IMG/VR virus record: IMGVR_UViG_3300033068_000911
Coordinates: 5,537 to 69,536 of that record
DNA: 64,000 nt
Reading direction: 5' to 3' (one strand)
Origin: a virus
Lineage: Duplodnaviria > Caudoviricetes
Every line of letters begins with the position of its first letter. The stretch's first letter is position 1. This document shows, in pieces, positions 1 to 64,000 of this stretch. The notes beneath the pieces are model-generated. The model was not told where the DNA came from, searched no databases, and saw only the letters and a program-made list of their open reading frames with translations. The position numbers and the translations under genes were made by a program.

Positions 1-119
1 GGGATGCGGCAGTGCGCGCGCTCCGGAATTTCGGCTACATTCTGTAGCGACAGACCAGAGTGATTCTGGCAACGAGCAAGGGTCGGCGTGAGGTCGTCCA
101 ATCCGAGAGGGACAAGTCA

Positions 120-842
120 ATGACGCTTCGCAAGACGATTCAACCCCTAGGCTTCCTGGCTGACGGAGCACCCTTTTGGGCCTACTTTGGCGCAGAGGGC
201 GAGGACGATGGTGGCGGGGATAATCCTGGCGATGGTGGCGAAAATGATGAGGATGGCTCGGAAGACGAAGATGAGGATAACGATTCGCTAGACGAGAACG
301 GGCTGAACTCGCGGGGCCGCAAGGCTATCGAGTCCGAGCGGAACTCGGCTAAGCGTGCTCGCGATCGGTACAGGCCGTGGGGCGCGCTAAGCCGCGAACT
401 CGGAATGACGCCCGATCAGATTCGTGAAGCAATCGCAGGCAAGGCAAGCGGGAAGGGTGAAGGCGAGGGCCAGGCCGATGCTGAAGAGATTCGGCGGCAG
501 GTCACTCGTGAAGTGATGGAAAAGGCCAATCAGCGACTGATTGGCGCAGCCGTCACTGCCGAAGCGGCAAGTCTTCTCCGTGACCCGAGCGATGCGGCTC
601 GTTATCTTGATCTTACCGACTACCACGTGGATGAGAACGGAAACGTCGATTCCGACGAAATTCGCAAGGATATCCGAAGCCTGATCCGGGATAAGCCTTA
701 TCTCGGCGTTGCTCGCAAGGGTGACGGATCGGGTGGCGGAAATCCTGATTTCGACGGTGGTGCGAGGAGCGGAGCCACCGGCACTGTCTCCATGAGCGAT
801 CTTATCCGCAATGCAGCCGGGTACGGCAGGAATAGACGCTAA
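120..842 (+). CDS. Capsid scaffolding protein
   Basis: Directly upstream of the MCP; acidic low-complexity N-terminal region, helical core, C-terminal LIRDKPYL...DFDGGAR...MSDLIR motif typical of siphovirus scaffolds. ATG at 120 follows GAGAGGGA; the ORF track starts at 60. Confidence 0.8.
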   Translation: MTLRKTIQPLGFLADGAPFWAYFGAEGEDDGGGDNPGDGGENDEDGSEDEDEDNDSLDENGLNSRGRKAIESERNSAKRARDRYRPWGALSRELGMTPDQIREAIAGKASGKGEGEGQADAEEIRRQVTREVMEKANQRLIGAAVTAEAASLLRDPSDAARYLDLTDYHVDENGNVDSDEIRKDIRSLIRDKPYLGVARKGDGSGGGNPDFDGGARSGATGTVSMSDLIRNAAGYGRNRR

Positions 843-865
843 ACTTCCCGAAAAGGAGAAATCCC

Positions 866-1894
866 TTGAATTACCAGGGCATCATCGGCTATCAGCACTC
901 TGGTGCGCCGATCTACGCCTACTCTGGTGGCGCGTACGACAATGTTACGTCGCGTACCGATGTCGCCGCTCTGATCCCTGAAGAGGTCAGCAATGCGATG
1001 CTCGGCAAGTCGACCGAAACCTCTGCGACACTGGCGCTGTTTGGCCGCGTCACCGTGGGGCGCACTCAGTTGCGATTCCCGATCCTCTCTGCGCTGCCTG
1101 TCGCATACTGGGTCGCTGGTGACACGGGCCTGAAGCAGACGACCGAAATCGCATGGGCCAACAAGTACCTGAATGTCGAGGAAATCGCGGTCATCATGCC
1201 CGTTCCCGACAACGTACTTGCCGATGTCGAGGCGAATATCTGGGATGAGGCTCAGCCGCTTCTCGCAGAGGCCTTTGGTCGGACTCTCGACTCCGCTGTG
1301 TTCTTCGGCACGAACGCCCCCGCGTCGTTCCCGACGAATGTCATTGCGGCGATCGACGCAGCGGGCAACTCGGTTAACGAGGGAGTCAACGCTGTCGCGA
1401 ACGGCGGATTCTTCGGTGACCTTGATGACCTGTACGGCAAGGTCGAGCAGGATGGCTTCGAGGTCAACGGTTTCGTTGCCCCCACGAGCATGAAGGCCAA
1501 GCTTCGCAAGGTGCGCGGTACTGATGGCCGGAAGCTCGATGAGGGCCGCACGAGCGGCGATCTTTCGACACTGGATGGATTCCCCGTCCATTACGTGATG
1601 AAGGGCATGTGGCCCCAGGCGGGCGGCGTCGGTGTCAACGGCGTGCGTGCGATCGCTGGCGACTGGTCGCAGTTCGTCGTCGGTGTCCGTCAGGACATCC
1701 AGATGAAGATCCTCACCGAGGCTGTCATCCAGGACAACACTGGTGCGATTGTCTTCAACCTGGCTCAGCAGGACATGACTGCTGTGCGTTTGACGTTCCG
1801 CGCCGGATGGCAGGTCGCTAACACGATCAACAACGAGAACCCCAACGCGGCCACGCGATACCCGGCTGGGTATCTCAAGGTCGTTGGCGCGTAA
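866..1894 (+). CDS. Major capsid protein (HK97 fold)
   Basis: 342 aa; AALIPEEVSNAML, EEIAVIMPV, LDGFPV, GDWSQ and NLAQQDMTAVRLTFRAGWQV match actinophage MCP patterns; AAGGAG SD before a TTG start. Confidence 0.92.
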   Translation: MNYQGIIGYQHSGAPIYAYSGGAYDNVTSRTDVAALIPEEVSNAMLGKSTETSATLALFGRVTVGRTQLRFPILSALPVAYWVAGDTGLKQTTEIAWANKYLNVEEIAVIMPVPDNVLADVEANIWDEAQPLLAEAFGRTLDSAVFFGTNAPASFPTNVIAAIDAAGNSVNEGVNAVANGGFFGDLDDLYGKVEQDGFEVNGFVAPTSMKAKLRKVRGTDGRKLDEGRTSGDLSTLDGFPVHYVMKGMWPQAGGVGVNGVRAIAGDWSQFVVGVRQDIQMKILTEAVIQDNTGAIVFNLAQQDMTAVRLTFRAGWQVANTINNENPNAATRYPAGYLKVVGA

Positions 1895-1905
1895 GGAGAG
1901 CGAAG

Positions 1906-2142
1906 ATGGCTGAGCCCAAGCCGAAGGTCAAGACGAAGAGCGAAGAGCGCCTTGGCGATCCTCGCATCTCGATTCAGGATGCAACCGAGCGCGGTTTCTA
2001 CGGTGAGGTTGCTGATCCGACTCCGAATCGAAACTACACCCTCGCGGGCGTTACCGATCCGAACACGCACGTGCCGGAAGAGTTCAAGCAGAAGACCGGT
2101 GAAATCGTCTTTCCGGATGTTCCGGATGGCGTCAAGGCCTAG
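1906..2142 (+). CDS. Small head-associated protein (hypothetical)
   Basis: 78 aa, AAGGAG SD, immediately after the MCP; GFYGEVADPTPNRNYT motif resembles small post-capsid actinophage proteins. Confidence 0.6.
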   Translation: MAEPKPKVKTKSEERLGDPRISIQDATERGFYGEVADPTPNRNYTLAGVTDPNTHVPEEFKQKTGEIVFPDVPDGVKA

Positions 2143-2216
2143 TCTTGCGTGAATAATCAGGGGCGATAGGTCTACACCAGGCCTATTGCCCCTGATTGGC
2201 ACGAGGGGAGAAAATC

Positions 2217-2699
2217 ATGCCTTATGGCGTCACTGTTGCCGATGTCGAGAATCGGTGGCGACCACTACAGCCCGCAGAGGCATCCGTCGCTTCGTATATT
2301 ATTGGCGACCTACTCAACGACCTGGCGCTGCATCGCCCGGCCCTGGCCATCTTGGTCAACGGACTGGAAGCGTCGATCAATCCAGAGGACCATGCGCAGG
2401 CGGAAGCACTGAAGCGCGTCATTACCAAGGTTCTCGCATATGCAGTGAAGCGCATTCTTCGGAATCCCGAAGCGATGCGAAACATGAATATTGGTGCCGA
2501 CGGTTCAATTGGCATCGGATATGACAATGATCTAGAAGCTTTGCAGGGCGTCGAATTGACTCGTGACGAATTCGCGGACATCGACGCGGCAGCCGGGGCC
2601 GTTGGTGACGATCTGGCATCGCGAACGAGTAGCATCAAGATGCAGGCATACCCTGAGCGATATGCACCCCCGGATATGTCGATACTTCCCACACCATAG
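2217..2699 (+). CDS. Head-to-tail adaptor (Gp19/Gp15/Gp42-like)
   Basis: N-terminal TVADVENRWRPL motif, VKRILRNPE motif and position after the capsid genes. Confidence 0.75.
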   Translation: MPYGVTVADVENRWRPLQPAEASVASYIIGDLLNDLALHRPALAILVNGLEASINPEDHAQAEALKRVITKVLAYAVKRILRNPEAMRNMNIGADGSIGIGYDNDLEALQGVELTRDEFADIDAAAGAVGDDLASRTSSIKMQAYPERYAPPDMSILPTP

Positions 2700-2711
2700 G
2701 AGTAAACCGGA

Positions 2712-3413
2712 ATGAACAGCGTTAAGTCTGAGGGAAACATCGGCGTTTCCAGGATTCCACTTCTCAAGCGTCCGGCGATTCGCACGCTGGCCGATGCTAT
2801 TCGATACGGCTCTCCGCAGGTTAGCGATGCCAATATCGCTCGCCGTGACTGGCAGCGCGCAAATCGCAAGAACTTTGAGCGATCCTTGCATGACCAGCGA
2901 GCATTCGAGAGTGGCGATCGCGCAAGTCTCGGAAATCGTCTCGGAGTCATCGGCCATCTCTGGTTGGCGAAGGTGGGCCAGGGCGGGGGGGTTGCGGACC
3001 TGGGCCTCGCGTCCTGTCGCGTCGTGACTACTGCTGGCGTGAATTTCATCGTTGATGCATTCCAGAACCTCGTGGAACTCGAAGATATGAAGTATCACGG
3101 GATCGGCACCGGCACTACGGCTGAGGCGGTCGGCCAGACGGCTCTCATCACAGAGCTCTCTACGCAGTACTCGACCAGCAACACGCGCCCCGCTGGCTCC
3201 ACTGGCGAACAGTCTGGAAATGCCAACGTTTATGAGACGACGGCGACGATCACCGTTTCTGCGAGCGTCGCCGCGACTGAGCACGGCATTTTCTCGCGCG
3301 CAGCCACGGGTGGCGGCGTGCTTCTCGACCGTTCCGTATTCGCGGCAGTCAACCTCGCATCCGGTGAGTCGCTTCAGGCGACGTATTCTCTGACGTTCCC
3401 GAGTGGCGGCTAA
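2712..3413 (+). CDS. Virion structural protein (collar/fibre-base-like)
   Basis: GIGTGTTAEAVGQTAL...TEHGIFS...LLDRSVFAAVNLASGESLQATYSLTF resembles tail-collar/fibre N-terminal domains; GGAG SD. Confidence 0.55.
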   Translation: MNSVKSEGNIGVSRIPLLKRPAIRTLADAIRYGSPQVSDANIARRDWQRANRKNFERSLHDQRAFESGDRASLGNRLGVIGHLWLAKVGQGGGVADLGLASCRVVTTAGVNFIVDAFQNLVELEDMKYHGIGTGTTAEAVGQTALITELSTQYSTSNTRPAGSTGEQSGNANVYETTATITVSASVAATEHGIFSRAATGGGVLLDRSVFAAVNLASGESLQATYSLTFPSGG

Positions 3414-3441
3414 TCCTCCGATCCCGTGAGGGAAAGGGGTA

Positions 3442-5238
3442 TTGGTGGCGACACTTCCCTTCACTGACAGAACGTCTGTCAGTTTTACTGGCGCATCGCA
3501 GACGTCGAATTACCATGCATGGGCTAGCGGCATGGGGCCAGGTGCCGGATTACTGATCTGGTTGCACGGCGACGGCGCATACGAGCACAGCAATCCGACA
3601 AACACCTACTGTTTCGGCGGATCGAACGGTGTTGTCGCGCTCGCGAAGGCCAGGGGATACATCGTCATCTCTGCGCGCACGCCGGACAACACGGGCGATA
3701 TCACGTGGTGGGAATCGGGACAGACGCGCTCGAACTACCTCCAAGCGCTGATTACGTCACTTGTCAGTGGGTATGAGTCCGATCCGGCGAAGACCGTCCT
3801 TGCTGGATTCTCCGGTGGCGCGCAGCAGATCACGCAGTTCTACATGGACTATCAGCGTGATAATGCGCAAGGTGCCGGTACATGTGTTTTCGGCGGTGGC
3901 GAGGCTCCCGACAATGATCGCACCTATTCGACAGGACTTAAGAATTCCTGGAAAATGGGATGGATCGTCGGAGCCCTCGACACTGCCGCGAATGCTGAAG
4001 ATGGATTCGACGGACGCGGGGCGGCGGAATTTGGTGAGGCGTGGTTTCGCGGCAAAGGCTTTACGACGTCGATCAATGTACTTCCTGGGAAATATCATGA
4101 TCTGCCTGGCGAGTTCGGAACATATCTCGCCGGATGGATGGATGCAAACGGATTAGGTGGGAGTCCTCCGGTGGCACAGAATTCGCTCATGCCGTCTGGT
4201 GGAGTCCAGACCTTCACCGGAACCAATGGAACGCAGTGGATCAAGCCTGGAACCGTTGATTTCGTAGATGGTATTGACCAGGGTGTCGGCTGGGGATACT
4301 ACAACAACAATCAGGGCCGGATGCAATCCGGCACGACCGCTGGCTATCGGTTCAGTGCGCGATTGGATATCGCAGCGCGCGCGGATATCGAACTCCTTTT
4401 TGACTGGGTTATCCCATCAGGTGGCGAAGCGAGCGGGTATCCTCGCGTCCTCTTGCGTGGCGGTAGTGAACTCGACACAAATACGTCGTACTTCCTGACG
4501 CTTGAGCGTACTCAGATGGAAGTTGGTCGTTATAACGCGTCGTACTCCGGAACGACGATCACGACCAAATCTTACTCCGGTCGAAACGCTGGTGACATCG
4601 TTCGGACGCGTATTGCGATCTTCGGTAATAAGATCAAGGCGCGATCATGGCCTTCCTCAAATACCGAAGATGTCTCGACATGGGATATCGACATCACCGA
4701 TTCCACTGTTTCGGCAGCGGGATACTTCGGTATCACGATGGCTGGCAGTACGTCGGGTACGAAGTACTTCAGCATCGACAATTTCAACGCGTTCGACTCG
4801 GAGACCCCGAGCCAGAAGACGACAACGCAGTCTGGCTCGAATACTCCATCCGGAATCCTCATCAAGACAGTTCCAAAGCGTCCCGGTGGCTCACTGACGT
4901 CTTCTGGTGTTCTCTCGATTCGCCGCGTCGTGCTACGAACATTCAGCGGAAGCGTCAGTGTTGGCGGCGCGCTGAATGGCAAGTCCGGTCAGAAGAACAT
5001 GGGCGGTTCGGTCGCCCCCGTGGGCACACTTCGCAAGGTCGCGAGGAAGCGCGTCGGCGGAAGTATCGGCATCTCGGCTACGATTGACCGCAGGCTGTGG
5101 AAGCGACTCTTTGGACAGGTCGCCACAACAACTCACCGAAAACTAGAGAACAAAGGTCGAGTCTCCGGAAAGCCGGGAATCGTCATCATGTGGATCAACA
5201 AGGCGGGCGAATCTCGCGCACGGGTCAGGAAGGGGTAG
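3442..5238 (+). CDS. Virion protein: alpha/beta-hydrolase (esterase) + lectin-like beta-sandwich + basic repeats
   Basis: WLHGDG oxyanion region, GFSGG nucleophile elbow, candidate Asp (GALD) and His (KYHD); ConA-like RIAIFGNKIKARSW...WDIDITD segment; C-terminal K/R-G repeats. Confidence 0.65.
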   Translation: MVATLPFTDRTSVSFTGASQTSNYHAWASGMGPGAGLLIWLHGDGAYEHSNPTNTYCFGGSNGVVALAKARGYIVISARTPDNTGDITWWESGQTRSNYLQALITSLVSGYESDPAKTVLAGFSGGAQQITQFYMDYQRDNAQGAGTCVFGGGEAPDNDRTYSTGLKNSWKMGWIVGALDTAANAEDGFDGRGAAEFGEAWFRGKGFTTSINVLPGKYHDLPGEFGTYLAGWMDANGLGGSPPVAQNSLMPSGGVQTFTGTNGTQWIKPGTVDFVDGIDQGVGWGYYNNNQGRMQSGTTAGYRFSARLDIAARADIELLFDWVIPSGGEASGYPRVLLRGGSELDTNTSYFLTLERTQMEVGRYNASYSGTTITTKSYSGRNAGDIVRTRIAIFGNKIKARSWPSSNTEDVSTWDIDITDSTVSAAGYFGITMAGSTSGTKYFSIDNFNAFDSETPSQKTTTQSGSNTPSGILIKTVPKRPGGSLTSSGVLSIRRVVLRTFSGSVSVGGALNGKSGQKNMGGSVAPVGTLRKVARKRVGGSIGISATIDRRLWKRLFGQVATTTHRKLENKGRVSGKPGIVIMWINKAGESRARVRKG

Positions 5239-5240
5239 GG

Positions 5241-5549
5241 GTGTCTATATCCATTCCGGATCATGTGCCGTTCTTCGTTGGGCAGCGAATCCTCGTTGAA
5301 GTGGAGTTTCGCCTCCTCGGCGTCCCGACCGATCCAACGATCGTCCAGGTGGTATCGAAAAGTCCAGTTACCCATAGCCAAGCCACGCTTGTCTATCCTG
5401 ACGAGAATCTGACGCGAGTGGACACCGGACTCTACGAAGCGGCCATCATTGTGGACGATCCGGGACAATGGCACTTCCGCGCAGAAGGTGCGGGTGTTGT
5501 AGATGCAGTTACCGAAGTTGCGCTAGAGGTTCTACCGACTGGCGTATGA
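5241..5549 (+). CDS. Small Ig-like virion protein (hypothetical)
   Basis: GTG start directly after the previous stop; all-beta pattern with TGLYEAAIIVDDPGQWHFRAEG. Confidence 0.55.
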   Translation: MSISIPDHVPFFVGQRILVEVEFRLLGVPTDPTIVQVVSKSPVTHSQATLVYPDENLTRVDTGLYEAAIIVDDPGQWHFRAEGAGVVDAVTEVALEVLPTGV

Positions 5550-5563
5550 GAGGAGAAAAGGGA

Positions 5564-5713
5564 ATGGCACGAACGAAGCAACCGCGGACTAAGCCGCAGC
5601 CGGAAGAGCCGCAGCCTGCTCCGGTTCGCGAATACGCTGAGAGGCCCTATGAAAAGGCCGTTACTCCTGAGCATCTCGAAGTTCTCCGCGAAGCCGGACA
5701 GGCACCCGAGTAG
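5564..5713 (+). CDS. Hypothetical protein (49 aa)
   Basis: AGGAG SD, ATG at 5564, fills the gap in the operon. Confidence 0.45.
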   Translation: MARTKQPRTKPQPEEPQPAPVREYAERPYEKAVTPEHLEVLREAGQAPE

Positions 5714-5716
5714 GCC

Positions 5717-7177
5717 ATGAGTATCGCCGCCGTTGTCAATGCAGGGCGTCGCCTTATCGCGACAGCCTTCCTTGACTCATGCGCAATCGCGGACAGGGTC
5801 GAAGTCCGCGATTCGCGCGGCGGCACCAGGGCAACATGGGTCAACAGGCACAAGACGCCACCGCAGGTTGTCTCCGGCGGCAACGGCTCAACGGCGACCG
5901 TTGTTGCCAGAGACGACTCCGGCAAGATTCTCGGCACGTGGGTTTTGCCACTTTCGACACTGGAGACTATCGAAGACACGGGAAGTGTCGCTCCACTGGG
6001 CGAACTTACGAAGCAGGCTGCGAAGGAATTCACAGCAAGCCTCGTTGGCCAGGGCGTGGTTTCAGTGCTTCCGATGAAGAGCCTGAGCGGCAATATCACC
6101 ATTACAGGAGAGTTCACCAAGTTTGCGACGAAGCGCCTGACTGGTGGCGTCGCTCCGGCTGGAGGACTTCGTAAGGTCGTCTCGATTCACCTGCACGGCG
6201 CGATCGGAATAAGCGGCGAAACCCGCAAGGCTGCTCGGATCATCCGGGCGGGCGAGATTGCGGTAGGTGGTGACGCGCTTCCCGTCAAGCAGACTACGGA
6301 CATCGTTCTGGGCGGCGATATGACCATTGCGGGAGGGTTTACCAAGTTTGCGACGAAACGCCTGACCGGTGGCGTCACTTCGGCTGGCGTCGTAAACAAA
6401 GCTCCTCGCAAGCTTCTCGCTGGAACTGCAACATCTTCCGGGACTGTCGCGAAGTCTCCGCGTAAGCGACTGTCTGGATCATCCAAGCCTGTCGGAGTGG
6501 TGAAGCGAGGACCCGCGAAGCGATTCGCCGGAAGCGTTACGCCCAGTGGTGCCCTGTTTGCAGAGCGTGCGCCTGATGTCTTCACAGACTTCAATAGCGC
6601 GGTGGGCGGCGCGCCCTGGCCTGCTCCGTGGTCTCAAGTCCCGAGAGGTGACTCGATCGCGGAGGTGCGCGGTGGTCTCGGTCATCTTTCTGCTGACTCT
6701 ACCGTGGGCAACTATGAATGGACGGGCCAGGTGTTGATTGACGGTGTTCCTGGCCCCGTTGAAGTGATGTTCGACATTCGCCCGAACACTAATTCGCGAA
6801 CACACTTCTTGATGGTGGGAAGTTGGGATACTGGGAACGTTGTTGACGTCATCCCCTCCCCTTATTCCGACTCCGTAAGCAATACGTGGTTCAAAGTTCT
6901 TTCAAATTGGTCCGGACCTTCATATTCTACGGCAGGAGCGAGTGGCACGGGGGCGTGGTTTACTTTTCGGATTCGACTCGAAGTCGGTCGCTTGCGGTTG
7001 AAGCGCTGGGCGACTGGCTCCGCTGAGCCAGGCTCATGGAGCCTAGATATTACTGATGCAAATATCGCCTACGCCACTGCTGCATTCGCCTTCATTCAAG
7101 AGTCTTCTGTGAATGCCCTCAACTCCCCGGATTCTCGCTCGCTTGACGTCGATAATTTCAAGCTCTGGGAGTTGTAA
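5717..7177 (+). CDS. Fusion: N-terminal half of a head-closure-like protein + basic repeats + lectin-like domain
   Basis: First about 45 aa (FLDSCAIADRVEVRDSRGGTRATW) match the stopper N-terminal pattern; internal repeat FTKFATKRLTGGV twice; C-terminal RIRLEVGRLRLKRW...WSLDITD beta-sandwich. Confidence 0.55.
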   Translation: MSIAAVVNAGRRLIATAFLDSCAIADRVEVRDSRGGTRATWVNRHKTPPQVVSGGNGSTATVVARDDSGKILGTWVLPLSTLETIEDTGSVAPLGELTKQAAKEFTASLVGQGVVSVLPMKSLSGNITITGEFTKFATKRLTGGVAPAGGLRKVVSIHLHGAIGISGETRKAARIIRAGEIAVGGDALPVKQTTDIVLGGDMTIAGGFTKFATKRLTGGVTSAGVVNKAPRKLLAGTATSSGTVAKSPRKRLSGSSKPVGVVKRGPAKRFAGSVTPSGALFAERAPDVFTDFNSAVGGAPWPAPWSQVPRGDSIAEVRGGLGHLSADSTVGNYEWTGQVLIDGVPGPVEVMFDIRPNTNSRTHFLMVGSWDTGNVVDVIPSPYSDSVSNTWFKVLSNWSGPSYSTAGASGTGAWFTFRIRLEVGRLRLKRWATGSAEPGSWSLDITDANIAYATAAFAFIQESSVNALNSPDSRSLDVDNFKLWEL

Positions 7178-7551
7178 TGGCGACGATCATCGACCCGAGC
7201 GACAGACCGACGGCGATTAGCCAGGATGTCATTCTGCCCAACGTCCCTGGTGTGACGTGGGAAGTCAATGGAACTGAGTATCCGAGCCAGGAAGCATTCA
7301 CCGAAACTCAGGAATGCTGGTTTGCTTCACTGACCGATGAGACGCCGACCGTCGAGGCCAATCAGACGTTCGGCGTGCCAACTGCCGTGTGGCTTGCGCC
7401 GCTCGGTGTGGACATTGCGGAAGGCGACAGGATCATGAATCTCATCGACGGTTCCCTGTGGATCGTCACGAGCATCCTTACGCCACGCTCGAATGTCTCC
7501 GTCTCGACGCGATGCGGAATCAGGGAAGCCGGGAAGGGTGAAGTCTCATAA
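7177..7551 (+). CDS. C-terminal half of a head-closure-like protein
   Basis: ECWFAS...VWLAPLGVDIAEGDRI...WIVTSILTPRS...CGIRE matches the C-terminal two-thirds of gp16-like stoppers; TAATG coupling to the previous gene. Confidence 0.6.
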   Translation: MATIIDPSDRPTAISQDVILPNVPGVTWEVNGTEYPSQEAFTETQECWFASLTDETPTVEANQTFGVPTAVWLAPLGVDIAEGDRIMNLIDGSLWIVTSILTPRSNVSVSTRCGIREAGKGEVS

Positions 7552-7904
7552 TGGCTGGCGTCAGGATCAAGAAAAATCTGTTTCCGAAGATCATCGCTGC
7601 GCTCCCCGATGCCATTGATGATGAGGTCGATGAGGCGGCAGCGGACCTTGCATCGGTCCTGAAGTCAATCCTCTGGGTCAATACAGGAAAGCTTCGCCGG
7701 GTGACGACGGACCACCCTCCCGGTCGGAATCACGCAGAAGTTCACGTCGGCTACTACTTGGGTCACGGTTTCTATTCAGGTTTCCAGGAGTTCGGTACGG
7801 TAAAGCAAGCGCCGCGCCCGATCGTCACCCCGACTGCCCATGAGTTTGAGCCTGTCTATGCGGCGAATATGACCAAAGCTGTCAAGAATGCCTGTAAGGT
7901 GTAG
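7551..7904 (+). CDS. HK97 gp10-like neck protein
   Basis: VNTGKLRR and FQEFGTVKQAPRPIVTP motifs. Confidence 0.8.
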   Translation: MAGVRIKKNLFPKIIAALPDAIDDEVDEAAADLASVLKSILWVNTGKLRRVTTDHPPGRNHAEVHVGYYLGHGFYSGFQEFGTVKQAPRPIVTPTAHEFEPVYAANMTKAVKNACKV

Positions 7905-7906
7905 GC

Positions 7907-8341
7907 GTGACCGCCGAGACTGTAGATATCATCGAACCGTGGCTTTACGGCCAAATCTCCACTGACTCAGACTTGCTGAGCCTGGTCAATGGCCTAGATC
8001 ATATCTCAGACGCCCAGAGTCTCGAAGAGATGCCCTTGCCCTACGTCTCGTTCGCGCTCATGTCGTCGCGAGACATACAGGGCAATGCTGGACGAATCAT
8101 CGCAGTGGACTGCATCTATCTTGTGAAGGCCACAGATGCTACGGCATCGTGGGATGACCTCATATCTATCGAAGCACGGCTGCATGTCCTGTTGCACCAC
8201 GAAAACATGACGGTGACCACATCGAACGGCAGTCTCTCGTGTGTTCGTGAGAGGATTCACCAGCAAACTGAAACAATCGAAGGTGTCCAATATCGGCACC
8301 TCGGAGCCACGTGGCGCATCCGTGCGTCGCGCGACATCTAG
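7907..8341 (+). CDS. Tail terminator (DUF3168-like)
   Basis: 144 aa; LPYVSF and YRHLGATWRI motifs; canonical position before the tail tube gene. Confidence 0.7.
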   Translation: MTAETVDIIEPWLYGQISTDSDLLSLVNGLDHISDAQSLEEMPLPYVSFALMSSRDIQGNAGRIIAVDCIYLVKATDATASWDDLISIEARLHVLLHHENMTVTTSNGSLSCVRERIHQQTETIEGVQYRHLGATWRIRASRDI

Positions 8342-8348
8342 GAGCACC

Positions 8349-9632
8349 ATGAAGTGGAATCCGAAGGCCGTGGCGATCACGACGGCGGCGAGCCTTACTG
8401 CCGCCGCGCTCGTCGCAGCACCCGCCCTGGCCTCCAGTGAGGGCCAGGGCGGAGGTCAGTGCCGTACGCAGGCCGAAGCCCTCGCATGTCTCGACAGCCT
8501 GCGAGAGTACGTCCTGGCGCACCCTGATGCGCCGCTGCCGACGCCGACGCCGACAGCCCCAGCCCCCACGACATCCTCGCCAGCGCCGACGACTTCGGCC
8601 CCCACGACATCCTCGCCAGCGCCGACGACTTCGGCCCCCACGACATCCTCGCCGACGCCGACGACTTCGGCCCCCATGACATCCTCGCCGACGCCGACGA
8701 CCCCCGCGCCAACGAGCACGACAGTCCCTGCGAAGCCGTACGCTTCCGGTTTGCCGTGGTCGAGTGGCGCATTCACCGATCACAAGGCGTCCGTCGCGAA
8801 TGACTTCGCCGCGATGCGTGGCCGCGCGCTGGACAACATTTCGGTGTTTCCGTCGCGTGAGTCTTGGTCCGAGATGCAGAACTCCTGGTTTCTCGATTCC
8901 AAGCGAATCCCGAACGATTTCCAGGGTGACATTGTTGTTGGCGTGCCGCTGTGGCCCGAGAATGGCAGCCTCGGATCGAATGACGATGCCCAGTGGAAGA
9001 AGTTCGCTCAGACTGTCGCCGCCAAGGATTCCGACGCGATCGTTCGTCTCGGCTGGGAGATGAATTTGCCCGGATGGTATTTCCACATTACGAAGTCAAA
9101 TCAGGATCAGTGGGCCGCGAAGTTCAACAAGTCCGTTGAGGCCATGCATTCGGTAGCCCCGAATCTCCGGATTGCCTACAATCCGAACTGGGGTCCGGAT
9201 CAGACCAGTGGTGACAGTCGCCAGGTATTCCAGAAGGTCAAGCACAATGTCGATTACTACGGTATCGACATGTACGATGAGTGGCCTCCGGATACTTCCG
9301 ATAGCGCATGGCAGCAGCGACTCAATGGCGCTGGTGGTCTTCAGGACTCCCTGAACTATGCGAAGGCCAACGGCAAGAAGTTCGCATTGCCCGAATGGGG
9401 CGTAGCCTGCAACGGGTCCGGCTGCCAGTGGCAGGGTCACGCAGGCGGCGACAATCCTCGCTACGTGAATAACACTCTGGGATTCCTGATCCAGAACAAG
9501 GCACACGTGGCGTTCGATTCGTGGTTTAATGAGGATGGGAGTTACATCAAGTCCAACCTCGTTCCGACGACGACTAACCCGAAGGCTGCCGCAGCCTACA
9601 AGGCGAAGCTTACCGAGGCCGCAAACTCGTAA
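8349..9632 (+). CDS. Secreted glycoside hydrolase family 26 with Pro/Thr linker
   Basis: Sec signal peptide (MKWNPKAVAITTAASLTAAALVAAPALA); IVRLGWEMN (acid/base Glu), GIDMYD and FALPEWG (nucleophile Glu). Confidence 0.85.
   Translation: MKWNPKAVAITTAASLTAAALVAAPALASSEGQGGGQCRTQAEALACLDSLREYVLAHPDAPLPTPTPTAPAPTTSSPAPTTSAPTTSSPAPTTSAPTTSSPTPTTSAPMTSSPTPTTPAPTSTTVPAKPYASGLPWSSGAFTDHKASVANDFAAMRGRALDNISVFPSRESWSEMQNSWFLDSKRIPNDFQGDIVVGVPLWPENGSLGSNDDAQWKKFAQTVAAKDSDAIVRLGWEMNLPGWYFHITKSNQDQWAAKFNKSVEAMHSVAPNLRIAYNPNWGPDQTSGDSRQVFQKVKHNVDYYGIDMYDEWPPDTSDSAWQQRLNGAGGLQDSLNYAKANGKKFALPEWGVACNGSGCQWQGHAGGDNPRYVNNTLGFLIQNKAHVAFDSWFNEDGSYIKSNLVPTTTNPKAAAAYKAKLTEAANS
8562..8705 (+). repeat. Four tandem 36-bp units encoding APTTSSPAPTTS linker
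   Basis: Unit gcccccacgacatcctcgccagcgccgacgacttcg, read directly. Confidence 0.9.
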
Positions 9633-9645
9633 GCTCCACAATCCG

Positions 9646-9689
9646 CCGCTCGCGCCCAACCCCCCCTTGGGCGCGGGCGGTGTCGTTTT
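9646..9689 (+). terminator. Intrinsic terminator after the GH26 gene
   Basis: cgctcgcgcccaa / ttgggcgcgggcg stem followed by tgtcgtttt. Confidence 0.65.
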
Positions 9690-9781
9690 CAGGTAAACCG
9701 ATGTGCGATTAAGCGCGATAGGGCCGCGCGGCAGTATCGTGGCGACGACAGAACGAAACGCCTGAATGCGTCCGGAAGGAT

Positions 9782-10819
9782 TTGCATTCTCACTCAAAGA
9801 GGGTGGACGTCATCGCGGAACGCAGTACGATCACACAAAGTGTTCAGATTGGCGTCGAGTCGACGCCCGGTGTCGCAGTCGCGGCTAATCAGCGACTTGG
9901 CTCGATGGGATTCGCCATCGGCCCGCAGACTGAGTTCAAGCCGCTTCGGCCTATTGGGCAGAAGTATCCGAGCCTTCAGATTCTCGGCAAGGAATGGGCC
10001 GAGGCTGATCTTGAAGGGTCGCCGGTTTACACCGAGCTTCCCTATGCGTTCGCCAGCCTCATCAATTCTCCGACTGTCAGTCAGATTATGGATGGCGCAA
10101 CACCGACTGGCGCTTACCTCTGGACCTTCCAGTCCAACACGTATGGCGATGACACTCCCAAGACATTTACTGTTGAGCAGGGATCAGGTTTTCGCGCGCA
10201 TCGCGTTTCGAACTGCATCCTCACTGAGTATTCGATGGAGTGGGGCCGCGAGGAGATCGAACTCTCCGGCACGTGGCTTGCTCGCGCTATCGAGGATGGC
10301 GTCTCGCTGACGGCGAGTCCGCAGGCACTTCCGCAGATTCCGGTCAAGCCCGCCGACCTGTCGGTCTATCTGGACACCACGTCGGCGGCACTGGGTACGA
10401 CGAAGCAGACCCGCACGCTGAAGGGTGAGTTCACTGTCGAGGATCGCTACGCGCCTCTATGGGTCGTGGATGCCGCTCAGCCGTCGTTTGTGACGACGAT
10501 CGAGTCCGAGCCGACTGTCGAATTCAAGATGACCCAGATGGCCGACGCACAGGCGATGCAGAGCCTTGTTGCGATGCGCGGTGGGATCACCTCTTTCCTC
10601 CGGCTCGAAGGTGTTGGTCCGGTGATTTTCACTCCCACGGTGGGCGACCCGATCCGCCACCGCATGACGCTGGACATTGCAGGTCAGGTCAGCGACGTGT
10701 CTTCGTTTGACGACGAGGACGGTGTTTATGCCATTGAGTGGACCTTCAGCGCGGTCCACGATCCCACATGGGGCAAGGCTTTCCGGGCGACCGTCGTTAC
10801 GACGACGGACAGCCTGTAG
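9782..10819 (+). CDS. Major tail (tube) protein
   Basis: 345 aa; SVQIGVESTPG N-terminal motif, PKTFTVEQG; precedes the chaperone and tape measure genes. Start codon uncertain. Confidence 0.85.
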   Translation: MHSHSKRVDVIAERSTITQSVQIGVESTPGVAVAANQRLGSMGFAIGPQTEFKPLRPIGQKYPSLQILGKEWAEADLEGSPVYTELPYAFASLINSPTVSQIMDGATPTGAYLWTFQSNTYGDDTPKTFTVEQGSGFRAHRVSNCILTEYSMEWGREEIELSGTWLARAIEDGVSLTASPQALPQIPVKPADLSVYLDTTSAALGTTKQTRTLKGEFTVEDRYAPLWVVDAAQPSFVTTIESEPTVEFKMTQMADAQAMQSLVAMRGGITSFLRLEGVGPVIFTPTVGDPIRHRMTLDIAGQVSDVSSFDDEDGVYAIEWTFSAVHDPTWGKAFRATVVTTTDSL

Positions 10820-10905
10820 TAGACCGCAGAGGGACCAGGGTTCGGCAATGGAGGGGCTCGGACTCTGGTCCTTTTGCATGCCCGAATCCCTGTTAGCATT
10901 CCGTC

Positions 10906-11277
10906 ATGCGTATCTCTGATGCAGTCTCTCCGGCCCGCCCGCTCGAAGTCCACTTCGCCACGGGTACTCTCAATATCGAATATCGACCCTCGTCCTACAC
11001 GATCGCTGAGGCCGATAAGCTTGTCACCGAATCGGCTGAATTCAATGAACAAGCAACACCCGAACAGAAGCGCGAGCGTCTTCACAAGGTGGCCGACACG
11101 ATCGCTAGCATCATCGTCGCTTGGGATTTGGAGCACGACGACGGCACTCCGATCAGCCCTCAGGACAAAGACGCATTGGCGCACATTCCGATGTCGATCT
11201 TCACGGAAATCATCGGAGCCGTAAATGCCGACCAGAAGGTGACGCCGGGGGAAACAGAGCCCTCCGACGCTTCCTAG
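10906..11277 (+). CDS. Tail assembly chaperone (G)
   Basis: IIVAWDLEHDDGTPI motif; between the tail tube and tape measure genes. Confidence 0.85.
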   Translation: MRISDAVSPARPLEVHFATGTLNIEYRPSSYTIAEADKLVTESAEFNEQATPEQKRERLHKVADTIASIIVAWDLEHDDGTPISPQDKDALAHIPMSIFTEIIGAVNADQKVTPGETEPSDAS

Positions 11278-11471
11278 CAACGGAGGGCGTCACAGGCGCA
11301 TGTCCCCGCTGGTATCGGCTCATCACGGCGGCGCGCTATCTTCGCGTGCCGCCGTGGGAGTTGGCGCAGCGACCTGTCTATTGGACTGAGATAGCCTTAG
11401 CAGCGCAGGGCGCGGAGGCGGCGGCGGATAAGGCCAGGGCCAAGCGCAAGGTGGCGAGCAAGGGCGGTTAA
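10906..11471 (+). CDS. Tail assembly chaperone G-T frameshift fusion
   Basis: -1 frame ORF 11121..11471 overlaps the slippery site and ends 3 nt before the tape measure start. Confidence 0.8.
11247..11253 (+). other. Programmed -1 frameshift slippery site G GGG GAA
   Basis: In-frame heptamer near the chaperone 3' end; the -1 frame stays open to 11471 (CPRWYRLITAARYLRVPPWEL), giving the G-T fusion. Confidence 0.85.
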
Positions 11472-11474
11472 CCA

Positions 11475-14400
11475 ATGCCAACGGTTGCAGAACTTGACGT
11501 CCTTATCGACGCCAATGACAAGGCTACTGCAACCCTCGCCAAAATCGACGCACTCATCAAGTCGATGGAAGGCGATGATGTCGCTTTCGACATCACGGCC
11601 AACGCTGACGACGCTACCGCCGATCTGACGCGAGTCGAGGCAGCCATCCGTGACCTGGATGGCGAAATCGTCAATATCTCGGTGGACCTGGATTCTGCCG
11701 CAGCATCGGCGGAAATTGCATCGCTAACGGCTTCCATTGAGCGTTTAGGCGATATGGTTGCCGATCCAGAGGTGGATATCGACACCGCCGCAACCCTTGC
11801 GCAGATCGAAGCCCTCCGAGCCCAACTTGAAGCGCTCGACAGCCAGAACGTCGATATCGACGTCGAAGCTGACACGGCGGCGGCTATGGCACAACTAGCC
11901 GCGCTTGAACGCATGGTCAGCGACCTTGATAGCAGCAACGTCGATATCGAAGTAGACGCCGACACTGCGCAGGCAACTTCAGAACTTCTGCGAATCGAAG
12001 CGCTTCTCGACCGAATCGGCAGCATAGTCGCTGGCCCCAAAGTTGACATAGACACCGCTGCCGCGCTAGCAGACCTTGCTGCACTCCGGTCGATGCTTCA
12101 GTCCTTGGATAACGACGACATCGACATTGATGTCGATGTCGATGTTGCCAGTGCCCTGGCGAAGATCGCAAGCCTTGAAGGGGCACTTGCGGCGATAGAT
12201 AATCGTGAAACCATCACCGTTGACGTTGATACGAAGAACGCTGCCGCGAATCTGCGAAAGCTCTCAAATGAGTGGCAGACGATGTCTGAGAACATCGACG
12301 GCACGGTGGCTGCGGTGCTCACGCTCTACCCCGCCCTGGCCCCCCTTGGCGGCGTCGCAGCGGCAGGTGTCGGAGCGCTCGCGACAGCCTTCACGACGGC
12401 GGGGATTGGCGCTGGCCTCTTCGGGGCCGTCGCCGTTTCCGCATTCGATGGAATCGGCGCAGCGCTAAAGGGTACGAAAGGTGCTTACGCTAAACTGGAC
12501 GCCGAGCAACGGAAGATGTTCGCCAGTATCCAGGAATTCCAGGGCGTCTGGAAGAACTTCGTAGATCAGTTCAAGCCTCAGGTTTTCGAGATTGCCACGG
12601 TCGGACTTAAGGGCATCGCGTCGATCCTGCCATCCCTTGCTCCCATCGTCGAGAACACGGGCAAGGCATTCCTAAACCTTGAGAAATCGGCAATCGCTGC
12701 ACTTCAAGGTCCATTCTGGCAATCGTTCATTTCCACGGTCGGGAGCAGCGTCCAGCCGATCCTTGAGGGTCTTGGCCGATCCATCGGCAACATTATCACC
12801 GCATTTGCGGGAATGGTGAAAGCCTTCACTCCATTGACCCTTGAGTTCGTCGCAGGACTTGAGGAGATGACCGCGGGCTGGGCTGCATGGGGCCAGTCGC
12901 TTTCATCCAATCATCAATTCCAGGCGTTTATTGACTATGCGAAGGAGAATCTTCCACGAGTTAAGCAATTCCTCATCGACCTAGGTAAGGCGTTCGTTGA
13001 CCTCATGCAAGCCGCCGCGCCCGTAGGTGCGGCAATGCTTGACATCGCAAGCAAGGCTCTTAGCGCTTTCTCAAGATTCCAGGATGCGCATCCCATGCTT
13101 ACGTCAGTTGCGGTTGCGCTCGGTTCTCTTGCACTCGCGGCAATGAAGGTCGGCGGGCCGCTTCTCAACATGGCCTCTGGTGGAAGCGCCGTCCTTGGCC
13201 TCATGAGAATTCTTCCGGCCCCGGTTCTCATTGCTGGTGCTGCGATTGCCGCGATCGCCGCAGCATTCGTCGTTGCCTACTCCGAGAGCGAAACTTTCCG
13301 CACGCAGGTCCAACAGGCCGTTAGTGCCGTTACGACATTCGTCCAAGCAGAAGTGAAGAAATGGGAGGATTTCTTTACCGAGTTTGGTGATGTTTTTGAC
13401 AAGGTTGGTCAGACGTGGGGTCCAGCACTCCGGAAAGCCTGGGACGGCGTAGTTGCCGCCGTTCAAGCCGGATGGGAGCGACTTAAAGGTATTCTTGAGG
13501 CGGCAATGGATGGGTTTCGCGGATCTATCCTCGCCTGGGCTGGCGGACTGTCCGGCGATTTCGGAACAATGTTCAAGGGTTTGGGCGATGCCGTCGTAGG
13601 CTTTGGAAAGGCGATTGGCTTAGCGATCAAAGCGATTCTCGATGGGCTTTCTGGTATCGGCGGTATTATTGCTGACGCAATTGCGGAAGTAACCCTTTCT
13701 GCACTTAAGGCAATTGCTGACTTCGCGGGACAGCTTTTCAAGTCGGGTGTGGCATTCTTCGCTGACTTTGCAAAGGGCCTCGCCCAAGGTGGCTCAGTCA
13801 TCGCTGGCATCATCCAGGGCATCATTGCCGGTGGCGCGGCATTCCTTCCTGGCTCTCCTGCCGAAAAGGGGCCGCTCTCCGGTAGTGGCTGGACGCATAC
13901 GCGAGGCGTCAACATGATGACCGACTTCGCAGACGGCATCACGTCAGCGTCGGGATTGGTAACATCGGCAGTTCAGTCGATCATGGATGCTATTGCAGCG
14001 ATTCTTAGCCAAGCAGGCGCTTCGTTCAATGTTGCATTCACTGCTGCATGGACTGGCATTCTTGAAAGCGTAACCGCTGAATGGTTGGCCATTCAGGCGG
14101 CCATTGATTCTGCGATGTCTGCCATTCGATCCGCAATCGACGCGGGAATGCTTGCAATTCAAGCTTCTGTCACTGCTGCAATGACAGCCGTTCAGGCAGC
14201 CATGACTAGCGGATGGACTGAGATTCAGGCGGCTATCGCGGCAGCGATGGCAGGCATTCAAACTGCTATCACAGCGGCAATGACGGCGATCCAAACCGCT
14301 ATTGAATCTGCAATGACAGCCATTCAAGCCGCGATGACCTCGCAGTGGCAGTCAATTCAGAACGCCGTGACCGCTGCGATGACGGCGATCCAGACGAGCA

Positions 14401-16634
14401 TTCAGACAGCAATGTCCACAATCCAGACTGATATTACAAGCGCAATGCTTGCGATTCTGCTCGTCATGACTTTGCAGTGGCAGGCAATCCAGATCGCCGT
14501 GCAGAATGCCATGCTGGCCATTCAGACGACGATTCAAGCCGCGATGATGCAGATTCAGAATGACATCACCGCTGCGATGCTCGTCATCCAGGCTGCCATG
14601 ACCACACAGTGGCAGGCCATCCAGACCGCGATCCAGACTGCAATGCTGGCTATTCAACTCATTGTCCAGACTGGCATGACTCAGATTCAGACGGCCATCC
14701 AGAATGGCATGACACTGATTCAGGCAGTCATGCTCACGTCATGGGCATTAATTCAAGTCACCGTGCAGACAGCATTGATCGCCATCCAGACTGCCGTAAT
14801 CGTAGGAATGGCGGCAATCGTAGCGGCAGTTACGGCGGGAATGACTGCAATGAGTCTTGCTGTAACTTTGGGCATGACTGCAATGACGCTGGCAGTTACC
14901 ACAGGCATGACTGCGATGACACTGGCCGTCACCGTGGGCATGACTGCGATGGCCGCTTCAGTGACCGCTGGCATTGCTCTCATCGTTGCCAGCATGGCAG
15001 CGGGCTGGGCGCAAGTTCAGGCCACCGTTCAAGCAGTTCTTACAGTCATTGAGACAATCATCAATGTCTCGTGGAGTATGACCATTCCTGGCTCCATTAT
15101 GGCGGCGCTGGCAACGCTCGCCGGGATCGTCACAGCCGGATGGGCTCCGGTACAGGCTGCTGTTCAGGCGGTCTTGACGGTAATCGAGACAATCATTAGC
15201 GTTTCGTGGAGTATGACCATTCCCGGCTTTATTATGGCGGCGCTGGCAACGCTCGCCGGGATCGTCACAGCCGGATGGGCTCCGGTACAAGCCGCCGTTC
15301 AGGCAGCTCTTACGGCTATCGAAACGATCATTAGCGTTTCGTGGAGTGCGACCATTCCTGGCTTTATTCAGCAGGCACTTGCAGTCATCGTCGCCAATGT
15401 AGCGGCAGGCTGGGCTCAGGTTCAGGCTGCCGTACAGACAGCGATGACTGCAATCCAGACTGCTGTTCAGACAGCATGGACAGCTATCCAGACTGCCATT
15501 CAAACAGCAATGACAACGATTCAAAGTATTGTCACGGCTGGCTGGACTGCAATTCAGAGTGCTGTCACCACGGCCATGACTGCAATCCAGACTGCCGTGC
15601 AGACGGCATGGACGGCCATCCAGACTGCCGTTCAGACGGCAATGACGCAGATTCAGAATATCATCACCACCGCATGGACGGCTATCCAGAACGCTGTACA
15701 AACTGCACTTACGGCGATTCAAAATGCCGTGCAGACCGCTTGGCAGGCAATCCAGAACGCTATTCAGACTGCAATGACGCAGATTCAGAATATCATCACT
15801 ACCGCATGGACGGCTATCCAGAACGCTGTACAAACTGCACTTACGGCGATTCAAAATGCCGTGCAGACCGCTTGGCAGGCAATCCAGAACGCTATCCAAA
15901 CTGCCATGACCGCGATCCAAAACCTCATCACCTCGGCTTGGCAGGCAATTCTTACGGCAATTCAGAGCGCATTGAACACAATTCTCAGCGCCGTGACAAG
16001 TACATGGAATCAGATCGTCAGTGCCGTTCAAAGCGCAATGACCAGCCTAGTTAACGCGATTACTCAAGGAATGTCTCAGGCAGTCTCTGCTATCCAGAAT
16101 GGCCTAAGTCAGATGCTCAGTGCCATTACAAGTGCCGCTGGGCAATTCGCGAGCGCAGGCCTAGCGCTCATGCAGAACTTTGCTTCGGGTATCGCCTCGG
16201 GTGTTAGTGCCGCCGTCTCGGCTGTCAGTAGCGCAGTTTCCGCAGTCACCGCACTTCTACCTGGCTCTCCGGCGAAAATCGGACCCCTCTCCGGTCAAGG
16301 CTGGACGCAGGTCCGTGGCCGCCACTTGGTGGAAGACCTCGCCGCAGGCCTGGAATTCACGCGCCCGCTGGACCGGGCAGCCTCCGCCCTGGCCAACTCG
16401 ATGGCCTGGCCCCTTGACGGCATGGCACGATTCGATGCGCTCGCCGGGGGCCAGGGCTGGGGGGTCGGTGGCTTGGGTCGAGAGGGTTCCGCGCCGATCA
16501 CCATCACGGTCGAGGCCGGTGCCATAGTCTTGACTCTCGGAGAAGGCGTTGATCCCGAAGCGGCGCGAAGCGCATTCGACAGCGCGGGTGATGAGATTGC
16601 CAGCGCACTCCTGACCGCCCTGCAACGCCGATGA
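11475..16634 (+). CDS. Tape measure protein (1719 aa)
   Basis: Longest ORF; DVDADT-type N-terminal repeats, Ala/Gly/Ile-rich helices, long run of about 11-aa repeats (IQTAIQTAMTA) with periodic Trp. Confidence 0.95.
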   Translation: MPTVAELDVLIDANDKATATLAKIDALIKSMEGDDVAFDITANADDATADLTRVEAAIRDLDGEIVNISVDLDSAAASAEIASLTASIERLGDMVADPEVDIDTAATLAQIEALRAQLEALDSQNVDIDVEADTAAAMAQLAALERMVSDLDSSNVDIEVDADTAQATSELLRIEALLDRIGSIVAGPKVDIDTAAALADLAALRSMLQSLDNDDIDIDVDVDVASALAKIASLEGALAAIDNRETITVDVDTKNAAANLRKLSNEWQTMSENIDGTVAAVLTLYPALAPLGGVAAAGVGALATAFTTAGIGAGLFGAVAVSAFDGIGAALKGTKGAYAKLDAEQRKMFASIQEFQGVWKNFVDQFKPQVFEIATVGLKGIASILPSLAPIVENTGKAFLNLEKSAIAALQGPFWQSFISTVGSSVQPILEGLGRSIGNIITAFAGMVKAFTPLTLEFVAGLEEMTAGWAAWGQSLSSNHQFQAFIDYAKENLPRVKQFLIDLGKAFVDLMQAAAPVGAAMLDIASKALSAFSRFQDAHPMLTSVAVALGSLALAAMKVGGPLLNMASGGSAVLGLMRILPAPVLIAGAAIAAIAAAFVVAYSESETFRTQVQQAVSAVTTFVQAEVKKWEDFFTEFGDVFDKVGQTWGPALRKAWDGVVAAVQAGWERLKGILEAAMDGFRGSILAWAGGLSGDFGTMFKGLGDAVVGFGKAIGLAIKAILDGLSGIGGIIADAIAEVTLSALKAIADFAGQLFKSGVAFFADFAKGLAQGGSVIAGIIQGIIAGGAAFLPGSPAEKGPLSGSGWTHTRGVNMMTDFADGITSASGLVTSAVQSIMDAIAAILSQAGASFNVAFTAAWTGILESVTAEWLAIQAAIDSAMSAIRSAIDAGMLAIQASVTAAMTAVQAAMTSGWTEIQAAIAAAMAGIQTAITAAMTAIQTAIESAMTAIQAAMTSQWQSIQNAVTAAMTAIQTSIQTAMSTIQTDITSAMLAILLVMTLQWQAIQIAVQNAMLAIQTTIQAAMMQIQNDITAAMLVIQAAMTTQWQAIQTAIQTAMLAIQLIVQTGMTQIQTAIQNGMTLIQAVMLTSWALIQVTVQTALIAIQTAVIVGMAAIVAAVTAGMTAMSLAVTLGMTAMTLAVTTGMTAMTLAVTVGMTAMAASVTAGIALIVASMAAGWAQVQATVQAVLTVIETIINVSWSMTIPGSIMAALATLAGIVTAGWAPVQAAVQAVLTVIETIISVSWSMTIPGFIMAALATLAGIVTAGWAPVQAAVQAALTAIETIISVSWSATIPGFIQQALAVIVANVAAGWAQVQAAVQTAMTAIQTAVQTAWTAIQTAIQTAMTTIQSIVTAGWTAIQSAVTTAMTAIQTAVQTAWTAIQTAVQTAMTQIQNIITTAWTAIQNAVQTALTAIQNAVQTAWQAIQNAIQTAMTQIQNIITTAWTAIQNAVQTALTAIQNAVQTAWQAIQNAIQTAMTAIQNLITSAWQAILTAIQSALNTILSAVTSTWNQIVSAVQSAMTSLVNAITQGMSQAVSAIQNGLSQMLSAITSAAGQFASAGLALMQNFASGIASGVSAAVSAVSSAVSAVTALLPGSPAKIGPLSGQGWTQVRGRHLVEDLAAGLEFTRPLDRAASALANSMAWPLDGMARFDALAGGQGWGVGGLGREGSAPITITVEAGAIVLTLGEGVDPEAARSAFDSAGDEIASALLTALQRR

Positions 16635-16647
16635 AGAGGTAGGCAGC

Positions 16648-19600
16648 ATGCCAACGAGGATCACCTACGGGAATCATGGAGATTCGCTTCAGGGTTCACC
16701 AGAGAAGCGCTTGGATGTCGCACCGGATGGAACGCTCTACGCGGCCATTGTTGACACCGATGACTGTAGGGACGGATATCTCAAGTTCTTCCAGTCGGTC
16801 AATGGTGGCTCAACGTGGTCTTACGTTTCGCGGTCTGACCTTGATCTTGAGCAGACGACGGCTGTTCCTTCGTTCTTTGTCGACTCTGACGGATACGCGC
16901 ACGTCTCATGGGTGACATGGGGTTGCGACCCGCAATATGTCATCTACGCACGCGGCACCCCTCGCTCCGGTGGCGGATGGTCATGGAAAACGAAGTGGAT
17001 CAAGCCTGCGCTCGGGCGAATGGGCGTCGATAGCGATATCGTTGCATTCCGGCAGGGCTCGGGCTGGGTTGCATGGATTTCGTGGAATACGCATTCAGGT
17101 GGCCACACGTCGCGCGTTCGCATCTCGGCGTCAGGAACACTGACCGTCGAGGCCACAACCTCCGGACCTGCGTCCGGTTCGTCGGGGTATCAGCCGGGTG
17201 CGATGGAGTTCGTGCACACTGGCGATGGCCGAACCCCTGCGACCGCACCGTCGATTCTCTACACGAACTTTATGCAGGGCTCGTCGGGTCCGATTCGCTT
17301 GAATCGAGCGCTGTACTCAGGTGGATCATGGACATGGGAATCCCCGGTGCAAGCCGTTGCTTCCGTGAACATCAGCAAAACAACGCTCGTTCAGGCGTTC
17401 GACGGTACGCGGCTCATCGTCGCCTATTCCGGTAGCGGATCGTCTACGGTCAGTTGCCTCCAGTGGGTCCCTGGTGCTGGCTCAGTGACGAGCATCAATC
17501 CTCCGGGCGCGCCTGGTGGCACTGGTGAAGTGCTCGGTATCAGCATGTCGATTGATCCATTGACAAACGACATCTATCTTGCGTATTACGACATCACCAA
17601 TGGCAATATCCGGTGGTCTCGCTACAATCGTACGGCGGGCACGTGGAGCGCATGGGCCGTTGCGATCACGCGTAGTCCGAGCAGCGCGGACGGCAAGGTC
17701 CAGTTAGTTCGGCATCCCCCACGTGATTCCGTCGATATGATCTACGCGACGGGCTCCGGTTCGTCGTGGCAGATTTACAGCCATCAGTTGACCGCGCTTG
17801 TGCGCGCGCCGACCGCTCCGACACTTCTCGACCCTCCATCGGGCGCTCTGCGCAACTTGGCGGCAGGCTACACGTTCACATGGAAGTACAACCCTGTAAG
17901 CCCTGGCGACACTCAGCAGGGCTGGTTTTTCCGTCGCAAGGCGGGGGCTGGCAGCGCTGAGTACTGGAATGCCGCATCCGGCACCTGGGGCGCAAGCGAA
18001 ATCCTGAATACCGGATCAGGCGCGTCTGCCTCATTCCCTCCCGGCACTTGGGCTAGCGGAACGTCATTCACATGGAGCGTCAAGACGCGCTCCGCAACGG
18101 GCCTCGATTCCCCCTGGGCCGCAGATCGCACGGTTGTCGCAACGTCAGCGCCCGTCGTCACCGTAACCGGCCCGGTCGGCATTGTCTACGGTGAATCAAC
18201 TCCGCTTATCACCTGGGACTACTCGGGCATCGATGCGCAGCTTTCTTACCAGGCTGCCGTTTTCACAGAACTTCAGGCGTCGATCCCTGGATTTAATCCG
18301 GCGTCCAGTCCCGCAGCATGGCGAGGCGATGTCACATCCAGTGCCATTGCCCGCAGTGCGCGCGTCGATACACCGCTCGATGATCGAGTTGGCTTCCGTG
18401 CTTACGTGCGATGCACATCGGCCATCGGTGTCGCGAGCGAATGGGGCTACGAGTCTTTCGTCATTTCGATCAATCCGCCCGCAGGGCCGATCGTAGAGCT
18501 CCGGGAAGAGATTAAGTATGAGACGGAAGTTCCGCGTGTTCGGCTTGATGTGACTGGCCAAAGCAACTTTATGGACCAGATGCAAGCCATCGGTACTGAG
18601 GGCTGGGACGCCGAGACGAACGTGACAGTTGCCGCAGAGGTTGATGATCCGCAGAACCAGCTTTCCCGGTCCCTCAAGATGACATCAAATGCGGCAGGTC
18701 TCATCAGCGCACAGTCCGCTGTGGGATCACCTCCGCTTGCGCCAATAGGTGAAGAACAGCCCCTTGGGCCACTGTCGTGGCCAGTCGTTGGCGGGTCGCC
18801 GTACACCGCTCTCGCATCGTTCAAGGCGGCGGCGACGGCCAGGGCGGCGCGTGTGGCTATCCGGTGGTACGACGCGGACGACGGGACCGGAAATCTCATC
18901 GAAGAGACGACGGGGGATCAGGTTGTCACAGGCTCCACGATGTTCGAGGCCGCGTACGCCACCGCCCTGGCCCCACCTGGCGCGAAGCTTGCGCGGGTTG
19001 CCGTGCAGGTACTCGGCACGACGGCGGCAGGTGAGGCGTTCTGGGCGACTGGCCTGTCGTTCGCCCCTGGTCGTTCGCTGACGTGGAGCGCGGGCGGGTA
19101 TGCGACGACGCAGACGGTGCGCGTGGAGCGCTCACTGGATGGCGGATCGACGTGGAAGCTTGCGGCTGATCGAGTGAAGACGAGCCTTTATCAGCGAGCG
19201 ATCGCTTACGACCGAGAGATGCCTTATCGTGTTGATGCGAAGTATCGTGCGGCAACTGTAGTTGATCTGGGGTTTTCGTCAATCGTCAGTGGGTGGTCGC
19301 TAATTTCCACGATCAAGATCGTTCATGACCTGTGGTCAATTCGCGATCCCGACGATGATGTAGGTGAACTCAACGCCATCGTGACTGAATTTACGGAACA
19401 TGATGATGAATCGTCATCAGTGCATCGGCCCGCTGGCCGCGAGTACCCCGTGATCGACACTGAGGGTTACCGGGCAAGCGAAGGAACGATGACTGTATTC
19501 GTCGGATCAGGGAAGTTGGATAAGGCGAAGGGTGTTCTCACGCGCACCGTTCCGATGATTGTCCAGTCTCCGGCTGGCCGCGTCATGTGGGTGCGATTCC

Positions 19601-19677
19601 CGAACCGTGACTACGATGTCGAAGCTTTGCGGCACAGGCTCGTAAAGATTAAGTTCTACTCGATCGGCGCAGTCTAG
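16648..19677 (+). CDS. Large minor tail protein (beta-propeller-like + Fn3-like domains)
   Basis: 1009 aa after the TMP; SVNGGSTWSY and SLDGGSTW BNR-like motifs; Fn3-like FTWKYNP and FTWSVKT. Confidence 0.75.
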   Translation: MPTRITYGNHGDSLQGSPEKRLDVAPDGTLYAAIVDTDDCRDGYLKFFQSVNGGSTWSYVSRSDLDLEQTTAVPSFFVDSDGYAHVSWVTWGCDPQYVIYARGTPRSGGGWSWKTKWIKPALGRMGVDSDIVAFRQGSGWVAWISWNTHSGGHTSRVRISASGTLTVEATTSGPASGSSGYQPGAMEFVHTGDGRTPATAPSILYTNFMQGSSGPIRLNRALYSGGSWTWESPVQAVASVNISKTTLVQAFDGTRLIVAYSGSGSSTVSCLQWVPGAGSVTSINPPGAPGGTGEVLGISMSIDPLTNDIYLAYYDITNGNIRWSRYNRTAGTWSAWAVAITRSPSSADGKVQLVRHPPRDSVDMIYATGSGSSWQIYSHQLTALVRAPTAPTLLDPPSGALRNLAAGYTFTWKYNPVSPGDTQQGWFFRRKAGAGSAEYWNAASGTWGASEILNTGSGASASFPPGTWASGTSFTWSVKTRSATGLDSPWAADRTVVATSAPVVTVTGPVGIVYGESTPLITWDYSGIDAQLSYQAAVFTELQASIPGFNPASSPAAWRGDVTSSAIARSARVDTPLDDRVGFRAYVRCTSAIGVASEWGYESFVISINPPAGPIVELREEIKYETEVPRVRLDVTGQSNFMDQMQAIGTEGWDAETNVTVAAEVDDPQNQLSRSLKMTSNAAGLISAQSAVGSPPLAPIGEEQPLGPLSWPVVGGSPYTALASFKAAATARAARVAIRWYDADDGTGNLIEETTGDQVVTGSTMFEAAYATALAPPGAKLARVAVQVLGTTAAGEAFWATGLSFAPGRSLTWSAGGYATTQTVRVERSLDGGSTWKLAADRVKTSLYQRAIAYDREMPYRVDAKYRAATVVDLGFSSIVSGWSLISTIKIVHDLWSIRDPDDDVGELNAIVTEFTEHDDESSSVHRPAGREYPVIDTEGYRASEGTMTVFVGSGKLDKAKGVLTRTVPMIVQSPAGRVMWVRFPNRDYDVEALRHRLVKIKFYSIGAV

Positions 19678-20774
19678 TGTGGGCGACATCACCTGAGTTC
19701 GATATGGCACTCCATGCTGACTCGCGACGCTGGGGAACGAAGATTGAGATTCTCTACGGAACGGACGTTGTCCTAGCGAGCGATGTCGTCATCAGTGGGT
19801 ATGTCGGTCTCGATAATGTCGCCGTGCGCCGCGAGATTCACGTGACATTCGTGGATGCCGACGGTCTTCTCACTCCGACGAAGGCGACCGATCTTCTCGC
19901 GCCCAAAGGTACGGAGATGCGCGCATGGCGCGGTCTCTACATTCCACAGCGTGACGATTACGAATGGGTGCCCCTGGGCGTCTTCGGTGTCGTCAAGCCA
20001 GAGGTTCGTAGCCATAGCGATGGTGTCGTTCTTGAAGTCAAGGGTTTCGATCGCGTTGACTCTGTTCGCTCGCGTCGATTCACTGCACCGTGGGTCGTTC
20101 CGAAGGGAACGTTGGTCACGCAGGCGATCAGGGATATTGTGTCTTCGCGGCTCAATGTCCCGGCGCTTGTTGCTGCATCGAGTTTCACGACACCTGAAAT
20201 GGTGTTCGATCGCTTATCGAATCCCTGGGATGCGGTGCGAGCGCTTGCAGCAGCGTCCAGTATGGTCGCTAGTTTCGATCAACTCGGCTCATTGGTTATC
20301 GCACCAGCATCAGGTCAGGAAACGGGCGTTACGTACACTATTGGCCACGACAAGGCCACGCTTATGAATGTCAAGCGAACAATCGACGCATTGGACACTT
20401 ACTCAGGAGTTATGGTCCGTGGAGAGAATCCCGATCAAACCACATTCGCCGTTGAAAAATGGGACCTGGACCCGACGAGCCCGACATATGCCGATGGACC
20501 GTTTGGTCGCCGCCCTTATGGGTTCTTCTCTGAACTCATCACCACAACTGAGCAAGCGCAAGCTAAGGCGGATAGTCTATTCGCCGAACGAATAAAGATG
20601 CGCCAAGAGGTGGAGATTACGACGGTCGGCACCGTTGCGCATGATGTCGATGACATCATTCACGTCACAGACCCGCGATCGAAAACCGACGGTGACTACC
20701 GCATCATCTCGGGAACAGTGCCGCTTCGCCCAACTCAGGGTGACCTTATTCGTTGGCGATGCGAGGAGCGCTAA
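19677..20774 (+). CDS. Minor tail protein (DUF5047-like hub)
   Basis: LLAPKGTEMRAWRG, WVPLGVF and PTYADGPFGRRP motifs typical of actinophage DUF5047 proteins. Confidence 0.75.
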   Translation: MWATSPEFDMALHADSRRWGTKIEILYGTDVVLASDVVISGYVGLDNVAVRREIHVTFVDADGLLTPTKATDLLAPKGTEMRAWRGLYIPQRDDYEWVPLGVFGVVKPEVRSHSDGVVLEVKGFDRVDSVRSRRFTAPWVVPKGTLVTQAIRDIVSSRLNVPALVAASSFTTPEMVFDRLSNPWDAVRALAAASSMVASFDQLGSLVIAPASGQETGVTYTIGHDKATLMNVKRTIDALDTYSGVMVRGENPDQTTFAVEKWDLDPTSPTYADGPFGRRPYGFFSELITTTEQAQAKADSLFAERIKMRQEVEITTVGTVAHDVDDIIHVTDPRSKTDGDYRIISGTVPLRPTQGDLIRWRCEER

Positions 20775-21509
20775 ATGGCCGAATTGATGACAACACTGGC
20801 CGACCAGATCGCCGCTCCCGCAGACGCGCCGAGTGCTGCATTGCGGATCGGAACCATCACGGCTATCGAGGTTGGCGGATCGGGACGCGTGCAGACGGAC
20901 TCGACCCTCGGCGCATGGCTCTCCCGTGATGCCGACTCCTTGCTCTCGGTCGGTGACCGGGTGTGGATTCTTCAGCAAGGCACCGTCTGGCTCGTGTGCG
21001 GGCGCGTGGGCGTCGGCACAGGTGTCCCGGTAGGATCACTCACCCCGTACGCCGGATCGTCCAGCAGCGTGCCTCCTGGGTGGCTCTCGTGCGACGGGAG
21101 CGCCGTCAACAGGGCGACGTACGCCGCACTGTTCATGGCCATCGGGACGACCTACGGCAATGGCAACGGCTCCACGACGTTCAACCTGCCGAATCTGACG
21201 AACCGCATGCCAGTCGGCTCGGGTGGTGACTATGGACGCGGCTCGACGGGTGGCGCGTCCACTGTCACCTTGTCGGTCGCCCAGATGCCCGCACACAACC
21301 ACGGTGGCGCGGGCGACCACACGCACACCGGATCAATGGGCAGCGGTCGAGCGACGGTACAGTCAGGGTCCGGCATCATCGTGAGCAACGCAGGATATGT
21401 CGATTCGGGCGAAGCGGGCTGGCATACGCACGCAACGCAGGGGTCGGGTGCGGCTCACGAGAACATGCCGCCCTATGTCGCGATGCCGTGGATCATCCGA
21501 GCGCTCTAA
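20775..21509 (+). CDS. Tail fibre protein with tail collar domain
   Basis: PVGSLTPYAG...PPGWLSCDGSAVNRATYAALFMAIGTTYG.G.GSTTFNLPNL...HENMPPY is the canonical collar motif. Confidence 0.9.
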   Translation: MAELMTTLADQIAAPADAPSAALRIGTITAIEVGGSGRVQTDSTLGAWLSRDADSLLSVGDRVWILQQGTVWLVCGRVGVGTGVPVGSLTPYAGSSSSVPPGWLSCDGSAVNRATYAALFMAIGTTYGNGNGSTTFNLPNLTNRMPVGSGGDYGRGSTGGASTVTLSVAQMPAHNHGGAGDHTHTGSMGSGRATVQSGSGIIVSNAGYVDSGEAGWHTHATQGSGAAHENMPPYVAMPWIIRAL

Positions 21510-21534
21510 CCCTCGAACGTGTCACGATGCTTAG

Positions 21535-21957
21535 GTGAAGCATTTTCGCGATCTTGCGCTCAATTATCCGGTTGAGTGTGGCGTTACTTTGTGGGCCGCG
21601 ATCATCGGTCCCGTCTCGCTGTTAAGTTCGCCACCTTTTGTAACGATTTCCCGCCTACCTCCGATTGTCGGAGATGTGTGGTCCTGGTATATCACTTTCG
21701 CTGCCATCGCCATGATGCTGGGTCTGTACTACCGACGCATTTCGCCCGTGCTCTCCAATGCGATGCACCTTATGGCGGCGGGATTGGCGGTCTATGGATC
21801 GACAATCATCGGCTTTACATCGTTCTGGGCAGGCGGTGCAACGGGAACTCTCGCACTCATCATCGCTACTGTGTGCGTACTTCGGGCGATCAATCTTCGG
21901 GCTAAGTTCAGACTATTGCTGGCCGACGTGGAAATCGAGAACGGCAGGTGTCGGTAA
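21535..21957 (+). CDS. Multi-pass membrane protein (lysis cassette, holin-like)
   Basis: About four hydrophobic segments, basic C-terminus, directly after the tail genes. Confidence 0.55.
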   Translation: MKHFRDLALNYPVECGVTLWAAIIGPVSLLSSPPFVTISRLPPIVGDVWSWYITFAAIAMMLGLYYRRISPVLSNAMHLMAAGLAVYGSTIIGFTSFWAGGATGTLALIIATVCVLRAINLRAKFRLLLADVEIENGRCR

Positions 21958-21960
21958 AGC

Positions 21961-22392
21961 ATGACGCCACCACAAGTCGAATTGGATACCTGGATCACAG
22001 CACTTCTCGCATTACTCTCGGGTGGCGGTGCGAAATTCGTCTGGGATACCTACAAGGATTATCGAAACCTGCCAAGCAGAGCGCGGCGACAGGCGGCGGA
22101 CATCGACACGAGCATCCTTACGGTGGCCAGGGCGCGGGATGAACTCGAAGAGGACAACGTTCGCATCCGGCAAACACTGGCTGAAGAACGTAAGCAATGG
22201 TCGGAGGAGCGCGAGCGCTACCAAACCGATCGTCTCTCCTGGTATGAAGAGCGCAAATCTCTCCATGGGGAGATAGAGACGCTTCGCGAGCGCATCCGCA
22301 CACAGCGGGACGAAGACGCCGCCCGCTACGAAAAACTTCTGGCTGACGTGGCCAGATTGTCCAGCCTCACAAACGAGGCTCCGGCACAGTAA
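21961..22392 (+). CDS. Membrane-anchored coiled-coil protein (holin-associated)
   Basis: One N-terminal TM segment followed by a charged coiled coil. Confidence 0.55.
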   Translation: MTPPQVELDTWITALLALLSGGGAKFVWDTYKDYRNLPSRARRQAADIDTSILTVARARDELEEDNVRIRQTLAEERKQWSEERERYQTDRLSWYEERKSLHGEIETLRERIRTQRDEDAARYEKLLADVARLSSLTNEAPAQ

Positions 22393-22395
22393 GGA

Positions 22396-22905
22396 ATGAC
22401 CATCATGCAGTATGCCCGCAAGGCGATCCTCTATGTCCTGACGACCGTCCTCGGAACGAATCTCGCCGCGTTCGCCCTGCGTGGCGAGTGGACGAGCGAT
22501 AACTCGTGGACCCTGGGCATCACGGTCCTTGGCGCGGTCCTCGTGTACTTCAAGGCCAACACGCCCGACGACCCGCACGCCAAGTACTGGCTGGCGCTGA
22601 TCGTCCCCGGCCTCCTCGCGATCCAGGCGGCGATCAGCGACTCCACCTTCACTGCCGACGAGGTGGCACCCATCCTCCTGGCCTTCCTGGGGGCCTTGCA
22701 GGTCCGGGATGCAGCCAACGTTGGGGATGCCCTCGATCGGGCCGCAGCGGGCCAGGGCGCGGGTCTCGCCTCCACGACTGGCGACGCAGCCGCAGGCGGG
22801 GGCCAGGGCGCGGGTCTCGCCGCCTCTCCTGGCGACGCAGCCGCAGGCGGGGGCCAGGGCGCGGGGGTCGCCTCCACGACTGGCGAAATTGCCGATGTGA
22901 CCTAG
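22396..22905 (+). CDS. Holin-like protein with repetitive C-terminal tail
   Basis: Four short TM segments in a duplicated two-TM pattern; tail of 17-aa repeats. Confidence 0.6.
   Translation: MTIMQYARKAILYVLTTVLGTNLAAFALRGEWTSDNSWTLGITVLGAVLVYFKANTPDDPHAKYWLALIVPGLLAIQAAISDSTFTADEVAPILLAFLGALQVRDAANVGDALDRAAAGQGAGLASTTGDAAAGGGQGAGLAASPGDAAAGGGQGAGVASTTGEIADVT
22741..22880 (+). repeat. About 2.7 tandem 51-bp units, each with GGCCAGGGCG
   Basis: The motif starts at 22750, 22801 and 22852, exactly 51 bp apart. Confidence 0.85.
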
Positions 22906-22921
22906 GTCACGAAAATCACCC

Positions 22922-22960
22922 AAGGGGGGGCACGAGAGCGGAAAATCTCGTGCCCCCCTT
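22922..22960 (+). terminator. Strong hairpin ending the structural/lysis operon
   Basis: aagggggggcacgaga / tctcgtgcccccctt stem; no U-tract. Confidence 0.5.
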
Positions 22961-23143
22961 CGCATGCCCCCTGACCTGCGAAAACGCGAAGAGGGGGCAG
23001 GGGGGGGCAGCTTTTTGCCCCACCCTATCCATCGTGTAGGCGCGGGGGGAAGGATAGGGAAACTGCCCCCCCTGCCCCCAAGGCTTACCTAATTTTGGCT
23101 CTGACCAGCAGTTTGTACATATGTGCGGGGGCACGGGGGGCAT
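22931..23143. repeat. G/C-tract locus A (inverted copy of 55797..56008)
   Basis: The reverse complement shares an about 60-bp block (ttaggtaagccttgggggcagggggggcagtttc.ctatccttccccccgcgcc) and a 31-bp block (ccctgccccctcttcgcgttttcgcaggtca) with locus B. Confidence 0.85.
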
Positions 23144-23378
23144 GGCGTCAGTAAACGCTGACGAAGACCCCTGAGGTGACTAGGAGAAATGCCACCTGCT
23201 ACTATGCGCCGCCCCCGGAAGGACCCTGCCGCAGCCGCCGCCGCCCGCCCTGGCCCCCGGAGCGAGTTCGACTGCGAGACAAGCGTTTTGGACGATCGCC
23301 CAATTCAGAGTCCACTACTGCTTGTGGTACGCTTAACCACGCAACCGACACCCAAACGACGAGGGGATTCGCACAGAA

Positions 23379-23663
23379 ATGCACATCGTTACGGAAATGA
23401 CCCTTGCGGCACCCGCCGCGTTCGACATTGACAGGGGCCTAGGCAACCTGGAAAAGCTTGCTGTTGGCATCGCCACGGCTTTCTTCATTCTCCTGGGCGC
23501 GGCGATTCTCCTGCGAGGATTGAGGTCTCAACAGGTTTCCAAGGCAGCGGATGGGGCCATAATCGGCATCTTCGCGGCTATTCCGATTGCGCTTGGCCTC
23601 GGTGGAATTGTTTACTTCACCGGGATCGGTACGGGAGTGCTGAAGTTCTTCGGCGCGATCTAA
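23379..23663 (+). CDS. Pilin/TcpD-like small membrane protein
   Basis: 94 aa, two TM segments, first gene before the VirB4-type cluster. Confidence 0.5.
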   Translation: MHIVTEMTLAAPAAFDIDRGLGNLEKLAVGIATAFFILLGAAILLRGLRSQQVSKAADGAIIGIFAAIPIALGLGGIVYFTGIGTGVLKFFGAI

Positions 23664-24178
23664 TGCCGCAGTACAGCGACGACGATGCACGGAACCTCCG
23701 CGCTGTTTACCTTGGCCCGGAGGGCTTTCGCGCCCTTCAAGATTTCACCTACATGCAGTATGGGGTGAGCATCGCTCTCGGATTCATCCTTGGCATCCCG
23801 ATTGCTTACCTCATCCCGGCGATCATCACTATCGGGGTAGTTGGATGGATCATCGCATCGTTCGCTTCTCGGTTTTTCGAGAGGCGAACGCTTATTCATT
23901 GGACGACGTTCTCAATGTTCGTCTCGCTCTACCTCCTGCTCGACCCTAGCCCCGCTCACTGGATTCTGCCGCTGAACATCTTTGCCACTCTGGCACTGGT
24001 GCTTGTCGCGGCGAATGTCATTACGGCGAAGGTCGGCAAGCACATCACCGGGGAGCGTCCGATCGGCCACTGGCTATCACTCCCCATGAAGGTCGCGGAT
24101 GCTCCGCGACGAAACAGCGGAAGCCGCACGGGGGTGGCTTACGCGCTAACGACGAAGCGTAAGAGGTTCAGGAAGTGA
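23663..24178 (+). CDS. TcpE/VirB3-like membrane protein
   Basis: Multi-TM protein with basic tail, translationally coupled to the VirB4-like ATPase. Confidence 0.55.
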   Translation: MPQYSDDDARNLRAVYLGPEGFRALQDFTYMQYGVSIALGFILGIPIAYLIPAIITIGVVGWIIASFASRFFERRTLIHWTTFSMFVSLYLLLDPSPAHWILPLNIFATLALVLVAANVITAKVGKHITGERPIGHWLSLPMKVADAPRRNSGSRTGVAYALTTKRKRFRK

Positions 24179-26751
24179 ACGATTCACAAGTCTCGAAGAA
24201 TGTGCGGCAGATGGTCGGGAATCTGCTTCTCACGAAGTCTGGCAAGGTTCTTGCTGGATACCGGATTCCCGATGTTCGCTGGGCATTTACGACGCAATCT
24301 GCAAAACAGCACCTCATCCACATCTCATCGGAATGTTGGGCTAATCTGGCATTGCCGAAGGGGCGTGCGTTCCACGAGTACGTGACGACTCAGCCGTTCC
24401 CCGTGACGGCGTGGGCACGGCAGTTGGACTTGCGCCACCCGAATCCACTGCCGGATATCCATACATGCGAAGGATTCACTGAACATGACATGAACCTTGG
24501 TCTCTGTGGATGCGAGACCTGGAATGGCCACCTGGCGCGCACTCAGCAGCGAGCGGCCCGATGCGGCCAGGGGATCAAGCGAACCTATCGTTACGTCGAG
24601 ATTGGGAAGATTGGTCCACTTGAACGCCTCTCGGGTCGAAAGCTCGAAGAGCTCCGCAGGGAGGAGGCCGTGATCCGTGCGCTCATCGGTGGGTGGAATC
24701 CGGTTCCGCTGACCGAGCGCCAGCAGGCCTGGCTGCGACTACGCGCCCTGGCCCCCGGTGTCATTCCGTCAGAACTTCCCACATCCGATGAAGGATATGA
24801 CGAGGCCGATCTTGACGCGATGGCTTCACCTATCCGCTGGGATGAAGACGAGTTCGCACGGCATATCGTTACGACGACATTCCGTGAGGGTAAGCCGATA
24901 GAGCGGGCGGTTCAGCCCGTTTCGGTGACCCGCTTCCGGAAGATGACTTATCCGGAGAATCAGATCGAACCGTGGCAAGCGTTCGCAGAGCGGGCGATGG
25001 ACCCGCGAAAGATGCCTTTCCCGGTTTCATGGTCCATCTCTGGTGAGGTTCACCCTGGCGAGGATTTTGCCGGTAAGGCGGATCGTCGCTTTCGCCTCGC
25101 AGTCAATCTTGGACGTGACTACCGCAAGCACGGCGAGGTTCCGCCCGATCATATCGAACGTGGGATCAAGGCGGCATTCCGCGCACGCGAAGAGGTGTCC
25201 GGCAACGACGCGGCGAAGGCCGTGCGGATTCCCTGCACAATTGATGCCATCGTTTATGGTGAGGCGCATGGTGACTTGACAGCCTCGCAGGTTGTGGAGG
25301 AGCGCTCCGCTGCACTCATGCGACTCTACGGGGCACCGCCACTGAAAATCGGCATGGCAATTGATTACGTGCCGTGGAGTCGGATGCTTGCGACGATCCC
25401 CGGCGAAGAGCGCGAGCGCACTCGATTTCAGCGGGAGATGCGCGCCGATCAACTCGCAGTAGGCATGCCCAACGTTTCCTCATCAGTTGGCGATGGTGTT
25501 GGGCCATACATCGGATACACGCGGGATGCTGCACAGTCTTCCGTGCATATCGACTCGCACTATGCCACAGCAGGCCAGGGCGCGCTTGGGCGCGGCCAGA
25601 ACTTCTGGCTCGTTGTCGCGACCCTTGGCGGCGGAAAGTCGATGTTCGCTGGGAAGCGCGCCTACGAGGATGTACGGCTCGGGAAGCGTGTCATTATTGT
25701 TGATCCGTCCGGACCTCTCCGAAAGCTGTGCTATTTGCCGGAATTCGCTGGTTCACAGGATGTCAACCTTCTCGAAGGTCATCCGGGCATGATGAATCCG
25801 TGTGCGCTGATTCGTGAACCGAAGCGTCGCGAATTCGACAGTGAGGAAGATTGGAAGGCGGCGGTAGCTCGGGCGTCACGCGAGCGCCGCGCATTGCTCA
25901 TCGACTCGGCGCGGCGCATGCTTCCGCCCGACCTGTACGAGGATGCACGGACTCCTGGACTTCTCATCAGTACGTGTCGTGGAAAGATGTTCACTCAACA
26001 GGATTCGATTTGGTGGCTTATCAATCGGCTCAATGAGCGTCGCGATCCGCTCGCGAATTCTATTGCTTCCGCACTGATCGACGCAGCCGAGATTCCCGGA
26101 TTTGAACTCCTGTTCCCTGACCATTCATCGACTGAACACATGGCCGTGAGGTCCGATGCGCCACTGACGGTCATCTCGATGCCAGGACTTCAGCGGGCCG
26201 ACGACACGATCGCGCGCGCCTCGTGGTCCGAGTCGGAGCAGGCGGCAGACCTTCTCTGGCGTCTTGCGTCGTTCTACGTGGATCGCCTGGCTTATGACAA
26301 GCCGATGGGTGAGCCGATCACGCTCATTTTCGATGAAGCGGAATCCATGATGGATACAGGTATCGGGCGCTCGCGCATGAATCGCTTGGGCCGGGATCAC
26401 TCGAAGTGGAATATGCATATTCTGTTCCTTCTGAAGTCCCTGACTGAGCAAATGCTCTCTGGTGAACTGCGCAACTTCATTGGCGGCGTGCTTCTCGGCA
26501 AGCAGGTGGATCTAGATACGGCGAGGAACCTTCTACGCTTGGTCAACATTGCCGATGAATCCTATGCTCAGATGATGCTCAAGTTGAGCACGACCTATCC
26601 AGGCGAGTTCATCGTCAGCGACTACGACCGGAATGCCGGAACAATGCGAGTCGATCTGGAATATCAGCCGAGGCTGAAATCTGTGCTTCTCACCGATCCA
26701 GCGAAGGAAGGTAGCGACCACTGGTCATCTCTGATCGAGGAAGAGGTCTGA
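24175..26751 (+). CDS. virB4: VirB4/TcpF/ConE-like conjugation ATPase
   Basis: 858 aa; Walker A TLGGGKS, RVIIVDPSG, Walker B LIFDEAE, RLGRDHSKWN, C-terminal GEFIVSDYDRNAGTMRVD. Confidence 0.85.
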   Translation: MNDSQVSKNVRQMVGNLLLTKSGKVLAGYRIPDVRWAFTTQSAKQHLIHISSECWANLALPKGRAFHEYVTTQPFPVTAWARQLDLRHPNPLPDIHTCEGFTEHDMNLGLCGCETWNGHLARTQQRAARCGQGIKRTYRYVEIGKIGPLERLSGRKLEELRREEAVIRALIGGWNPVPLTERQQAWLRLRALAPGVIPSELPTSDEGYDEADLDAMASPIRWDEDEFARHIVTTTFREGKPIERAVQPVSVTRFRKMTYPENQIEPWQAFAERAMDPRKMPFPVSWSISGEVHPGEDFAGKADRRFRLAVNLGRDYRKHGEVPPDHIERGIKAAFRAREEVSGNDAAKAVRIPCTIDAIVYGEAHGDLTASQVVEERSAALMRLYGAPPLKIGMAIDYVPWSRMLATIPGEERERTRFQREMRADQLAVGMPNVSSSVGDGVGPYIGYTRDAAQSSVHIDSHYATAGQGALGRGQNFWLVVATLGGGKSMFAGKRAYEDVRLGKRVIIVDPSGPLRKLCYLPEFAGSQDVNLLEGHPGMMNPCALIREPKRREFDSEEDWKAAVARASRERRALLIDSARRMLPPDLYEDARTPGLLISTCRGKMFTQQDSIWWLINRLNERRDPLANSIASALIDAAEIPGFELLFPDHSSTEHMAVRSDAPLTVISMPGLQRADDTIARASWSESEQAADLLWRLASFYVDRLAYDKPMGEPITLIFDEAESMMDTGIGRSRMNRLGRDHSKWNMHILFLLKSLTEQMLSGELRNFIGGVLLGKQVDLDTARNLLRLVNIADESYAQMMLKLSTTYPGEFIVSDYDRNAGTMRVDLEYQPRLKSVLLTDPAKEGSDHWSSLIEEEV

Positions 26752-28601
26752 TGCGCCGCGCCCTCGCCGCAGTTGCCCTCGCCCTGGCCTGCCTGACGTT
26801 CGCCGGTGGCTCCGCGTCTGCCGCACCCTCGCACCCGTCGATTGACATTCTCTGCAAGACACCCGCACCACCTGCGCAGGTACCGGGCAGTGGGCTTCGT
26901 GGCACGATGGGTGAAACGCGGCCTGATGATGCGGTCATTGATGCAAACAAGACGCTTCGCACTGACAACATCCTCGCAAACGGAGGATACGCCGGTCTTG
27001 AATCCACGGCGTATGACAACGGATGCGATGTTGATCCGACGAAACTCTATGATCGTATGGAAACGTCGATGCGCCTGAGTAAGGTCAATGCGATCGTGGC
27101 TTTCGGTCAGGGAATCTCGACACTCACGACAGCCATCGAGGCAAAGGTGTGGAGTCCCGACTGGATCGCTGGTCTTCTCGGACGTCTGGCAAAAGATGCG
27201 ATCACCCTGGTTTGGGATCGGTTCTGGGTTGCCGGGATGGTTTCGATTGGCCTCATCGCAACGACGGCAGCCTTGCTCTATCGAGCGATTCGCAACGATC
27301 CTTCCGGTGTCATCGGTGGCCTTGCTTGGATGGGGATCGTTCTCATCGGTTCGTCGTTCATCCTAGTGAATCCTATCGCCATCCCATCGGCTACCGTCGC
27401 AGCGGGGCAGTCGTTCGTCAATTCGATCAACTCTGGCTCTCAGGCCGAAACGGCGGCGACGGCGGTGCAGTATTCCGGATACTTGCGCCGAACGTTCGGA
27501 AGCGAAGATTCTGCGCTTGCGAAGGAATACGGGATTCCACTTCTCGCCGCTTCGCGTCTCTCGTGGGCCGAAGAGCGTGACACGGCCAACGATCCAAAGG
27601 CACGCGATGCGCTCATGGCGAAAGATGCAGCGGCATTCAAGAAGATTGCCGACGACATCAAGGAGCGCAGCCCGAATGACGTCTATCCGCGAATCCAGGG
27701 CCAGAAGCAAAGTTCAGGTGAAGCGCTATTCGAGGCGGTGGCGGCATTGTTTGTCAACCTGTTCCGGCTCATGACAGCATCGGTTGTTTTCATCGGTGCG
27801 ATCTTCATGGTAATTCTCGGAATCACGTGGCTCACAGCAGCGGCATACACAGTGACACCAGCGGGGCAAGCATTCGGTCGGTCACTATTCGACAAGATGA
27901 TGCTTTGCATTGCTAACATCGTCGTCTGTGCGATCGGAGCATGGCTTTACATCCTATGGACGCAATATGCCCTAGCGCCAGGAAACCCCGACTGGCTCGC
28001 AGTGTTCCTCATGGTTGTGGGAACCGTCGTTTTCTGGACTGCCGTGCGCCCAGATCGCAAGATGCTCTCGCTCATGTCGCTTGGACATATTTCGCCCACA
28101 AGTCAGCGAGGCTTGGGCCGACTCCTGAAGGGGCTCGCCTTCTCCTGGCTCGCCGGACGCGTCGCTGGTGAAACACTCAGGGAAGACAGGGAGTCGGAGG
28201 CCAGGCCAGACCCGACGCCCACTGAGCCGCCCGTCGTTGCGCCACCACCGCTCGCCATCGAGGCCGGACCGTCGCTCGCTCCGCAGGCCATCGAGGCGGC
28301 ACCCACGGAGCGTATCGTCCACGAAGGCGAAGTCATCCACCACGGAGAGCCGGGAGAAGGCGGCTTGCCGCAGAGTGCCGAACCGACGCCGGATGTCGTG
28401 GAGGGCGAGGTCATTTATCGCGAGCCGGAGCAACTGCCGGACGGGACGACGCCGTACCAGCGTCCGCTCGACGATGAGGATTCCGCCTCATCGCCACCGT
28501 CCGGAGCAGTCGGAGAGGTGGAACTCTACAATCGACCCGAAGGCTTTGCAGATTCCGACGAATCTGATACTGTCGCAACAGGATCAAGCGAAGGGAAGTG
28601 A
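26751..28601 (+). CDS. VirB6/TcpH/ConG-like channel protein
   Basis: Signal peptide, extracellular domain, several TM helices, long Pro/Glu-rich tail; follows VirB4. Confidence 0.7.
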   Translation: MRRALAAVALALACLTFAGGSASAAPSHPSIDILCKTPAPPAQVPGSGLRGTMGETRPDDAVIDANKTLRTDNILANGGYAGLESTAYDNGCDVDPTKLYDRMETSMRLSKVNAIVAFGQGISTLTTAIEAKVWSPDWIAGLLGRLAKDAITLVWDRFWVAGMVSIGLIATTAALLYRAIRNDPSGVIGGLAWMGIVLIGSSFILVNPIAIPSATVAAGQSFVNSINSGSQAETAATAVQYSGYLRRTFGSEDSALAKEYGIPLLAASRLSWAEERDTANDPKARDALMAKDAAAFKKIADDIKERSPNDVYPRIQGQKQSSGEALFEAVAALFVNLFRLMTASVVFIGAIFMVILGITWLTAAAYTVTPAGQAFGRSLFDKMMLCIANIVVCAIGAWLYILWTQYALAPGNPDWLAVFLMVVGTVVFWTAVRPDRKMLSLMSLGHISPTSQRGLGRLLKGLAFSWLAGRVAGETLREDRESEARPDPTPTEPPVVAPPPLAIEAGPSLAPQAIEAAPTERIVHEGEVIHHGEPGEGGLPQSAEPTPDVVEGEVIYREPEQLPDGTTPYQRPLDDEDSASSPPSGAVGEVELYNRPEGFADSDESDTVATGSSEGK

Positions 28602-28602
28602 A

Positions 28603-29157
28603 ATGCCGAAGACAAGCGAACTGCTCAAGAAGGCTCTCAGCAACGGGCGAACCGCACGAAAAGTGCGGCTTGCCGTCATAGCGACTCTCGTTCTGCTCGT
28701 CTTCGTCATGTGGGGCATCAAGTCAGGGTTGAGTGCCAGGGAGGGCCAGGGCGCGGGTGAGGTGGCGTCGCCCACCCCGACGCGCACCTATGATGCCGAC
28801 CTCCTGCCGCCGACGACGGGAGCAACGTCAGTGCCGGACGCATCGACGCCGCGCCCTCCCGGCACTCTCATGGCTGCATATATGACCGTGCGTGAGGCGG
28901 CAGAGCTTTTCCTCAAGGGTGACGCACTGTCGTTCGCGAATCTCGCAGACGGCGAGACGGGCAAGAAGGTGGCGGCATCCGAGCCGCCCCCGCCTGGCCT
29001 CGTGATCGAGGAAATCACCGGTGTTGACGACCCGAACAGTCCGTTTATCCAGGAGGGCACTGTCAAGACATCGGGCGGGCATGCCTGGTCACTTCAGGTG
29101 ACTTGGAGCGATGAGCGCCAACGGTGGCTGGTCAGTAACGTCGAGTACCTGCCGTGA
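28603..29157 (+). CDS. Bitopic membrane protein, TcpC/VirB8-like
   Basis: Basic N-terminus, one TM, Pro/Thr linker, small NTF2-like-looking domain ending WSLQVTWSDERQRWLVSNV. Confidence 0.5.
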   Translation: MPKTSELLKKALSNGRTARKVRLAVIATLVLLVFVMWGIKSGLSAREGQGAGEVASPTPTRTYDADLLPPTTGATSVPDASTPRPPGTLMAAYMTVREAAELFLKGDALSFANLADGETGKKVAASEPPPPGLVIEEITGVDDPNSPFIQEGTVKTSGGHAWSLQVTWSDERQRWLVSNVEYLP

Positions 29158-30662
29158 TTATCGAGGCGGTCGCTGCCGAGGCGACGCGCCGGACGGCCCG
29201 CAAGGTCGTGCCGGTCGTCGTCCTCGTCGGTGTCGCAGCGATCGGCACACCCGTCGCGCTCCTCACTGCTGGGCAGGCTCAAGCCGACCTCGCGGCGAAG
29301 GCGGCAGCGGAAGCGGCGGGCACGTGCGTCCAGCAGGTGACCGAGACCCGCGCCCTGGCCCCCATCGCCAGCAAGGGGGCGCTCACACCCGCGCAAATCG
29401 CCCAGGCTGTTGTAAGCGCTGGATTCCCTGCGAACGAGGTCGAGACCGCCGTGGCGGTAGCAATGGCCGAATCCAGTGGTGTTCCGACAGCGACGAATCG
29501 CAACACGAACGGTTCCACTGATTACGGCCTGTTTCAGATCAATTCTATCCATTCTGGGATTCTCGCACGTGGCACTTGGTCATCACCGGTCGATAATGCA
29601 GTGATGGCACTCAAGGTGTGGCGAGACGCAGGCGGATCATGGTCTCCGTGGGTGACATATAAGACCGGGGCGTATCGCAAATACATGGGCACCTCTGTAC
29701 CATCTCAGAATGTCGGTTCTGTTCCGCTGCCTGTCGCCGTAAATTGCGCTGATCCGCAGATTCCGTCGATTACTCAGTGTGGTGGCAATGATTCGCCCGT
29801 ATCTCAACCATCCGTCCGGGGCAAAATTAGGACAGTGAACGAGTCGGGCATGCAGCCGAACGCGCGCGCGCTGGGGGAACTCATCAAGCGTGAATTTCCC
29901 ACGGTTCTCGAAATTGGAGGCTATCGTCCTGGTGATCCGCAAGACCACGGACAAGGGCTCGCTGTTGATGTCATGGTGTCGAGAATCGGAACATATGCCA
30001 AAGGTCAACAGAAGGTGACGGGAGATAAGGTTGCCGCGTGGGCGAAAGCTAACGCCGCGTCTCTCGGCATTACGTATGTGATCTGGGAAAATCGCATATG
30101 GAACATCAAGCGCGATGGTGAGGGTTGGCGCTCTCAGGGAAAATTGGGCGCAACGGATGGTCACTGGGATCACGTACATATCTCCGTCAAGCGAGGCGGG
30201 AGTGTCGCGAACGCACCCCAGATCGTGGCGCACGCCGATGTGACGAAGTTTGCGAATGGCCAGATACCTACGGAGTACCTATGTCCGCTTTCCGTCGATA
30301 AGACGAAGCTCTTGCGCGCGGATGCGGCAGATGCCTTTAATCGACTCTCGAAAGCTTACAAGGGTAAGTTTGGCTCAGATATCTGCGTGACCGACGCTTA
30401 TCGTTCCCTGGCTGAGCAAATCGACGTGAAGCGCCGAAAGCCGAAGTTAGCAGCCGCTCCCGGCACATCGAATCATGGGCTCGGACTCGCTGTCGATCTT
30501 GGCTGTGGCGCACGGACCTTCGGAACGCCTGTTGACCTATGGCTTCGCGCCAATGCTCCGAGCTTCGGATGGGTTCATCCGAAGTGGGCCGATCCGTCAG
30601 GATCGAAACCGGAGCCATGGCATTGGGAATACGCGAGCGGCGTTACCGCCGCTCGGCGTTGA
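29154..30662 (+). CDS. Multi-domain cell-wall hydrolase (lytic transglycosylase + M15-like + VanY-like peptidase), VirB1/CwlT analogue
   Basis: SLT motifs AESSG, DYGLFQIN, GSWSPW; middle GGYR...DHGQGLAVD...HWDHVHIS; C-terminal DAYRS...PGTSNHGLGLAVDL...EPWHWEY; N-terminal membrane anchor. Confidence 0.85.
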   Translation: MIIEAVAAEATRRTARKVVPVVVLVGVAAIGTPVALLTAGQAQADLAAKAAAEAAGTCVQQVTETRALAPIASKGALTPAQIAQAVVSAGFPANEVETAVAVAMAESSGVPTATNRNTNGSTDYGLFQINSIHSGILARGTWSSPVDNAVMALKVWRDAGGSWSPWVTYKTGAYRKYMGTSVPSQNVGSVPLPVAVNCADPQIPSITQCGGNDSPVSQPSVRGKIRTVNESGMQPNARALGELIKREFPTVLEIGGYRPGDPQDHGQGLAVDVMVSRIGTYAKGQQKVTGDKVAAWAKANAASLGITYVIWENRIWNIKRDGEGWRSQGKLGATDGHWDHVHISVKRGGSVANAPQIVAHADVTKFANGQIPTEYLCPLSVDKTKLLRADAADAFNRLSKAYKGKFGSDICVTDAYRSLAEQIDVKRRKPKLAAAPGTSNHGLGLAVDLGCGARTFGTPVDLWLRANAPSFGWVHPKWADPSGSKPEPWHWEYASGVTAARR

Positions 30663-31110
30663 CGGTCAGGTAATCAGGTCGGTGATGATGCTTCAGAAAC
30701 CCCTCGCCCTTGTTGTCGTGCGACGCCTTGTGTAGTGCTGCAAGATCGGTGAGTGTGGCATCTTCGCTGACATCTCTTACGCGGATTCCGTGGAAAATGT
30801 AGAGGTGCGCGAGCAGCGCTCCCGGCTGGCCGTAATCGACAGGACACGCGGGGGCTTCATCGTCTTCCTGGACATGAAGAACTTCGCCACCGAGGACATC
30901 CGCGAATGTGTCAATTGCGGACGCTACCTCATCGTCGGAACTAGACACGCGCGCGACGCTTCCGGTCATTTCCTTACTGAATGGGCGTCGGCCCGAGCGT
31001 TCGAGCACGAAGCGCAATCCGCTCCGCGCCGCGACTTCCCAATCTTTTCCGTCGCCACCGCGCACAACATCGCCCACGCGGATATCGTTCCAGTCCACTA
31101 TCACTGTCAT
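30643..31110 (-). CDS. Hypothetical protein (SH3-like N-terminus), probably leaderless
   Basis: WNDIRVGDVVRGGDG motif; ATG lies 7 nt after a TAGGCT -10. Confidence 0.55.
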   Translation of the reverse strand: MTVIVDWNDIRVGDVVRGGDGKDWEVAARSGLRFVLERSGRRPFSKEMTGSVARVSSSDDEVASAIDTFADVLGGEVLHVQEDDEAPACPVDYGQPGALLAHLYIFHGIRVRDVSEDATLTDLAALHKASHDNKGEGFLKHHHRPDYLTVNAERR

Positions 31111-31117
31111 GGTGACG

Positions 31118-31154
31118 AGCCTAGTTGACTAGTAGTAGTGGAGTCAACTAGACT
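31118..31154. promoter_or_regulatory. Overlapping divergent sigma70-type promoters on a palindrome
   Basis: Rightward TTGACT(31125-30)-N18-TAGACT(31149-54); leftward TTGACT(31147-42)-N18-TAGGCT(31123-18); inverted repeat ctagttgact/agtcaactag. Confidence 0.7.
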
Positions 31155-31197
31155 AGTGGAGTCTCACCGAGTACATCTACCGAGGAGTAATCCAAAT

Positions 31198-31410
31198 ATG
31201 GGAATACCTGTCCGCTATACCGAGCAGATGTCCATTGTCGGAACGATCGAGCAAAAGGAAGCCATCGAGGATTTTGCGCACAAGCACGAGATTTCCCAGG
31301 CAGCGGCAGTCCGCCAAGCTCTCGATGCATTCTTCGGACTCGTGGACGGCGAGCATCCGCCAACTGAATTCGGCACGCTGACACCAGCATTCAAGTCGCC
31401 GCGCCAGTAG
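31198..31410 (+). CDS. Ribbon-helix-helix (CopG-like) regulator
   Basis: QMSIVGTIEQKEAIEDFAHKHEISQAAAVRQALDAF gives a beta-helix-helix pattern; GAGGAG SD. Confidence 0.7.
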   Translation: MGIPVRYTEQMSIVGTIEQKEAIEDFAHKHEISQAAAVRQALDAFFGLVDGEHPPTEFGTLTPAFKSPRQ

Positions 31411-31431
31411 CTATCCTCTAGTCATCGGGGG

Positions 31432-33855
31432 GTGCGACGATACCCAACGCTTCCGTTGGGTGGATCGGAGATTATTGCTGTGTCAAATAGTACAGGATTG
31501 CTCTCAATCCCGGAGATTGATCCTGAGCAAGGATTGATTCACGCAGCGCTTAAATATGCGAGCGCCGGATGGTACGTGATTCCCGTTGAGCCTGAATCCA
31601 AGATGCCATCCAAGAGATTCAGGCATTGGGCCGAGGCGTCGAGTCGCGATCCTGAAGAGATTGTCGGATGGTTCACGGGAACGAGCGACCTCCTCGCTAT
31701 CCATGCTGGCCGATCAGGTGCGGTTATCTTCGATGTCGACGATCCGGATATCGTTCCCGAACGGCTTAGCGCCCACTTCACAAAGAACGTTCCGTTTCAA
31801 TCGACGCGTGTTGATAGGCCAGGGCGGGGGCACTACGTCTTCGCCCAGCCGGAAGGTCGAATGCTCGGCAATTCGCGCGGAGAACTGGGCACCTCAAAGT
31901 GGGGTGAAATTCGCGGCACGAATGCGATCATCGTCGTTTCGCCATCTACCCATACGAAAAAGGGTGGTCGGTACCAATGGATGCAGCACGGTCCCGTTCC
32001 TGTTCTGCCCGCCGATCTTGCGAACGCGCTTCCGGACTACACGGGCAAGATCGGCTCAGCGAGCAACAAGGCCGTTCAGGCGTTCCTCGCGGCACACATC
32101 AGCCAATCGGACAAGCTCCTATTGCGAGCCGTCATCGACAAGTTCCGCCTAGAAGCGAAGAATGGGCGTCATGAGGCACTTGTTGCTCACCTAGCGCAAG
32201 CCATGCGCGAGGCGGCGATGGGTTTCTACTCGGCACAGAATGCAGTCGATGAACTGCGCATCGAGTGGAATCGCGTCATGGTTGGTGAGGCCAACTTTCG
32301 AAAGGTGTCCGAGTTTGAATCTGTGCTTTCTTGGGCAGTCGGTGCCGCGCTTGATCTACTGGGCGATCCCGACAAGTTGGCGTCACGGAAGTTAGATATC
32401 GAGAAGCGCATCGCTGACACGAAGATCATGCCGGAACTCGATGCACCCAAGGCGACCGCTTATCAGCCGGAACTTGCATTCGCTCGACCCGAACGGCCCT
32501 CTCGCCCGCCGACGCGTGATGTTGAAGACTATTTCGACAAGGCTGGCCCAAAGGTTGCGCTTATCGCAGAAGATGTGCAGGGGCTCAGCCTTATTCGCGT
32601 AGGCGAGGACAATACGTTTTGGAAGTATCTGGATGGTGGCGTATGGGTGCGAGACAAAGGGATCGTCACATCGCGGTGCGTCACTCTCCTGGCCAACAGG
32701 TTTCGCAATGGCCATGCAGCAGCCGTCAACACGGTGGTGCAGTACAGCGTGCCGCGCTTGAAAGCCGATCCGACCGAAGAGCACATGAATTTTCTTAACG
32801 GGATGCTTGAGTGGCGAACCGGAAAGATGGTGCCACACTCGCCGGACTTTTGCTCAACCGTGCAGTTTCCGCACGAGTGGCAGCCGGACGAGACAGAATG
32901 CCCGATGTTCGATAAGTTTCTAGAATCCGTTCTTGAGCCCGACTACGTGCAGATCGCCTGGGAGATGATCGGGTATCTCATGATGTCAGGGAATCCGCTT
33001 CAGAAGGCATTTATGCTTGTGGGCACTGGGGGGAACGGCAAGGGAACGCTTATCCGCGTAATTGAGGATATTCTGGGCAGGCACAACTGCGCTTCACAAT
33101 CACTCGACGCACTGAAGAATCGGTTTGCACCTGCAACGCTGCACGGGAAGATAGCCAATATCGCCGGAGACATCGACAAGACTTATCAGGAATCGACGGC
33201 ACAGTTCAAGGGCCTCACTGGCGAAGATACTCTATCGGCTGAGTATAAATACGGAGATTCGTTCATGTTCCGTAACTGGGCGGTGCCGGTCTTCTCAGCC
33301 AACGCAATCCCCGGATCGGCTGACACGAGCAAGGGATACTTGCGACGTTGGGTGCCGATCATGTTCAATCGCACGATCAGCGACGATAAGGCGAAACCTG
33401 GCCTCTCGCTCGAACTGAGCCAAGAGGCCCCTGCGATCATGACCAAGGCTGTCGCCGCATTGCGCGTGATGATGGAGCGCAACCACGGGAAAGGTGCGTT
33501 TCACACGTCACAGGAAATTCAGGAAGGCCTGGAGGACTTTGCGAAGAACATTGACCAGATCAGAATGTGGCTGGACTCAGAGAAGGTCGTCGTTCGCGAG
33601 GAAGTCCATCAGTCGCGCACCGATTTGTTTGCTGCCTATAAGGCATGGGCACAAGAGAATCACTACGGAATGCTGAGTTCCGGGGAGTTCTATCGGCGAC
33701 TTTCGGGCATCAACGGTATCCGTGAGGTCAAGATTCGCGGAAACCGGCATTTCAGAGGCGTGGCGATCGTGGAAACGACATTGATCGAACGAGGCAGAAC
33801 GGTGCGCCAGCAAGGCCACCTACACGCAGTAAACGACGATGAAGGTGACATATGA
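31432..33855 (+). CDS. Bifunctional primase-polymerase fused to D5/P4-type SF3 helicase
   Basis: Prim-Pol motifs GWYVIPV, FDVDD, GRGHYVF, EIRG...SPSTH; helicase GTGGNGKGT, AEYKYG, NAIPG, RRWVPIMF. Confidence 0.9.
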   Translation: MRRYPTLPLGGSEIIAVSNSTGLLSIPEIDPEQGLIHAALKYASAGWYVIPVEPESKMPSKRFRHWAEASSRDPEEIVGWFTGTSDLLAIHAGRSGAVIFDVDDPDIVPERLSAHFTKNVPFQSTRVDRPGRGHYVFAQPEGRMLGNSRGELGTSKWGEIRGTNAIIVVSPSTHTKKGGRYQWMQHGPVPVLPADLANALPDYTGKIGSASNKAVQAFLAAHISQSDKLLLRAVIDKFRLEAKNGRHEALVAHLAQAMREAAMGFYSAQNAVDELRIEWNRVMVGEANFRKVSEFESVLSWAVGAALDLLGDPDKLASRKLDIEKRIADTKIMPELDAPKATAYQPELAFARPERPSRPPTRDVEDYFDKAGPKVALIAEDVQGLSLIRVGEDNTFWKYLDGGVWVRDKGIVTSRCVTLLANRFRNGHAAAVNTVVQYSVPRLKADPTEEHMNFLNGMLEWRTGKMVPHSPDFCSTVQFPHEWQPDETECPMFDKFLESVLEPDYVQIAWEMIGYLMMSGNPLQKAFMLVGTGGNGKGTLIRVIEDILGRHNCASQSLDALKNRFAPATLHGKIANIAGDIDKTYQESTAQFKGLTGEDTLSAEYKYGDSFMFRNWAVPVFSANAIPGSADTSKGYLRRWVPIMFNRTISDDKAKPGLSLELSQEAPAIMTKAVAALRVMMERNHGKGAFHTSQEIQEGLEDFAKNIDQIRMWLDSEKVVVREEVHQSRTDLFAAYKAWAQENHYGMLSSGEFYRRLSGINGIREVKIRGNRHFRGVAIVETTLIERGRTVRQQGHLHAVNDDEGDI

Positions 33856-34067
33856 AAAAGCTATGGCGGCGCATCTTCCCGCGCCGATCCTGGTACGTCC
33901 TGGCGCTTGAAGAGGGTGGCTGGACGGTGCTCTCGGTGCATCGGACGCGCCTGGATGCATACTTAGCGCTCCCGGTGGGATCGGGTGCTGAGTACTGGGT
34001 CGCACGCTCTCGCGAGACCGACCTTGTCGGTGCCTACTGGCAGGGTGTGACCCATGACGACAACTGA
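33852..34067 (+). CDS. Hypothetical protein
   Basis: ATGA coupling to the primase gene. Confidence 0.5.
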   Translation: MKKLWRRIFPRRSWYVLALEEGGWTVLSVHRTRLDAYLALPVGSGAEYWVARSRETDLVGAYWQGVTHDDN

Positions 34068-35139
34068 CGCATCCTTCGATTCGCCCGCCCTGGACCACTT
34101 TGCTGACGATGCAGGCATGGAGCGCCCAGAGCGCACCGAGGACCGAGTGGACCGTGATCGCTGGGGCAAGCCGCGCATCCTGCCGCTCGGAGAGTCCATG
34201 CCAGGCACCGAGGCTGCACGCAAGCGAGCGCTCCGCTCCTACTACCGTCCATCTTCATTTGCCGAGGTCTTGGAAAATCACTGGAATTTAGAGCGGTGGA
34301 GCGAGCGGATGATGGCGAACGGACTCATGGCTGAGCGACGCCTCCGTGCGGCCTATGCGGCCATCGGGCCGACTGAGGAGAGCTCCGAGACCAAAGAGGC
34401 GGCGAACAACGTCCTGGCCGAGGCGAAGAAAGCGGCCAGGGCGCTGGACAAGGCCGACGAGGGTACGGCGGTCCATGCGCTCACCGAGCGCCATGATCTT
34501 GGGCTACCGATCAGCTTCGTGCCCGACGAGTTCGCCGGGAATCTCGATGATTGGAAGCGACTCACTGCATGCTTCGAGATTGTCGATGTCGAGTGCTTCG
34601 TCGTTGAGGATCAGTATCGCCTTGCCGGAACGTTCGATCGGCTCGTGAAGTATTACGAGCCGTGCCCGAATTGCGGAGCCGTCTATTATATCGCCGACTT
34701 GAAGACGGGCACGATCCAGTGGGGCGGCATGAAGATGGGCGCACAACTCGGAATCTACGCACACGGGGCTTATTACGATCCGACGACTGGCCTACGTACC
34801 CCGCTACCGCAGGTCTGCCAGTGCCGAGGCATCATCTTCCATATCCCATCCGGCCAGCCGTACGGCTCTGGTGAGCGCAAGTGGCTGAACATTGGGCAGG
34901 GCTGGAATCTCGCCGTTCGCTTGGCTCACGAAGTGCGTGAGGCGCGCAAAAAGTCGAATTGGTGGCTAGACTTCACCGAGGGGCCAAACCTCCCTGCGAT
35001 GGTCTCGGATGCGACTACACGCGAGGAACTGGTGGCGCTCTATCGGCTCTACAAGAGTCACTGGCGCGAAGAGCACACGACGCTGGTCAACGTGAGGCTG
35101 ACCGAGATTGCGAGTAGTAATGGATGCGAAGAGGGCTGA
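34054..35139 (+). CDS. PD-(D/E)XK exonuclease (RecB/Cas4-like)
   Basis: GTAVHALTE, LAGTFDRL, IADLKTG and AQLGIYA motifs. Confidence 0.85.
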   Translation: MTTTDASFDSPALDHFADDAGMERPERTEDRVDRDRWGKPRILPLGESMPGTEAARKRALRSYYRPSSFAEVLENHWNLERWSERMMANGLMAERRLRAAYAAIGPTEESSETKEAANNVLAEAKKAARALDKADEGTAVHALTERHDLGLPISFVPDEFAGNLDDWKRLTACFEIVDVECFVVEDQYRLAGTFDRLVKYYEPCPNCGAVYYIADLKTGTIQWGGMKMGAQLGIYAHGAYYDPTTGLRTPLPQVCQCRGIIFHIPSGQPYGSGERKWLNIGQGWNLAVRLAHEVREARKKSNWWLDFTEGPNLPAMVSDATTREELVALYRLYKSHWREEHTTLVNVRLTEIASSNGCEEG

Positions 35140-35347
35140 CAAGCCCCGTCCGGTTCCCGTGGACGGCGAGGCGGTCGTGCGCCGCCTCGCCCGCGCCCTG
35201 GCCGATAATTACGTCTCGGGTGAGCGTGCTGCCGAGATTGTTGCAGAGATCATCGACGTACTTGGGGTCACCGATGTGTCGGTGGCTGATGGCGACCCTT
35301 GGATCGAGCACGCCTTCAGGATCGCCGCAGCAAGGATGGACCGATGA
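35120..35347 (+). CDS. Hypothetical protein
   Basis: Tightly packed in the operon. Confidence 0.5.
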   Translation: MDAKRADKPRPVPVDGEAVVRRLARALADNYVSGERAAEIVAEIIDVLGVTDVSVADGDPWIEHAFRIAAARMDR

Positions 35348-35634
35348 ATAGCTTCACTTCCGGCCTCATGCTGGACGAACCGCGAGGCATGCCCCGGATG
35401 GTCATCGTTGGACCGCGAGCCGGTGAAGTTTACTCAAGCCCGCACTATGAAATCCGGCCCGCGGCCAGCGATGTGGTTCTCCTACCTGGCGTCGTGTTTC
35501 TCGGCCTGACGAAGCGGTCTTATCGAGTCTGGACTAACTCACGAAGCCCTGAGCGTAACGCCGAGTCTTTGACGCTAGCGCTGATTCGGAGCGATCCCGA
35601 AACTCATTCGTCCGTCGAGTTGCCAATCGACTAA
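35344..35634 (+). CDS. Hypothetical protein
   Basis: ATGA overlap with the previous gene. Confidence 0.5.
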   Translation: MNSFTSGLMLDEPRGMPRMVIVGPRAGEVYSSPHYEIRPAASDVVLLPGVVFLGLTKRSYRVWTNSRSPERNAESLTLALIRSDPETHSSVELPID

Positions 35635-35701
35635 AAGCTGTTGTAGACTGAGCGAGTCAGGCAGTAACGACGATCACCCACTATCACCCACTAGGACCAA
35701 C

Positions 35702-36340
35702 ATGACCCAAGAGCTTGACGATTTCTTCGAGACAGGTAGCGGCGGCGCACCAGGCATGACCTGGGATGGCATCAAGGCTCCGGCAGTGTTCCGGGGTGTC
35801 ATCGTTCCTCGCGATGCGGAGAACTTGGACGCCGCCTACGAAACGGTTCAGATGACCGACATCAAGACGGGAGCGCTGCTCTTCTGGAAGCAGAAGGGCG
35901 ACCCCGGCTCGTGGTTCATCACTGAATCCAAGAGCAACGGCATCGAGAACCGCGCAGCCACTCAGGCTGTCTTCACTGTGCAGTTGCAGGAGTTCACTCC
36001 GATGCAGTGGATGACCGATAAGGCTATCGAGCGAGCCCAGCAGGATGAAGAGTTTCAGGACGTTGGTCTTCGTCGCTTCTTCCTCCGAGGATCGACGGCC
36101 AGCAAGAGCTTCCGCGAGTCGCTGAAGAAGGCAGGACTTCGTAAGCCTGAAATCGGCGGCATTCTTGAGGTGGAGCTCCTCAAGCGCGAAGCGAACGATC
36201 ATGGGGGAAAGACGAACATTGTCGATGCCCGCTATATCAAGCCGACTGCTGCATCGCTCGCCGTTGCGGCGAAGCGCGCAACCGAGTTGCGGGATTCGGC
36301 ACCAACCGACGAGGGCGACTACCAGGAGCCGCCCTTCTAA
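35702..36340 (+). CDS. Single-stranded DNA-binding-like protein
   Basis: Follows the exonuclease; OB-like beta pattern; acidic tail ending DYQEPPF. Confidence 0.65.
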   Translation: MTQELDDFFETGSGGAPGMTWDGIKAPAVFRGVIVPRDAENLDAAYETVQMTDIKTGALLFWKQKGDPGSWFITESKSNGIENRAATQAVFTVQLQEFTPMQWMTDKAIERAQQDEEFQDVGLRRFFLRGSTASKSFRESLKKAGLRKPEIGGILEVELLKREANDHGGKTNIVDARYIKPTAASLAVAAKRATELRDSAPTDEGDYQEPPF

Positions 36341-36364
36341 ATCCGAAAGAGAGTGTGAGTCGAA

Positions 36365-36820
36365 ATGGCGACTGAGCAGGAACGCCTGATCGAGAAGTAC
36401 CAGAAGGCCGTTGAGCGCGCCGAGAAGCGCGTTGAGCGACTTGGCGCGAAGGTCGAGAAGGCCAATGCTCGCCGCCAGCGCAGTGCGGACGAGATCGCCA
36501 AGGCGAAGGATGCCAAGGTGCGCGCCGAGGAGCGCATCGAGCGCGCCGAGCAGAAGGCGCAGCGCGCCGAGGAGTCCATTCAGCGCAGCCTTGAGCCCGT
36601 TCGTCGGGCCGAGGGTGTTCTCAACGAGGCGAAGTCTCGCCTTGAGTGGTCCAAGGCGATGCCGTCTGGTGGCGTCGTCGAGGTCGTGGAGGATGCGGAC
36701 TTCGACTCCGGTGTCGATGACGACGACTTCGAGGAAGAGGACTTCGACTCCGACGAAGACGAAGACCTTGAGGATGACGAAGAGGTCGAGGCTGAGCAGG
36801 AAGAGGCTCTAGTTTTCTGA
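36365..36820 (+). CDS. Coiled-coil protein with very acidic C-terminus
   Basis: Heptad-rich K/E/A/R N-terminal region, then a D/E tract. Confidence 0.65.
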   Translation: MATEQERLIEKYQKAVERAEKRVERLGAKVEKANARRQRSADEIAKAKDAKVRAEERIERAEQKAQRAEESIQRSLEPVRRAEGVLNEAKSRLEWSKAMPSGGVVEVVEDADFDSGVDDDDFEEEDFDSDEDEDLEDDEEVEAEQEEALVF

Positions 36821-36825
36821 GTCCT

Positions 36826-36869
36826 GCGAAAAGGGCGGTGTTCCGGTAACGGGATTCCGCCCTTTTCGC
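36826..36869 (+). terminator. Intrinsic terminator
   Basis: gcgaaaagggcgg / ccgcccttttcgc inverted repeat. Confidence 0.65.
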
Positions 36870-36887
36870 ATATCTGAAAGGATATCG

Positions 36888-37445
36888 ATGGCAAAAAAGC
36901 CATGCGCGTGCGGGCAAGATAAGGCGAAGCGCCGCACACGTTGCATCGAGTGCTGGCTACGCGCTCAACCGATGCAGTATCGTGCCGAAGTTGCGAAGCG
37001 TCGAATCTCGATGATCCCCGAAGAGTTTCGACTCAAGCGCGTACCGAAAGACGATTGGCCACCAGGGCGGCGTTGGTGTGCAGGATGTCAGTCGTTCGTC
37101 TTACTGAAGGATGCGTCAGCATCTCGATGCAAGGCGTGCCTCTCGATCGGCGCGCACGCGTCAGCAGTACAGCGGACGTACGGCATCAGCGCCGATGAGT
37201 ACAACGCGATCCTCGCGGCACAGGGCGGTCGCTGCTATATCTGCCAGCGACAGACACGCACCAGGCGGCTCGCTGTCGATCACGACCATGCAACCGGCGA
37301 AGTGCGCGGCCTCCTCTGCGCCGACTCAGAGCGCGGCTGCAACCACGCGATCCTGGGAAACATTCGCGATGTCGAGATGGCTCGCAGGATCGTCGCCTAC
37401 CTGGAGAGCCCGCCCGCGCGGCGAGTGTTAGGAGCGTCACAGTGA
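36888..37445 (+). CDS. Recombination endonuclease VII-like protein
   Basis: YGISADEYNAILAAQGGRCYIC...LAVDHDHATGEVRGLLC...CNHAILG. Confidence 0.9.
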   Translation: MAKKPCACGQDKAKRRTRCIECWLRAQPMQYRAEVAKRRISMIPEEFRLKRVPKDDWPPGRRWCAGCQSFVLLKDASASRCKACLSIGAHASAVQRTYGISADEYNAILAAQGGRCYICQRQTRTRRLAVDHDHATGEVRGLLCADSERGCNHAILGNIRDVEMARRIVAYLESPPARRVLGASQ

Positions 37446-37675
37446 CCCTGTTTACCAATCCGTACGAAGACCTGTTCTCGGGGGCCGCAACGACGCTCCG
37501 CGAAGACGAGACGATCTGGGCGTCACCGCAGGTCATTGAGGCGGCGGCAGCGCTCATGGATGCGTTTTCGCGACACTATGCGGTCATGGATGCCGTCAGG
37601 GTCGCGAAGAAGCCAGGGAAGGCCGAGGCCGCAGCCCTCGCCCTGGCCACCGAGATTCGCCGTCAGCAGGCTTGA
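37442..37675 (+). CDS. Hypothetical protein
   Basis: GTGA-type coupling, GGAG SD. Confidence 0.5.
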   Translation: MTLFTNPYEDLFSGAATTLREDETIWASPQVIEAAAALMDAFSRHYAVMDAVRVAKKPGKAEAAALALATEIRRQQA

Positions 37676-37721
37676 CAACCAGTTAACTACTGTGCGAAAG
37701 TGGGGTTATGGCGAAAGCCAG

Positions 37722-37766
37722 ATCATCCTCTCTCCCGAATGGCGACGGGTCGGGAGAGAGGATGAT
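37722..37766 (+). other. Perfect 17-bp hairpin in the leader of the tmRNA-like RNA
   Basis: atcatcctctctcccga / tcgggagagaggatgat. Confidence 0.85.
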
Positions 37767-37772
37767 TCCAAA

Positions 37773-37853
37773 GGGGCCGGAATCGGTTTCGACGGTGATC
37801 TAAAACCTCCTGTAGGAAGTCACCGGACCTGGGTTCGATTCCCAGCGGCTCCA
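37773..37853 (+). ncRNA. ssrA: Mini-tmRNA: tRNA-like domain only
   Basis: Acceptor GGGGCCG/CGGCTCC with G3:U70 and discriminator A; stemless D-loop ...GGTTTCGAC; P2 GGTGA/TCACC; GAC then T-arm CTGGG-TTCGATT-CCCAG; only 21 nt where the mRNA-like domain should be. Confidence 0.85.
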
Positions 37854-37854
37854 C

Positions 37855-38043
37855 ATGGCAATCATTATCCACGAATTGCAGGGATTAAGCGACAATCCCG
37901 ATGAGATGTGGTGGCACTGCCGCTGTGGGCAGTATGAGACATATTCGAGAGTTCCGGAAAACCTCGGTGACCTCGCGCCGTGGAAGTTCCTCATCACTCA
38001 GTTCGAGGGACATGTCATCATATCGGAGGAGTCGGGGCGATGA
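37855..38043 (+). CDS. Small CxC-containing protein
   Basis: WWHCRCG; ATG starts 2 nt after the mini-tmRNA discriminator. Confidence 0.45.
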   Translation: MAIIIHELQGLSDNPDEMWWHCRCGQYETYSRVPENLGDLAPWKFLITQFEGHVIISEESGR

Positions 38044-38225
38044 GTCATGATGAGTGGTCGATCGAACTAACCGATGAGTCTGTCGTATGGCGCTGCGAAT
38101 GCGGCGCAACTGGCGAGCGTAGGCGACCTTATCGGTTCACGGATGACCAGATGCGCAGGGTTGCGACCTGGGCGCTCAATACTCACGCGAGGCGGGCGCG
38201 TATTCTTAGGGAGACTCGGTGGTGA
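38040..38225 (+). CDS. Small CxC-containing protein
   Basis: VWRCECG; ATGA coupling. Confidence 0.5.
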   Translation: MSHDEWSIELTDESVVWRCECGATGERRRPYRFTDDQMRRVATWALNTHARRARILRETRW

Positions 38226-38389
38226 ATCACACATTGAGGGTAGTGATCGGCACCATTATCACGACAGCCGTAGTGGCCCTTGTGCTCATATTCTTAGGCA
38301 TTGGCAACCCCGCGCTTATCGCAATCTTCGCCAATGTAGCGATGACATCTACGTTCGCTCTCTATGCTCTATTTGGACAGAAGCTATGA
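38222..38389 (+). CDS. Small two-TM membrane protein (55 aa)
   Basis: Read manually (MNHTLRVVIGTIITTAVVALVLIFLG...); overlaps both neighbours. Confidence 0.5.
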   Translation: MNHTLRVVIGTIITTAVVALVLIFLGIGNPALIAIFANVAMTSTFALYALFGQKL

Positions 38390-38661
38390 TTCGCATTCGT
38401 GCGATCTGCCGAACGTGCCGGACTATCGCTCGGTTCGATCTTGACGAGACGGCGAAGCAACAGGCCTGGTGGATGAAACACGACGGTCATGAGCGCGAGT
38501 TGACACGAACTCGGATTCGCGCGGGAGCACAGCCGCTTCCAACCGGGCGCAGTTTTGGAGTTCTCGCCTTCTGTCAGCGGTGCATCAGTGGCGACTATCT
38601 CAAGGATTTTGACAAGGAATATGATGCATGGTCCGCGAGACACCGCACTTGCAAGCTTTAG
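38386..38661 (+). CDS. Zn-binding hypothetical protein
   Basis: Duplicated CxxC...H pattern (CRTC, CQRC). Confidence 0.55.
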   Translation: MIRIRAICRTCRTIARFDLDETAKQQAWWMKHDGHERELTRTRIRAGAQPLPTGRSFGVLAFCQRCISGDYLKDFDKEYDAWSARHRTCKL

Positions 38662-38795
38662 TTACGAAGACGTCGCCCGTCAACGAACGCTCGCGCTAGT
38701 TGCGCTTGGGTTTACGTGCGACGATCCGGAATGGGCCAAGCACCCATTCCCCACATTCCCGTGCATGAGCACGGCACACAGAAAGGGAGGCACAC

Positions 38796-38948
38796 ATGAA
38801 GAAGGTTCTCATCGCAATGGTCATCGCGGGGGCGAGCGTGACCGTCGCTGCTCCGGCAATGGCTGCGCCGACGAACGGAACGGGGCCGTCGATCACGGTT
38901 CCGTCTGACTCGGGTCAGTTCATCCTGCGCAAGACGCCTCGGTGGTGA
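38796..38948 (+). CDS. 50-aa secreted peptide precursor
   Basis: GAAAGGGAGG SD; Sec signal MKKVLIAMVIAGASVTVAAPAMA; predicted mature part APTNGTGPSITVPSDSGQFILRKTPRW. Not in the ORF track. Confidence 0.7.
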   Translation: MKKVLIAMVIAGASVTVAAPAMAAPTNGTGPSITVPSDSGQFILRKTPRW

Positions 38949-38963
38949 TCTGACCGAATCGAA

Positions 38964-39000
38964 CCAACGGCCCCTCCGATCGGAGGGGCCGTTGGTTTTT
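38964..39000 (+). terminator. Intrinsic terminator
   Basis: ccaacggcccctcc-gatc-ggaggggccgttgg then ttttt. Confidence 0.85.
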
Positions 39001-39003
39001 GGG

Positions 39004-39033
39004 TTGACTAGCAGTAGTGAAGTCAGGTATGAT
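39004..39033 (+). promoter_or_regulatory. Sigma70-type promoter for a leaderless gene
   Basis: TTGACT-N18-TATGAT; ATG at 39041; contains the TGACT-N11-AGTCA palindrome also present at 31126. Confidence 0.75.
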
Positions 39034-39040
39034 CGCCTTC

Positions 39041-39310
39041 ATGAAAGAAACCCCTCTCGAACCGACGCGAATCGCGATTCTCAAGATTCTTGAGAATATG
39101 CTTGATGAAACCTTCTCGAACTCAAGCTTGAACAGGGGCGACATTGCGAAGATCACTACAGTGGCAAAGTCAATCCTCAATGACTTACCGCCGCTCAGCC
39201 CATCTTATGGATCAGGGAACATCGCACTACAGCGCGCCCTGATGCGAGCGCTTGAGCACAAACTTGCAATTTTGGAAGCCTACGCTAGGGAAGAGGAGAT
39301 TCTGGAATGA
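39041..39310 (+). CDS. Hypothetical helical protein
   Basis: ATG 7 nt after the -10 box. Confidence 0.55.
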   Translation: MKETPLEPTRIAILKILENMLDETFSNSSLNRGDIAKITTVAKSILNDLPPLSPSYGSGNIALQRALMRALEHKLAILEAYAREEEILE

Positions 39311-39771
39311 AGAAGGAATCCAAGTCATTTCATTGGCTCGTAGAAAACATGTACGAATGCGAGATTACGATGATCGCCGCGCATTGGCATGTTATGCACG
39401 CCGCTGCAACTATGAATGAGCAAATCTGCCCTGCGCAGGACAAGATGGCACTTGCGATCACGCATAGCATCCATGAGCAACTTGACGATGCGCTAGCAAG
39501 CGCGCTGCCCAATAATGCATTCGAGTCTCCCGATCCGAATCAGCTTCTCACGACAACGATCACCGTACCTGTCCTCATCGCGGGAATCGCACAGGTGCAA
39601 GACATCGTAACAATGATGGGTGACATCGAGGCTGATGTCCTTCTCCTCTCGCACAATGCTCCACATCTCGACTTGAAGCGCTATGGAAGTGCGACCCTTA
39701 CGTCACTGTGGGAATATGTAAGGTTCCGCGGCTCAGAGGAACTGAAGCACATGAAGGTTATCATTCCGTGA
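39307..39771 (+). CDS. Hypothetical protein
   Basis: ATGA coupling. Confidence 0.55.
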   Translation: MKKESKSFHWLVENMYECEITMIAAHWHVMHAAATMNEQICPAQDKMALAITHSIHEQLDDALASALPNNAFESPDPNQLLTTTITVPVLIAGIAQVQDIVTMMGDIEADVLLLSHNAPHLDLKRYGSATLTSLWEYVRFRGSEELKHMKVIIP

Positions 39772-41342
39772 GTTCAACACTCCCGAAAGCTACAATTGAG
39801 GCGGTACGCGCGGCAGCGCGCATCTCGCCGGGATTTGTGCGCTGCGCAGGATGTGGCCGGGTGTACTCCGAACGGGAATGCCACATCGACCACATTGTGC
39901 CGGAAGCGGACGGCGGATCACATGATCCCGCGAATCTGCAAATTCTCTGCGCCCCTGCGAAAGGCAAGGGGTGTCATCGAGTCAAGACGAGAATCGAGGC
40001 GAAGAAGAGGGCCAGGGCGCGGGGCGGGGCGGACCCGTGGTCCATCGTGGCTGGCGCTGGCTTCGTGGGGGTTGGTGGCCTCGGGGCCTACGGGCTCGCA
40101 ACCGGCGCGCCGATCGCGGGGCTCATGCAGGATGCGGCGCTGTATGTCGGCGTGGGGGCGGCACTGGGGCTCGCGGCCACGCATCTCCTGCCCCCGCGCC
40201 AGATGGCGATCCGTGAGTCACTGAGCGAGGATACGGCAGTCTTGCCGGTAACCGGGTCCGGCGACCTGGCGGACCGCGCGCTTGCCGCCCTGGCCCCCCT
40301 GATGGGCGAAATTGACGTCAGTGCGACGACGATCGGAGATGGGCGAAAAGGTGTCGTCGTGGCGTATGGATCGGACGTTTCCGATCATTCGGAGGCAGAG
40401 AGGCTGAAGGTCCAAGAGCGCACGAACATGAAGCTCGGGGGCCGATGGGAGCTTTTGTGGAACGGCACACGGAATGAACTGACGATCGTGCCGCGTCCGA
40501 CGCTCCCCCGCATGATTCGCCATCCTGGATTGCCAGACGCACGGAAATGGTACGAAATCCCCATTGGACCGCAGGCGACCATTGACTTGTCTGTGACGGC
40601 CCACGTTCTCATCACTGGCACAACGGGCTCAGGCAAGACGTCGGTCATGCGAAGCATCGTCCTAGCGGCGACTGACTCCGCGAAGCGAGGTGAGGCTGAA
40701 GTCATCCTGGCTGATCCGAAGCGCTGTGAACTCATCGGATTCCGTGGCTGGCCAGGTGTGCGCGGCGTCATGACTGACGACGACTCGTTGTGGGATATGC
40801 CGATTCGCCTACGCAAGGAGATGGAGGAGCGTTATCGCAAGAGCGAGGAAGAAGGCGTGCAACTCGGCTCGTTCACGCCGATCATCGCCGTTATTGATGA
40901 GTATCGAGAGTTTGCCGCACGAATGCGCGGCATGTATGCGATGAACGATCCGATCACTGGGAAGCCTCGTCGCATCACCGGCCAGTCGGAGCCAACACCA
41001 TTACTTGCGGTCGGCTCACTTCTCTCGATGGCGCGCATGTGTGGAATCCACCTCATCATCGGCACTCAACGCGCCGATGCCAAGATCGTCGGTGGTGATT
41101 CGCGAGACAATATCCAAGGTCGGGTTGGCGTCGGGCCACTGAACAAGGATGCTGCATTGATGCTTTTTGACCGTTCAGATTACGGTCGCGACCTTCCCGC
41201 CGACGCGAAGGGAAGGATCACATTTCAGCAGGGCGATGGGGGCTTTATTGAGGACCAGAGTTATTGGGTTCCCGATCCGGGCGACGCCAAGGGAACGAAT
41301 GCGGAGGAGGACTGGGAGCACCTAGAGAGGCTGAAGGCATGA
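39768..41342 (+). CDS. HNH endonuclease - TM - FtsK/SpoIIIE-type ATPase fusion
   Basis: CAGC...HIDHIVPEADGGSHDPANLQILC...CHRVKT; two TM segments; GTTGSGKT, ILADPK, VIDEY, ARMCGIHLIIGTQR. Confidence 0.85.
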   Translation: MSSTLPKATIEAVRAAARISPGFVRCAGCGRVYSERECHIDHIVPEADGGSHDPANLQILCAPAKGKGCHRVKTRIEAKKRARARGGADPWSIVAGAGFVGVGGLGAYGLATGAPIAGLMQDAALYVGVGAALGLAATHLLPPRQMAIRESLSEDTAVLPVTGSGDLADRALAALAPLMGEIDVSATTIGDGRKGVVVAYGSDVSDHSEAERLKVQERTNMKLGGRWELLWNGTRNELTIVPRPTLPRMIRHPGLPDARKWYEIPIGPQATIDLSVTAHVLITGTTGSGKTSVMRSIVLAATDSAKRGEAEVILADPKRCELIGFRGWPGVRGVMTDDDSLWDMPIRLRKEMEERYRKSEEEGVQLGSFTPIIAVIDEYREFAARMRGMYAMNDPITGKPRRITGQSEPTPLLAVGSLLSMARMCGIHLIIGTQRADAKIVGGDSRDNIQGRVGVGPLNKDAALMLFDRSDYGRDLPADAKGRITFQQGDGGFIEDQSYWVPDPGDAKGTNAEEDWEHLERLKA

Positions 41343-41722
41343 TGAATGCGTATACTGATGAATATTACGAGTACACTCCAAGGCGAATGGGGAAGGGCGA
41401 GAGATTGTCTAGGGCAAGAGAGATTGAGAAGATCGAGTGTAAGATCGATGAACTCAAGCGTGAGATTCAGAATCTCAAAGAGAAATCGCAGATTCCGAAG
41501 GAGCCAGAGAATGGCCTTGTGTATTTCCAGGTTCGTTATCTCGGCGGAGTCGGAAAACTCTACACATTCATGGCCGTGAGAGGGTTGAGTGGCAAATGGT
41601 CGTCTACTGGAAGCCGGGGTCAGTTCAATGCACCCAGTTGGGTGGAGTTCGTTAAGCTTGTCCGTAATCGCTGTGTCGAATCAACATTCTCGGAAGTTGC
41701 CGTTGGCGAGGAGTTGCGATGA
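41339..41722 (+). CDS. Hypothetical protein
   Basis: ATGA coupling; KLYTFMAVRGLSGKWSSTG. Confidence 0.55.
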   Translation: MMNAYTDEYYEYTPRRMGKGERLSRAREIEKIECKIDELKREIQNLKEKSQIPKEPENGLVYFQVRYLGGVGKLYTFMAVRGLSGKWSSTGSRGQFNAPSWVEFVKLVRNRCVESTFSEVAVGEELR

Positions 41723-41940
41723 TGGACTCAGAGCAGAGGCACCGGCACGCGCTGCGCATCGCGCGAGAAGCCATTGAGAGCATCGAGTTTTTGACCATTG
41801 CGGAAGATGATGAAATTGCAGAAGCAATGGATGGCTTCACTAGCGAAGAGGTTGAGGCAACCTGGGCTGACATTCACATGATCGCCACTCGTTACACTGA
41901 GGTGCGCATTATCCCCTCTCGCAAGATTCGCAACGACTGA
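41719..41940 (+). CDS. Hypothetical protein
   Basis: Last rightward gene; overlaps the 3' end of the sigma gene. Confidence 0.45.
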   Translation: MMDSEQRHRHALRIAREAIESIEFLTIAEDDEIAEAMDGFTSEEVEATWADIHMIATRYTEVRIIPSRKIRND

Positions 41941-42557
41941 GTATGAATCTGGCTGATTCGTGATCCGCTCACACCGAGAGCCTGTGCGATCTTGTCGCGA
42001 GTGATTCCTCGCCAGTAGATATCGTGCATGATTCTCGCTTGGCGCTCGGTGAGGCTTCCCAGGGCCTCATCGAGCGCCTTTGCATGTCTCTCATGAAATG
42101 AATATCGCGTTTGGCTTGGCGCTACCGGATCGTGGATTTCAACGTCGATAGACAGCGGCGCGCCAGCCGCCCTGGCCAGCAGGGTCGCTTCCACGTGCTT
42201 CAGTGGCACTTTGAGTTCGTCGGCCAGTTCGATGTTCGTAGGTTCGCGTCCGAATTGCATCGAGAGACGATGATTCGCATCCTTCAGTTCCTTGATGCGA
42301 AGCTGCATTGTCCGCGCTACAAGGCTTTCCTTGCGTACGTCATCAATGATCTTCAGTTCGATGCGCTGCCATGCCCAACGTTTCGCAGAATATCCCTTGT
42401 TAGGATCGAATGTCTTCGCGGCGATGAAAAGGCCTTCCCACGCGGCTGGCTCCAGGTCATCGGCGTCAATCCACGCAGGAAGGCGTGCGGCGACTTGAAT
42501 GGATATGACTCTGGGAAGTTGAGCAAATTCGATACAGAACTTCTCGGTCGCATCCAT
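41892..42557 (-). CDS. Sigma-70 family factor, FliA/WhiG (group 3) type
   Basis: Region 2 DADDL...EGLFIAAKTFDPNKG...IIDDVR; region 3 REPTNIELADEL; region 4 LTERQARIM...IAQALGVSGSRISQIH. Confidence 0.88.
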   Translation of the reverse strand: MDATEKFCIEFAQLPRVISIQVAARLPAWIDADDLEPAAWEGLFIAAKTFDPNKGYSAKRWAWQRIELKIIDDVRKESLVARTMQLRIKELKDANHRLSMQFGREPTNIELADELKVPLKHVEATLLARAAGAPLSIDVEIHDPVAPSQTRYSFHERHAKALDEALGSLTERQARIMHDIYWRGITRDKIAQALGVSGSRISQIHTQSLRILREGIMRTSV

Positions 42558-42572
42558 GCAAGGGCCTTTCCT

Positions 42573-43391
42573 CTACATAGCCCCCCACGTCTTCGGCCCA
42601 ACGAGGCCATCGACTGCGATCTTAGCCTTGCGCTGCCAGTTCTTGACGGCAGCCTTCGTCGCCCCACCGTAGTAACCATCGGCTCGCGTCCCGGCTATTG
42701 ACTGGATACGGCTGACGTTGTATCGGTCGGCAGCGCGAGCCCCGGAATGGCTTCGGATCGTTCCATCGTTCGGGCCGTACCAGTGGCCACGGGCGAGTGG
42801 AAATGGACCACGAATGACGACCCCAGTAGGCGGTGGCGCAGTAGCGATCGGGGGCATCGGCGTTCCGCCATTTGCAGCCCTGATCCACGAAAGATACTCG
42901 GACCATGGGAAATTCTTCCCGACATCATGATGATCCGAAAGTCGATAGACCTGAGATGCCTGGCTGTGCGCGATGATCCCCGCGTAACCGGCCCTCAGTT
43001 GCGAGTTGGTCAGGTGTCGAATCGGGATGTTGTGGCGCGCGCAGATGCCCGCGACAAGGGGCGCAGACATATTGCGAAGCATTGACGTGGAGTAGGCGTC
43101 CAGCCACTTCTCCCGCGTTTGTGACGCATATCCTGCATGTTCGAGTTGGATGCCGTCAGCATTTGCCCCCGGTGCCGCAAAGGCCGTATGCGCCTCGCGG
43201 ACACCTTGGATGATGGTGTTGTTGTCGATGTAGTAGTGCGCACTCGCCATGGGCGAGTTCCCCGCGCTAAAGTACCCCGCACACCATTCCGCCGCGTTCT
43301 CACGCTCGGGATACTCCATATCGTGAATCACAACAAGCCGGACTGCGCGAGTCCGGCCTGCGTGGAAATTCTTAGCTTGCTTGAAAAGCAT
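42573..43391 (-). CDS. Endolysin: N-acetylmuramoyl-L-alanine amidase + peptidoglycan-binding domain
   Basis: VVIHDME, SAHYYID, GIQLEH, GIIAH...DVG; C-terminal ADGYYGGATKAAVKNWQ...DGLVGPKTW; AGGAG SD before ATG at 43391. Confidence 0.88.
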   Translation of the reverse strand: MLFKQAKNFHAGRTRAVRLVVIHDMEYPERENAAEWCAGYFSAGNSPMASAHYYIDNNTIIQGVREAHTAFAAPGANADGIQLEHAGYASQTREKWLDAYSTSMLRNMSAPLVAGICARHNIPIRHLTNSQLRAGYAGIIAHSQASQVYRLSDHHDVGKNFPWSEYLSWIRAANGGTPMPPIATAPPPTGVVIRGPFPLARGHWYGPNDGTIRSHSGARAADRYNVSRIQSIAGTRADGYYGGATKAAVKNWQRKAKIAVDGLVGPKTWGAM

Positions 43392-43428
43392 GACTTCTCC
43401 TGGTCGGGGCCAGAGTGGCCCTTCCAGG

Positions 43429-44235
43429 CTAGCGCCTACCGTAGGAAAGCTTCGCAGGGAACACTGCGGACACGTACTGTGACAAAAGTCGCGCCGACTC
43501 GAAATCGTCACCTTCGATACAATCTGCCATGCGCCGGGAGGCCAGGGCGGCGCGGTCTCTTAGCCGCGCTGCCTGGGGCGACTCCGTGAGCACCTTCGCA
43601 CTGAGCACGCGCTCAGTCAGCATTTGGCGTGGATCGGTAAGTCGGCTCGGGTCGATGTGCAACATGACGCCGCCTGTCTTTTCCTCCGAAAAGCTCTTGA
43701 TCGTGGCCACAAGCGTACGTTCTGGCTTGCCGCTGTGTGGTCGCGCGTAGGTCAGTGCCGTGCGATTTCCGGGCGTCAGCGCCCACGGGACGGGCGGCGG
43801 CTCAAGCATCGGCAGATCGGTGCTGATCGTTACTTCGGTGGCCTCGGGCTGCCCAATGAACGCCAGGGAGATGCGCCAGGCGCGAAGCTCCGGACATCCA
43901 TCGACGGCGAGCCCCACGATGAGATACGCGGGCGAATGGTCTGGCGTGGCCAGGTCGGTGGTCGATGGGACTGGAGCCGATGACGGGTGACTGTGCACAA
44001 CCGCCAGGTGCTCCATCGTTGGCCGGGACTTAAATGCGGCGATCACCTCGGGTGGATTCATCGCAAAAGCTGAACGTGGCTCCGGGTGCACATTGGAAAT
44101 AGGCTCATACTCAGAGCCCATCCCACGGCGGCCAAATATCAATCCGCACGCTTCGCGATCCTTCGATTTCTCGACTTGCGCATGATTGATGACTTGGCGG
44201 ATCACATCGGCGGTAACGTTCAGCGAATGATTCAC
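43429..44235 (-). CDS. JAB/MPN (JAMM) metalloprotease + unknown C-terminal domain
   Basis: REACGLIFG and complete VHSHP...PSTTD (HxH-x7-S-x2-D) motif. Confidence 0.85.
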   Translation of the reverse strand: MNHSLNVTADVIRQVINHAQVEKSKDREACGLIFGRRGMGSEYEPISNVHPEPRSAFAMNPPEVIAAFKSRPTMEHLAVVHSHPSSAPVPSTTDLATPDHSPAYLIVGLAVDGCPELRAWRISLAFIGQPEATEVTISTDLPMLEPPPVPWALTPGNRTALTYARPHSGKPERTLVATIKSFSEEKTGGVMLHIDPSRLTDPRQMLTERVLSAKVLTESPQAARLRDRAALASRRMADCIEGDDFESARLLSQYVSAVFPAKLSYGRR

Positions 44236-44798
44236 GGGAGGAGCGCCTTTATCTCGGGGATACTGAGCACGAAATACACCTGTGCTGCGATCAGCATAAC
44301 GTTGAGAGTCATTTCCCCGAAGTTCATCGGCGCAGGCTTAGGGTCGCTCGTGCGCAAGCGTAGGAGTCGGTATCGAGTCCGCGTGAACGGCCAGAGCAGA
44401 GCGCAGCCGCGCTCGGTCAGCAGGTCTGCGCCAATGCCACCGAACCACCCAGCGAGCGCCGCCAAGCCTGCGAGCGGAGCGAACTTCGGGTCCACTGCGG
44501 CAGCCAAACCAGCGGCCACGATTGCAGCGAGAAGCGCCGCCAGCAGTGAATGCGTGCCCATCCTCGGCGGGCCGAAAATCACCCGAACGACTCGATGCAC
44601 CGTATGGCCAAACGGGGTTACTGACGTAGCCTTGGACATGCGATGGTCAATATCCGGCGCATAGGCCGTCACGGTGGCGATCGCCATGCCGGACGCAAGA
44701 AGCACGGCATTTTCAACATTGACGTGCGGCGAAATGACGAGCGGTGCGCACCATAGCCAAATAGTGCGCCCCGACCGAGCGTGCGTGAGTCCTCTCAC
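44232..44798 (-). CDS. YdjM-like membrane metal-dependent hydrolase
   Basis: THARSG, APDIDH, RMGTHSL and DLLTERGCALLWPF motifs with TM segments. Confidence 0.75.
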   Translation of the reverse strand: MRGLTHARSGRTIWLWCAPLVISPHVNVENAVLLASGMAIATVTAYAPDIDHRMSKATSVTPFGHTVHRVVRVIFGPPRMGTHSLLAALLAAIVAAGLAAAVDPKFAPLAGLAALAGWFGGIGADLLTERGCALLWPFTRTRYRLLRLRTSDPKPAPMNFGEMTLNVMLIAAQVYFVLSIPEIKALLP

Positions 44799-44977
44799 GA
44801 GGGGAGCTCCACCAGGTCGGCGGGCGACCCATCCTCATAGAAAGCTTCGTCAGGATAGGCAGTCAAGCATTCGCAGCCGATAGGTTCATTGAGCCCTGGG
44901 CCGTGATATTCGTAAGTCGTTCCGGTGCCTTGACATTCGGGGCACTGCTTGTCGGCGTACCACTTCACTTCGTTCAC
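44795..44977 (-). CDS. Small Zn-finger protein
   Basis: CPECQGTG...CEC. Confidence 0.5.
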   Translation of the reverse strand: MNEVKWYADKQCPECQGTGTTYEYHGPGLNEPIGCECLTAYPDEAFYEDGSPADLVELPS

Positions 44978-45585
44978 TTGTCCTGCACCTCTTCCCCTCC
45001 GCCGACAAGCGTGGGCATGTCGCCGTAATCAATGCCAGTGGCGAGAAGCGTTTCACCGCAAGCGCCCCGCCTCTTATCTTTGAGAAGATTGACTCTCATA
45101 TCTTCCGCGATGTAGCGACCCGTGTCGGGCAGAAAGTACCCAACGGTCACATGGGGAATGTATTGATTCTGCGTATTGACGTGCGGAAGGCGCGACAGCC
45201 TTTTATTCGCCTCACTGCAAAGGTTAGCGCTCCGTCCAAACAAAACGCCGACAACGCAGTCATATCCATCACCCTGGAAAACCTCAAAGCCTCCAATATC
45301 GACGGTGTCGCAACTCCACCCTTCGAGAGTCATGTCAACGTAGGGTTTCATCTCATGCCCGGACTTCATGAGACCGTAGATGAGAGTCACGTGCGGTGCA
45401 ACTTCTGCACCGTTAGCGATACAGCCTCCCGGTAGTGGTCCCCGGTAGGCGAGCGGTTCGCAGATCGCCGGAAGGGCCGAGTAGGGCGTGACCTTCATTC
45501 CTACGTAGCCAAACTGTGGGCCGATGCCCATCTCTTCGTGGATGCGACGCATCTTCAGCAGATGAATCGCTGACTCTTTACTCAT
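44974..45585 (-). CDS. 2H phosphoesterase, Acb1/T4 57B-like
   Basis: Two HxT motifs (PHVTLIYG, YIPHVTVGY) with a FEVFQGDGYDCVV...LSRLPH segment between them. Confidence 0.8.
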   Translation of the reverse strand: MSKESAIHLLKMRRIHEEMGIGPQFGYVGMKVTPYSALPAICEPLAYRGPLPGGCIANGAEVAPHVTLIYGLMKSGHEMKPYVDMTLEGWSCDTVDIGGFEVFQGDGYDCVVGVLFGRSANLCSEANKRLSRLPHVNTQNQYIPHVTVGYFLPDTGRYIAEDMRVNLLKDKRRGACGETLLATGIDYGDMPTLVGGGEEVQDK

Positions 45586-45739
45586 TGTCTGGGTTACCTT
45601 TCTCCTCGGATGCCCTGTTGTCGCGAGCCGTCTTGACGAACGCCCAAACCAGAATGACCATGATGTAGCCAACCGTGAAAACGACAATGGCCAAGATAAT
45701 GACCGTGATAAACCACGTAATGAGGGATTGAATGTCCAT
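45578..45739 (-). CDS. Small single-TM protein (53 aa)
   Basis: Read manually: MDIQSLITWFITVIILAIVVFTVGYIMVILVWAFVK... Confidence 0.5.
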   Translation of the reverse strand: MDIQSLITWFITVIILAIVVFTVGYIMVILVWAFVKTARDNRASEEKGNPDNE

Positions 45740-45741
45740 GT

Positions 45742-46002
45742 TCAGGATTCCTTAGTTTTTGTGATTCGCGCGAGGCATCCCTGGGGATACCAGTGAGACT
45801 CGTGAGTATCATCCGAATATGTAAAAGCGAATGCCGCAAGGCCTAACTTCTCATCCAGGAAGTACTCATAGGCCATCTTCTCGGCCTCGTCATACGTTTC
45901 AGCAACGAACTCAAACCAGCCATCAGGGTGTGCGCGTTCGTCAATCGGATGCGGTTCGGTCCGATACTTCTGACCGAACGTTACATAGCAGGTTTTCATC
46001 AC
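45742..46002 (-). CDS. Hypothetical protein
   Basis: YVTFGQKY...HPDGWFEF; coupled to its neighbours. Confidence 0.55.
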   Translation of the reverse strand: MMKTCYVTFGQKYRTEPHPIDERAHPDGWFEFVAETYDEAEKMAYEYFLDEKLGLAAFAFTYSDDTHESHWYPQGCLARITKTKES

Positions 46003-46568
46003 TGGCGACCTTTCGCATCGTGGGCAAGTACCCGATCAATGAGCGCCACGAGTCGGCGCAAACCTTCCTTGCGGACATGGACGGTCGGCTTATCCCTATC
46101 TGCGTTTGCCGCGCTACGCACGGTAGCCAGCAGGTCAGCTTCGTCCTTCGTGAGCGTCAGCGGGGGCAGCCCAGCGCCCTGGCCTGCTCGATTCCGTCCG
46201 TATGCTGCGGTCGGTCGGTTGCCCACATGCTCGGGGAGAACGTAAACTGAGCACTTTACGCGCTGCACGGTGGCGAGACGCGCGATGACTCCGGCTTTAT
46301 GGAGGTTGCTGAGCGCCCCTGTAGCCATTCCGTGATGCCAGTGATAATGCGCTGCGAGGTCACGCCAGGTGGCACCGAGCGGCCCCGTCGCGTCGAGAAA
46401 CGTCACAACCTCGCGCTGCCGTCGCGCCGTTGTGCCGTCTGCATCTTCGCGCTCTCGCGCCTCTGCGCTGGCTTGCGATCCGCCACGTCCGGATGTCCCG
46501 CCGTATGGCATCACGCCATCATCGGGCAGGCCAGCGTCGAACTCTGGATCACTCGTTGTCGTCGTCAT
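45999..46568 (-). CDS. Putative winged-helix DNA-binding protein
   Basis: GATWRDLA...HHGMATGALSNLHKAGVIARL. Confidence 0.55.
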   Translation of the reverse strand: MTTTTSDPEFDAGLPDDGVMPYGGTSGRGGSQASAEAREREDADGTTARRQREVVTFLDATGPLGATWRDLAAHYHWHHGMATGALSNLHKAGVIARLATVQRVKCSVYVLPEHVGNRPTAAYGRNRAGQGAGLPPLTLTKDEADLLATVRSAANADRDKPTVHVRKEGLRRLVALIDRVLAHDAKGRQ

Positions 46569-47016
46569 TGCAGATGAGTCCAATCATATCGAGAAGTTCA
46601 TGAATGCCGATCAAGACTGAGTAGGAAGTGTGACCCGTAGGTGCGAGCGCATTCACGCGATCCTTGGCGGCACAGTCCGGCACAAGTTCATTGAACTTCT
46701 GAACTGCATCTAGATCGCGCTGTTTCTGAGCTTCCCTGACTCGATTCCGCGCAGCCTTGGCAGATTCTCGCCCAGCCTGGACCTTCACCTCTTCATTCCA
46801 GGTACGCCAGATCATGCGACCAGAGATAACGCCAGACAGGTCGGAGTACAGGCCGCGTGACTTCGGTGCGATCTGCTTCACTCTCACATCGCGCGGAGCG
46901 ATCTTCTCCACGATCTGCACGCACCGGGCTCGCGCTGCGGCGCGGTCCTTACTTCCGTGGCCAGCGGAGTACAACTCCCCGACCTTGATGTCATCGAATT
47001 TCATCGTGCCTTCCAC
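46549..47016 (-). CDS. Hypothetical protein (SH3-like N-terminus)
   Basis: KFDDIKVGELY start; operon packing. Confidence 0.5.
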   Translation of the reverse strand: MEGTMKFDDIKVGELYSAGHGSKDRAAARARCVQIVEKIAPRDVRVKQIAPKSRGLYSDLSGVISGRMIWRTWNEEVKVQAGRESAKAARNRVREAQKQRDLDAVQKFNELVPDCAAKDRVNALAPTGHTSYSVLIGIHELLDMIGLICNDDDNE

Positions 47017-47186
47017 CTCTTAATGGCTGCATCGAGAGCGGCCTGTTGTGTTGGTTCTATTCCGCGATAATGCCGCCCGCCCTTCCAGCATCGCCAGAAC
47101 CAGAAGTTACCCCGATAATCGGGTGCCAATGACTTGAAAACCCTGATTGGCTTGGATATATAGCGAGGTTCGTCGTTGCTGCTCAT
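47001..47186 (-). CDS. Hypothetical leaderless protein
   Basis: ATG 6 nt downstream of a TAGCAT -10. Confidence 0.55.
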   Translation of the reverse strand: MSSNDEPRYISKPIRVFKSLAPDYRGNFWFWRCWKGGRHYRGIEPTQQAALDAAIKRWKAR

Positions 47187-47192
47187 GGTGCC

Positions 47193-47221
47193 ATGCTAGC
47201 ACGTCAATCTTCAGTCGTCAA
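47193..47221 (-). promoter_or_regulatory. Leftward promoter
   Basis: TTGACG-N17-TAGCAT; near-identical to the promoter at 53071..53099. Confidence 0.7.
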
Positions 47222-47594
47222 CGAGCGTCGGAGCTTTCGGGCGTCGCAAATTACAACGCTGGTGAACCATGCGATCGCCTCGCGCGAACGGATTATCAAC
47301 GATGCGAAGCGAGTGGTCTAGCTCCAGTCGCTCAGAGCGAAGCATCGTCTCCCCGCATAGTGGGCAGATGCGCTCTTGCGGCGGGAGGCGAAACAGCGCA
47401 CGCATAAGCCGCGTTCTGGTCCGCTGGTGCTCGCCGCCATAGCCGCGCATCGCGGCAGTTCCTCGGGTCCGCTCATGCTCCTTGCGATGCTCGTCGCATA
47501 AATTGTCATCTCGGGAGGCCAGGGCGGGGCAATTGCGGCGTTCGCCGTCTTCGTCAACGATCTTCGCTGAGCAGGTCCGTCGCGCGCGGGGCAT
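47211..47594 (-). CDS. HNH endonuclease (terminase-associated type)
   Basis: LCDEH...RGYGGEHQR...CPLCG...LELDH...MVHQRCN. Confidence 0.75.
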   Translation of the reverse strand: MPRARRTCSAKIVDEDGERRNCPALASRDDNLCDEHRKEHERTRGTAAMRGYGGEHQRTRTRLMRALFRLPPQERICPLCGETMLRSERLELDHSLRIVDNPFARGDRMVHQRCNLRRPKAPTLVDD

Positions 47595-48159
47595 TCTTGA
47601 TCTTCTCCTTCCACTCCGTGAATCCGATATATTGCGGACACTCGAATCCTGGCACCCAGTAGCCGAACATGTGCGGCTTTCCGTCGATCCACATTCCAGC
47701 GACGGCCATCGTGTGAATCCATGCACGAACGACGATCGAGTCGATGGGCTCCGGTTCGCGGTATCCGACGCAAACGCGAGTTCGCGTGTCGTTTTCGGTG
47801 GGCTCGCGGTGATCCCATATCTGCGCTCGCTTCATCTCGCCATGACCGTCGAGTGCCCAGCCGCGCGCGTAGGTCGCCGCCGCTCGCCCGCCCTGGCCTA
47901 CGATGAGCCTGAGTGATCCGGTAATGCTTGCGCTGGTCGGATATGACTCGTGCAGTGCAACGGACTTGACGCGACCCTCGGGATTGACTTTGCTTGGCCG
48001 CGTCCATTCAATGAGAATCGGAACGTTCGTCGCGCGCACAAGCGGCTCGTGGATTACGGGGGGTTTCCATGATTTGTCGACTTCTGGCGGACGCTTGAAC
48101 AGGTCCGGGTTCTCATGAGGAAGCAAGGAGATGTACTTTCGCCTTAGCTTTCCCTGCAA
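47554..48159 (-). CDS. Hypothetical protein
   Basis: Open frame that fills the - strand operon; start uncertain. Confidence 0.45.
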   Translation of the reverse strand: MQGKLRRKYISLLPHENPDLFKRPPEVDKSWKPPVIHEPLVRATNVPILIEWTRPSKVNPEGRVKSVALHESYPTSASITGSLRLIVGQGGRAAATYARGWALDGHGEMKRAQIWDHREPTENDTRTRVCVGYREPEPIDSIVVRAWIHTMAVAGMWIDGKPHMFGYWVPGFECPQYIGFTEWKEKIKNAPRATDLLSEDR

Positions 48160-48760
48160 CCCTAAGGGAGCCTATTGTCATCGGGTATGCATTGAGAATT
48201 ATCATGCTTGGCAAATATCCAATCAATCCTCTGTCCGTACTTGCGAAGATGATTTGACGATTCTCCGTGTGAATCATGCTTCCACTGGCGCTAAACGTCA
48301 CGTACCTAGCTTTGAGTTGCCTCATAAGCTCGTTTTGCAATGCGATGTTAGCTTTCAGTGTTCCCATGATGGCAATGTCGCCACCAGTATGCTGCGCCAC
48401 CCTGGCGATAGTATCGACGTCAATGCGTTTCGGAAGGTGGCGTTCGTAGATGTCACCCCATCGGATTGTGAAGATGAGTCCTTGTCCATGAAGGGCATCG
48501 AGCGTGGCGTAGTAATACCGCTCGGGGTCGCTAGTGTTGATTCTCACCCTCTCAAGAATGAGATAGGGATCAGGCGGGAAGACGTGTTCCGCAGCATCAC
48601 CTTCGGTGATCTGCAATCCCTGGCGTCGAATGCCCACGAGAACGGTCGCGAGGATTGTTGCATACGATGGATACATGATGGCTTCTGCGTTGTCCATCTT
48701 CATGAGGGAATCAACGATGGCGGGGCGGTCGATGCTCACTTCTGGCTTCCCTTCCAGCAT
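48113..48760 (-). CDS. Hypothetical protein (lower-GC segment)
   Basis: 215-aa ORF on the operon strand. Confidence 0.5.
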   Translation of the reverse strand: MLEGKPEVSIDRPAIVDSLMKMDNAEAIMYPSYATILATVLVGIRRQGLQITEGDAAEHVFPPDPYLILERVRINTSDPERYYYATLDALHGQGLIFTIRWGDIYERHLPKRIDVDTIARVAQHTGGDIAIMGTLKANIALQNELMRQLKARYVTFSASGSMIHTENRQIIFASTDRGLIGYLPSMIILNAYPMTIGSLRVAGKAKAKVHLLASS

Positions 48761-48975
48761 TCCTTGTGACGATCCTCGTCGTCATCATAGTTGTTACAAT
48801 CGGAGATTCCTGTGTCACTGCCGGATAGCCAGTAGACATGGCAGTGAGTGCAGTAGTATTCGTTATCATCGTTTTCAAGTCGGTCGCCGCATCGACTGCA
48901 ATATGCGGTAAACTCGATATGCGGAACGGGCTCCGATTTACTTTCTCCGTCAGTGAAATCGATCATTTCTACCAT
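48736..48975 (-). CDS. Small Zn-ribbon protein following array 5
   Basis: GAAGGGA SD; CSRCG...CTHC. Confidence 0.55.
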   Translation of the reverse strand: MVEMIDFTDGESKSEPVPHIEFTAYCSRCGDRLENDDNEYYCTHCHVYWLSGSDTGISDCNNYDDDEDRHKECWKGSQK

Positions 48976-48985
48976 GATGTCCCTT

Positions 48986-49051
48986 CGTCCTTGCCTTGCC
49001 CCGCCATGCCGAGCCTCGCCCAGCCAAGCCGAGCCCGGCCTCGTTGCGCGT
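48986..49051 (-). ncRNA. GGC-NN pentamer array 5 (candidate guide RNA)
   Basis: CGCAAC-GA, then GGC + CG,TC,TT,TG,GA,TC,AT,GG,AA,AA, then GGA-CG; strict 5-nt period. Confidence 0.8.
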
Positions 49052-49087
49052 CTCGCGCAGGTGTGAAACTGCGCGAAACTTGGATAC

Positions 49088-49160
49088 TGCCCTTGCCTTG
49101 CCCCGCCATGCCCTGTCATACCATGCCACGCCTTGCCTTGCCGGGCCAAGCCCTGTTGCG
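49088..49160 (-). ncRNA. GGY-NN pentamer array 4 (candidate guide RNA)
   Basis: CGCAAC-AG, then NN = TT,CC,AA,AA,GT,AT,AT(after GGT),AG(after GAC),AT,GG,AA,AA. Confidence 0.8.
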
Positions 49161-49191
49161 CTCCCCGGTGAGGTGTCGAGCCTCACCGGGG

Positions 49192-49246
49192 ATTCCTTGC
49201 CACGCCTTGCCGTGCCCGGCCATGCCGTGCCAGGCCTCGTCAGGTC
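49192..49246 (-). ncRNA. GGC-NN pentamer array 3 (candidate guide RNA)
   Basis: GAC-CT, GAC-GA, then GGC + CT,AC,AT,CG,AC,AA,GT,AA, then GGA-AT. Confidence 0.75.
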
Positions 49247-49722
49247 TGGTGATTGAGAACTTCGGCCATTTCGCGCTCGCGGCGCATCGCTGCCGCGATA
49301 GCCTGCTCTGCCGCTGCTGTCGCCACGATGTGACGACCGAAGCGGTTGCGCACTGCATTCGTTGCGTTCGTCAGATCGGGCGTTTCTAGCGTTTTCCGCG
49401 CACGCTTCATTGCTTTTCGTGAGCGCTCCTGGTGCCGCGTCGCAAGGGTCAAGTGATCTTCCACGCTGATGATCTGGTAGCCAACGAGGCGCACGGTCTC
49501 AGCGGTGCGGTGGTCGTCCTCCTGAAGCTTGCGCCGCGCTCGTTGAGAGAGTTGCTGTAGTCGCTGCAAGCCATCTTTTGAATGGGGCAGCATGAGCAGA
49601 TCGAGAAGTTCGGCATACTTGACAATCTCGCCTTCCGACATATCGCGGAGCCGGTCATAAATCTTCTGCCAGTCTTCGATCTTGTCGCGAACGGGCACCT
49701 CGTGGGTGATGGTGTCGGTCAC
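49240..49722 (-). CDS. Accessory protein of the RAMP operon (wHTH-like N-terminus, helical C-terminus)
   Basis: WQKIYDRLRDMSEGEIVKYAELLDLL...VRLVGYQI; lies between the RAMP-like gene and array 3. Confidence 0.6.
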   Translation of the reverse strand: MTDTITHEVPVRDKIEDWQKIYDRLRDMSEGEIVKYAELLDLLMLPHSKDGLQRLQQLSQRARRKLQEDDHRTAETVRLVGYQIISVEDHLTLATRHQERSRKAMKRARKTLETPDLTNATNAVRNRFGRHIVATAAAEQAIAAAMRREREMAEVLNHQT

Positions 49723-49768
49723 TCTTCCTCTCCAATCAGGTCAGTCATGCTAGGAATTTCTTTCAATG

Positions 49769-50344
49769 CTACGACACCTTTTCCAGGATCACGGAGAAGC
49801 GACCGAAACGCGGACGCCAGTCGCCAAGGCCGACGAATCCAGAACGGCCCACGATGGCCGAGAAGTCATCCCATGAAAGCGTGGAATCATCCAGCATCCC
49901 CGTCGTTTCAATGCTCCACTCGCTGAACTGCGGACGCGTGCGCATCACACGAGAGTTCGTCACGCGGACGGAACTCACGTTGCGGAACTGCGGGTGCTCC
50001 CAAAGTCCATCGGCGTCGCGAGGGCCGTCGTACCGAAGCGGAATCTCCAGGTTGTCGAGAATCAACGACTTAATGACCGCCTGGCCGTGCCGCGTCGCCT
50101 TGCCCGCGTCCTGAATGCAGCGCACGAGGTTCGCGTCCGGAATGTAGGGGCCGTTCTTGTTGATATAGAGACCGGCGACGAACTCAAGCCGCTGGAGCTC
50201 TTCGATATCCTTGTCGGTCTTATTCGTCTTCTTCGACGTGATGGCCTTCATGGCCTTCGTGATCGGGTCACTCGGATCAACCGAGCGATCCGAGTGCATG
50301 AGAAGGGGAGTGATGCCCTCGATGAAAATGTGGAACTTCTGCAT
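49769..50344 (-). CDS. Stand-alone Cas7/RAMP-like RNA-binding protein (Vipr-like), 191 aa
   Basis: N-terminal strand FIEGITPLLMH, GPYIPDANL (compare Cas7 PYIPGSS), RTRPQF..W, C-terminal Gly-rich loop GFVGLGDWRPRFGRF. Confidence 0.8.
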   Translation of the reverse strand: MQKFHIFIEGITPLLMHSDRSVDPSDPITKAMKAITSKKTNKTDKDIEELQRLEFVAGLYINKNGPYIPDANLVRCIQDAGKATRHGQAVIKSLILDNLEIPLRYDGPRDADGLWEHPQFRNVSSVRVTNSRVMRTRPQFSEWSIETTGMLDDSTLSWDDFSAIVGRSGFVGLGDWRPRFGRFSVILEKVS

Positions 50345-50365
50345 TGTCTTGCCTCTCGTCGTTGT

Positions 50366-50428
50366 TTGCCTTGCCTTGCCGTGCCGCGCCTTGCCGTGCC
50401 AAGCCGTGCCGAGCCCCGCCAAGTTGCG
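50366..50428 (-). ncRNA. GGC-NN pentamer array 2 (candidate guide RNA)
   Basis: CGCAAC-TT, then GGC + GG,TC,AC,TT,AC,AA,GC,AC,AA,AA,AA. Confidence 0.8.
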
Positions 50429-50470
50429 TTTCCCAATGAGGAGTCGAACCTCATTTCGACCATCCGAAAA
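50429..50470 (-). other. tRNA-elbow mimic between arrays 1 and 2
   Basis: TTTTCG-GATGGTCGA-AATGAGG-TTCGACT-CCTCATT-GGGAAA: canonical T-loop with a D-loop-like GG bulge. Confidence 0.65.
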
Positions 50471-50524
50471 AACCCTGCCACGCCCTGCCGTGCCATGCCA
50501 GGCCTAGCCTGGCCACGTTTCGCC
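50470..50524 (-). ncRNA. GGY-NN pentamer array 1 (candidate guide RNA)
   Basis: GGC-GA, AAC-GT, then GGC + CA,TA,CT,AT,AC,AG,GT,AG, then GGT-TT. Confidence 0.8.
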
Positions 50525-50535
50525 CTGGTGGTGCT

Positions 50536-50565
50536 AGCTTAGCGCACCGATTCCCGTCGTTTCAA
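50536..50565 (-). promoter_or_regulatory. Promoter of the RAMP/array operon
   Basis: TTGAAA-N18-TAAGCT followed by GCACCAC, as in the other right-arm promoters. Confidence 0.7.
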
Positions 50566-50721
50566 GCGGCACCTGGGGCAATAATCCAAGTCCATCGCTT
50601 TTCCTAGCCAACCTTCGATAGCCGCCTGCGCCCTCACCTCGGCGAGAGTTCCTGGCATGCCTGGATCGAAAATCTCGCCACACTGGTCACAAGTAAGCGT
50701 CCAGATGAGATAGGCGGTCAC
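50539..50721 (-). CDS. Small Zn-finger protein
   Basis: TCDQCG...DYCPRC. Confidence 0.6.
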   Translation of the reverse strand: MTAYLIWTLTCDQCGEIFDPGMPGTLAEVRAQAAIEGWLGKAMDLDYCPRCRLKRRESVR

Positions 50722-51194
50722 TTCTGCAACCTAGGCACGTCGATCGTCAATGGCTGGTCGCTGTAGATGATCGGAAGGTCCGTCTGAACCATCGTGCCAT
50801 CCGCAAGAAAGAAGAACTTGCCAGGATCGCCATCACCATAGGTGTTGTCATCCTGCTTGGAATCGAGAACATGGCACGACTCATAACTAGTGCCCTTGCA
50901 AATGACCTCTTGTTCTGGGCCAATCTGAGAGCCGGACGACGAAACCTTGCCTTTGATGACGTAATACCCGATGACGCTGCCGTAACTGACGATGTAGACG
51001 TAGCCAACGTTCGACGGGTCGTTTTCCCGCTTCGCGAGTTCGCGGAGATTCTTCTGCTCTAGCGACTGGCCCTGGATGACTGCGCTGTTTTTCTGTTCTT
51101 GCTTGCGCTGTTCGTACTCTTCGCCCGTGCATCCGGTCAGGGCCAGGGCGGTGGTTACCGCCAGCGCCGCGATACGTCGATGCGTCGTTTTCAC
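50718..51194 (-). CDS. Lipoprotein
   Basis: Signal peptide with lipobox LTG-C. Confidence 0.75.
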   Translation of the reverse strand: MKTTHRRIAALAVTTALALTGCTGEEYEQRKQEQKNSAVIQGQSLEQKNLRELAKRENDPSNVGYVYIVSYGSVIGYYVIKGKVSSSGSQIGPEQEVICKGTSYESCHVLDSKQDDNTYGDGDPGKFFFLADGTMVQTDLPIIYSDQPLTIDVPRLQK

Positions 51195-51598
51195 AGATCA
51201 TCCTTACTGGGCATGCAATCCAGCGCGGGATCGCTGATGTCAATCCTGTCGGGGAGTTCCATGTCTCGGAAGTCTTTCGAGTTGTACTCGTTGGACTTGC
51301 TGTTGTATTCGGCAATGCGACTCAGGCAGTACGTCTGAGTGCCAAGCATGTTCTGCTGTGCGGTCTTGTCGTCCGGATTGGCCTTCGCCGCCTTCGCGAG
51401 AACGTCAAGCTTCATGTCCGTGGCGCGGATGTCTTCGATGATCCGATGAAACTCCTGCTGCGCCTGGACTCGGTTGACGCCCGACTGCTGATTTCGGTAC
51501 GCGTCGGCTTGACCGCGAGGTCCGGCGAGCCAAACGCCGCCGCCGATGGCCAGGGCGGTGGTTGCGGCCAGCGCCACTGCTGCGATCGTCCGATTCAT
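51191..51598 (-). CDS. Membrane-anchored or secreted helical protein
   Basis: N-terminal hydrophobic segment; YCLSRIAEYNSKS motif. Confidence 0.6.
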   Translation of the reverse strand: MNRTIAAVALAATTALAIGGGVWLAGPRGQADAYRNQQSGVNRVQAQQEFHRIIEDIRATDMKLDVLAKAAKANPDDKTAQQNMLGTQTYCLSRIAEYNSKSNEYNSKDFRDMELPDRIDISDPALDCMPSKDDL

Positions 51599-51816
51599 GC
51601 TGGCCTCAATTGTGACGATCGCGTCTCGTGAATGACGATTTCCTGAATCTGCGGGAAGGTTTCAACGAGAGTATGGAGCTCGTCGATCACCTCGGCATGC
51701 AAGATGCTATCCGCTTCCAAAGTGACGCTTGAACTACTATTTTTCATGATAGTGACAGTCGTGCGATAGGTCCCTTCGTACACCTTCACCTCGGGCTGTA
51801 GTGGCCCAGAATCCAC
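51595..51816 (-). CDS. Hypothetical protein
   Basis: Operon packing. Confidence 0.45.
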   Translation of the reverse strand: MDSGPLQPEVKVYEGTYRTTVTIMKNSSSSVTLEADSILHAEVIDELHTLVETFPQIQEIVIHETRSSQLRPA

Positions 51817-52073
51817 TGCCTTACCTCCTGCCAGTCGTAGATGCTCGTGCTCTTCAAGGTGACGATGGGCTCAGGGAATCCATTACCCGATCGGTATGCG
51901 CCGCTGGACTTCTCTTGCTTTGGCTTGCGGCGGTCGATCCACGTGCTCATGAGCGAGCGCGCGGTGTTGAACTGCTCGGGGTCGTAATCGCTGACTCGCA
52001 TGTCGATGAACCGTTCGGTCATCTCGTACGTGCCCACAAGGTCATCCGGATCAATCGTGATCGCTTCGGACAT
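51786..52073 (-). CDS. AlpA/excisionase-like HTH DNA-binding protein
   Basis: DLVGTYEM...STW...FPEPIVTL...IYDWQEVRQW. Confidence 0.65.
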   Translation of the reverse strand: MSEAITIDPDDLVGTYEMTERFIDMRVSDYDPEQFNTARSLMSTWIDRRKPKQEKSSGAYRSGNGFPEPIVTLKSTSIYDWQEVRQWILGHYSPR

Positions 52074-52413
52074 GGCTACCTCTTCCTCTCTTCGTCATTT
52101 GTCCTGTTGGCGAATCCTTGTGCGTTTCCGCGTAGAATTCACCCCTGTCGATGTATCGGCCTTTCCTGGCGAACCAATGCAGTCGAGCGCCCCGACCGAT
52201 CCGAACGGCACCCACGCGGTGCCTGCGCGCCGCCCTGGCCACGTAGACTACTGTCGCCTCACCTTCCCTCTTGTCGTCGGGGATGATCCAGAATCCCTTG
52301 TGCCCGCCAACTGGTGGCGCTTCACACCAGAACTCTCCGACTCTTCGCTCTTCGGTGGCATCGGTGTTGATCTGCGTCCACTCGATGTAGGAACCAGCCA
52401 TCCCGGCCCGCAT
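52051..52413 (-). CDS. Hypothetical protein
   Basis: Coupled to the nuclease stop codon. Confidence 0.5.
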   Translation of the reverse strand: MRAGMAGSYIEWTQINTDATEERRVGEFWCEAPPVGGHKGFWIIPDDKREGEATVVYVARAARRHRVGAVRIGRGARLHWFARKGRYIDRGEFYAETHKDSPTGQMTKRGRGSHVRSDHD

Positions 52414-52889
52414 CACTTCACGCCCTCGCACATGTGCACCGTCTCGGCATCGGCCCGGTGATACTCGGCCTCGTGTGGATGTTTCGCATATCCGTCGCGG
52501 CTGTCATATCGAGCGTTTGCGACGCCCATCTTGATCTGCCAGAGGCCAAGATCAGTGCCGTTGCCGTTCTTCACGTAGCGCACGAGACGCCCGTAGCGGT
52601 CCCGCGTATTTGAGCCCGCCTTCTCAAGTGCGACTCGCTTCGATGGCCCCAGGAACTCCGTGACGCTCGTCGTCGCCTCTTTGTAGCCGCACTGGCCGCG
52701 CTCGGGAGTGTCAATGCCCGCGACACGAACGGTTGAGCCGTCGTCCATCTCGATGGTGTCGCCGTCGATGACGCGAGCAACGATCTGGCCATCCGGGACC
52801 GGTTCGGCATTTCGACCGACCGTGACCCCCGTTACCGGAATGGCGACGAGAATCGCGATAGCGACGATCCGCTTGCGATCTACTGCCAT
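52413..52889 (-). CDS. Exported thermonuclease (SNase-like)
   Basis: RVIDGDTIE, VRVAGIDTPE, DRYGRLVRYV; N-terminal signal or anchor. Confidence 0.9.
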   Translation of the reverse strand: MAVDRKRIVAIAILVAIPVTGVTVGRNAEPVPDGQIVARVIDGDTIEMDDGSTVRVAGIDTPERGQCGYKEATTSVTEFLGPSKRVALEKAGSNTRDRYGRLVRYVKNGNGTDLGLWQIKMGVANARYDSRDGYAKHPHEAEYHRADAETVHMCEGVK

Positions 52890-53032
52890 TGCCGCCACCT
52901 CTTCAAGTGCAGCATGCGATCCTGCATGATGTTACGTCGCATGCGTTTGTACTCAATGATGATCGCCACATTAATAACGGTCATGATGACGGCAATAATT
53001 GTGAAGATGATCTGAAGATGAAGTGCCGTCAT
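52880..53032 (-). CDS. Small single-TM protein
   Basis: Hydrophobic core; preceded by a coupled 11-codon leaderless ORF (MNERGKKVRII). Confidence 0.5.
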   Translation of the reverse strand: MTALHLQIIFTIIAVIMTVINVAIIIEYKRMRRNIMQDRMLHLKRWRQWQ

Positions 53033-53070
53033 ATGATGCGCACCTTCTTGCCGCGTTCGTTCATGGTGCC

Positions 53071-53099
53071 AGCCTAGCACGTCAATCTTCGAGCGTCAA
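53071..53099 (-). promoter_or_regulatory. Leftward promoter
   Basis: TTGACG-N17-TAGGCT, then GGCACC-ATG. Confidence 0.7.
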
Positions 53100-53251
53100 G
53101 TCATGCGACGGTCCATGTCCCGTCAGGTGCTCGTGAACTTCCACGCCCCGGCGAACCACTCCATAATCGCCCGTCATCTTCCATGCGCACGTTGTGCAGG
53201 TGGCCAAGTAGACCCAATGGCCGTGATTCATGATTAGCTTTAATCGAAACA

Positions 53252-53620
53252 TCACGATGCCTCTATGACATGATCGGACCAGTACTGAATGGGGATGCCA
53301 AGTAAGCGAGCCGTGTTGTACTCAGCAGTGCATCCGCGCGAATATGACCAGCGCGGCCCCATGAGAACGATGTCACACGTCAGCATCTCGATAAGATCGG
53401 CTCGCAGGTAGCACAATCCGCTGTGCTCGCTCCCGCTGATGCCATAGTCCCTCGCTTCAGGACATGGGCCGTCGTGGTCATAGACGGGGATGTCGTGGGG
53501 AACCACGGCGATGTCGCCGCGCTGTTCGATCTTCGCCGCCATCTCGCGTGCCAGCGGCTCATTGAGGTTCGCGTGGCCACGCATCGGGATACTGATGTAG
53601 TACTTCACTTCTTGATCCAT
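53252..53620 (-). CDS. DUF4406-family (nucleoside deoxyribosyltransferase-like) protein
   Basis: YYISIPMRG...NEP...CDIVLMGPRWSYSRGCTAEYNTARLLGIPI. Confidence 0.75.
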   Translation of the reverse strand: MDQEVKYYISIPMRGHANLNEPLAREMAAKIEQRGDIAVVPHDIPVYDHDGPCPEARDYGISGSEHSGLCYLRADLIEMLTCDIVLMGPRWSYSRGCTAEYNTARLLGIPIQYWSDHVIEAS

Positions 53621-53961
53621 TCGTACCATTCGCAATTCCATTGCGGCTCGATGTCGAATCTGCCAATCTCGAACTCTTGACGCTTTGCGCTTCCGTTGAG
53701 TTCGGGAAGGATGTCCGGGTCGCTGTTCAGCCATTCGCAGATATTGCAGAACCCGGCATCTGTCATCTTGTGATACTCGATATCGCCGTTTCCAAGGTCG
53801 AGAACGTGCTGCATCTGGCCATCGGTGGTTGCGCAAACAATCTCGATATATTCGCAACCTTCGCTGCACGTGAGGCGGCACCGAGAACCTTCATCCGCGC
53901 CGCAAACCGCCTTGAACTTCACGCAATCCGTGTCGAACGTAACGACAATGCTGTGAATCAT
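53605..53961 (-). CDS. Cys-rich hypothetical protein
   Basis: Several CxxC pairs. Confidence 0.5.
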   Translation of the reverse strand: MIHSIVVTFDTDCVKFKAVCGADEGSRCRLTCSEGCEYIEIVCATTDGQMQHVLDLGNGDIEYHKMTDAGFCNICEWLNSDPDILPELNGSAKRQEFEIGRFDIEPQWNCEWYEWIKK

Positions 53962-53962
53962 G

Positions 53963-54214
53963 TCAGTCCAACGCCTTTCGGAGTGCGATGATCAAGTCGG
54001 GATTAACATTGATCCTCAGTTGAATAACGCGAGATGGAACGAAGTTCCGGTATGAGGGGGGAAGAATGAGCACCAGATCATGCGTTACCCCGTCGTCATT
54101 AGTCGCTGCGTTGCTGGCGAGGATATATGACCCACCCTTAGTAAAATAGGCGCACGTCCACGTGTCGATCTTGCCGACACGATATGCCTCCACGGCCTCG
54201 ATGATCTTTTCCAT
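53963..54214 (-). CDS. Hypothetical protein
   Basis: GAAGGGA-type SD; operon packing. Confidence 0.5.
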   Translation of the reverse strand: MEKIIEAVEAYRVGKIDTWTCAYFTKGGSYILASNAATNDDGVTHDLVLILPPSYRNFVPSRVIQLRINVNPDLIIALRKALD

Positions 54215-54229
54215 GACTCTGCCTTCCCT

Positions 54230-54631
54230 TCAGAACTTTCGACTGTGTAGATGTTCCCTGGTTTCGTTGTAAGCGATCTTTTCCAGGATCGCCTCGCCCA
54301 GGTCGATACCCCAAGCTCCCGCGAAGTCGAAACACCGAATGACGACATCGGCAATCTCAGACGGGACGCCTTCCGGCTTGCCAGGCTTGTCCGGGGATTC
54401 ATACCTCTCATGCGGCTCGCGGCCACTGCGAATCTCCTCGTGCGCTTCGGCCACTTCGCCAACGATGAGCATCAGCGCATTGCCCTGGACCCTTCGCATG
54501 TACTGCACATCACCAGAGTCGATGGCTCGTTGGCTCTCGGTGCGGAATCCATTCTTCATGTTGATGCGACCGACAATTGCCTGAAGGTCGTTAAAGACGT
54601 TCACTGTGAGATCGTGTTGCCACTTGTTCAT
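54230..54631 (-). CDS. MazG-like nucleotide pyrophosphohydrolase
   Basis: LIVGEVAEAHEEIR...SEIADVVIRCFD...AILEKIAYNETR. Confidence 0.85.
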   Translation of the reverse strand: MNKWQHDLTVNVFNDLQAIVGRINMKNGFRTESQRAIDSGDVQYMRRVQGNALMLIVGEVAEAHEEIRSGREPHERYESPDKPGKPEGVPSEIADVVIRCFDFAGAWGIDLGEAILEKIAYNETREHLHSRKF

Positions 54632-54822
54632 CGCTGAGCCCTCCTGCGTCGCGCCGCTTCCCTGTCTAGTGGCCTTGCCAGATCAGCCCTGCCTGCCCGT
54701 CGTAATGCACGGGCAACTCGATCCAGTGCGGTGATGTCAGATATTGCCGCGAAAGCGTCGGGACCGATCGTCTCGATGTCATTAATGAGCGCTTCGCGAC
54801 GCTCCAATACTATTTGGTTCAC
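54628..54822 (-). CDS. Hypothetical protein
   Basis: ATGA/GTGA coupling on both sides. Confidence 0.45.
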   Translation of the reverse strand: MNQIVLERREALINDIETIGPDAFAAISDITALDRVARALRRAGRADLARPLDREAARRRRAQR

Positions 54823-55298
54823 GACGCGGCGCTGTTCTTCAGGATGATTTCCTGGCGAACCTTGACGAAGTTCACGACCGGAGACTCCACAAGCCGCTTA
54901 GCTTCTTCCATAGCGACATCGAAAGACTCCATAACGGTTGGCCTCGCGACGGAATGTCCGACGCTCACATATAGAGTTACCTTCTCTTCCATATTTCCTT
55001 CCTCATTGAGTGGAGTAATGAATGTTCGATTGATAATCGAAATGGTGGAACCATCATCCGCCAAAGCTGATGCGCTGAAGGGTGTAACGCTGGTGACCGT
55101 ACCCACTTTTTCCACCCCATGTGTTCTGAAGCGCGCCCTCATCCCGACGGTCAGTTTGAACGCATCGCCCTCTTCAGTACCGTTGGCGCGCTGAACAAGC
55201 GGGCCAGTAAGGAGAATCTTGTGATCATTCCAGAGTATCGATTGAATGGAATCCGGGGATGGTACCCCGGCCTTCGACTCATGAAGGATGGCACTCAC
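54819..55298 (-). CDS. Hypothetical protein (may start at 54992)
   Basis: Open frame; internal GAGGAAGGA SD before MEEKVTL. Confidence 0.4.
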   Translation of the reverse strand: MSAILHESKAGVPSPDSIQSILWNDHKILLTGPLVQRANGTEEGDAFKLTVGMRARFRTHGVEKVGTVTSVTPFSASALADDGSTISIINRTFITPLNEEGNMEEKVTLYVSVGHSVARPTVMESFDVAMEEAKRLVESPVVNFVKVRQEIILKNSAAS

Positions 55299-55358
55299 CC
55301 CATCCTCTCCTTTGCAAATGAGGCGCGCTGTAATGCCGTTTGTACCTATAAATGATCT

Positions 55359-55670
55359 TCACTTACTTGCCTTCCTTCGATGTGTGATCGGAAATGCCGC
55401 GATGTTGGCCAGGGCGGGGGGGTCGGCGGCTCGGACTTGCCGCCACGCGAAGCCTGGCGGCGGTTCGCCGTGAAACGCCAGGCCAATGGCTCGTGCTGCG
55501 CTCATCTTCACTACGCCGCCCTCGTGACGCATGCGAAGCATGGGCGTGCCACCCCCCGATGTCGTCGCTTTCAGTGACCTCCTGGCACCGATCCGGCACA
55601 CCTCGCCTGCCTCCGATGCGAGGTAGTTCAGGGCTCCGACGCGACGCCATGCGGGCTCCTCGTCTTCCAT
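55359..55670 (-). CDS. Degenerate NUMOD4-HNH-like protein
   Basis: WRRVGALNYLASEAGEVCR...LKA...LRMRHEG...ARAIGLAFHGEPP...LANI follows the NUMOD4-HNH layout but lacks the catalytic His residues. Confidence 0.5.
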   Translation of the reverse strand: MEDEEPAWRRVGALNYLASEAGEVCRIGARRSLKATTSGGGTPMLRMRHEGGVVKMSAARAIGLAFHGEPPPGFAWRQVRAADPPALANIAAFPITHRRKASK

Positions 55671-55796
55671 GCCCTCATCCTGACACATGGGGGCACATTT
55701 TTGCAAGCTTTTTGGGGTGTCTAGGGAAATCTTGGGCTGTCTAGGGAAATCTAGCGTCAATCCAATACAACAGAGCCCCGAAACGGCCAAAATCGG

Positions 55797-56008
55797 TGCC
55801 CCCCGCGTGCCCCACCACAAATGTCCTATAAAGCCACCCTGAGCAGCCGAAAGGGCCAAAAGTTAGGTAAGCCTTGGGGGCAGGGGGGGCAGTTTCGCTA
55901 TCCTTCCCCCCGCGCCCAGGCGGCAGGCTAGGTAGGGCCGAATTCCGCCCCACCCTGCCCCCTCTTCGCGTTTTCGCAGGTCAAGTGGCACTTTTGGGGG
56001 GGCACGGC
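55797..56008. repeat. G/C-tract locus B (inverted copy of 22931..23143)
   Basis: See locus A; best-matching core 55855..55983. Confidence 0.85.
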
Positions 56009-56216
56009 TTCGAGCCCCCTCCTGCCCCCTCCTGCCCCCCTTTTTGCGCCCCTTTGGGAACCGCCCGTCGGCCCGCCGCGCCCTGGCCCCTCCCCGGCTG
56101 GAAGGGTCGAATTCGCTCATCTCAGGATCGCTGGCTGGCGCTGGGGTCGATCGTGGGTGTCAGTGCCAGCCTGTCTCAGATCGCCGCTCAGGGCGGCTCG
56201 CGTGTAGCCTGGTGCC

Positions 56217-56504
56217 ATGACGACAATCAAGCGACTTCCGGTGCCAGCGGCACCGTCGCTTGTGCGCGCCGACATCCTCGGGCAGTTCGAGAAGATCGAC
56301 GGTCGCCGCTGTGCCCTCGCCGCGATGGAGGGTGCGCGCTACGGGCGTCGCGTCGTCGGAGAGCTCTACGTCGCGGGCGGATATCCCTACGTCGATGTCG
56401 CGTGGGAGCCGGATTGGTACAAAGCGATCATCGCGGGCGAAGGATTGAAACGCCGACCATGGCCAGCCGGATGTGTCTGGATTGAGCAAACCCCCGCCGA
56501 GTAA
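56217..56504 (+). CDS. Lone rightward hypothetical protein
   Basis: 95 aa, followed by a terminator. Confidence 0.55.
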   Translation: MTTIKRLPVPAAPSLVRADILGQFEKIDGRRCALAAMEGARYGRRVVGELYVAGGYPYVDVAWEPDWYKAIIAGEGLKRRPWPAGCVWIEQTPAE

Positions 56505-56519
56505 GTCGGCGGGGGTTTT
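56488..56519 (+). terminator. Intrinsic terminator, possibly bidirectional
   Basis: aaacccccgccga-gtaag-tcggcgggggtttt. Confidence 0.8.
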
Positions 56520-56607
56520 GCCATCCCCCATCGCCTCGGGCCTGCAGCCCACCGCTGCATCACGCCCGGAATCTCGCGCCGCGCCGGAAATCTCCCCTCT
56601 TCGCTCG

Positions 56608-58026
56608 CTACTGCTTCGTTCCTCGCATTCGCTCGCTACGCGGGGAGCCTACTCGCTGTGTCAAATCCGGCGCATTTGAGTGCGCGAAACCGAACTCGGT
56701 GAGGATGTGGCGGCGGCGGGCCGCTTCGGCGCGCTGCAACAGGTTCGTTCCTCGAACGTGGTTGATCCGTGCGATGACTTCATGCCGCGTTCGCCCGCCT
56801 CGCTTCTCGGCTCGGGTGACGATCGCGCACTTGCCCATGTAGCCGGTCGAGACGTCGATCCGGTAGGACACCTCGGCGTCGGAGCCGCCGACCCCTCCGC
56901 CCTGGCCCCTGCCGCATTTCTCGACGTCCTTGTGCGTCTTGGCGAGGCTTGAGCAGGTCTTGAGGTCCGTCTTGCCGACCGACGCACCCACCACGTCGAT
57001 GATGAGCGCCTCTGTCTTGCCTCGACTGAGGCGCAGCACGCGACCGACCATCTGGGTATAGAGAGCCCTGCTGGCCGTTGGCCGGGCAATGACCGCGACT
57101 TCGAGTTGCGGCATGTCGAATCCCTCGGTCAGTACCATGACATTGACGAGCACCTGAATTTGCCCGCGCCGCGTTCGGTGATAGATGAGTTCCCGATCTT
57201 CTGCCTTCGTATCGCCGCTGATGACGGCAGCCGGAATCTTCCGGGTCGTGAAGGCCTTGGCGATCTCCGTCGCCAAGGCGACAGTCGGTGCGAAGACGAC
57301 ACCTTGCTTGTATGGACAATGGTCTCGGTAGGCTTGTGCGACTGCTTCGGGAGCATGCGCGTCCTGCATTGCCTTGCCGAGTTCCGTGGCGCTCAGATCG
57401 CCTGAGCGTGTCTTCCTGACGCCCTCCAGGCGAAGCTCCGACAGGACGACCGTCTTCGTCTTCGGTTTCACGAGATAGCCGTTGTCGATTGCATATCTGA
57501 TGTCTCGGGTATAGACGACTTTCTGCCAAACGTCACCTAGGCCCAGGTCGTCGGATCGTTCGAGCGTCGCCGTGAATCCGGCAACCCTCGTGTCCTTGAA
57601 TCCCCCAAGACCCTTGATCGTCGCCATGTAGGTGTTCGCTACGGCGTGGTGACATTCATCCACGATGACAAGCCCGACTTTGCCGAGCGCTTGGCGTCGA
57701 GCCTCGGAACGTCCGAGCGTTTGGACGCTGGCGACGATGACCTGATTGTCAACCTCATTCCGGGACGCCTTGACGATTCCGACATTTAAGCCTGGATTCC
57801 AGTGCTCGACCTTCTCCTTGGCCTGAGTGACCAGTTCGTCGCGATGCACGAGAACGAGAGCCTTGCTGCCGACATTGCTTCTCAGGTGACGGGTAATCAG
57901 GTTGCTGAAGATGACCGTCTTGCCCATGCCGGTTGGGAGTAGGACAACGAGGCGATTCGCATTGCCTCGTTGCCACTCGGCCTCTAGTGCATTGAGCGCT
58001 TCGGTCTGATAGGGCCGGAGCTTCAT
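56608..58026 (-). CDS. SF2 DEAD/DEAH-box helicase (RadD/Irc3-like)
   Basis: LRPYQ Q-motif, LPTGMGKT, DECHH, TAT, VLTEGFD, QMVGRVLR. Confidence 0.92.
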   Translation of the reverse strand: MKLRPYQTEALNALEAEWQRGNANRLVVLLPTGMGKTVIFSNLITRHLRSNVGSKALVLVHRDELVTQAKEKVEHWNPGLNVGIVKASRNEVDNQVIVASVQTLGRSEARRQALGKVGLVIVDECHHAVANTYMATIKGLGGFKDTRVAGFTATLERSDDLGLGDVWQKVVYTRDIRYAIDNGYLVKPKTKTVVLSELRLEGVRKTRSGDLSATELGKAMQDAHAPEAVAQAYRDHCPYKQGVVFAPTVALATEIAKAFTTRKIPAAVISGDTKAEDRELIYHRTRRGQIQVLVNVMVLTEGFDMPQLEVAVIARPTASRALYTQMVGRVLRLSRGKTEALIIDVVGASVGKTDLKTCSSLAKTHKDVEKCGRGQGGGVGGSDAEVSYRIDVSTGYMGKCAIVTRAEKRGGRTRHEVIARINHVRGTNLLQRAEAARRRHILTEFGFAHSNAPDLTQRVGSPRSERMRGTKQ

Positions 58027-58257
58027 TTAAAATCCTCCCAGATATTCTCGATACTCCTCCTCACATACCGGGGAGCAAATCCTGTTGGCATTCCATTCTT
58101 CGGTGAACTGGTAGGGCATGCCACAATTAGCGCATTTATCCCAGTGCTCACCACGATCCCGGATTCCGATGTTGATCCGGGCGTAGATTCGGTGAATGTG
58201 CAATGAGTTCGGATCGGCCAGAATGGCATCGGGATCGTATGTCTTACCCATCGACAT
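58027..58257 (-). CDS. Small Zn-binding protein
   Basis: CANCG...CSPVC. Confidence 0.5.
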   Translation of the reverse strand: MSMGKTYDPDAILADPNSLHIHRIYARINIGIRDRGEHWDKCANCGMPYQFTEEWNANRICSPVCEEEYREYLGGF

Positions 58258-58546
58258 TGATCCTGTCCAGGATTCCATTAAGAAGCCTGCGTCGCCCTTC
58301 CCTTATCCGTTCATCGTTGCCACGAATGAGATTGGCGAGCGCCCGGATATCTTCACTCTTGTGTTGATATCCTTCGTCCACTTCGGTCAGGAAGCAAAGG
58401 TCTTGGATAAGGCCTGCCAGGGTGAAATCGAGCGCTTCGCTTCCGTTCATTTGGGTAAAGTGGAGAATAGCGCGCCAGTTGCGGATTGTCTTGTTGACGA
58501 TCCTTTCCTCAAGTTCAGAAAAGTTCTCAGCGCTGGATAGATTCAC
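58244..58546 (-). CDS. Hypothetical helical protein
   Basis: GTGA coupling. Confidence 0.5.
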   Translation of the reverse strand: MNLSSAENFSELEERIVNKTIRNWRAILHFTQMNGSEALDFTLAGLIQDLCFLTEVDEGYQHKSEDIRALANLIRGNDERIREGRRRLLNGILDRINVDG

Positions 58547-58788
58547 AATGTCACCTCAATGTGTACTGTGTGCCAGTAGTAGCACGATCCGTCTTCAGTG
58601 AATTCGGCCTTGCGGGAGACGTACACTCTCCCCGTTGCGCCGGGGTAGTCCACAAGGTCTACGGTTTCTGCGATGTATCGCGCATTCCCCTCGCTCAGGA
58701 ACTTCTCTCGCTGATGGTGCGGCACGAGAGTTGTGTCGTCGCCTGCGTGCAACCCGTAGGGTCGCGGGATGATCTCGTTCATGTCCAT
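58543..58788 (-). CDS. Hypothetical protein
   Basis: GGAG SD; operon packing. Confidence 0.5.
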   Translation of the reverse strand: MDMNEIIPRPYGLHAGDDTTLVPHHQREKFLSEGNARYIAETVDLVDYPGATGRVYVSRKAEFTEDGSCYYWHTVHIEVTL

Positions 58789-59060
58789 GTCTCCACATAT
58801 AGGTTGTATTCATATCCGCTGGCCATTGGCAATCGCTCGATGTAGATGTATCCCGTCGCGTTTTCGTAGCGTGGCCGATTGAGATTCATGTGCCTTGCAC
58901 CCTCGATCGCGTCGCGCTCCCTGGTGCAGTAGACATGCTCAACGGGAATCAGGTTCACCTCCGTGCGGCCGATCCCTAAGTCGTTGACGAAAGTTCGGCC
59001 TTCGTCGTCTTTGACGAACCACTGCGCGCTTTCTTCGTAGAGCCTCCGAACTGTGTTCAT
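58779..59060 (-). CDS. Hypothetical protein
   Basis: AAAGGAG SD before ATG at 59060. Confidence 0.55.
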   Translation of the reverse strand: MNTVRRLYEESAQWFVKDDEGRTFVNDLGIGRTEVNLIPVEHVYCTRERDAIEGARHMNLNRPRYENATGYIYIERLPMASGYEYNLYVETWT

Positions 59061-59086
59061 TGCTGGCTCCTTTCTAGTTGCTTGCC

Positions 59087-59114
59087 TTGCCCATGTTCGA
59101 TCGAACATGGGCAA
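59087..59114. terminator. Perfect 28-bp palindrome with a degenerate copy at about 60838..60878
   Basis: ttgcccatgttcga|tcgaacatgggcaa; both copies continue gcaagacgaacgact. Confidence 0.65.
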
Positions 59115-59123
59115 GACGAACGA

Positions 59124-59390
59124 CTAGAAGTGGCTTTCAAGCACATCCCATAGCCGTTCGGGGAACATGAGAACTTCCGCCGTGATGACCTCGGGCGAGA
59201 TGCGTACACCCTTGCTGCATCCCCAGACGACCGGACCATCGGCGTCCCTTTCGACGCTGATCCACGAATCGCCGCGCGCGAATCCGATGACCTCAGGGCG
59301 CTTACGTGACTCCTCGTGAAATCCGTGCTTTTCTGCGAATACTTCCACGATCGCAAGCGCCTCTGCGTTTTTCATCGGAAGCCTTTTCAT
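59124..59390 (-). CDS. Hypothetical protein
   Basis: First gene after the promoter at 59422..59451. Confidence 0.55.
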   Translation of the reverse strand: MKRLPMKNAEALAIVEVFAEKHGFHEESRKRPEVIGFARGDSWISVERDADGPVVWGCSKGVRISPEVITAEVLMFPERLWDVLESHF

Positions 59391-59421
59391 GATGCTCACC
59401 TCTCGTCGTCATTGTGGTGCA

Positions 59422-59451
59422 AGCCTAGCACCCATTGTCTCCGGGTTTCAA
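59422..59451 (-). promoter_or_regulatory. Leftward promoter with conserved leader
   Basis: TTGAAA-N18-TAGGCT, then GCACCACAATGACGACGAGAGG. Confidence 0.7.
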
Positions 59452-59454
59452 CCA

Positions 59455-59802
59455 CTACACCCAGACGATCCGCTTGTGCTTGACCGTCGCCAGGACAGTT
59501 CTGCCGTGCCAGACCTTGCCCGTATCGCCCTTCACGACATAGGCAAGCGGAGACTTGTTCGTAACCGCTGACTTAGGCTGTTTGATGTAGATAATGCGCG
59601 ATCCCCGATCGAACGAGACGAACGAGCGTCCGCCTCGCTTCTTGCCATCCCACCAGCACGCTCCCTGCCCCGTGCCGTCCGATCGCTCGCACGACGCAGT
59701 GATGAGTGTCCGAGAGTCTGCCGATGCGGCAGGGGCTGCGACAGTGGCCACACTGGCCATGAGTGCGACGGTTACCGTCGTTGCTGCGATGCTTGATGTC
59801 AC
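59455..59802 (-). CDS. Secreted Cys-containing protein
   Basis: Sec signal ending APAASA; SCERSDGTGQGACWWDG. Confidence 0.6.
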   Translation of the reverse strand: MTSSIAATTVTVALMASVATVAAPAASADSRTLITASCERSDGTGQGACWWDGKKRGGRSFVSFDRGSRIIYIKQPKSAVTNKSPLAYVVKGDTGKVWHGRTVLATVKHKRIVWV

Positions 59803-59871
59803 GATTCCTCCGTTGCTGAAGTTTGATTCCCCCACCCTCCCCACGTGCAAGACGTGGGGAAGATGCGAGGA

Positions 59872-60765
59872 TCAGATTTCGTCCAAGATTGCGTTGATGA
59901 TCCGCTTCGACGTTCGTGTAATGCGATTGGCAGCCTTGATCACGACATCGGCGTCTCGGTTCGCCCAATGAGCGAGGTAACCAGCAGAATGAGTTTCGGA
60001 GTCGATCCCGAAGTAACGAGCGACGACATATGCTGTACCCTCGGCCTCGACCTGTCCGCGATGCTTGGCATAGTCGAACTCTTCGCCTTCGTGCCCACAG
60101 TGGAGCAGCACGTGCGCCACCTCGTGGACCTTCGTGACGAACTCGGCGGCACTCCCCGCGTCGCGGCGATCCGTGAGGAAAATCTTCTTTGCCTTCGGGT
60201 CGGTGTATCCGGCTGCACTGCCGGTCGCCCCCCGCTCAACTGAGTATCCGAGCGAGCGAATGAACGCATCTAGGCCAGATTCGACGTTCGGGTCAACGTC
60301 ACCCGATGCATCGGTCTCATATGCCTTCGTTGCCGGATTGGCGGGCACGGTTTCGGGACTCTCGACCTGCTGAACATCCCAGACATAGGCCTTGCGGAAA
60401 CCGATGAGCTTTTGCTTGTTCTGACCTTCCACATATCCACCCTCACCGGGCTTGATCTTGACGAGCATCGGCGCGTAGATCGCTAGACCCTTCTCACCCT
60501 TGCGCACTGGGTGCCCCATGTCGCGCCACTTGGCTAACGGCGCGAGCCTCGTTGGGTCGCTCATCTTGCGTCCAGCGCACTGCATGTGTGCTAGCAGAAC
60601 GTTGTTGAACGAGTAATTGTGGAACCTTGCGCACCAGTCGAGATACACAGTCCACGTCTCGTCATCGGAGATGTTCTTGACTGCATCCACGATCTGGCTG
60701 TGCATCGCCTTAAGTTCACCTTCGCGCTGCTCAGGTGACTTGCGAGCCCTTGTTGTCGTTGCCAT
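59872..60765 (-). CDS. ardC: ArdC-like antirestriction/ssDNA-binding protein
   Basis: FHNYSFNNVLL, KWRDMGHPVRKGEKG, YVWDVQQ; C-terminal HEVAH zincin-like motif and EAE...AYVV...SAGYLAHW. Confidence 0.85.
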   Translation of the reverse strand: MATTTRARKSPEQREGELKAMHSQIVDAVKNISDDETWTVYLDWCARFHNYSFNNVLLAHMQCAGRKMSDPTRLAPLAKWRDMGHPVRKGEKGLAIYAPMLVKIKPGEGGYVEGQNKQKLIGFRKAYVWDVQQVESPETVPANPATKAYETDASGDVDPNVESGLDAFIRSLGYSVERGATGSAAGYTDPKAKKIFLTDRRDAGSAAEFVTKVHEVAHVLLHCGHEGEEFDYAKHRGQVEAEGTAYVVARYFGIDSETHSAGYLAHWANRDADVVIKAANRITRTSKRIINAILDEI

Positions 60766-60798
60766 GTCGCCACGCCCTTCCGTCGTTGTTGTGGTGCC

Positions 60799-60830
60799 AG
60801 CTTAGCACCATACATACGGGGAGATGTCAA
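60799..60830 (-). promoter_or_regulatory. Leftward promoter with conserved leader (long spacer)
   Basis: TTGACA-N20-TAAGCT, then GCACCACAACAACGACGGAAGGGCG. Confidence 0.5.
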
Positions 60831-60877
60831 GTCCCTTGCCCTGCCCATGTTGCTAGAACGTGAGCAAGACGAACGAC

Positions 60878-61693
60878 TCAATCCTTGATGAACTCGGCCT
60901 TATTCGGGCGAGTGAAGAAACCGAACTCGACGTCTTCGCGCGACCGCTCAACGCGTGCCGTGAACGTGACCCGCTTGCCTTTGAGGTGGTCAAGCCAGCA
61001 TTCCGGGCCGTAGTCATATACACTCTTGACGGACTCCCGCCATTCGTAGTAGGCCTCTTCGGCAAGGCTACTGGCGAGCGATCCGTAGATACGGAAACCT
61101 CGATCGTCCGCGATAGTCACCTTGTGACTTGATCCCCACTGAGTCTCGACAGACTTGGCGCTTACGATCGTTCCGGTGATGACGCCGCGCCCTTCGATAA
61201 CTTCGGTTTTCGGGCGCGCAGCCTCGGCCTTCTCCTTGTCGATGACCCGCACCATCGCGGCTGCCATCGGTTCGGTCATGAAGCCCTCATTGAGTGCTTT
61301 ATCTCGCATTGAGGTGACGAACGGATTCCGCGTTGCCACGTTGCCCCATTCGTCCACTTCGAGCGATTCAAGATAGGCCATGACTTCGGGGTACTTGCGA
61401 CGCAGGGCATCCACCTTTGCATCACGCTTCGCGACCAGTTCGAGCCGCTTCGCCTCTGCGGCCGCGATTCGCCGCGCCCTGGCCTTCGCCCGCGTCTTCG
61501 CGTGCTTGACTGCTGCATCACGGTCGCCAACTTTGCGACCGAGACGACCCGCAAGGACGCCTCCACAGGCGTAGCAGATCGAATCGAACCCGTTGAACGA
61601 GTACTGTCCCGTCCCGCCGCACCTGCGGCACCCAGCGTAATACTTCCCATTGTGGAAGATGTAGTTGTATCCCTCGATGCCTTCGTTTTTCAT
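60878..61693 (-). CDS. Zn-ribbon + OB-fold-like protein
   Basis: CRRCGGTG...CYACGG; C-terminal ITGTIVSAK...HKVTI...RVTFTARVE. Confidence 0.6.
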   Translation of the reverse strand: MKNEGIEGYNYIFHNGKYYAGCRRCGGTGQYSFNGFDSICYACGGVLAGRLGRKVGDRDAAVKHAKTRAKARARRIAAAEAKRLELVAKRDAKVDALRRKYPEVMAYLESLEVDEWGNVATRNPFVTSMRDKALNEGFMTEPMAAAMVRVIDKEKAEAARPKTEVIEGRGVITGTIVSAKSVETQWGSSHKVTIADDRGFRIYGSLASSLAEEAYYEWRESVKSVYDYGPECWLDHLKGKRVTFTARVERSREDVEFGFFTRPNKAEFIKD

Positions 61694-61731
61694 GATGCAC
61701 GCCCTTTCGTCGTCATTGTGCTTGTGGTGCG

Positions 61732-61760
61732 AGCCTAGCACACGCTGCTAGGTGTGTCAA
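61732..61760 (-). promoter_or_regulatory. Leftward promoter with conserved leader
   Basis: TTGACA-N17-TAGGCT, then GCACCACAAGCACAATGACGACGAAAGGGCG. Confidence 0.75.
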
Positions 61761-61762
61761 GT

Positions 61763-61803
61763 GCCCGTGCCGGGAGTCGAACTCGGCATGCGACCATCCG
61801 GGC
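61763..61803 (-). other. tRNA-elbow mimic (second copy)
   Basis: GCCCG-GATGGTCGCA-TGCCGAG-TTCGACT-CCCGGCA-CGGGC. Confidence 0.6.
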
Positions 61804-61812
61804 TGAGTTGTC

Positions 61813-62466
61813 CTACGTGATTGAGTAACGCTCTCCATGCATCGGCATTACGTATGCCAGGAAGTCCTCATCGGGACCGAAGCCCATGCGAGACAGGCGG
61901 ATCGGATTCCGCTCGCCGCGCCCTTCGATTTGCAGGGCAGCCGTTGATTTCCCATCACCGGGCAGCCGAACACTGCACGCCCTGGCGAGTCTCATGGGAT
62001 CGACTAGCGCGAATTCGCTTTCGCCATTCTTCGCTGTCATCTTGGACATAAGATTTTCAAGCGCTGGCCATTCGCCATCGATTGGCGAACAGGTGAGAGT
62101 CTGGACATGGTTTCCCATGTAGTCGGCAATGTCGAAATGCACATTTCCTGATTCGTGGTCAGTAATCTTGACCAGGCCTCGCGTCCCGACTGCGCGAACG
62201 AGGTTCGTGAGCAATTCCTTACTCAGCAAGACGGACGTTTCGTCACCCGTCACCTCTCGGTCTTCCTTGTCGATGCGGAATCGCATCCGGCCAAGGATGT
62301 ACCGATCGCTCGCCCATGCCGTGAGCAAGCCACCCTTTGTGTGAACTCGAATGTTCCGAAGAATGGGATATGCATTACCCTCGGCCACGGGTACCGCGTA
62401 GAATTTCTGTAGACCCTGAAGTGCCTTCAGTTGGTTCTGGTCAAGCATGAAAGTACCTGCAAACAT
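61813..62466 (-). CDS. DNA polymerase III beta-clamp-like protein (two-domain)
   Basis: YPILRNI, ASDRYILG (compare ATDRYRLA), IDGEWPALENL, C-terminal FLAYVMPM. Confidence 0.75.
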   Translation of the reverse strand: MFAGTFMLDQNQLKALQGLQKFYAVPVAEGNAYPILRNIRVHTKGGLLTAWASDRYILGRMRFRIDKEDREVTGDETSVLLSKELLTNLVRAVGTRGLVKITDHESGNVHFDIADYMGNHVQTLTCSPIDGEWPALENLMSKMTAKNGESEFALVDPMRLARACSVRLPGDGKSTAALQIEGRGERNPIRLSRMGFGPDEDFLAYVMPMHGERYSIT

Positions 62467-62613
62467 GGCGAATACGCCCTTTCGTCGTGTCTTGTGGAAG
62501 TCGATGCGTCTGGCATCTTGCCCCGCACTCATCAGCGATGAGTGCGAGACGAAACGTCAGTAGCCAAATCGTGCGGCGCGTCTCTCAGCCGCGATGATGG
62601 TCGGTGAGCCGCA

Positions 62614-63003
62614 TCATCGGAGAATCGCCGCGTTGCGAGCGAGCACGTCGCGCCCATGAACTACGCGCATCGACGTCGGTTGATCGTCGGTCGAGTAGAT
62701 CGTGATCCGGATCGGGTCGGCGTCGGTCACGGGTCGCTTCGGTGAGCGAACGTGAGCGTATCCGTCGCCCGCGTCGATGTTGATGACGCTCGTTCCGATT
62801 CCGTTGCCGGATCGGCCAGCATCCCAGATACAGGGATCGTCGGTCTCGGAGCCGTCCTCATGGACGCATGCCTGACTTGTGACGATCGGTGCACTTGCGT
62901 GCACCTCGTTTGCGATGGCCTCATCGGCAATCGCAAAAGCGGTCGGTATCGCGATAGCGGCAACAAGCGCCGCATCGAATGCGATATTACGGCCAAGTCT
63001 CAT
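62614..63003 (-). CDS. Secreted Cys-containing protein
   Basis: Signal peptide; ACVHEDGSETDDPCIWDAGRSGNGIG. Confidence 0.6.
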   Translation of the reverse strand: MRLGRNIAFDAALVAAIAIPTAFAIADEAIANEVHASAPIVTSQACVHEDGSETDDPCIWDAGRSGNGIGTSVINIDAGDGYAHVRSPKRPVTDADPIRITIYSTDDQPTSMRVVHGRDVLARNAAILR

Positions 63004-63086
63004 CGGTGAGCCTTTCGTCGTTGATTTCGGTGCAATCTGGCACCTTGCCCCGGACTCATCGCAGCCGATGAGTTCGAGACGAGAGG

Positions 63087-63347
63087 TCAGATGTTACCTA
63101 GAGGCTTGAGCAAGTCCTCAATTTCGCCGACCTCTGCGATTTTGTGCAGCCGGTCAACGAAAGCTTGCGAGCCGTAGATGCGCTCATCGCCATCGTTGTG
63201 AATGATGTAGTGCTCACAGTGCATCTTGCCATTATAGAGCGTCCAGGTCATTGAGACGGCAACGATAGCGCCATCCCTGGTAAAGGCGTGGATGGATGAG
63301 TCCGAAAGCCTAAGGATGTCCACATCGAGCCCGAACATTTTGGTCAT
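63087..63347 (-). CDS. Hypothetical protein
   Basis: GAAAGGGCG SD. Confidence 0.55.
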   Translation of the reverse strand: MTKMFGLDVDILRLSDSSIHAFTRDGAIVAVSMTWTLYNGKMHCEHYIIHNDGDERIYGSQAFVDRLHKIAEVGEIEDLLKPLGNI

Positions 63348-63769
63348 GTCTCTACGCCCTTTCGTTGTTGTTTGCGTGGGCCGGGATGAGTTCGAGTCCT
63401 AGCATCCGTTCGCCACCCTGGTGAACCATGCTTCCCGGCCCTTGTTTTTGTGTCCCTGTCACCGCGACCCGGATCAAGTCTCACCAAAATGCGAGGCATC
63501 CCGCATCTTGGGCGTCTTGGGATAACGCATCCCAAAACAGAGCCCTCCACGAACAGTCTTAGTGCCGCTTGCGATGGTTGCTTGCCATCGCTGGCGCTAT
63601 GGGTACGGTTCCCGATGCCAGCCACGCTCCCGTGCACTTACCGACGAGATGCCCCGTCAATCCACGTTCACGTACCTGGGCGGTAAACTGACCCACCTCA
63701 TGCTGTAGCAGGTGGCCTAGGCCAGTGTGGCCTTGCCGTTGCCCCGCTGTCGTCATTGCTTGTGGTGCA

Positions 63770-63799
63770 AACCTAGCACCCTTGCTGCCTTACTGTCAA
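63770..63799 (-). promoter_or_regulatory. Leftward promoter with conserved leader
   Basis: TTGACA-N18-TAGGTT, then GCACCACAAGCAATGACGAC. Confidence 0.7.
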
Positions 63800-64000
63800 C
63801 CTGGCCAGTGTGGCCATTGTGCGAGTGCCGTGCGAACCAGTGTGTGCACTGTGGCAATCACACGAGGCGTCGCGTTGCTCTCGACTCTCGCAAGCTTTGG
63901 TGGCCTTTGGCCTAACCGTTTGTTGCGATGTCCTCATCATGGTGCAAGGTCGGCACCAGGCGCAACGTGGTCCGAATGGTGAGACGTTGCAGGTCAGCGG

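What the first reader, a model, noticed from the sequence alone, without database searches (positions are those of the whole stretch)
48975..50565. Candidate RNA-guided system: stand-alone Cas7/RAMP-like gene with five GGC-NN arrays (VIPR-like)
Seen, on the - strand: promoter TTGAAA-N18-TAAGCT, array 1, hairpin, array 2, a 191-aa RAMP-like gene, a 160-aa gene, array 3, hairpin, array 4, hairpin, array 5, then a Zn-ribbon gene. Each array has 8-12 pentamers with a fixed GGC (rarely GGT or GAC) and a variable dinucleotide. There is no cas1/2/3/5/6 gene and no CRISPR array. Known: Cas7 RAMPs polymerise along guide RNA with a fixed nucleotide period. I recall a recent description of viral VIPR systems (RAMP plus GGY/NN RNAs) that bind dsDNA through the NN bases; this needs verifying. 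Inference: each protomer grips one GGC and exposes NN, giving programmable, nuclease-free DNA binding, probably repressing competing phages or host genes.
Basis: partly seen in the sequence, partly recalled or inferred. Interest (0 to 1): 0.95.

Follow-up and report, generated by a model that had tools for sequence, protein, structure and literature searches.

The report
Phage VIPR guide-RNA system
This is a real copy of the recently published phage VIPR system, in which a small Cas7-like protein and five-base-repeat guide RNAs bind and silence rival DNA; it is a new example of a known kind, and its guide arrays are separated by tRNA-like hairpins that the VIPR papers do not mention.

Summary
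On the minus strand, five in-register GGC-NN pentamer arrays (52 units) flank a 191-aa and a 160-aa gene in a 69.5-kb uncultivated, actinophage-like virus.

VIPR is described in 2026 preprints (bioRxiv 10.64898/2026.04.26.720920 and .720927).
- **Vipr:** the 191-aa protein matches the solved SUSP1 Vipr (PDB 36pp, E 5.6e-28). It keeps all six named contact residues (five for GGY, plus K33 at the target backbone) and models as a Cas7/Csm3-type RAMP.
- **vap:** the 160-aa protein is a vap1-family winged-helix protein.
- **No CRISPR parts:** no Cas1 and no CRISPR array were found.

It is therefore a type II-like VIPR locus: a new member of a known kind. This scan has already found VIPR on several other genomes.

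- **tRNA-like element (TLE):** the hairpins between arrays are copies or derivatives of a strongly covarying element with a T-loop. The element is widespread in phage intergenic regions, mostly without VIPR, and is absent from Rfam. I infer that it punctuates the vrRNA transcript for host RNase P/Z.
- **Tail-less arrays:** two arrays have no tail and abut ribosome-binding sites.

No natural target was found: there is no self-target, and the only exact hits elsewhere lie in low-GC DNA.

The parts
50536..50565 (-). Putative promoter: TTGAAA (50565-50560), 18-nt spacer, TAAGCT (50541-50536). It overlaps the stop codon of the upstream 60-aa ORF.
   Evidence: Read directly. It would place the transcript start a few nt before A1. 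The consensus scan does not call it, so this is inference only.
50470..50524 (-). vrRNA array A1: 8 clean GGCNN units, preceded by GGCGA and one degenerate unit, and followed by a GGTTT unit. NN = (GA-GT)-CA-TA-CT-AT-AC-AG-GT-AG.
50423..50469 (-). Tail 1, a tRNA-like element (TLE). It has a short closing stem, a linker GGATGGTCGA, and a 7-bp stem with loop TTCGACT, followed by CGCAAC.
   Evidence: Covariance model R1 scores it 45.7 bits, E 6e-8; this copy was one of the 16 sequences R1 was built from. The structure is supported by covariation across 16 and then 89 copies. The MFE fold of this single sequence does not pick the T-arm.
50366..50420 (-). Array A2: 11 perfect GGCNN units with no tail, ending 21 nt before the vipr ATG, so it lies in the vipr 5' UTR. 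NN = GG-TC-AC-TT-AC-AA-GC-AC-AA-AA-AA.
   Evidence: Gordonia phage MakoManhole has the same arrangement (TLE, tail-less array, vipr RBS). M. abscessus prophage BWHA-1 is similar, but with 58 nt between the array and vipr.
49769..50344 (-). vipr, 191 aa: the RAMP protein that binds GGY and presents NN.
   Evidence: PDB 36pp 'SUSP1 Vipr protein', E 5.6e-28 over aa 3-186. H17, K33, R137, D175, W176 and R177 align with SUSP1 H17, K33, R138, D177, W178 and R179. AF2 pLDDT is 95. Top Foldseek hits are all Csm3, type VII Cas7 or Cmr4. It matches phrog_4652 at E 3e-50.
49240..49722 (-). vap (vap1 family), 160 aa: a winged-helix domain (aa ~15-85) followed by long C-terminal helices.
   Evidence: It is 27-33% identical to the gene directly after vipr in 7 actinophage-type loci. 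phmmer gives E 3.5e-5 (against an 11-sequence database) to the vap of the SUSP1-clade phage ESCO50 (the clade is confirmed). Pfam Trans_reg_C is a weak match, E 0.002. In the model, the top hits are OmpR/PhoB-type DNA-binding domains.
49195..49236 (-). Array A3: 8 GGCNN units plus a closing GG. NN = CT-AC-AT-CG-AC-AA-GT-AA.
49155..49192 (-). Tail 2: a 12-bp hairpin with the 7-nt loop CTCGACA, then CGCAAC. It looks like a TLE derivative without the linker, i.e. a minihelix.
   Evidence: Fold energy -29.4 kcal/mol, z -2.5. R1 scores it only 16 bits.
49091..49152 (-). Array A4: 12 units (10 GGC, 1 GGT, 1 GAC) plus a closing GG. NN = TT-CC-AA-AA-GT-AT-AT-AG-AT-GG-AA-AA.
49043..49079 (-). Tail 3: an 11-bp hairpin with an 8-nt loop, then CGCAAC.
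   Evidence: Fold energy -20.1 kcal/mol, z -2.5. R1 does not recognise it.
48989..49040 (-). Array A5: 10 GGCNN units plus a closing GG, with no tail, ending 13 nt before the ATG of the next gene. NN = CG-TC-TT-TG-GA-TC-AT-GG-AA-AA.
48736..48975 (-). Neighbouring 79-aa zinc-ribbon gene directly downstream of A5. Whether it belongs to the system is unproven.
   Evidence: CxxC-x13-CxxC motif. Only weak Zn_Ribbon_1 and HypA matches. No equivalent gene was seen in the related loci.

Best explanation
The locus is a type II-like VIPR (Viral Interference Programmable Repeat) system of an uncultivated, actinophage-like virus.

The operon is array-TLE-array-vipr-vap-array-hairpin-array-hairpin-array, and it is transcribed from the minus strand. 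Vipr protomers polymerise along each GGC-NN array, one protomer per pentamer. They bury GGC and present the NN bases, which pair with double-stranded DNA that carries the same dinucleotides separated by one skipped base. The filament blocks transcription of the bound gene, most likely in a rival phage, satellite or prophage. The winged-helix vap protein assists.

Shown here:
- homology of Vipr and vap to published counterparts;
- conservation of the GGY-contact residues;
- the arrays and their statistical non-randomness;
- the structure of the tail element.

Inferred:
- that the arrays are expressed;
- what they target;
- that the tRNA-like elements between arrays are cut by host RNase P and/or RNase Z to release individual vrRNAs, playing the role that hammerhead ribozymes play in other VIPR types.
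For: - **Vipr sequence:** direct match to the solved SUSP1 Vipr, E 5.6e-28, aa 3-186 of 191.
- **Contact residues:** all residues the cryo-EM paper names for G1, G2, Y3 and the target-backbone contact are conserved (H17, R137, D175, W176, R177, K33).
- **Fold:** AF2 pLDDT 95, with only Cas7-family RAMPs as top PDB fold matches at probability 1.0.
- **Relatives:** 222 homologues, annotated at best as 'hypothetical protein', and 130 phage records, including Gordonia and Mycobacterium phages at 38-46% identity.
- **vap:** homology to the gene after vipr in every related locus and to the SUSP1-clade vap, with a winged-helix model.
- **Arrays:** 52 pentamers, 50 of them GGY, against 0.13 runs expected by chance.
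- **No self-targeting:** none under the 1-nt skip rule, as the authors report for their loci.
- **Interleaving:** arrays alternate with TLEs in 9 further Vipr loci.
- **TLE structure:** covariation score 0.78 against 0.16 for shuffles, 0 of 500 shuffles reaching it, 94.8% of cells paired.
Against: - There are no expression or binding data for this locus.
- No convincing target was found. Exact NNx scans of IMG/VR, the GTDB representative genomes and JGI metagenomes gave only low-GC hits that look like chance.
- The tails differ from the published SUSP1 pseudoknot.
- Tails 2 and 3 in the window are diverged, and arrays A2 and A5 have no tail at all.
- The proposed promoter is below the scan's threshold.
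- The type II assignment rests on similarity to the exemplar and on vap1 homology, not on the authors' phylogeny; their supplementary tables are not held.
- Neither ARAGORN nor Rfam calls the TLE a tRNA-like RNA.
Confidence: 0.9

Rival explanations
1. It is a VIPR locus, but the hairpins are only protective 3' caps that stay on each vrRNA, like the SUSP1 pseudoknot. They are not processing signals, and the vrRNA ends are made by other nucleases or by termination.
For: In SUSP1 the tail remains in the RNP and caps the 3' end. In several loci every array has its own TLE on the 3' side, as in Trine, the MakoManhole downstream cluster and the LittleE upstream cluster.
Against: Five clusters have n TLEs for n+1 arrays: both clusters in the window, BWHA-1, and the downstream clusters of LittleE and L096. 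Trine has a TLE between the vipr stop codon and the first array. The same element occurs 79 of 84 times with no array nearby, about 12 nt after stop codons of unrelated genes. That fits a general RNA-processing or stabilising module.
Confidence: 0.35
2. The two tail-less arrays (A2 before vipr, A5 before the zinc-ribbon gene) are not guides. They are 5'-UTR operators: Vipr filaments assembling on them would occlude the adjacent ribosome-binding site, giving autoregulation of vipr and control of the next gene.
For: A2 ends 21 nt and A5 13 nt before a start codon. MakoManhole has a tail-less array 19 nt before the vipr start, and BWHA-1 has one 58 nt before it. A2 and A5 (like the tailed A4) end in the same GGCAA-GGCAA units. 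No target was found for either.
Against: This is purely positional. Tail-less terminal arrays also occur where no gene follows, as with the last array of LittleE. No VIPR paper reports autoregulation. A2 is a perfect 11-unit array, indistinguishable from a guide.
Confidence: 0.25
3. The repeats are a decaying or non-functional remnant, or a simple-sequence or coding artefact, and the gene pair has another role.
For: Long ORFs can be drawn across the arrays. Two units are degenerate and two tails have diverged.
Against: A 5-nt period cannot be a coding repeat. The true vipr start aligns with residue 1-3 of its homologues. 50 of 52 units keep GGY while NN varies. The protein keeps every GGY-contact residue. 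The arrangement recurs in distant phages.
Confidence: 0.04

Closest known systems
Type II VIPR of Escherichia phage SUSP1 and the Pseudomonas fulva prophage (bioRxiv 10.64898/2026.04.26.720920 and .720927; PDB 36pp)
   Same: - Homologous Vipr (32% identity, E 5.6e-28) with identical GGY-contact residues.
- Homologous DNA-binding vap directly downstream.
- GGY/NN arrays of 8 to 12 units both upstream and downstream of the gene pair.
- Viral genome, with no cas genes and no nuclease.
   Different: - At most 50% identity to any other Vipr found, apart from near-identical (98%) metagenome copies of this same phage lineage (P0001).
- The Y position is almost always C.
- Tails are tRNA-like T-loop elements or plain hairpins, not the SUSP1 pseudoknot.
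- Two arrays lack a tail and sit in 5' UTRs.
- Targets are unknown.
Hammerhead-ribozyme-interspersed vrRNA arrays of VIPR types I and V (same preprint, fig. S19)
   Same: A structured RNA module sits between consecutive arrays and presumably defines the vrRNA ends.
   Different: Here the module is not a self-cleaving ribozyme. It is a tRNA-elbow-like element that would need host RNase P or RNase Z, and cleavage has not been tested.
Class 1 CRISPR Cas7 backbone (Csm3, Cmr4, type VII Cas7)
   Same: - RRM/RAMP fold with a G-loop and thumb.
- One protomer per fixed RNA period.
- Periodic base flipping.
   Different: - No CRISPR array, Cas1/2, Cas5/6 or large subunit.
- A 5-nt rather than 6-nt period.
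- The guide is non-contiguous.
- The Pfam RAMPs model does not detect the protein.
tRNA-like processing modules (MALAT1 mascRNA, RNase P-processed C4 RNA of phages P1/P7; from my own knowledge)
   Same: A closing stem stacked on a T-arm whose loop fits the tRNA T-loop consensus. It lies within a longer transcript whose ends must be made. The Trine TLE gives a sub-threshold, full-length alignment to the Rfam mascRNA model (22 bits, E 1.5).
   Different: There is no D or anticodon arm. The stems are 5+7 bp rather than 7+5 bp. Neither ARAGORN nor Rfam detects it at gathering score. No cleavage has been shown.

Membership tests
VIPR system | Vipr protein: a minimal RAMP homologous to the published Vipr | tested here: met
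   PDB 36pp SUSP1 Vipr, E 5.6e-28, covering aa 3-186 of 191. The model has pLDDT 95 and Cas7/Csm3 top fold hits.
VIPR system | Residues that read GGY and hold the skipped base (SUSP1 H17, R138, D177, W178, R179, K33) | tested here: met
   They align with H17, R137, D175, W176, R177 and K33 of the window protein (alignment; residue list). Nearly all are invariant in a 28-sequence alignment.
VIPR system | Tandem YNNGG (GGY/NN) arrays next to vipr, on the same strand | tested here: met
   Five arrays with 52 units, 50 of them GGY. Chance expectation is 0.13 runs per genome.
VIPR system | Structured invariable 3' tail after each array | tested here: inconclusive
   Three of the five arrays are followed by a hairpin plus CGCAAC; two have none. 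The tail is a T-loop element, not the SUSP1 pseudoknot.
VIPR system | Accessory vap gene (type II: a DNA-binding vap1) | tested here: met
   Homology to the post-vipr genes of 7 loci and to the SUSP1-clade vap. Winged-helix model.
VIPR system | Viral or proviral context without a CRISPR array or cas genes | tested here: met
   A 69.5-kb virus record, 96% complete. No Cas1 and no Pfam RAMP match, and no CRISPR-like repeats.
VIPR system | vrRNAs expressed and bound by Vipr as an RNP | not testable with these tools
   Needs sRNA-seq and a pull-down.
VIPR system | Natural targets that match NN under the 1-nt skip rule | tested here: inconclusive
   No self-target and no match in relatives' VIPR loci. 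Exact scans gave only low-GC hits, probably chance. A mismatch-tolerant search of host pangenomes was not possible.
CRISPR-Cas class 1 | CRISPR repeat-spacer array and an adaptation or effector gene set (Cas1/2, Cas5/6, large subunit) | tested here: not met
   Only one gene with a RAMP fold is present.
tRNA / tRNA-like RNA (for the tail element) | T-arm with loop consensus G-TTCRAnn-C stacked on an acceptor-like stem | tested here: met
   The closing G-C pair of the T-stem is invariant in all 78 distinct copies and the loop core G-TTCGA is invariant in the 16-copy alignment (it was also part of the scan pattern that found most copies). There are 5+7 stacked base pairs, and 11 of the 12 pairs covary.
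tRNA / tRNA-like RNA (for the tail element) | Recognised as a tRNA, tmRNA or curated tRNA-like family | tested here: not met
   ARAGORN found 0 genes in the window. No Rfam family reached threshold; the best was mascRNA at 22 bits against a gathering score of 42.5.
tRNA / tRNA-like RNA (for the tail element) | Cleavage by RNase P or RNase Z | not testable with these tools
   Inference from shape and position only.

The most novel reading that the evidence does not exclude
The hairpins between the arrays belong to a widespread, apparently undescribed phage RNA motif. It is a 12-bp tRNA-elbow mimic with a T-loop and the linker GATGGTCGCA, and it usually sits about 12 nt after stop codons.

On this reading, phages use it to recruit host RNase P/Z to cut polycistronic transcripts. 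Actinophage VIPR systems have co-opted it to release individual guide RNAs. The tail-less arrays left in 5' UTRs let Vipr autoregulate translation.
Probability: 0.3. Interest if true: 0.65.

Novelty: new member of a known kind. Interest (0 to 1): 0.4.

Why it matters
VIPR is a newly described programmable, nuclease-free DNA-binding system, and has been proposed as the ancestor of CRISPR RAMPs.

This locus adds a diverged actinophage-type member: at most 50% identical to other Viprs outside its own near-identical metagenome copies, with all RNA-reading residues intact. That makes it useful for defining which features are essential.

The more interesting by-product is the tail. If vrRNAs here are released by a tRNA-like module that hijacks host tRNA-processing enzymes, that would be a third processing solution for VIPR arrays, after pseudoknot-tailed units and hammerhead ribozymes. 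The same module, scattered through many phage genomes, would be a general phage device for cutting or stabilising transcripts.

Tried and rejected
- **DNA similarity to known phages:** blastn of the locus against 50,697 phage records found nothing. Elsewhere in the genome only a tail-gene fragment matches Microbacterium and Curtobacterium phages, so the host is unknown.
- **Related loci by protein:** The search for related loci failed with the single protein and with the alignment. Related loci were obtained through tblastn hits and exact-protein look-ups instead.
- **Self-targeting:** none. The best 1-nt-skip match is 15 of 20 positions, within the range of shuffled guides.
- **Targeting of relatives' VIPR loci:** none.
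- **Exact NNx scans:**
  - A4 and A5 gave 0 hits in IMG/VR.
  - A2 gave 7 hits, all one 30%-GC small-phage lineage and so a single event; rejected as chance or biologically implausible.
  - A1 core gave 20 hits and A3 gave 10, all in contigs of 26-50% GC, in line with chance for 16 specified bases.
  - A4 with one wildcard unit gave 1 hit in a Lutibacter MAG and 2 in low-GC metagenome contigs.
- **Near-identical relatives:** the DNA of one was unavailable, and the other contig is only 665 nt and diverges right after the vipr stop codon. NN hypervariability between close relatives could therefore not be tested.
- **TLE as a gene-specific cis-regulator:** rejected, because the flanking genes are diverse.
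- **TLE as an attP tRNA fragment:** rejected, because each copy carries its own covarying 5' strand and several copies occur per locus.
Full report
**Observation**

A regular-expression scan of the whole 69,536-bp genome (58% G+C) finds runs of at least four GGYNN pentamers 7 times on the minus strand. Six of these runs lie inside the five arrays. First-order Markov shuffles give a mean of 0.13 such runs, both strands counted.

Allowing isolated degenerate units, the arrays are:
- A1: 50524-50470
- A2: 50420-50366
- A3: 49236-49195
- A4: 49152-49091
- A5: 49040-48989

Together they hold 52 units: 48 GGC, 2 GGT and 2 degenerate. The dinucleotides vary. A 5-nt period cannot encode protein, so the long ORFs that can be drawn across the arrays are artefacts.

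Hairpins follow A1, A3 and A4, and each is followed by CGCAAC. The TTGAAA-N18-TAAGCT motif exists about 12 nt upstream of A1, but it falls below the threshold of the consensus scan. I treat it as a guess.

**What it is**

VIPR is real and published. It is described in bioRxiv 10.64898/2026.04.26.720920 (discovery, the 1-nt skip rule, seven types, vap genes), in 10.64898/2026.04.26.720927 (cryo-EM) and in 10.64898/2026.10.15.759431 (competition with satellites, solo vrRNAs).

The 191-aa protein is a Vipr:
- It matches the solved 'SUSP1 Vipr protein' (PDB 36pp) directly by sequence, with E 5.6e-28 over residues 3-186.
- In that alignment it keeps the residues the cryo-EM paper names for reading G1 (H17, D177), G2 (R138, W178) and Y3 (R179), and for holding the target backbone (K33). 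In the window protein these are H17, D175, R137, W176, R177 and K33. Most are invariant in an alignment of 28 relatives.
- An AlphaFold2 model has mean pLDDT 95. All its top Foldseek matches in the PDB are Cas7-family RAMPs (Csm3, type VII Cas7, Cmr4) at probability 1.0 and TM about 0.5.
- Pfam does not recognise it. PHROGs places it in phrog_4652, of unknown function.

The 160-aa protein is a vap:
- It has no close relatives by word search.
- It is 27-33% identical to the gene directly after vipr in seven actinophage-type loci.
- phmmer gives E 3.5e-5 to the post-vipr gene of phage ESCO50, in an 11-sequence database. ESCO50's Vipr is nearly identical to SUSP1's (E 2e-126).
- Its model shows a winged-helix domain, with OmpR/PhoB-type DNA-binding domains as best fold matches. 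A weak Pfam Trans_reg_C hit agrees.

The genome has no Cas1, no Pfam RAMP match and no CRISPR-like array. It is an IMG/VR virus record, 96% complete. The locus therefore meets the testable defining features of a VIPR system, and it most resembles type II (vipr plus a DNA-binding vap1).

**Relatives**

The family is large: 222 proteins in the metagenome collection, annotated at best as 'hypothetical protein', and 130 phage records. Apart from near-identical (98%) metagenome copies of this same phage lineage, the nearest relatives are only 45-50% identical. Among named phages these are:
- Gordonia phages MakoManhole and Trine
- Mycobacterium abscessus prophage prophiBWHA-1
- Mycobacterium phage LittleE

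In all of them, and in metagenomic loci L005, L009, L010, L096 and L115, GGYNN arrays lie on the vipr strand, upstream and/or downstream of vipr-vap.

**The tails**

In this actinophage-type clade the sequence after an array is not the pseudoknot of the SUSP1 clade, nor the hairpins of a Pseudomonas locus. It is a compact element that I call the TLE. It consists of:
- a 5-bp closing stem;
- a 10-nt linker, consensus GATGGTCGCA;
- a 7-bp stem whose 7-nt loop and closing pair read G-TTCGAnT-C, which is the tRNA T-loop consensus;
- the 3' strand of the closing stem stacked directly on it, giving 12 stacked base pairs, as in the tRNA acceptor/T minihelix.

Covariation supports the structure:
- On 16 copies from eight loci, the covariation score is 0.66 against 0.18 for shuffles, with 0 of 500 shuffles reaching it.
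- A covariance model (R1) applied to 88 sources gave 89 matches, 78 of them distinct. Of all cells, 94.8% are paired, 11 of 12 pairs covary, and the score is 0.78 against 0.16. Versions with the partners slid by 1-3 columns score at most 0.21. One caveat is that this alignment was fitted to the model.

In the window:
- Tail 1 is a clear copy (45.7 bits), though it was one of the 16 sequences R1 was built from.
- Tail 2 is a 12-bp hairpin with loop CTCGACA and no linker (16 bits).
- Tail 3 is an 11-bp hairpin that the model does not recognise.

ARAGORN and Rfam do not call any of these a tRNA-like RNA. The best Rfam alignment is a sub-threshold, full-length match of a Trine copy to mascRNA. None of the four papers that mention VIPR contains the words tRNA or RNase P/Z in this sense.

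**The TLE is not specific to VIPR**

An exact scan of IMG/VR with the linker plus T-loop pattern returned 93 stretches. In the 80 that were fetched:
- only 3 loci encode a Vipr;
- only 5 of 84 copies have an array within 60 nt;
- the rest lie in contigs of 35-73% G+C, typically 11-15 nt after the stop codon of one gene and 20-50 nt before the ribosome-binding site of the next;
- the flanking genes are unrelated to one another.

The window itself has one stand-alone copy at 61811-61751 (37.7 bits). It lies between a stop codon and a TTGACA-N17-TAGGCT motif. In MakoManhole, Trine, BWHA-1 and LittleE, by contrast, the model hits only the VIPR loci.

**How it most likely works**

By homology (shown for SUSP1, inferred here):
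- Vipr coats each array with one protomer per pentamer, hides GGC and presents NN.
- The filament binds dsDNA carrying the same dinucleotides with one skipped base between them.
- Binding blocks transcription, and vap helps.

For RNA biogenesis I infer that the TLEs are punctuation. Three observations support this:
- Five array clusters have n TLEs for n+1 arrays: both clusters in the window, BWHA-1 upstream, LittleE downstream and L096 downstream.
- Trine has a TLE between the vipr stop codon and its first array.
- The spacing from a TLE to the next array is only 1-10 nt.

A tRNA-elbow mimic is the natural substrate shape for RNase P (cutting 5' of it) and RNase Z (cutting 3' of it). That statement rests on established knowledge of those enzymes and was not tested here. 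It would parallel the hammerhead-interspersed arrays of VIPR types I and V. Whether the TLE stays attached as a 3' cap, as the SUSP1 pseudoknot does, or is cut away cannot be decided here.

Arrays A2 and A5 have no tail and end 21 nt and 13 nt before start codons. MakoManhole and BWHA-1 also place a tail-less array before vipr, 19 nt and 58 nt from the start. Autoregulation by Vipr binding its own leader is an attractive but untested reading.

**Targets**

Targets remain unknown.
- There is no self-target under the 1-nt skip rule, in line with the authors' controls.
- There is no match to relatives' VIPR loci.
- Exact-pattern scans of IMG/VR, GTDB representative genomes and JGI metagenomes gave only hits in low-GC sequences. 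Seven of these are copies of a single lineage.
- The tools do not allow the authors' mismatch-tolerant search of host pangenomes.
- The host itself is unknown, because only a tail-gene fragment resembles Microbacterium and Curtobacterium phages.

**Verdict**

The system belongs to a family published in 2026, and earlier follow-ups in this scan found the same family on several other genomes. It is therefore a new member of a known kind.

The added value lies in two points that deserve their own follow-up: the tRNA-like punctuation element, which is widespread and apparently undescribed, and the tail-less leader arrays.

Noticed in passing
window 61751-61811 (-): A stand-alone copy of the tRNA-like element (closing stem GCCCG/CGGGC, linker GATGGTCGCA, loop TTCGACT) with no pentamer array nearby. 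It starts 1 nt after the stop codon of ORF 62532..61813 and is immediately followed by TTGACA-N17-TAGGCT. R1 scores it 37.7 bits, E 4.5e-6.
   Followed up: partly
L054-L133 (IMG/VR contigs): The tRNA-like element is a widespread phage intergenic RNA motif.
- 93 exact pattern matches in IMG/VR, in contigs of 35-73% G+C.
- Usually 11-15 nt after a stop codon and before the next gene's RBS.
- Flanking genes are unrelated to each other.
- Only 3 of 80 loci have a Vipr.
- Covariation is very strong.
- It is not in Rfam 15 and was not found in the paper library under its linker sequence.
   Followed up: partly
window 50366-50420 and 48989-49040 (-); L001 1694-1753; L003 2423-2470: Tail-less arrays sit in the 5' UTR just before a ribosome-binding site: before vipr in the window, MakoManhole and BWHA-1, and before a zinc-ribbon gene in the window. 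This suggests possible translational autoregulation by Vipr.
   Followed up: partly
ENA contig of sample ERZ22666135 (no DNA available) and L053: Near-identical relatives of this phage exist in metagenomes. In one, the gap between the 158-aa gene and vipr is about 300 nt longer than here, which may mean extra upstream arrays. In the other, the sequence diverges completely right after the vipr stop codon. The array regions seem to be the variable part of the locus.
   Followed up: partly
L013-L019 (IMG/VR, 30% G+C, 4-7 kb contigs): The 22 specified bases of guide A2 match exactly, in codon register, a coding sequence of one lineage of small low-GC phages. I judged this chance or biologically implausible for a 58%-GC actinophage-like virus, but it is the only full-length exact match found.
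   Followed up: partly
The genome thus carries several distinct T-loop-bearing RNAs.
   Followed up: no
window 50539-50721 (-) and 48736-48975 (-): Two small CxxC zinc-ribbon ORFs (60 and 79 aa) bracket the VIPR locus. No equivalent genes were seen next to vipr in the related loci, so their link to the system is unknown.
   Followed up: no
GGCAA units across loci: The unit GGCAA (NN = AA) is over-represented. It often ends arrays (A2, A4, A5, MakoManhole) or starts them (ESCO50, L010). It may be a default or filler unit, and it lowers the information content of the guides.
   Followed up: no

Follow-up and report, generated by a model that had tools for sequence, protein, structure and literature searches.

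tRNA-like elements and their degenerate derivatives as candidate processing signals between VIPR guide arrays of actinobacterial phages

We propose that the stem-loops lying between adjacent guide arrays of a phage-encoded VIPR locus are punctuation derived from a family of tRNA-like elements (herein referred to as TLEs), and we consider it somewhat probable that the host enzymes RNase P and RNase Z cut the guides apart at these sites. The evidence supports the view that the separators are members or descendants of a family of genuine mimics of the top half of tRNA, and the tRNA mimicry of the family itself is well supported by covariation and base conservation; cleavage of the separators by RNase P or RNase Z is a step that we infer by analogy with known substrates. 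The value of the finding lies mainly in the TLE family, as the example that first drew attention to it is rather degenerate.

VIPR is an RNA-guided DNA-silencing system and a relative of CRISPR, described in preprints from 2026 (10.64898/2026.04.26.720920). Its guides, the vrRNAs, contain 9–16 GGY/NN pentamer repeats encoded beside the vipr gene and on the vipr strand, and the Vipr protein is a minimal Cas7-like RAMP protein from which the second RRM domain is absent (10.64898/2026.04.26.720920). The locus studied here is a VIPR system, in which a Vipr gene is accompanied by a vap-like gene and by five arrays of GGC-NN pentamers, all on the minus strand of the window (the whole 64-kb stretch of DNA analysed, taken from a virus genome record of 69.5 kb that is estimated to be 96% complete). 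The arrays, of 8–12 GGC-NN pentamers each, run from 50524 to 48993 and flank the two genes, and a period-5 GGY detector run over both strands found no further GGC-NN arrays in the 64 kb. The features of the locus, together with a stand-alone element elsewhere in the window, are as follows:

50472–50524, minus strand: array A1, vrRNA repeat tract of about 10–11 GGC/GGT-NN pentamers (period-5 GGY detector and sequence).
50429–50471, minus strand: HP1, degenerate tRNA-like element (match to covariance model R1, described below, at 50477–50419).
50423–50428, minus strand: CGCAAC, conserved 5′ handle ahead of array A2 (counterpart of the R-CGC that follows TLEs in relatives).
50368–50420, minus strand: array A2, 11 pentamers (GGY detector), leading straight into the vipr ribosome-binding site with no separator.
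49769–50344, minus strand: vipr, 191 aa, Cas7-like RAMP protein (phrog_4652, E = 2.8e-50).
49240–49722, minus strand: vap-like accessory gene, 160 aa (phrog_5926; weak Trans_reg_C match).
49199–49236, minus strand: array A3, at least 8 pentamers, starting 3 nt past the vap stop codon with no separator ahead.
49161–49192, minus strand: HP2, 12-bp (7+5) minihelix (fold z = −5.1; alignment to HP1).
49155–49160, minus strand: CGCAAC handle ahead of array A4 (sequence).
49095–49152, minus strand: array A4, 12 pentamers (GGY detector).
49049–49079, minus strand: HP3, 11-bp hairpin with an 8-nt loop (fold z = −2.8).
49043–49048, minus strand: CGCAAC handle ahead of array A5 (sequence).
48993–49040, minus strand: array A5, 10 pentamers, leading into the ribosome-binding site of the small gene that follows (48966–48736).
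61752–61811, minus strand: stand-alone tRNA-like element (best R1 match in the window), with no array adjoining.

The closest described system is the SUSP1/Felixounavirus type II VIPR (10.64898/2026.04.26.720920, 10.64898/2026.04.26.720927; PDB 36pp), with which the locus in the window shares homology over the full length of Vipr, a small vap-like neighbor, arrays of 8–12 GGY-NN units that flank the genes on the same strand, and a viral context. The Vipr of the window is 32% identical to Felixounavirus Vipr over its full length (E = 6e-38), a profile of its clade matches the PDB entry 36pp (“SUSP1 Vipr protein”), likewise at full length (E = 6e-52), and both H17 and the GDWRPRFGRF G-loop are conserved. 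The 160-aa protein encoded directly downstream of vipr bears a weak likeness to Felixounavirus vap (E = 7e-4) and is possibly a winged-helix DNA binder, as its weak Trans_reg_C match would suggest. The array ends in the window share an A-R/T-GG-R unit, which is also found at the array ends of SUSP1. Across the 160 loci encoding Vipr relatives that served as our family sample, 332 arrays lie on the vipr strand and only 4 on the other. A search of a phage DNA collection returned no nucleotide match to the VIPR locus of the window, and a single-protein scan of viral contigs returned no matches. The 5-nt period had also raised the idea of a TRAP-like protein-binding RNA or sponge, which was dropped in light of the VIPR papers and the Vipr homology.

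Three stem-loops lie between adjacent arrays, at the minus-strand places where an initial sequence-only reading had put them, and their structures differ from one another. HP2, between A3 and A4, is as that reading described it: positions 49192–49181 pair with 49173–49162 in 12 perfect base pairs around the 7-nt loop CTCGACA, with a folding energy of −26 kcal/mol (z = −5.1; 0 of 200 shuffles equal) and a discriminator-like G49161 directly after the stem. HP3, between A4 and A5, also has the 11-bp stem reported for it, formed by 49079–49069 with 49060–49050 and including one G-U pair, with the loop TTTCACAC and then G49049 (z = −2.8; 2 of 200 shuffles equal). After each stem come one purine, the sequence CGCAAC that had been noted at all three junctions and two further bases, whereupon the next array opens with its first GGC; the bases past the discriminator position (A or G) read CGCAAC and contain no CCA.

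HP1 lies between A1 and A2. Its T-stem of 7 bp (AATGAGG/CCTCATT) carries the loop TTCGACT (50448–50442) on a G:C closing pair, and its acceptor-like stem joins T50470–C50466 to G50434–A50430, an outer helix of 5–6 bp (TTTTC/GGGAA) that is weak, with two G-U pairs and a U at position +1. Between the two helices lies the linker or bulge GGATGGTCGA, and a discriminator-like A50429 follows. This 5+7-bp arrangement, which the sequence-only reading had proposed, exists and is the fold in which the covariance model R1 (built from the TLEs of related loci) aligns HP1, at 21.5 bits (E = 0.025 for the whole window) and as the second-best match; it is not the minimum free energy fold, in which GGTCGAA pairs with TTCGACT, and the z-score is only −0.8. 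The linker and loop of HP1 are nearly identical to those of the element at 61.8 kb, and the linker GG is present in both, whereas HP2 and HP3 have no linker.

In alignment HP2 corresponds to HP1 minus its 11-nt linker, with the TGAGG/CCTCA T-stem intact and five of its seven loop bases retained. The suggested geometry of 12 bp capped by a T-loop, as in the acceptor/T-arm helix, fits HP2 in its 7+5-bp stem and 7-nt loop but is broken by a C in place of T54, and it does not extend to HP3, whose loop is 8 nt long and has no T-loop likeness. HP3 has in common with the other separators only its position and the G-CGCAAC junction. Stacked base pairs number 12 in HP2, 12–13 in HP1 (with G-U pairs) and 11 in HP3, and most members of the TLE family stack 11 bp rather than 12. 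In the whole-window search R1 recognized HP1 but neither HP2 nor HP3. The earlier view of the separators as tRNA mimics is partly supported. The best explanation of these comparisons is probably that HP1 is a weak full TLE, HP2 a linker-less minihelix derivative and HP3 a further degenerate hairpin retained at the same position. Nor are all of the arrays set apart: separators occur between A1 and A2, A3 and A4, and A4 and A5, following three of the five arrays, whereas A2 and A5 run into ribosome-binding sites with unstructured flanks and A3 has none ahead of it.

The TLE family was defined from the 160 related loci, in which a canonical T-arm is present in many inter-array spacers. Of 136 spacers, 29 contain a strict T-arm pattern, a density of 3.8 per kb against a background of 0.05 per kb, and 46 T-arm-bearing elements align as one family with a constant order of parts: an acceptor-like stem of 5 bp, about 11 nt of linker containing GG, a T-stem of 6 bp with the loop TTCRA-NN, the 3′ strand of the acceptor-like stem, a purine and then CGC. 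The whole element measures about 45 nt and has neither a D stem nor an anticodon arm. RNAalifold reports compensatory changes in 10 of the 11 base pairs, comprising all five of the acceptor and five of the six of the T-stem. Locus scans used a 10-sequence alignment, a wider one of 32 sequences being too divergent. A search with R1 gave 71 matches in the 160 loci, every one of them on the vipr strand. When 73 TLE copies are aligned, 97.9% of cells pair, as against 66.7% in shuffles; their covariation score of 0.778 compares with 0.165 in shuffles (0 of 500 reaching it) and with at most 0.166 in slid controls.

The hallmark bases of tRNA are also kept. G53, T54, C56, R57 and C61 are found in 73/73 copies, T55 in 64/73 and A58 in 67/73; the linker GG is kept in 64/73 and 73/73, G+1 occurs in 66 copies, and the discriminator is a purine in all but one (72/73), followed by CGC and not by CCA. 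The conserved bases are those that define the tRNA elbow, and the TLE is a copy of the tRNA acceptor/T-arm helix and, with a linker GG that may meet the T-loop, of the T-loop/D-loop elbow; it is a mimic and not a tRNA gene. ARAGORN predicts no tRNA gene in the window, and the Rfam tRNA model has no match here (E ≤ 10) or on the TLEs of relatives (E ≤ 1). The Rfam tmRNA model does not match these elements, and neither a ribozyme such as the hammerhead nor any other Rfam family gives a match within 48900–50600 at E ≤ 10.

The distribution of TLEs ties them to VIPR loci and to the guide that follows. Arrays lie on both sides of 46 of the 64 nonredundant TLEs, while some TLEs stand ahead of the first array (in Gordonia phage Trine, directly past the vipr stop codon) and others after the last. 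Counted from the discriminator, the first GGY of the following array lies most often 5 nt away, in a sharp peak (16/46 cases), whereas the gap between the upstream array and the TLE is broad, at 5–50 nt. The same design is present in cultured phages, namely Gordonia phages Trine and MakoManhole, Mycobacterium phage LittleE and the Mycobacterium abscessus prophage prophiBWHA-1; when R1 was run against the whole genomes of these four and of one complete uncultured phage, all 17 matches (17/17) fell within the VIPR locus. An exact pattern of T-arm, RCGC and three GGY units recovers 29 IMG/VR contigs, 20 of which have vipr in the stretch that was fetched. In the Vipr tree the window falls in a well-supported clade of 62 mostly actinobacterial entries, 30 of which have a TLE, in a patchy distribution within the clade; the TLE is common in the actinobacterial Vipr clade. 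Other Vipr clades have a tetraloop hairpin, in some cases accompanied by a promoter, or else tails of the SUSP1 type that contain no T-loop, and two of the related loci carry tetraloop-type terminator hairpins. As in the window, arrays in many relatives are missing a 5′ or 3′ separator. Linker-less minihelices like HP2 were sought in the relatives, and none was convincing.

The best R1 match in the window (38.4 bits, E = 8e-6) is the element at 61811–61752, which lies between two genes and directly upstream of the promoter-like sequence TTGACA-N17-TAGGCT. Promoter-like motifs of this type occur four times on the minus strand, where 0.17 are expected, and those at 53099 and 47221 bracket the VIPR locus; within 48700–50800 on the minus strand there is no promoter-like or terminator-like site. 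With no such site inside the locus and one such motif on either side of it, adjacent arrays are probably co-transcribed and would need to be cut apart. The hammerhead separators of published VIPR types make cutting between guides an already established need (10.64898/2026.04.26.720920).

We hypothesize that the five vrRNA arrays, vipr and vap are embedded in one long minus-strand transcript, in which host RNase P would cut at the 5′ base of the acceptor-like stem and RNase Z, or an equivalent 3′ tRNA-processing activity, would cut past the purine discriminator. The downstream guide would thereby be freed with a fixed 5′ handle (CGC-NN in relatives, CGCAAC-NN in the window), after which Vipr would coat the repeat tract and host exonucleases would trim the remainder. 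RNase P and RNase Z act on acceptor/T-arm minihelices and on tRNA-like elements, mascRNA among them, and an encoded CCA blocks RNase Z; it is from such established knowledge of minihelix and tRNA-like substrates that we infer the cutting enzyme, the position of the cut and whether HP2 and HP3 would still be cut. The final step, combining exonucleases with a Vipr footprint, is needed because A2, A3, A5 and their equivalents in relatives are without one or both separators. Given that arrays without separators are found in the window and in many relatives, other routes to guide ends must also exist. The further conclusion drawn by the sequence-only reading, that guides mature without Cas6, holds trivially for every VIPR system.

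The main rival to this hypothesis is that the stem-loops are structural 3′ tails or insulators like those of SUSP1, which would cap the Vipr filament or bring it to a stop and shield the 3′ end, with no part for tRNA-processing enzymes, a role that we consider rather unlikely. Published vrRNAs consist of a repeat tract and an invariable structured 3′ tail by which the filament is capped (10.64898/2026.04.26.720920; 10.64898/2026.04.26.720927), and in the SUSP1 system the tail is kept on the guide (10.64898/2026.04.26.720927); each hairpin in the window comes after an array, and the tails of the family are very diverse (pseudoknot-like structures, tetraloop hairpins and TLEs), such that any stable structure might serve. 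However, no tail follows A2 or A5 or, in at least 12 relatives, the array immediately upstream of vipr, while TLEs also occur ahead of first arrays and, at 61.8 kb, without any adjoining array. The spacing points the same way, being variable on the upstream side and fixed on the downstream side, and a mere cap would leave the strict conservation of tRNA-specific bases unexplained.

Cutting of the hairpin bases by Vipr or Vap in the manner of Cas6, leaving the 8-nt CGCAAC-NN handle, would be in keeping with Vipr being a RAMP protein like Cas6 and with the resemblance of a hairpin plus an 8-nt handle to CRISPR repeat processing. We find it improbable nonetheless: Vipr is minimal and Cas7-like, with the second RRM domain absent, other VIPR types need ribozymes between their guides (10.64898/2026.04.26.720920), and a dedicated nuclease would not require the hallmarks of tRNA. 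We give the least credence of all to the idea that the hairpins are factor-independent terminators of an actinobacterial type that lacks a U-tract, with each array forming its own transcription unit. The stems of HP2 and HP3 are GC-rich and 11–12 bp long, and in some related loci the arrays are indeed separated by a terminator hairpin with a TTGAC...TAGAGT promoter after it; yet the region in the window has no U-tract and no promoter-like site, the 9 nt from the stem to the next array leave no room for a promoter, and A4, A5 and the genes beyond them would fall silent if transcription terminated there. We thus favor processing by RNase P and RNase Z at TLE-derived separators over these alternatives.

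Structured tails, staggered arrays and hammerhead separators have been described for VIPR arrays (10.64898/2026.04.26.720920), and the elements reported here differ from each in defined ways. The SUSP1-type tail is an AT-rich hairpin or pseudoknot followed by a second, terminator-like hairpin and contains no T-loop motif, whereas the separators of the window are tRNA-like or derived from such elements, lie only between adjacent arrays and show tight coupling with the 5′ end of the guide that follows. In VIPR types I and V, hammerhead ribozymes are interspersed in the vrRNA arrays (10.64898/2026.04.26.720920, fig. S19); these resemble the present separators in placing a structured RNA, with an inferred cutting job, between adjacent guides, but they are self-cleaving, while the separators of the window would rely on host enzymes. 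The tRNA-like domain of tmRNA has an acceptor stem, a stemless GG analogue of the D-loop and a T-arm, as does the TLE, which differs in having no mRNA-like domain, no encoded CCA and an acceptor of only 5 bp.

Recruitment of RNase P and RNase Z by a tRNA or a tRNA mimic that sits between functional RNAs, and the release of those RNAs, are known from mascRNA, which lies at the 3′ end of MALAT1, and also from mitochondrial tRNA punctuation, plant t-elements, the tRNA-miRNA units of the herpesvirus MHV68 and engineered polycistronic tRNA-gRNA arrays. Such processing signals keep the acceptor/T-arm helix and the elbow, as the TLE does; the TLE is smaller (about 45 nt), bacterial-viral in setting and part of a natural guide-RNA array, and its cleavage is putative. 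The two VIPR preprints (10.64898/2026.04.26.720920, 10.64898/2026.04.26.720927) and a further paper that mentions VIPR arrays describe no tRNA-like separators, the words tRNA and RNase do not appear in 10.64898/2026.04.26.720920, and our searches found no literature combining vrRNA with tRNA-like elements. What is added here is the TLE family model with its covariation statistics, the spacing rule, the examples in cultured phages and the stand-alone copy.

The production of VIPR guides is largely unaddressed in the VIPR papers cited above, and a tRNA-mimic separator, if confirmed, would constitute a third route by which guides mature without Cas6, one that depends on the host. Such a separator would tie the production of phage guides to essential host enzymes and provide a natural counterpart of engineered tRNA-gRNA arrays, and engineered systems would gain from it a small part, ready for use, with which to multiplex VIPR guides. 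We put at about even the chances of a broader proposition, namely that a large clade of actinobacterial phages, including Trine, MakoManhole and LittleE, matures its VIPR guides by hijacking host RNase P and RNase Z through mimics of the tRNA top half, about 45 nt long and set between the guides, that the module may serve elsewhere as a general RNA-processing mark (as at 61.8 kb) and that the excised mini-tRNAs may themselves be functional. A literature search found no useful RNA-seq of LittleE or prophiBWHA-1 and no published RNA-end data; direct tests are possible in cultured pairs of phage and host, such as Gordonia terrae with Trine and Mycobacterium smegmatis with LittleE.

The tRNA-like elements (TLEs) of VIPR loci fall into two subtypes according to how linker and T-loop are combined: among the 73 copies in our TLE alignment, the loop TTCGAG-N accompanies a GG-CA linker in 40 and the loop TTCGACT a GG-TC linker in 15, mixed combinations are few (Fisher p = 2e-9 over the 73 copies, kinship ignored), and four loci carry both subtypes. 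This pairing could reflect either a tertiary contact or the existence of two paralogous lineages. The linker of HP1, the degenerate TLE between arrays A1 and A2, contains a GGTCGA that is also able to pair with the T-loop, yielding the alternative minimum-free-energy fold.

Structured elements of the window outside the VIPR locus include:

61752-61811, minus strand: stand-alone TLE of the same family, the window's top match (38.4 bits) to R1, the covariance model of the TLE family
37773-37856, plus strand: Rfam tmRNA match of 67 bits, covering model positions 1-374 in just 84 nt

No array adjoins the stand-alone TLE. It is flanked on one side by a gene of 239 aa, which weakly matches RusA as well as a processivity factor, and on the other by a phrog_4265 gene; TTGACA-N17-TAGGCT follows directly downstream of it. 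The TLE may be a site of RNA processing or lie at the 3' end of an mRNA. The plus-strand element is the tRNA-like domain of a tmRNA without the mRNA-like part, and its T-arm scores 15 bits with R1.

The minus strand of the window carries four copies of a promoter-like motif, TTGAC-N16-19-TAG(G/C)(C/A)T, where 0.17 would be expected. Two of the copies bracket the VIPR locus, and the motif probably marks the minus-strand transcription units of the phage:

31118-31147, minus strand: motif copy
47193-47221, minus strand: motif copy
53071-53099, minus strand: motif copy
61732-61760, minus strand: motif copy

Promoter-like sites also occur at the arrays of relatives. Within a sister subclade, the inter-array spacers of four loci (L031, L047, L080 and L028) hold one tetraloop GC hairpin per guide followed by a promoter-like TTGAC...TAGAGT site, and each of these guides appears to be transcribed on its own instead of being cut from a longer array transcript. 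Where a first array has no upstream TLE, a -10-like box (TATATT or TATGGT) stands about 10 nt 5' of the first GGC, which would place the transcription start roughly as near the array as a TLE 3' edge. Such 5' flanks lie at:

L024:2878
L025:2779
L055:2909
L008:2765

Two arrays of the window run into ribosome-binding sites with no separator between:

50345-50372, minus strand: A2 into that of vipr
48967-48995, minus strand: A5 into that of the next gene

The separator is likewise absent from the array immediately 5' of vipr in at least 12 related loci. The 5' UTR of vipr may include the guide just upstream of the gene, in which case Vipr could control its own synthesis.

Arrays also overlap an annotated gene in Gordonia phage Trine (MH271318.1):

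L161 2085-2888 (record 31440-32243): gene 40, annotated "hypothetical protein"

This gene overlaps two vrRNA arrays and three TLEs, and its real start is probably some 300 nt downstream of the annotated one.
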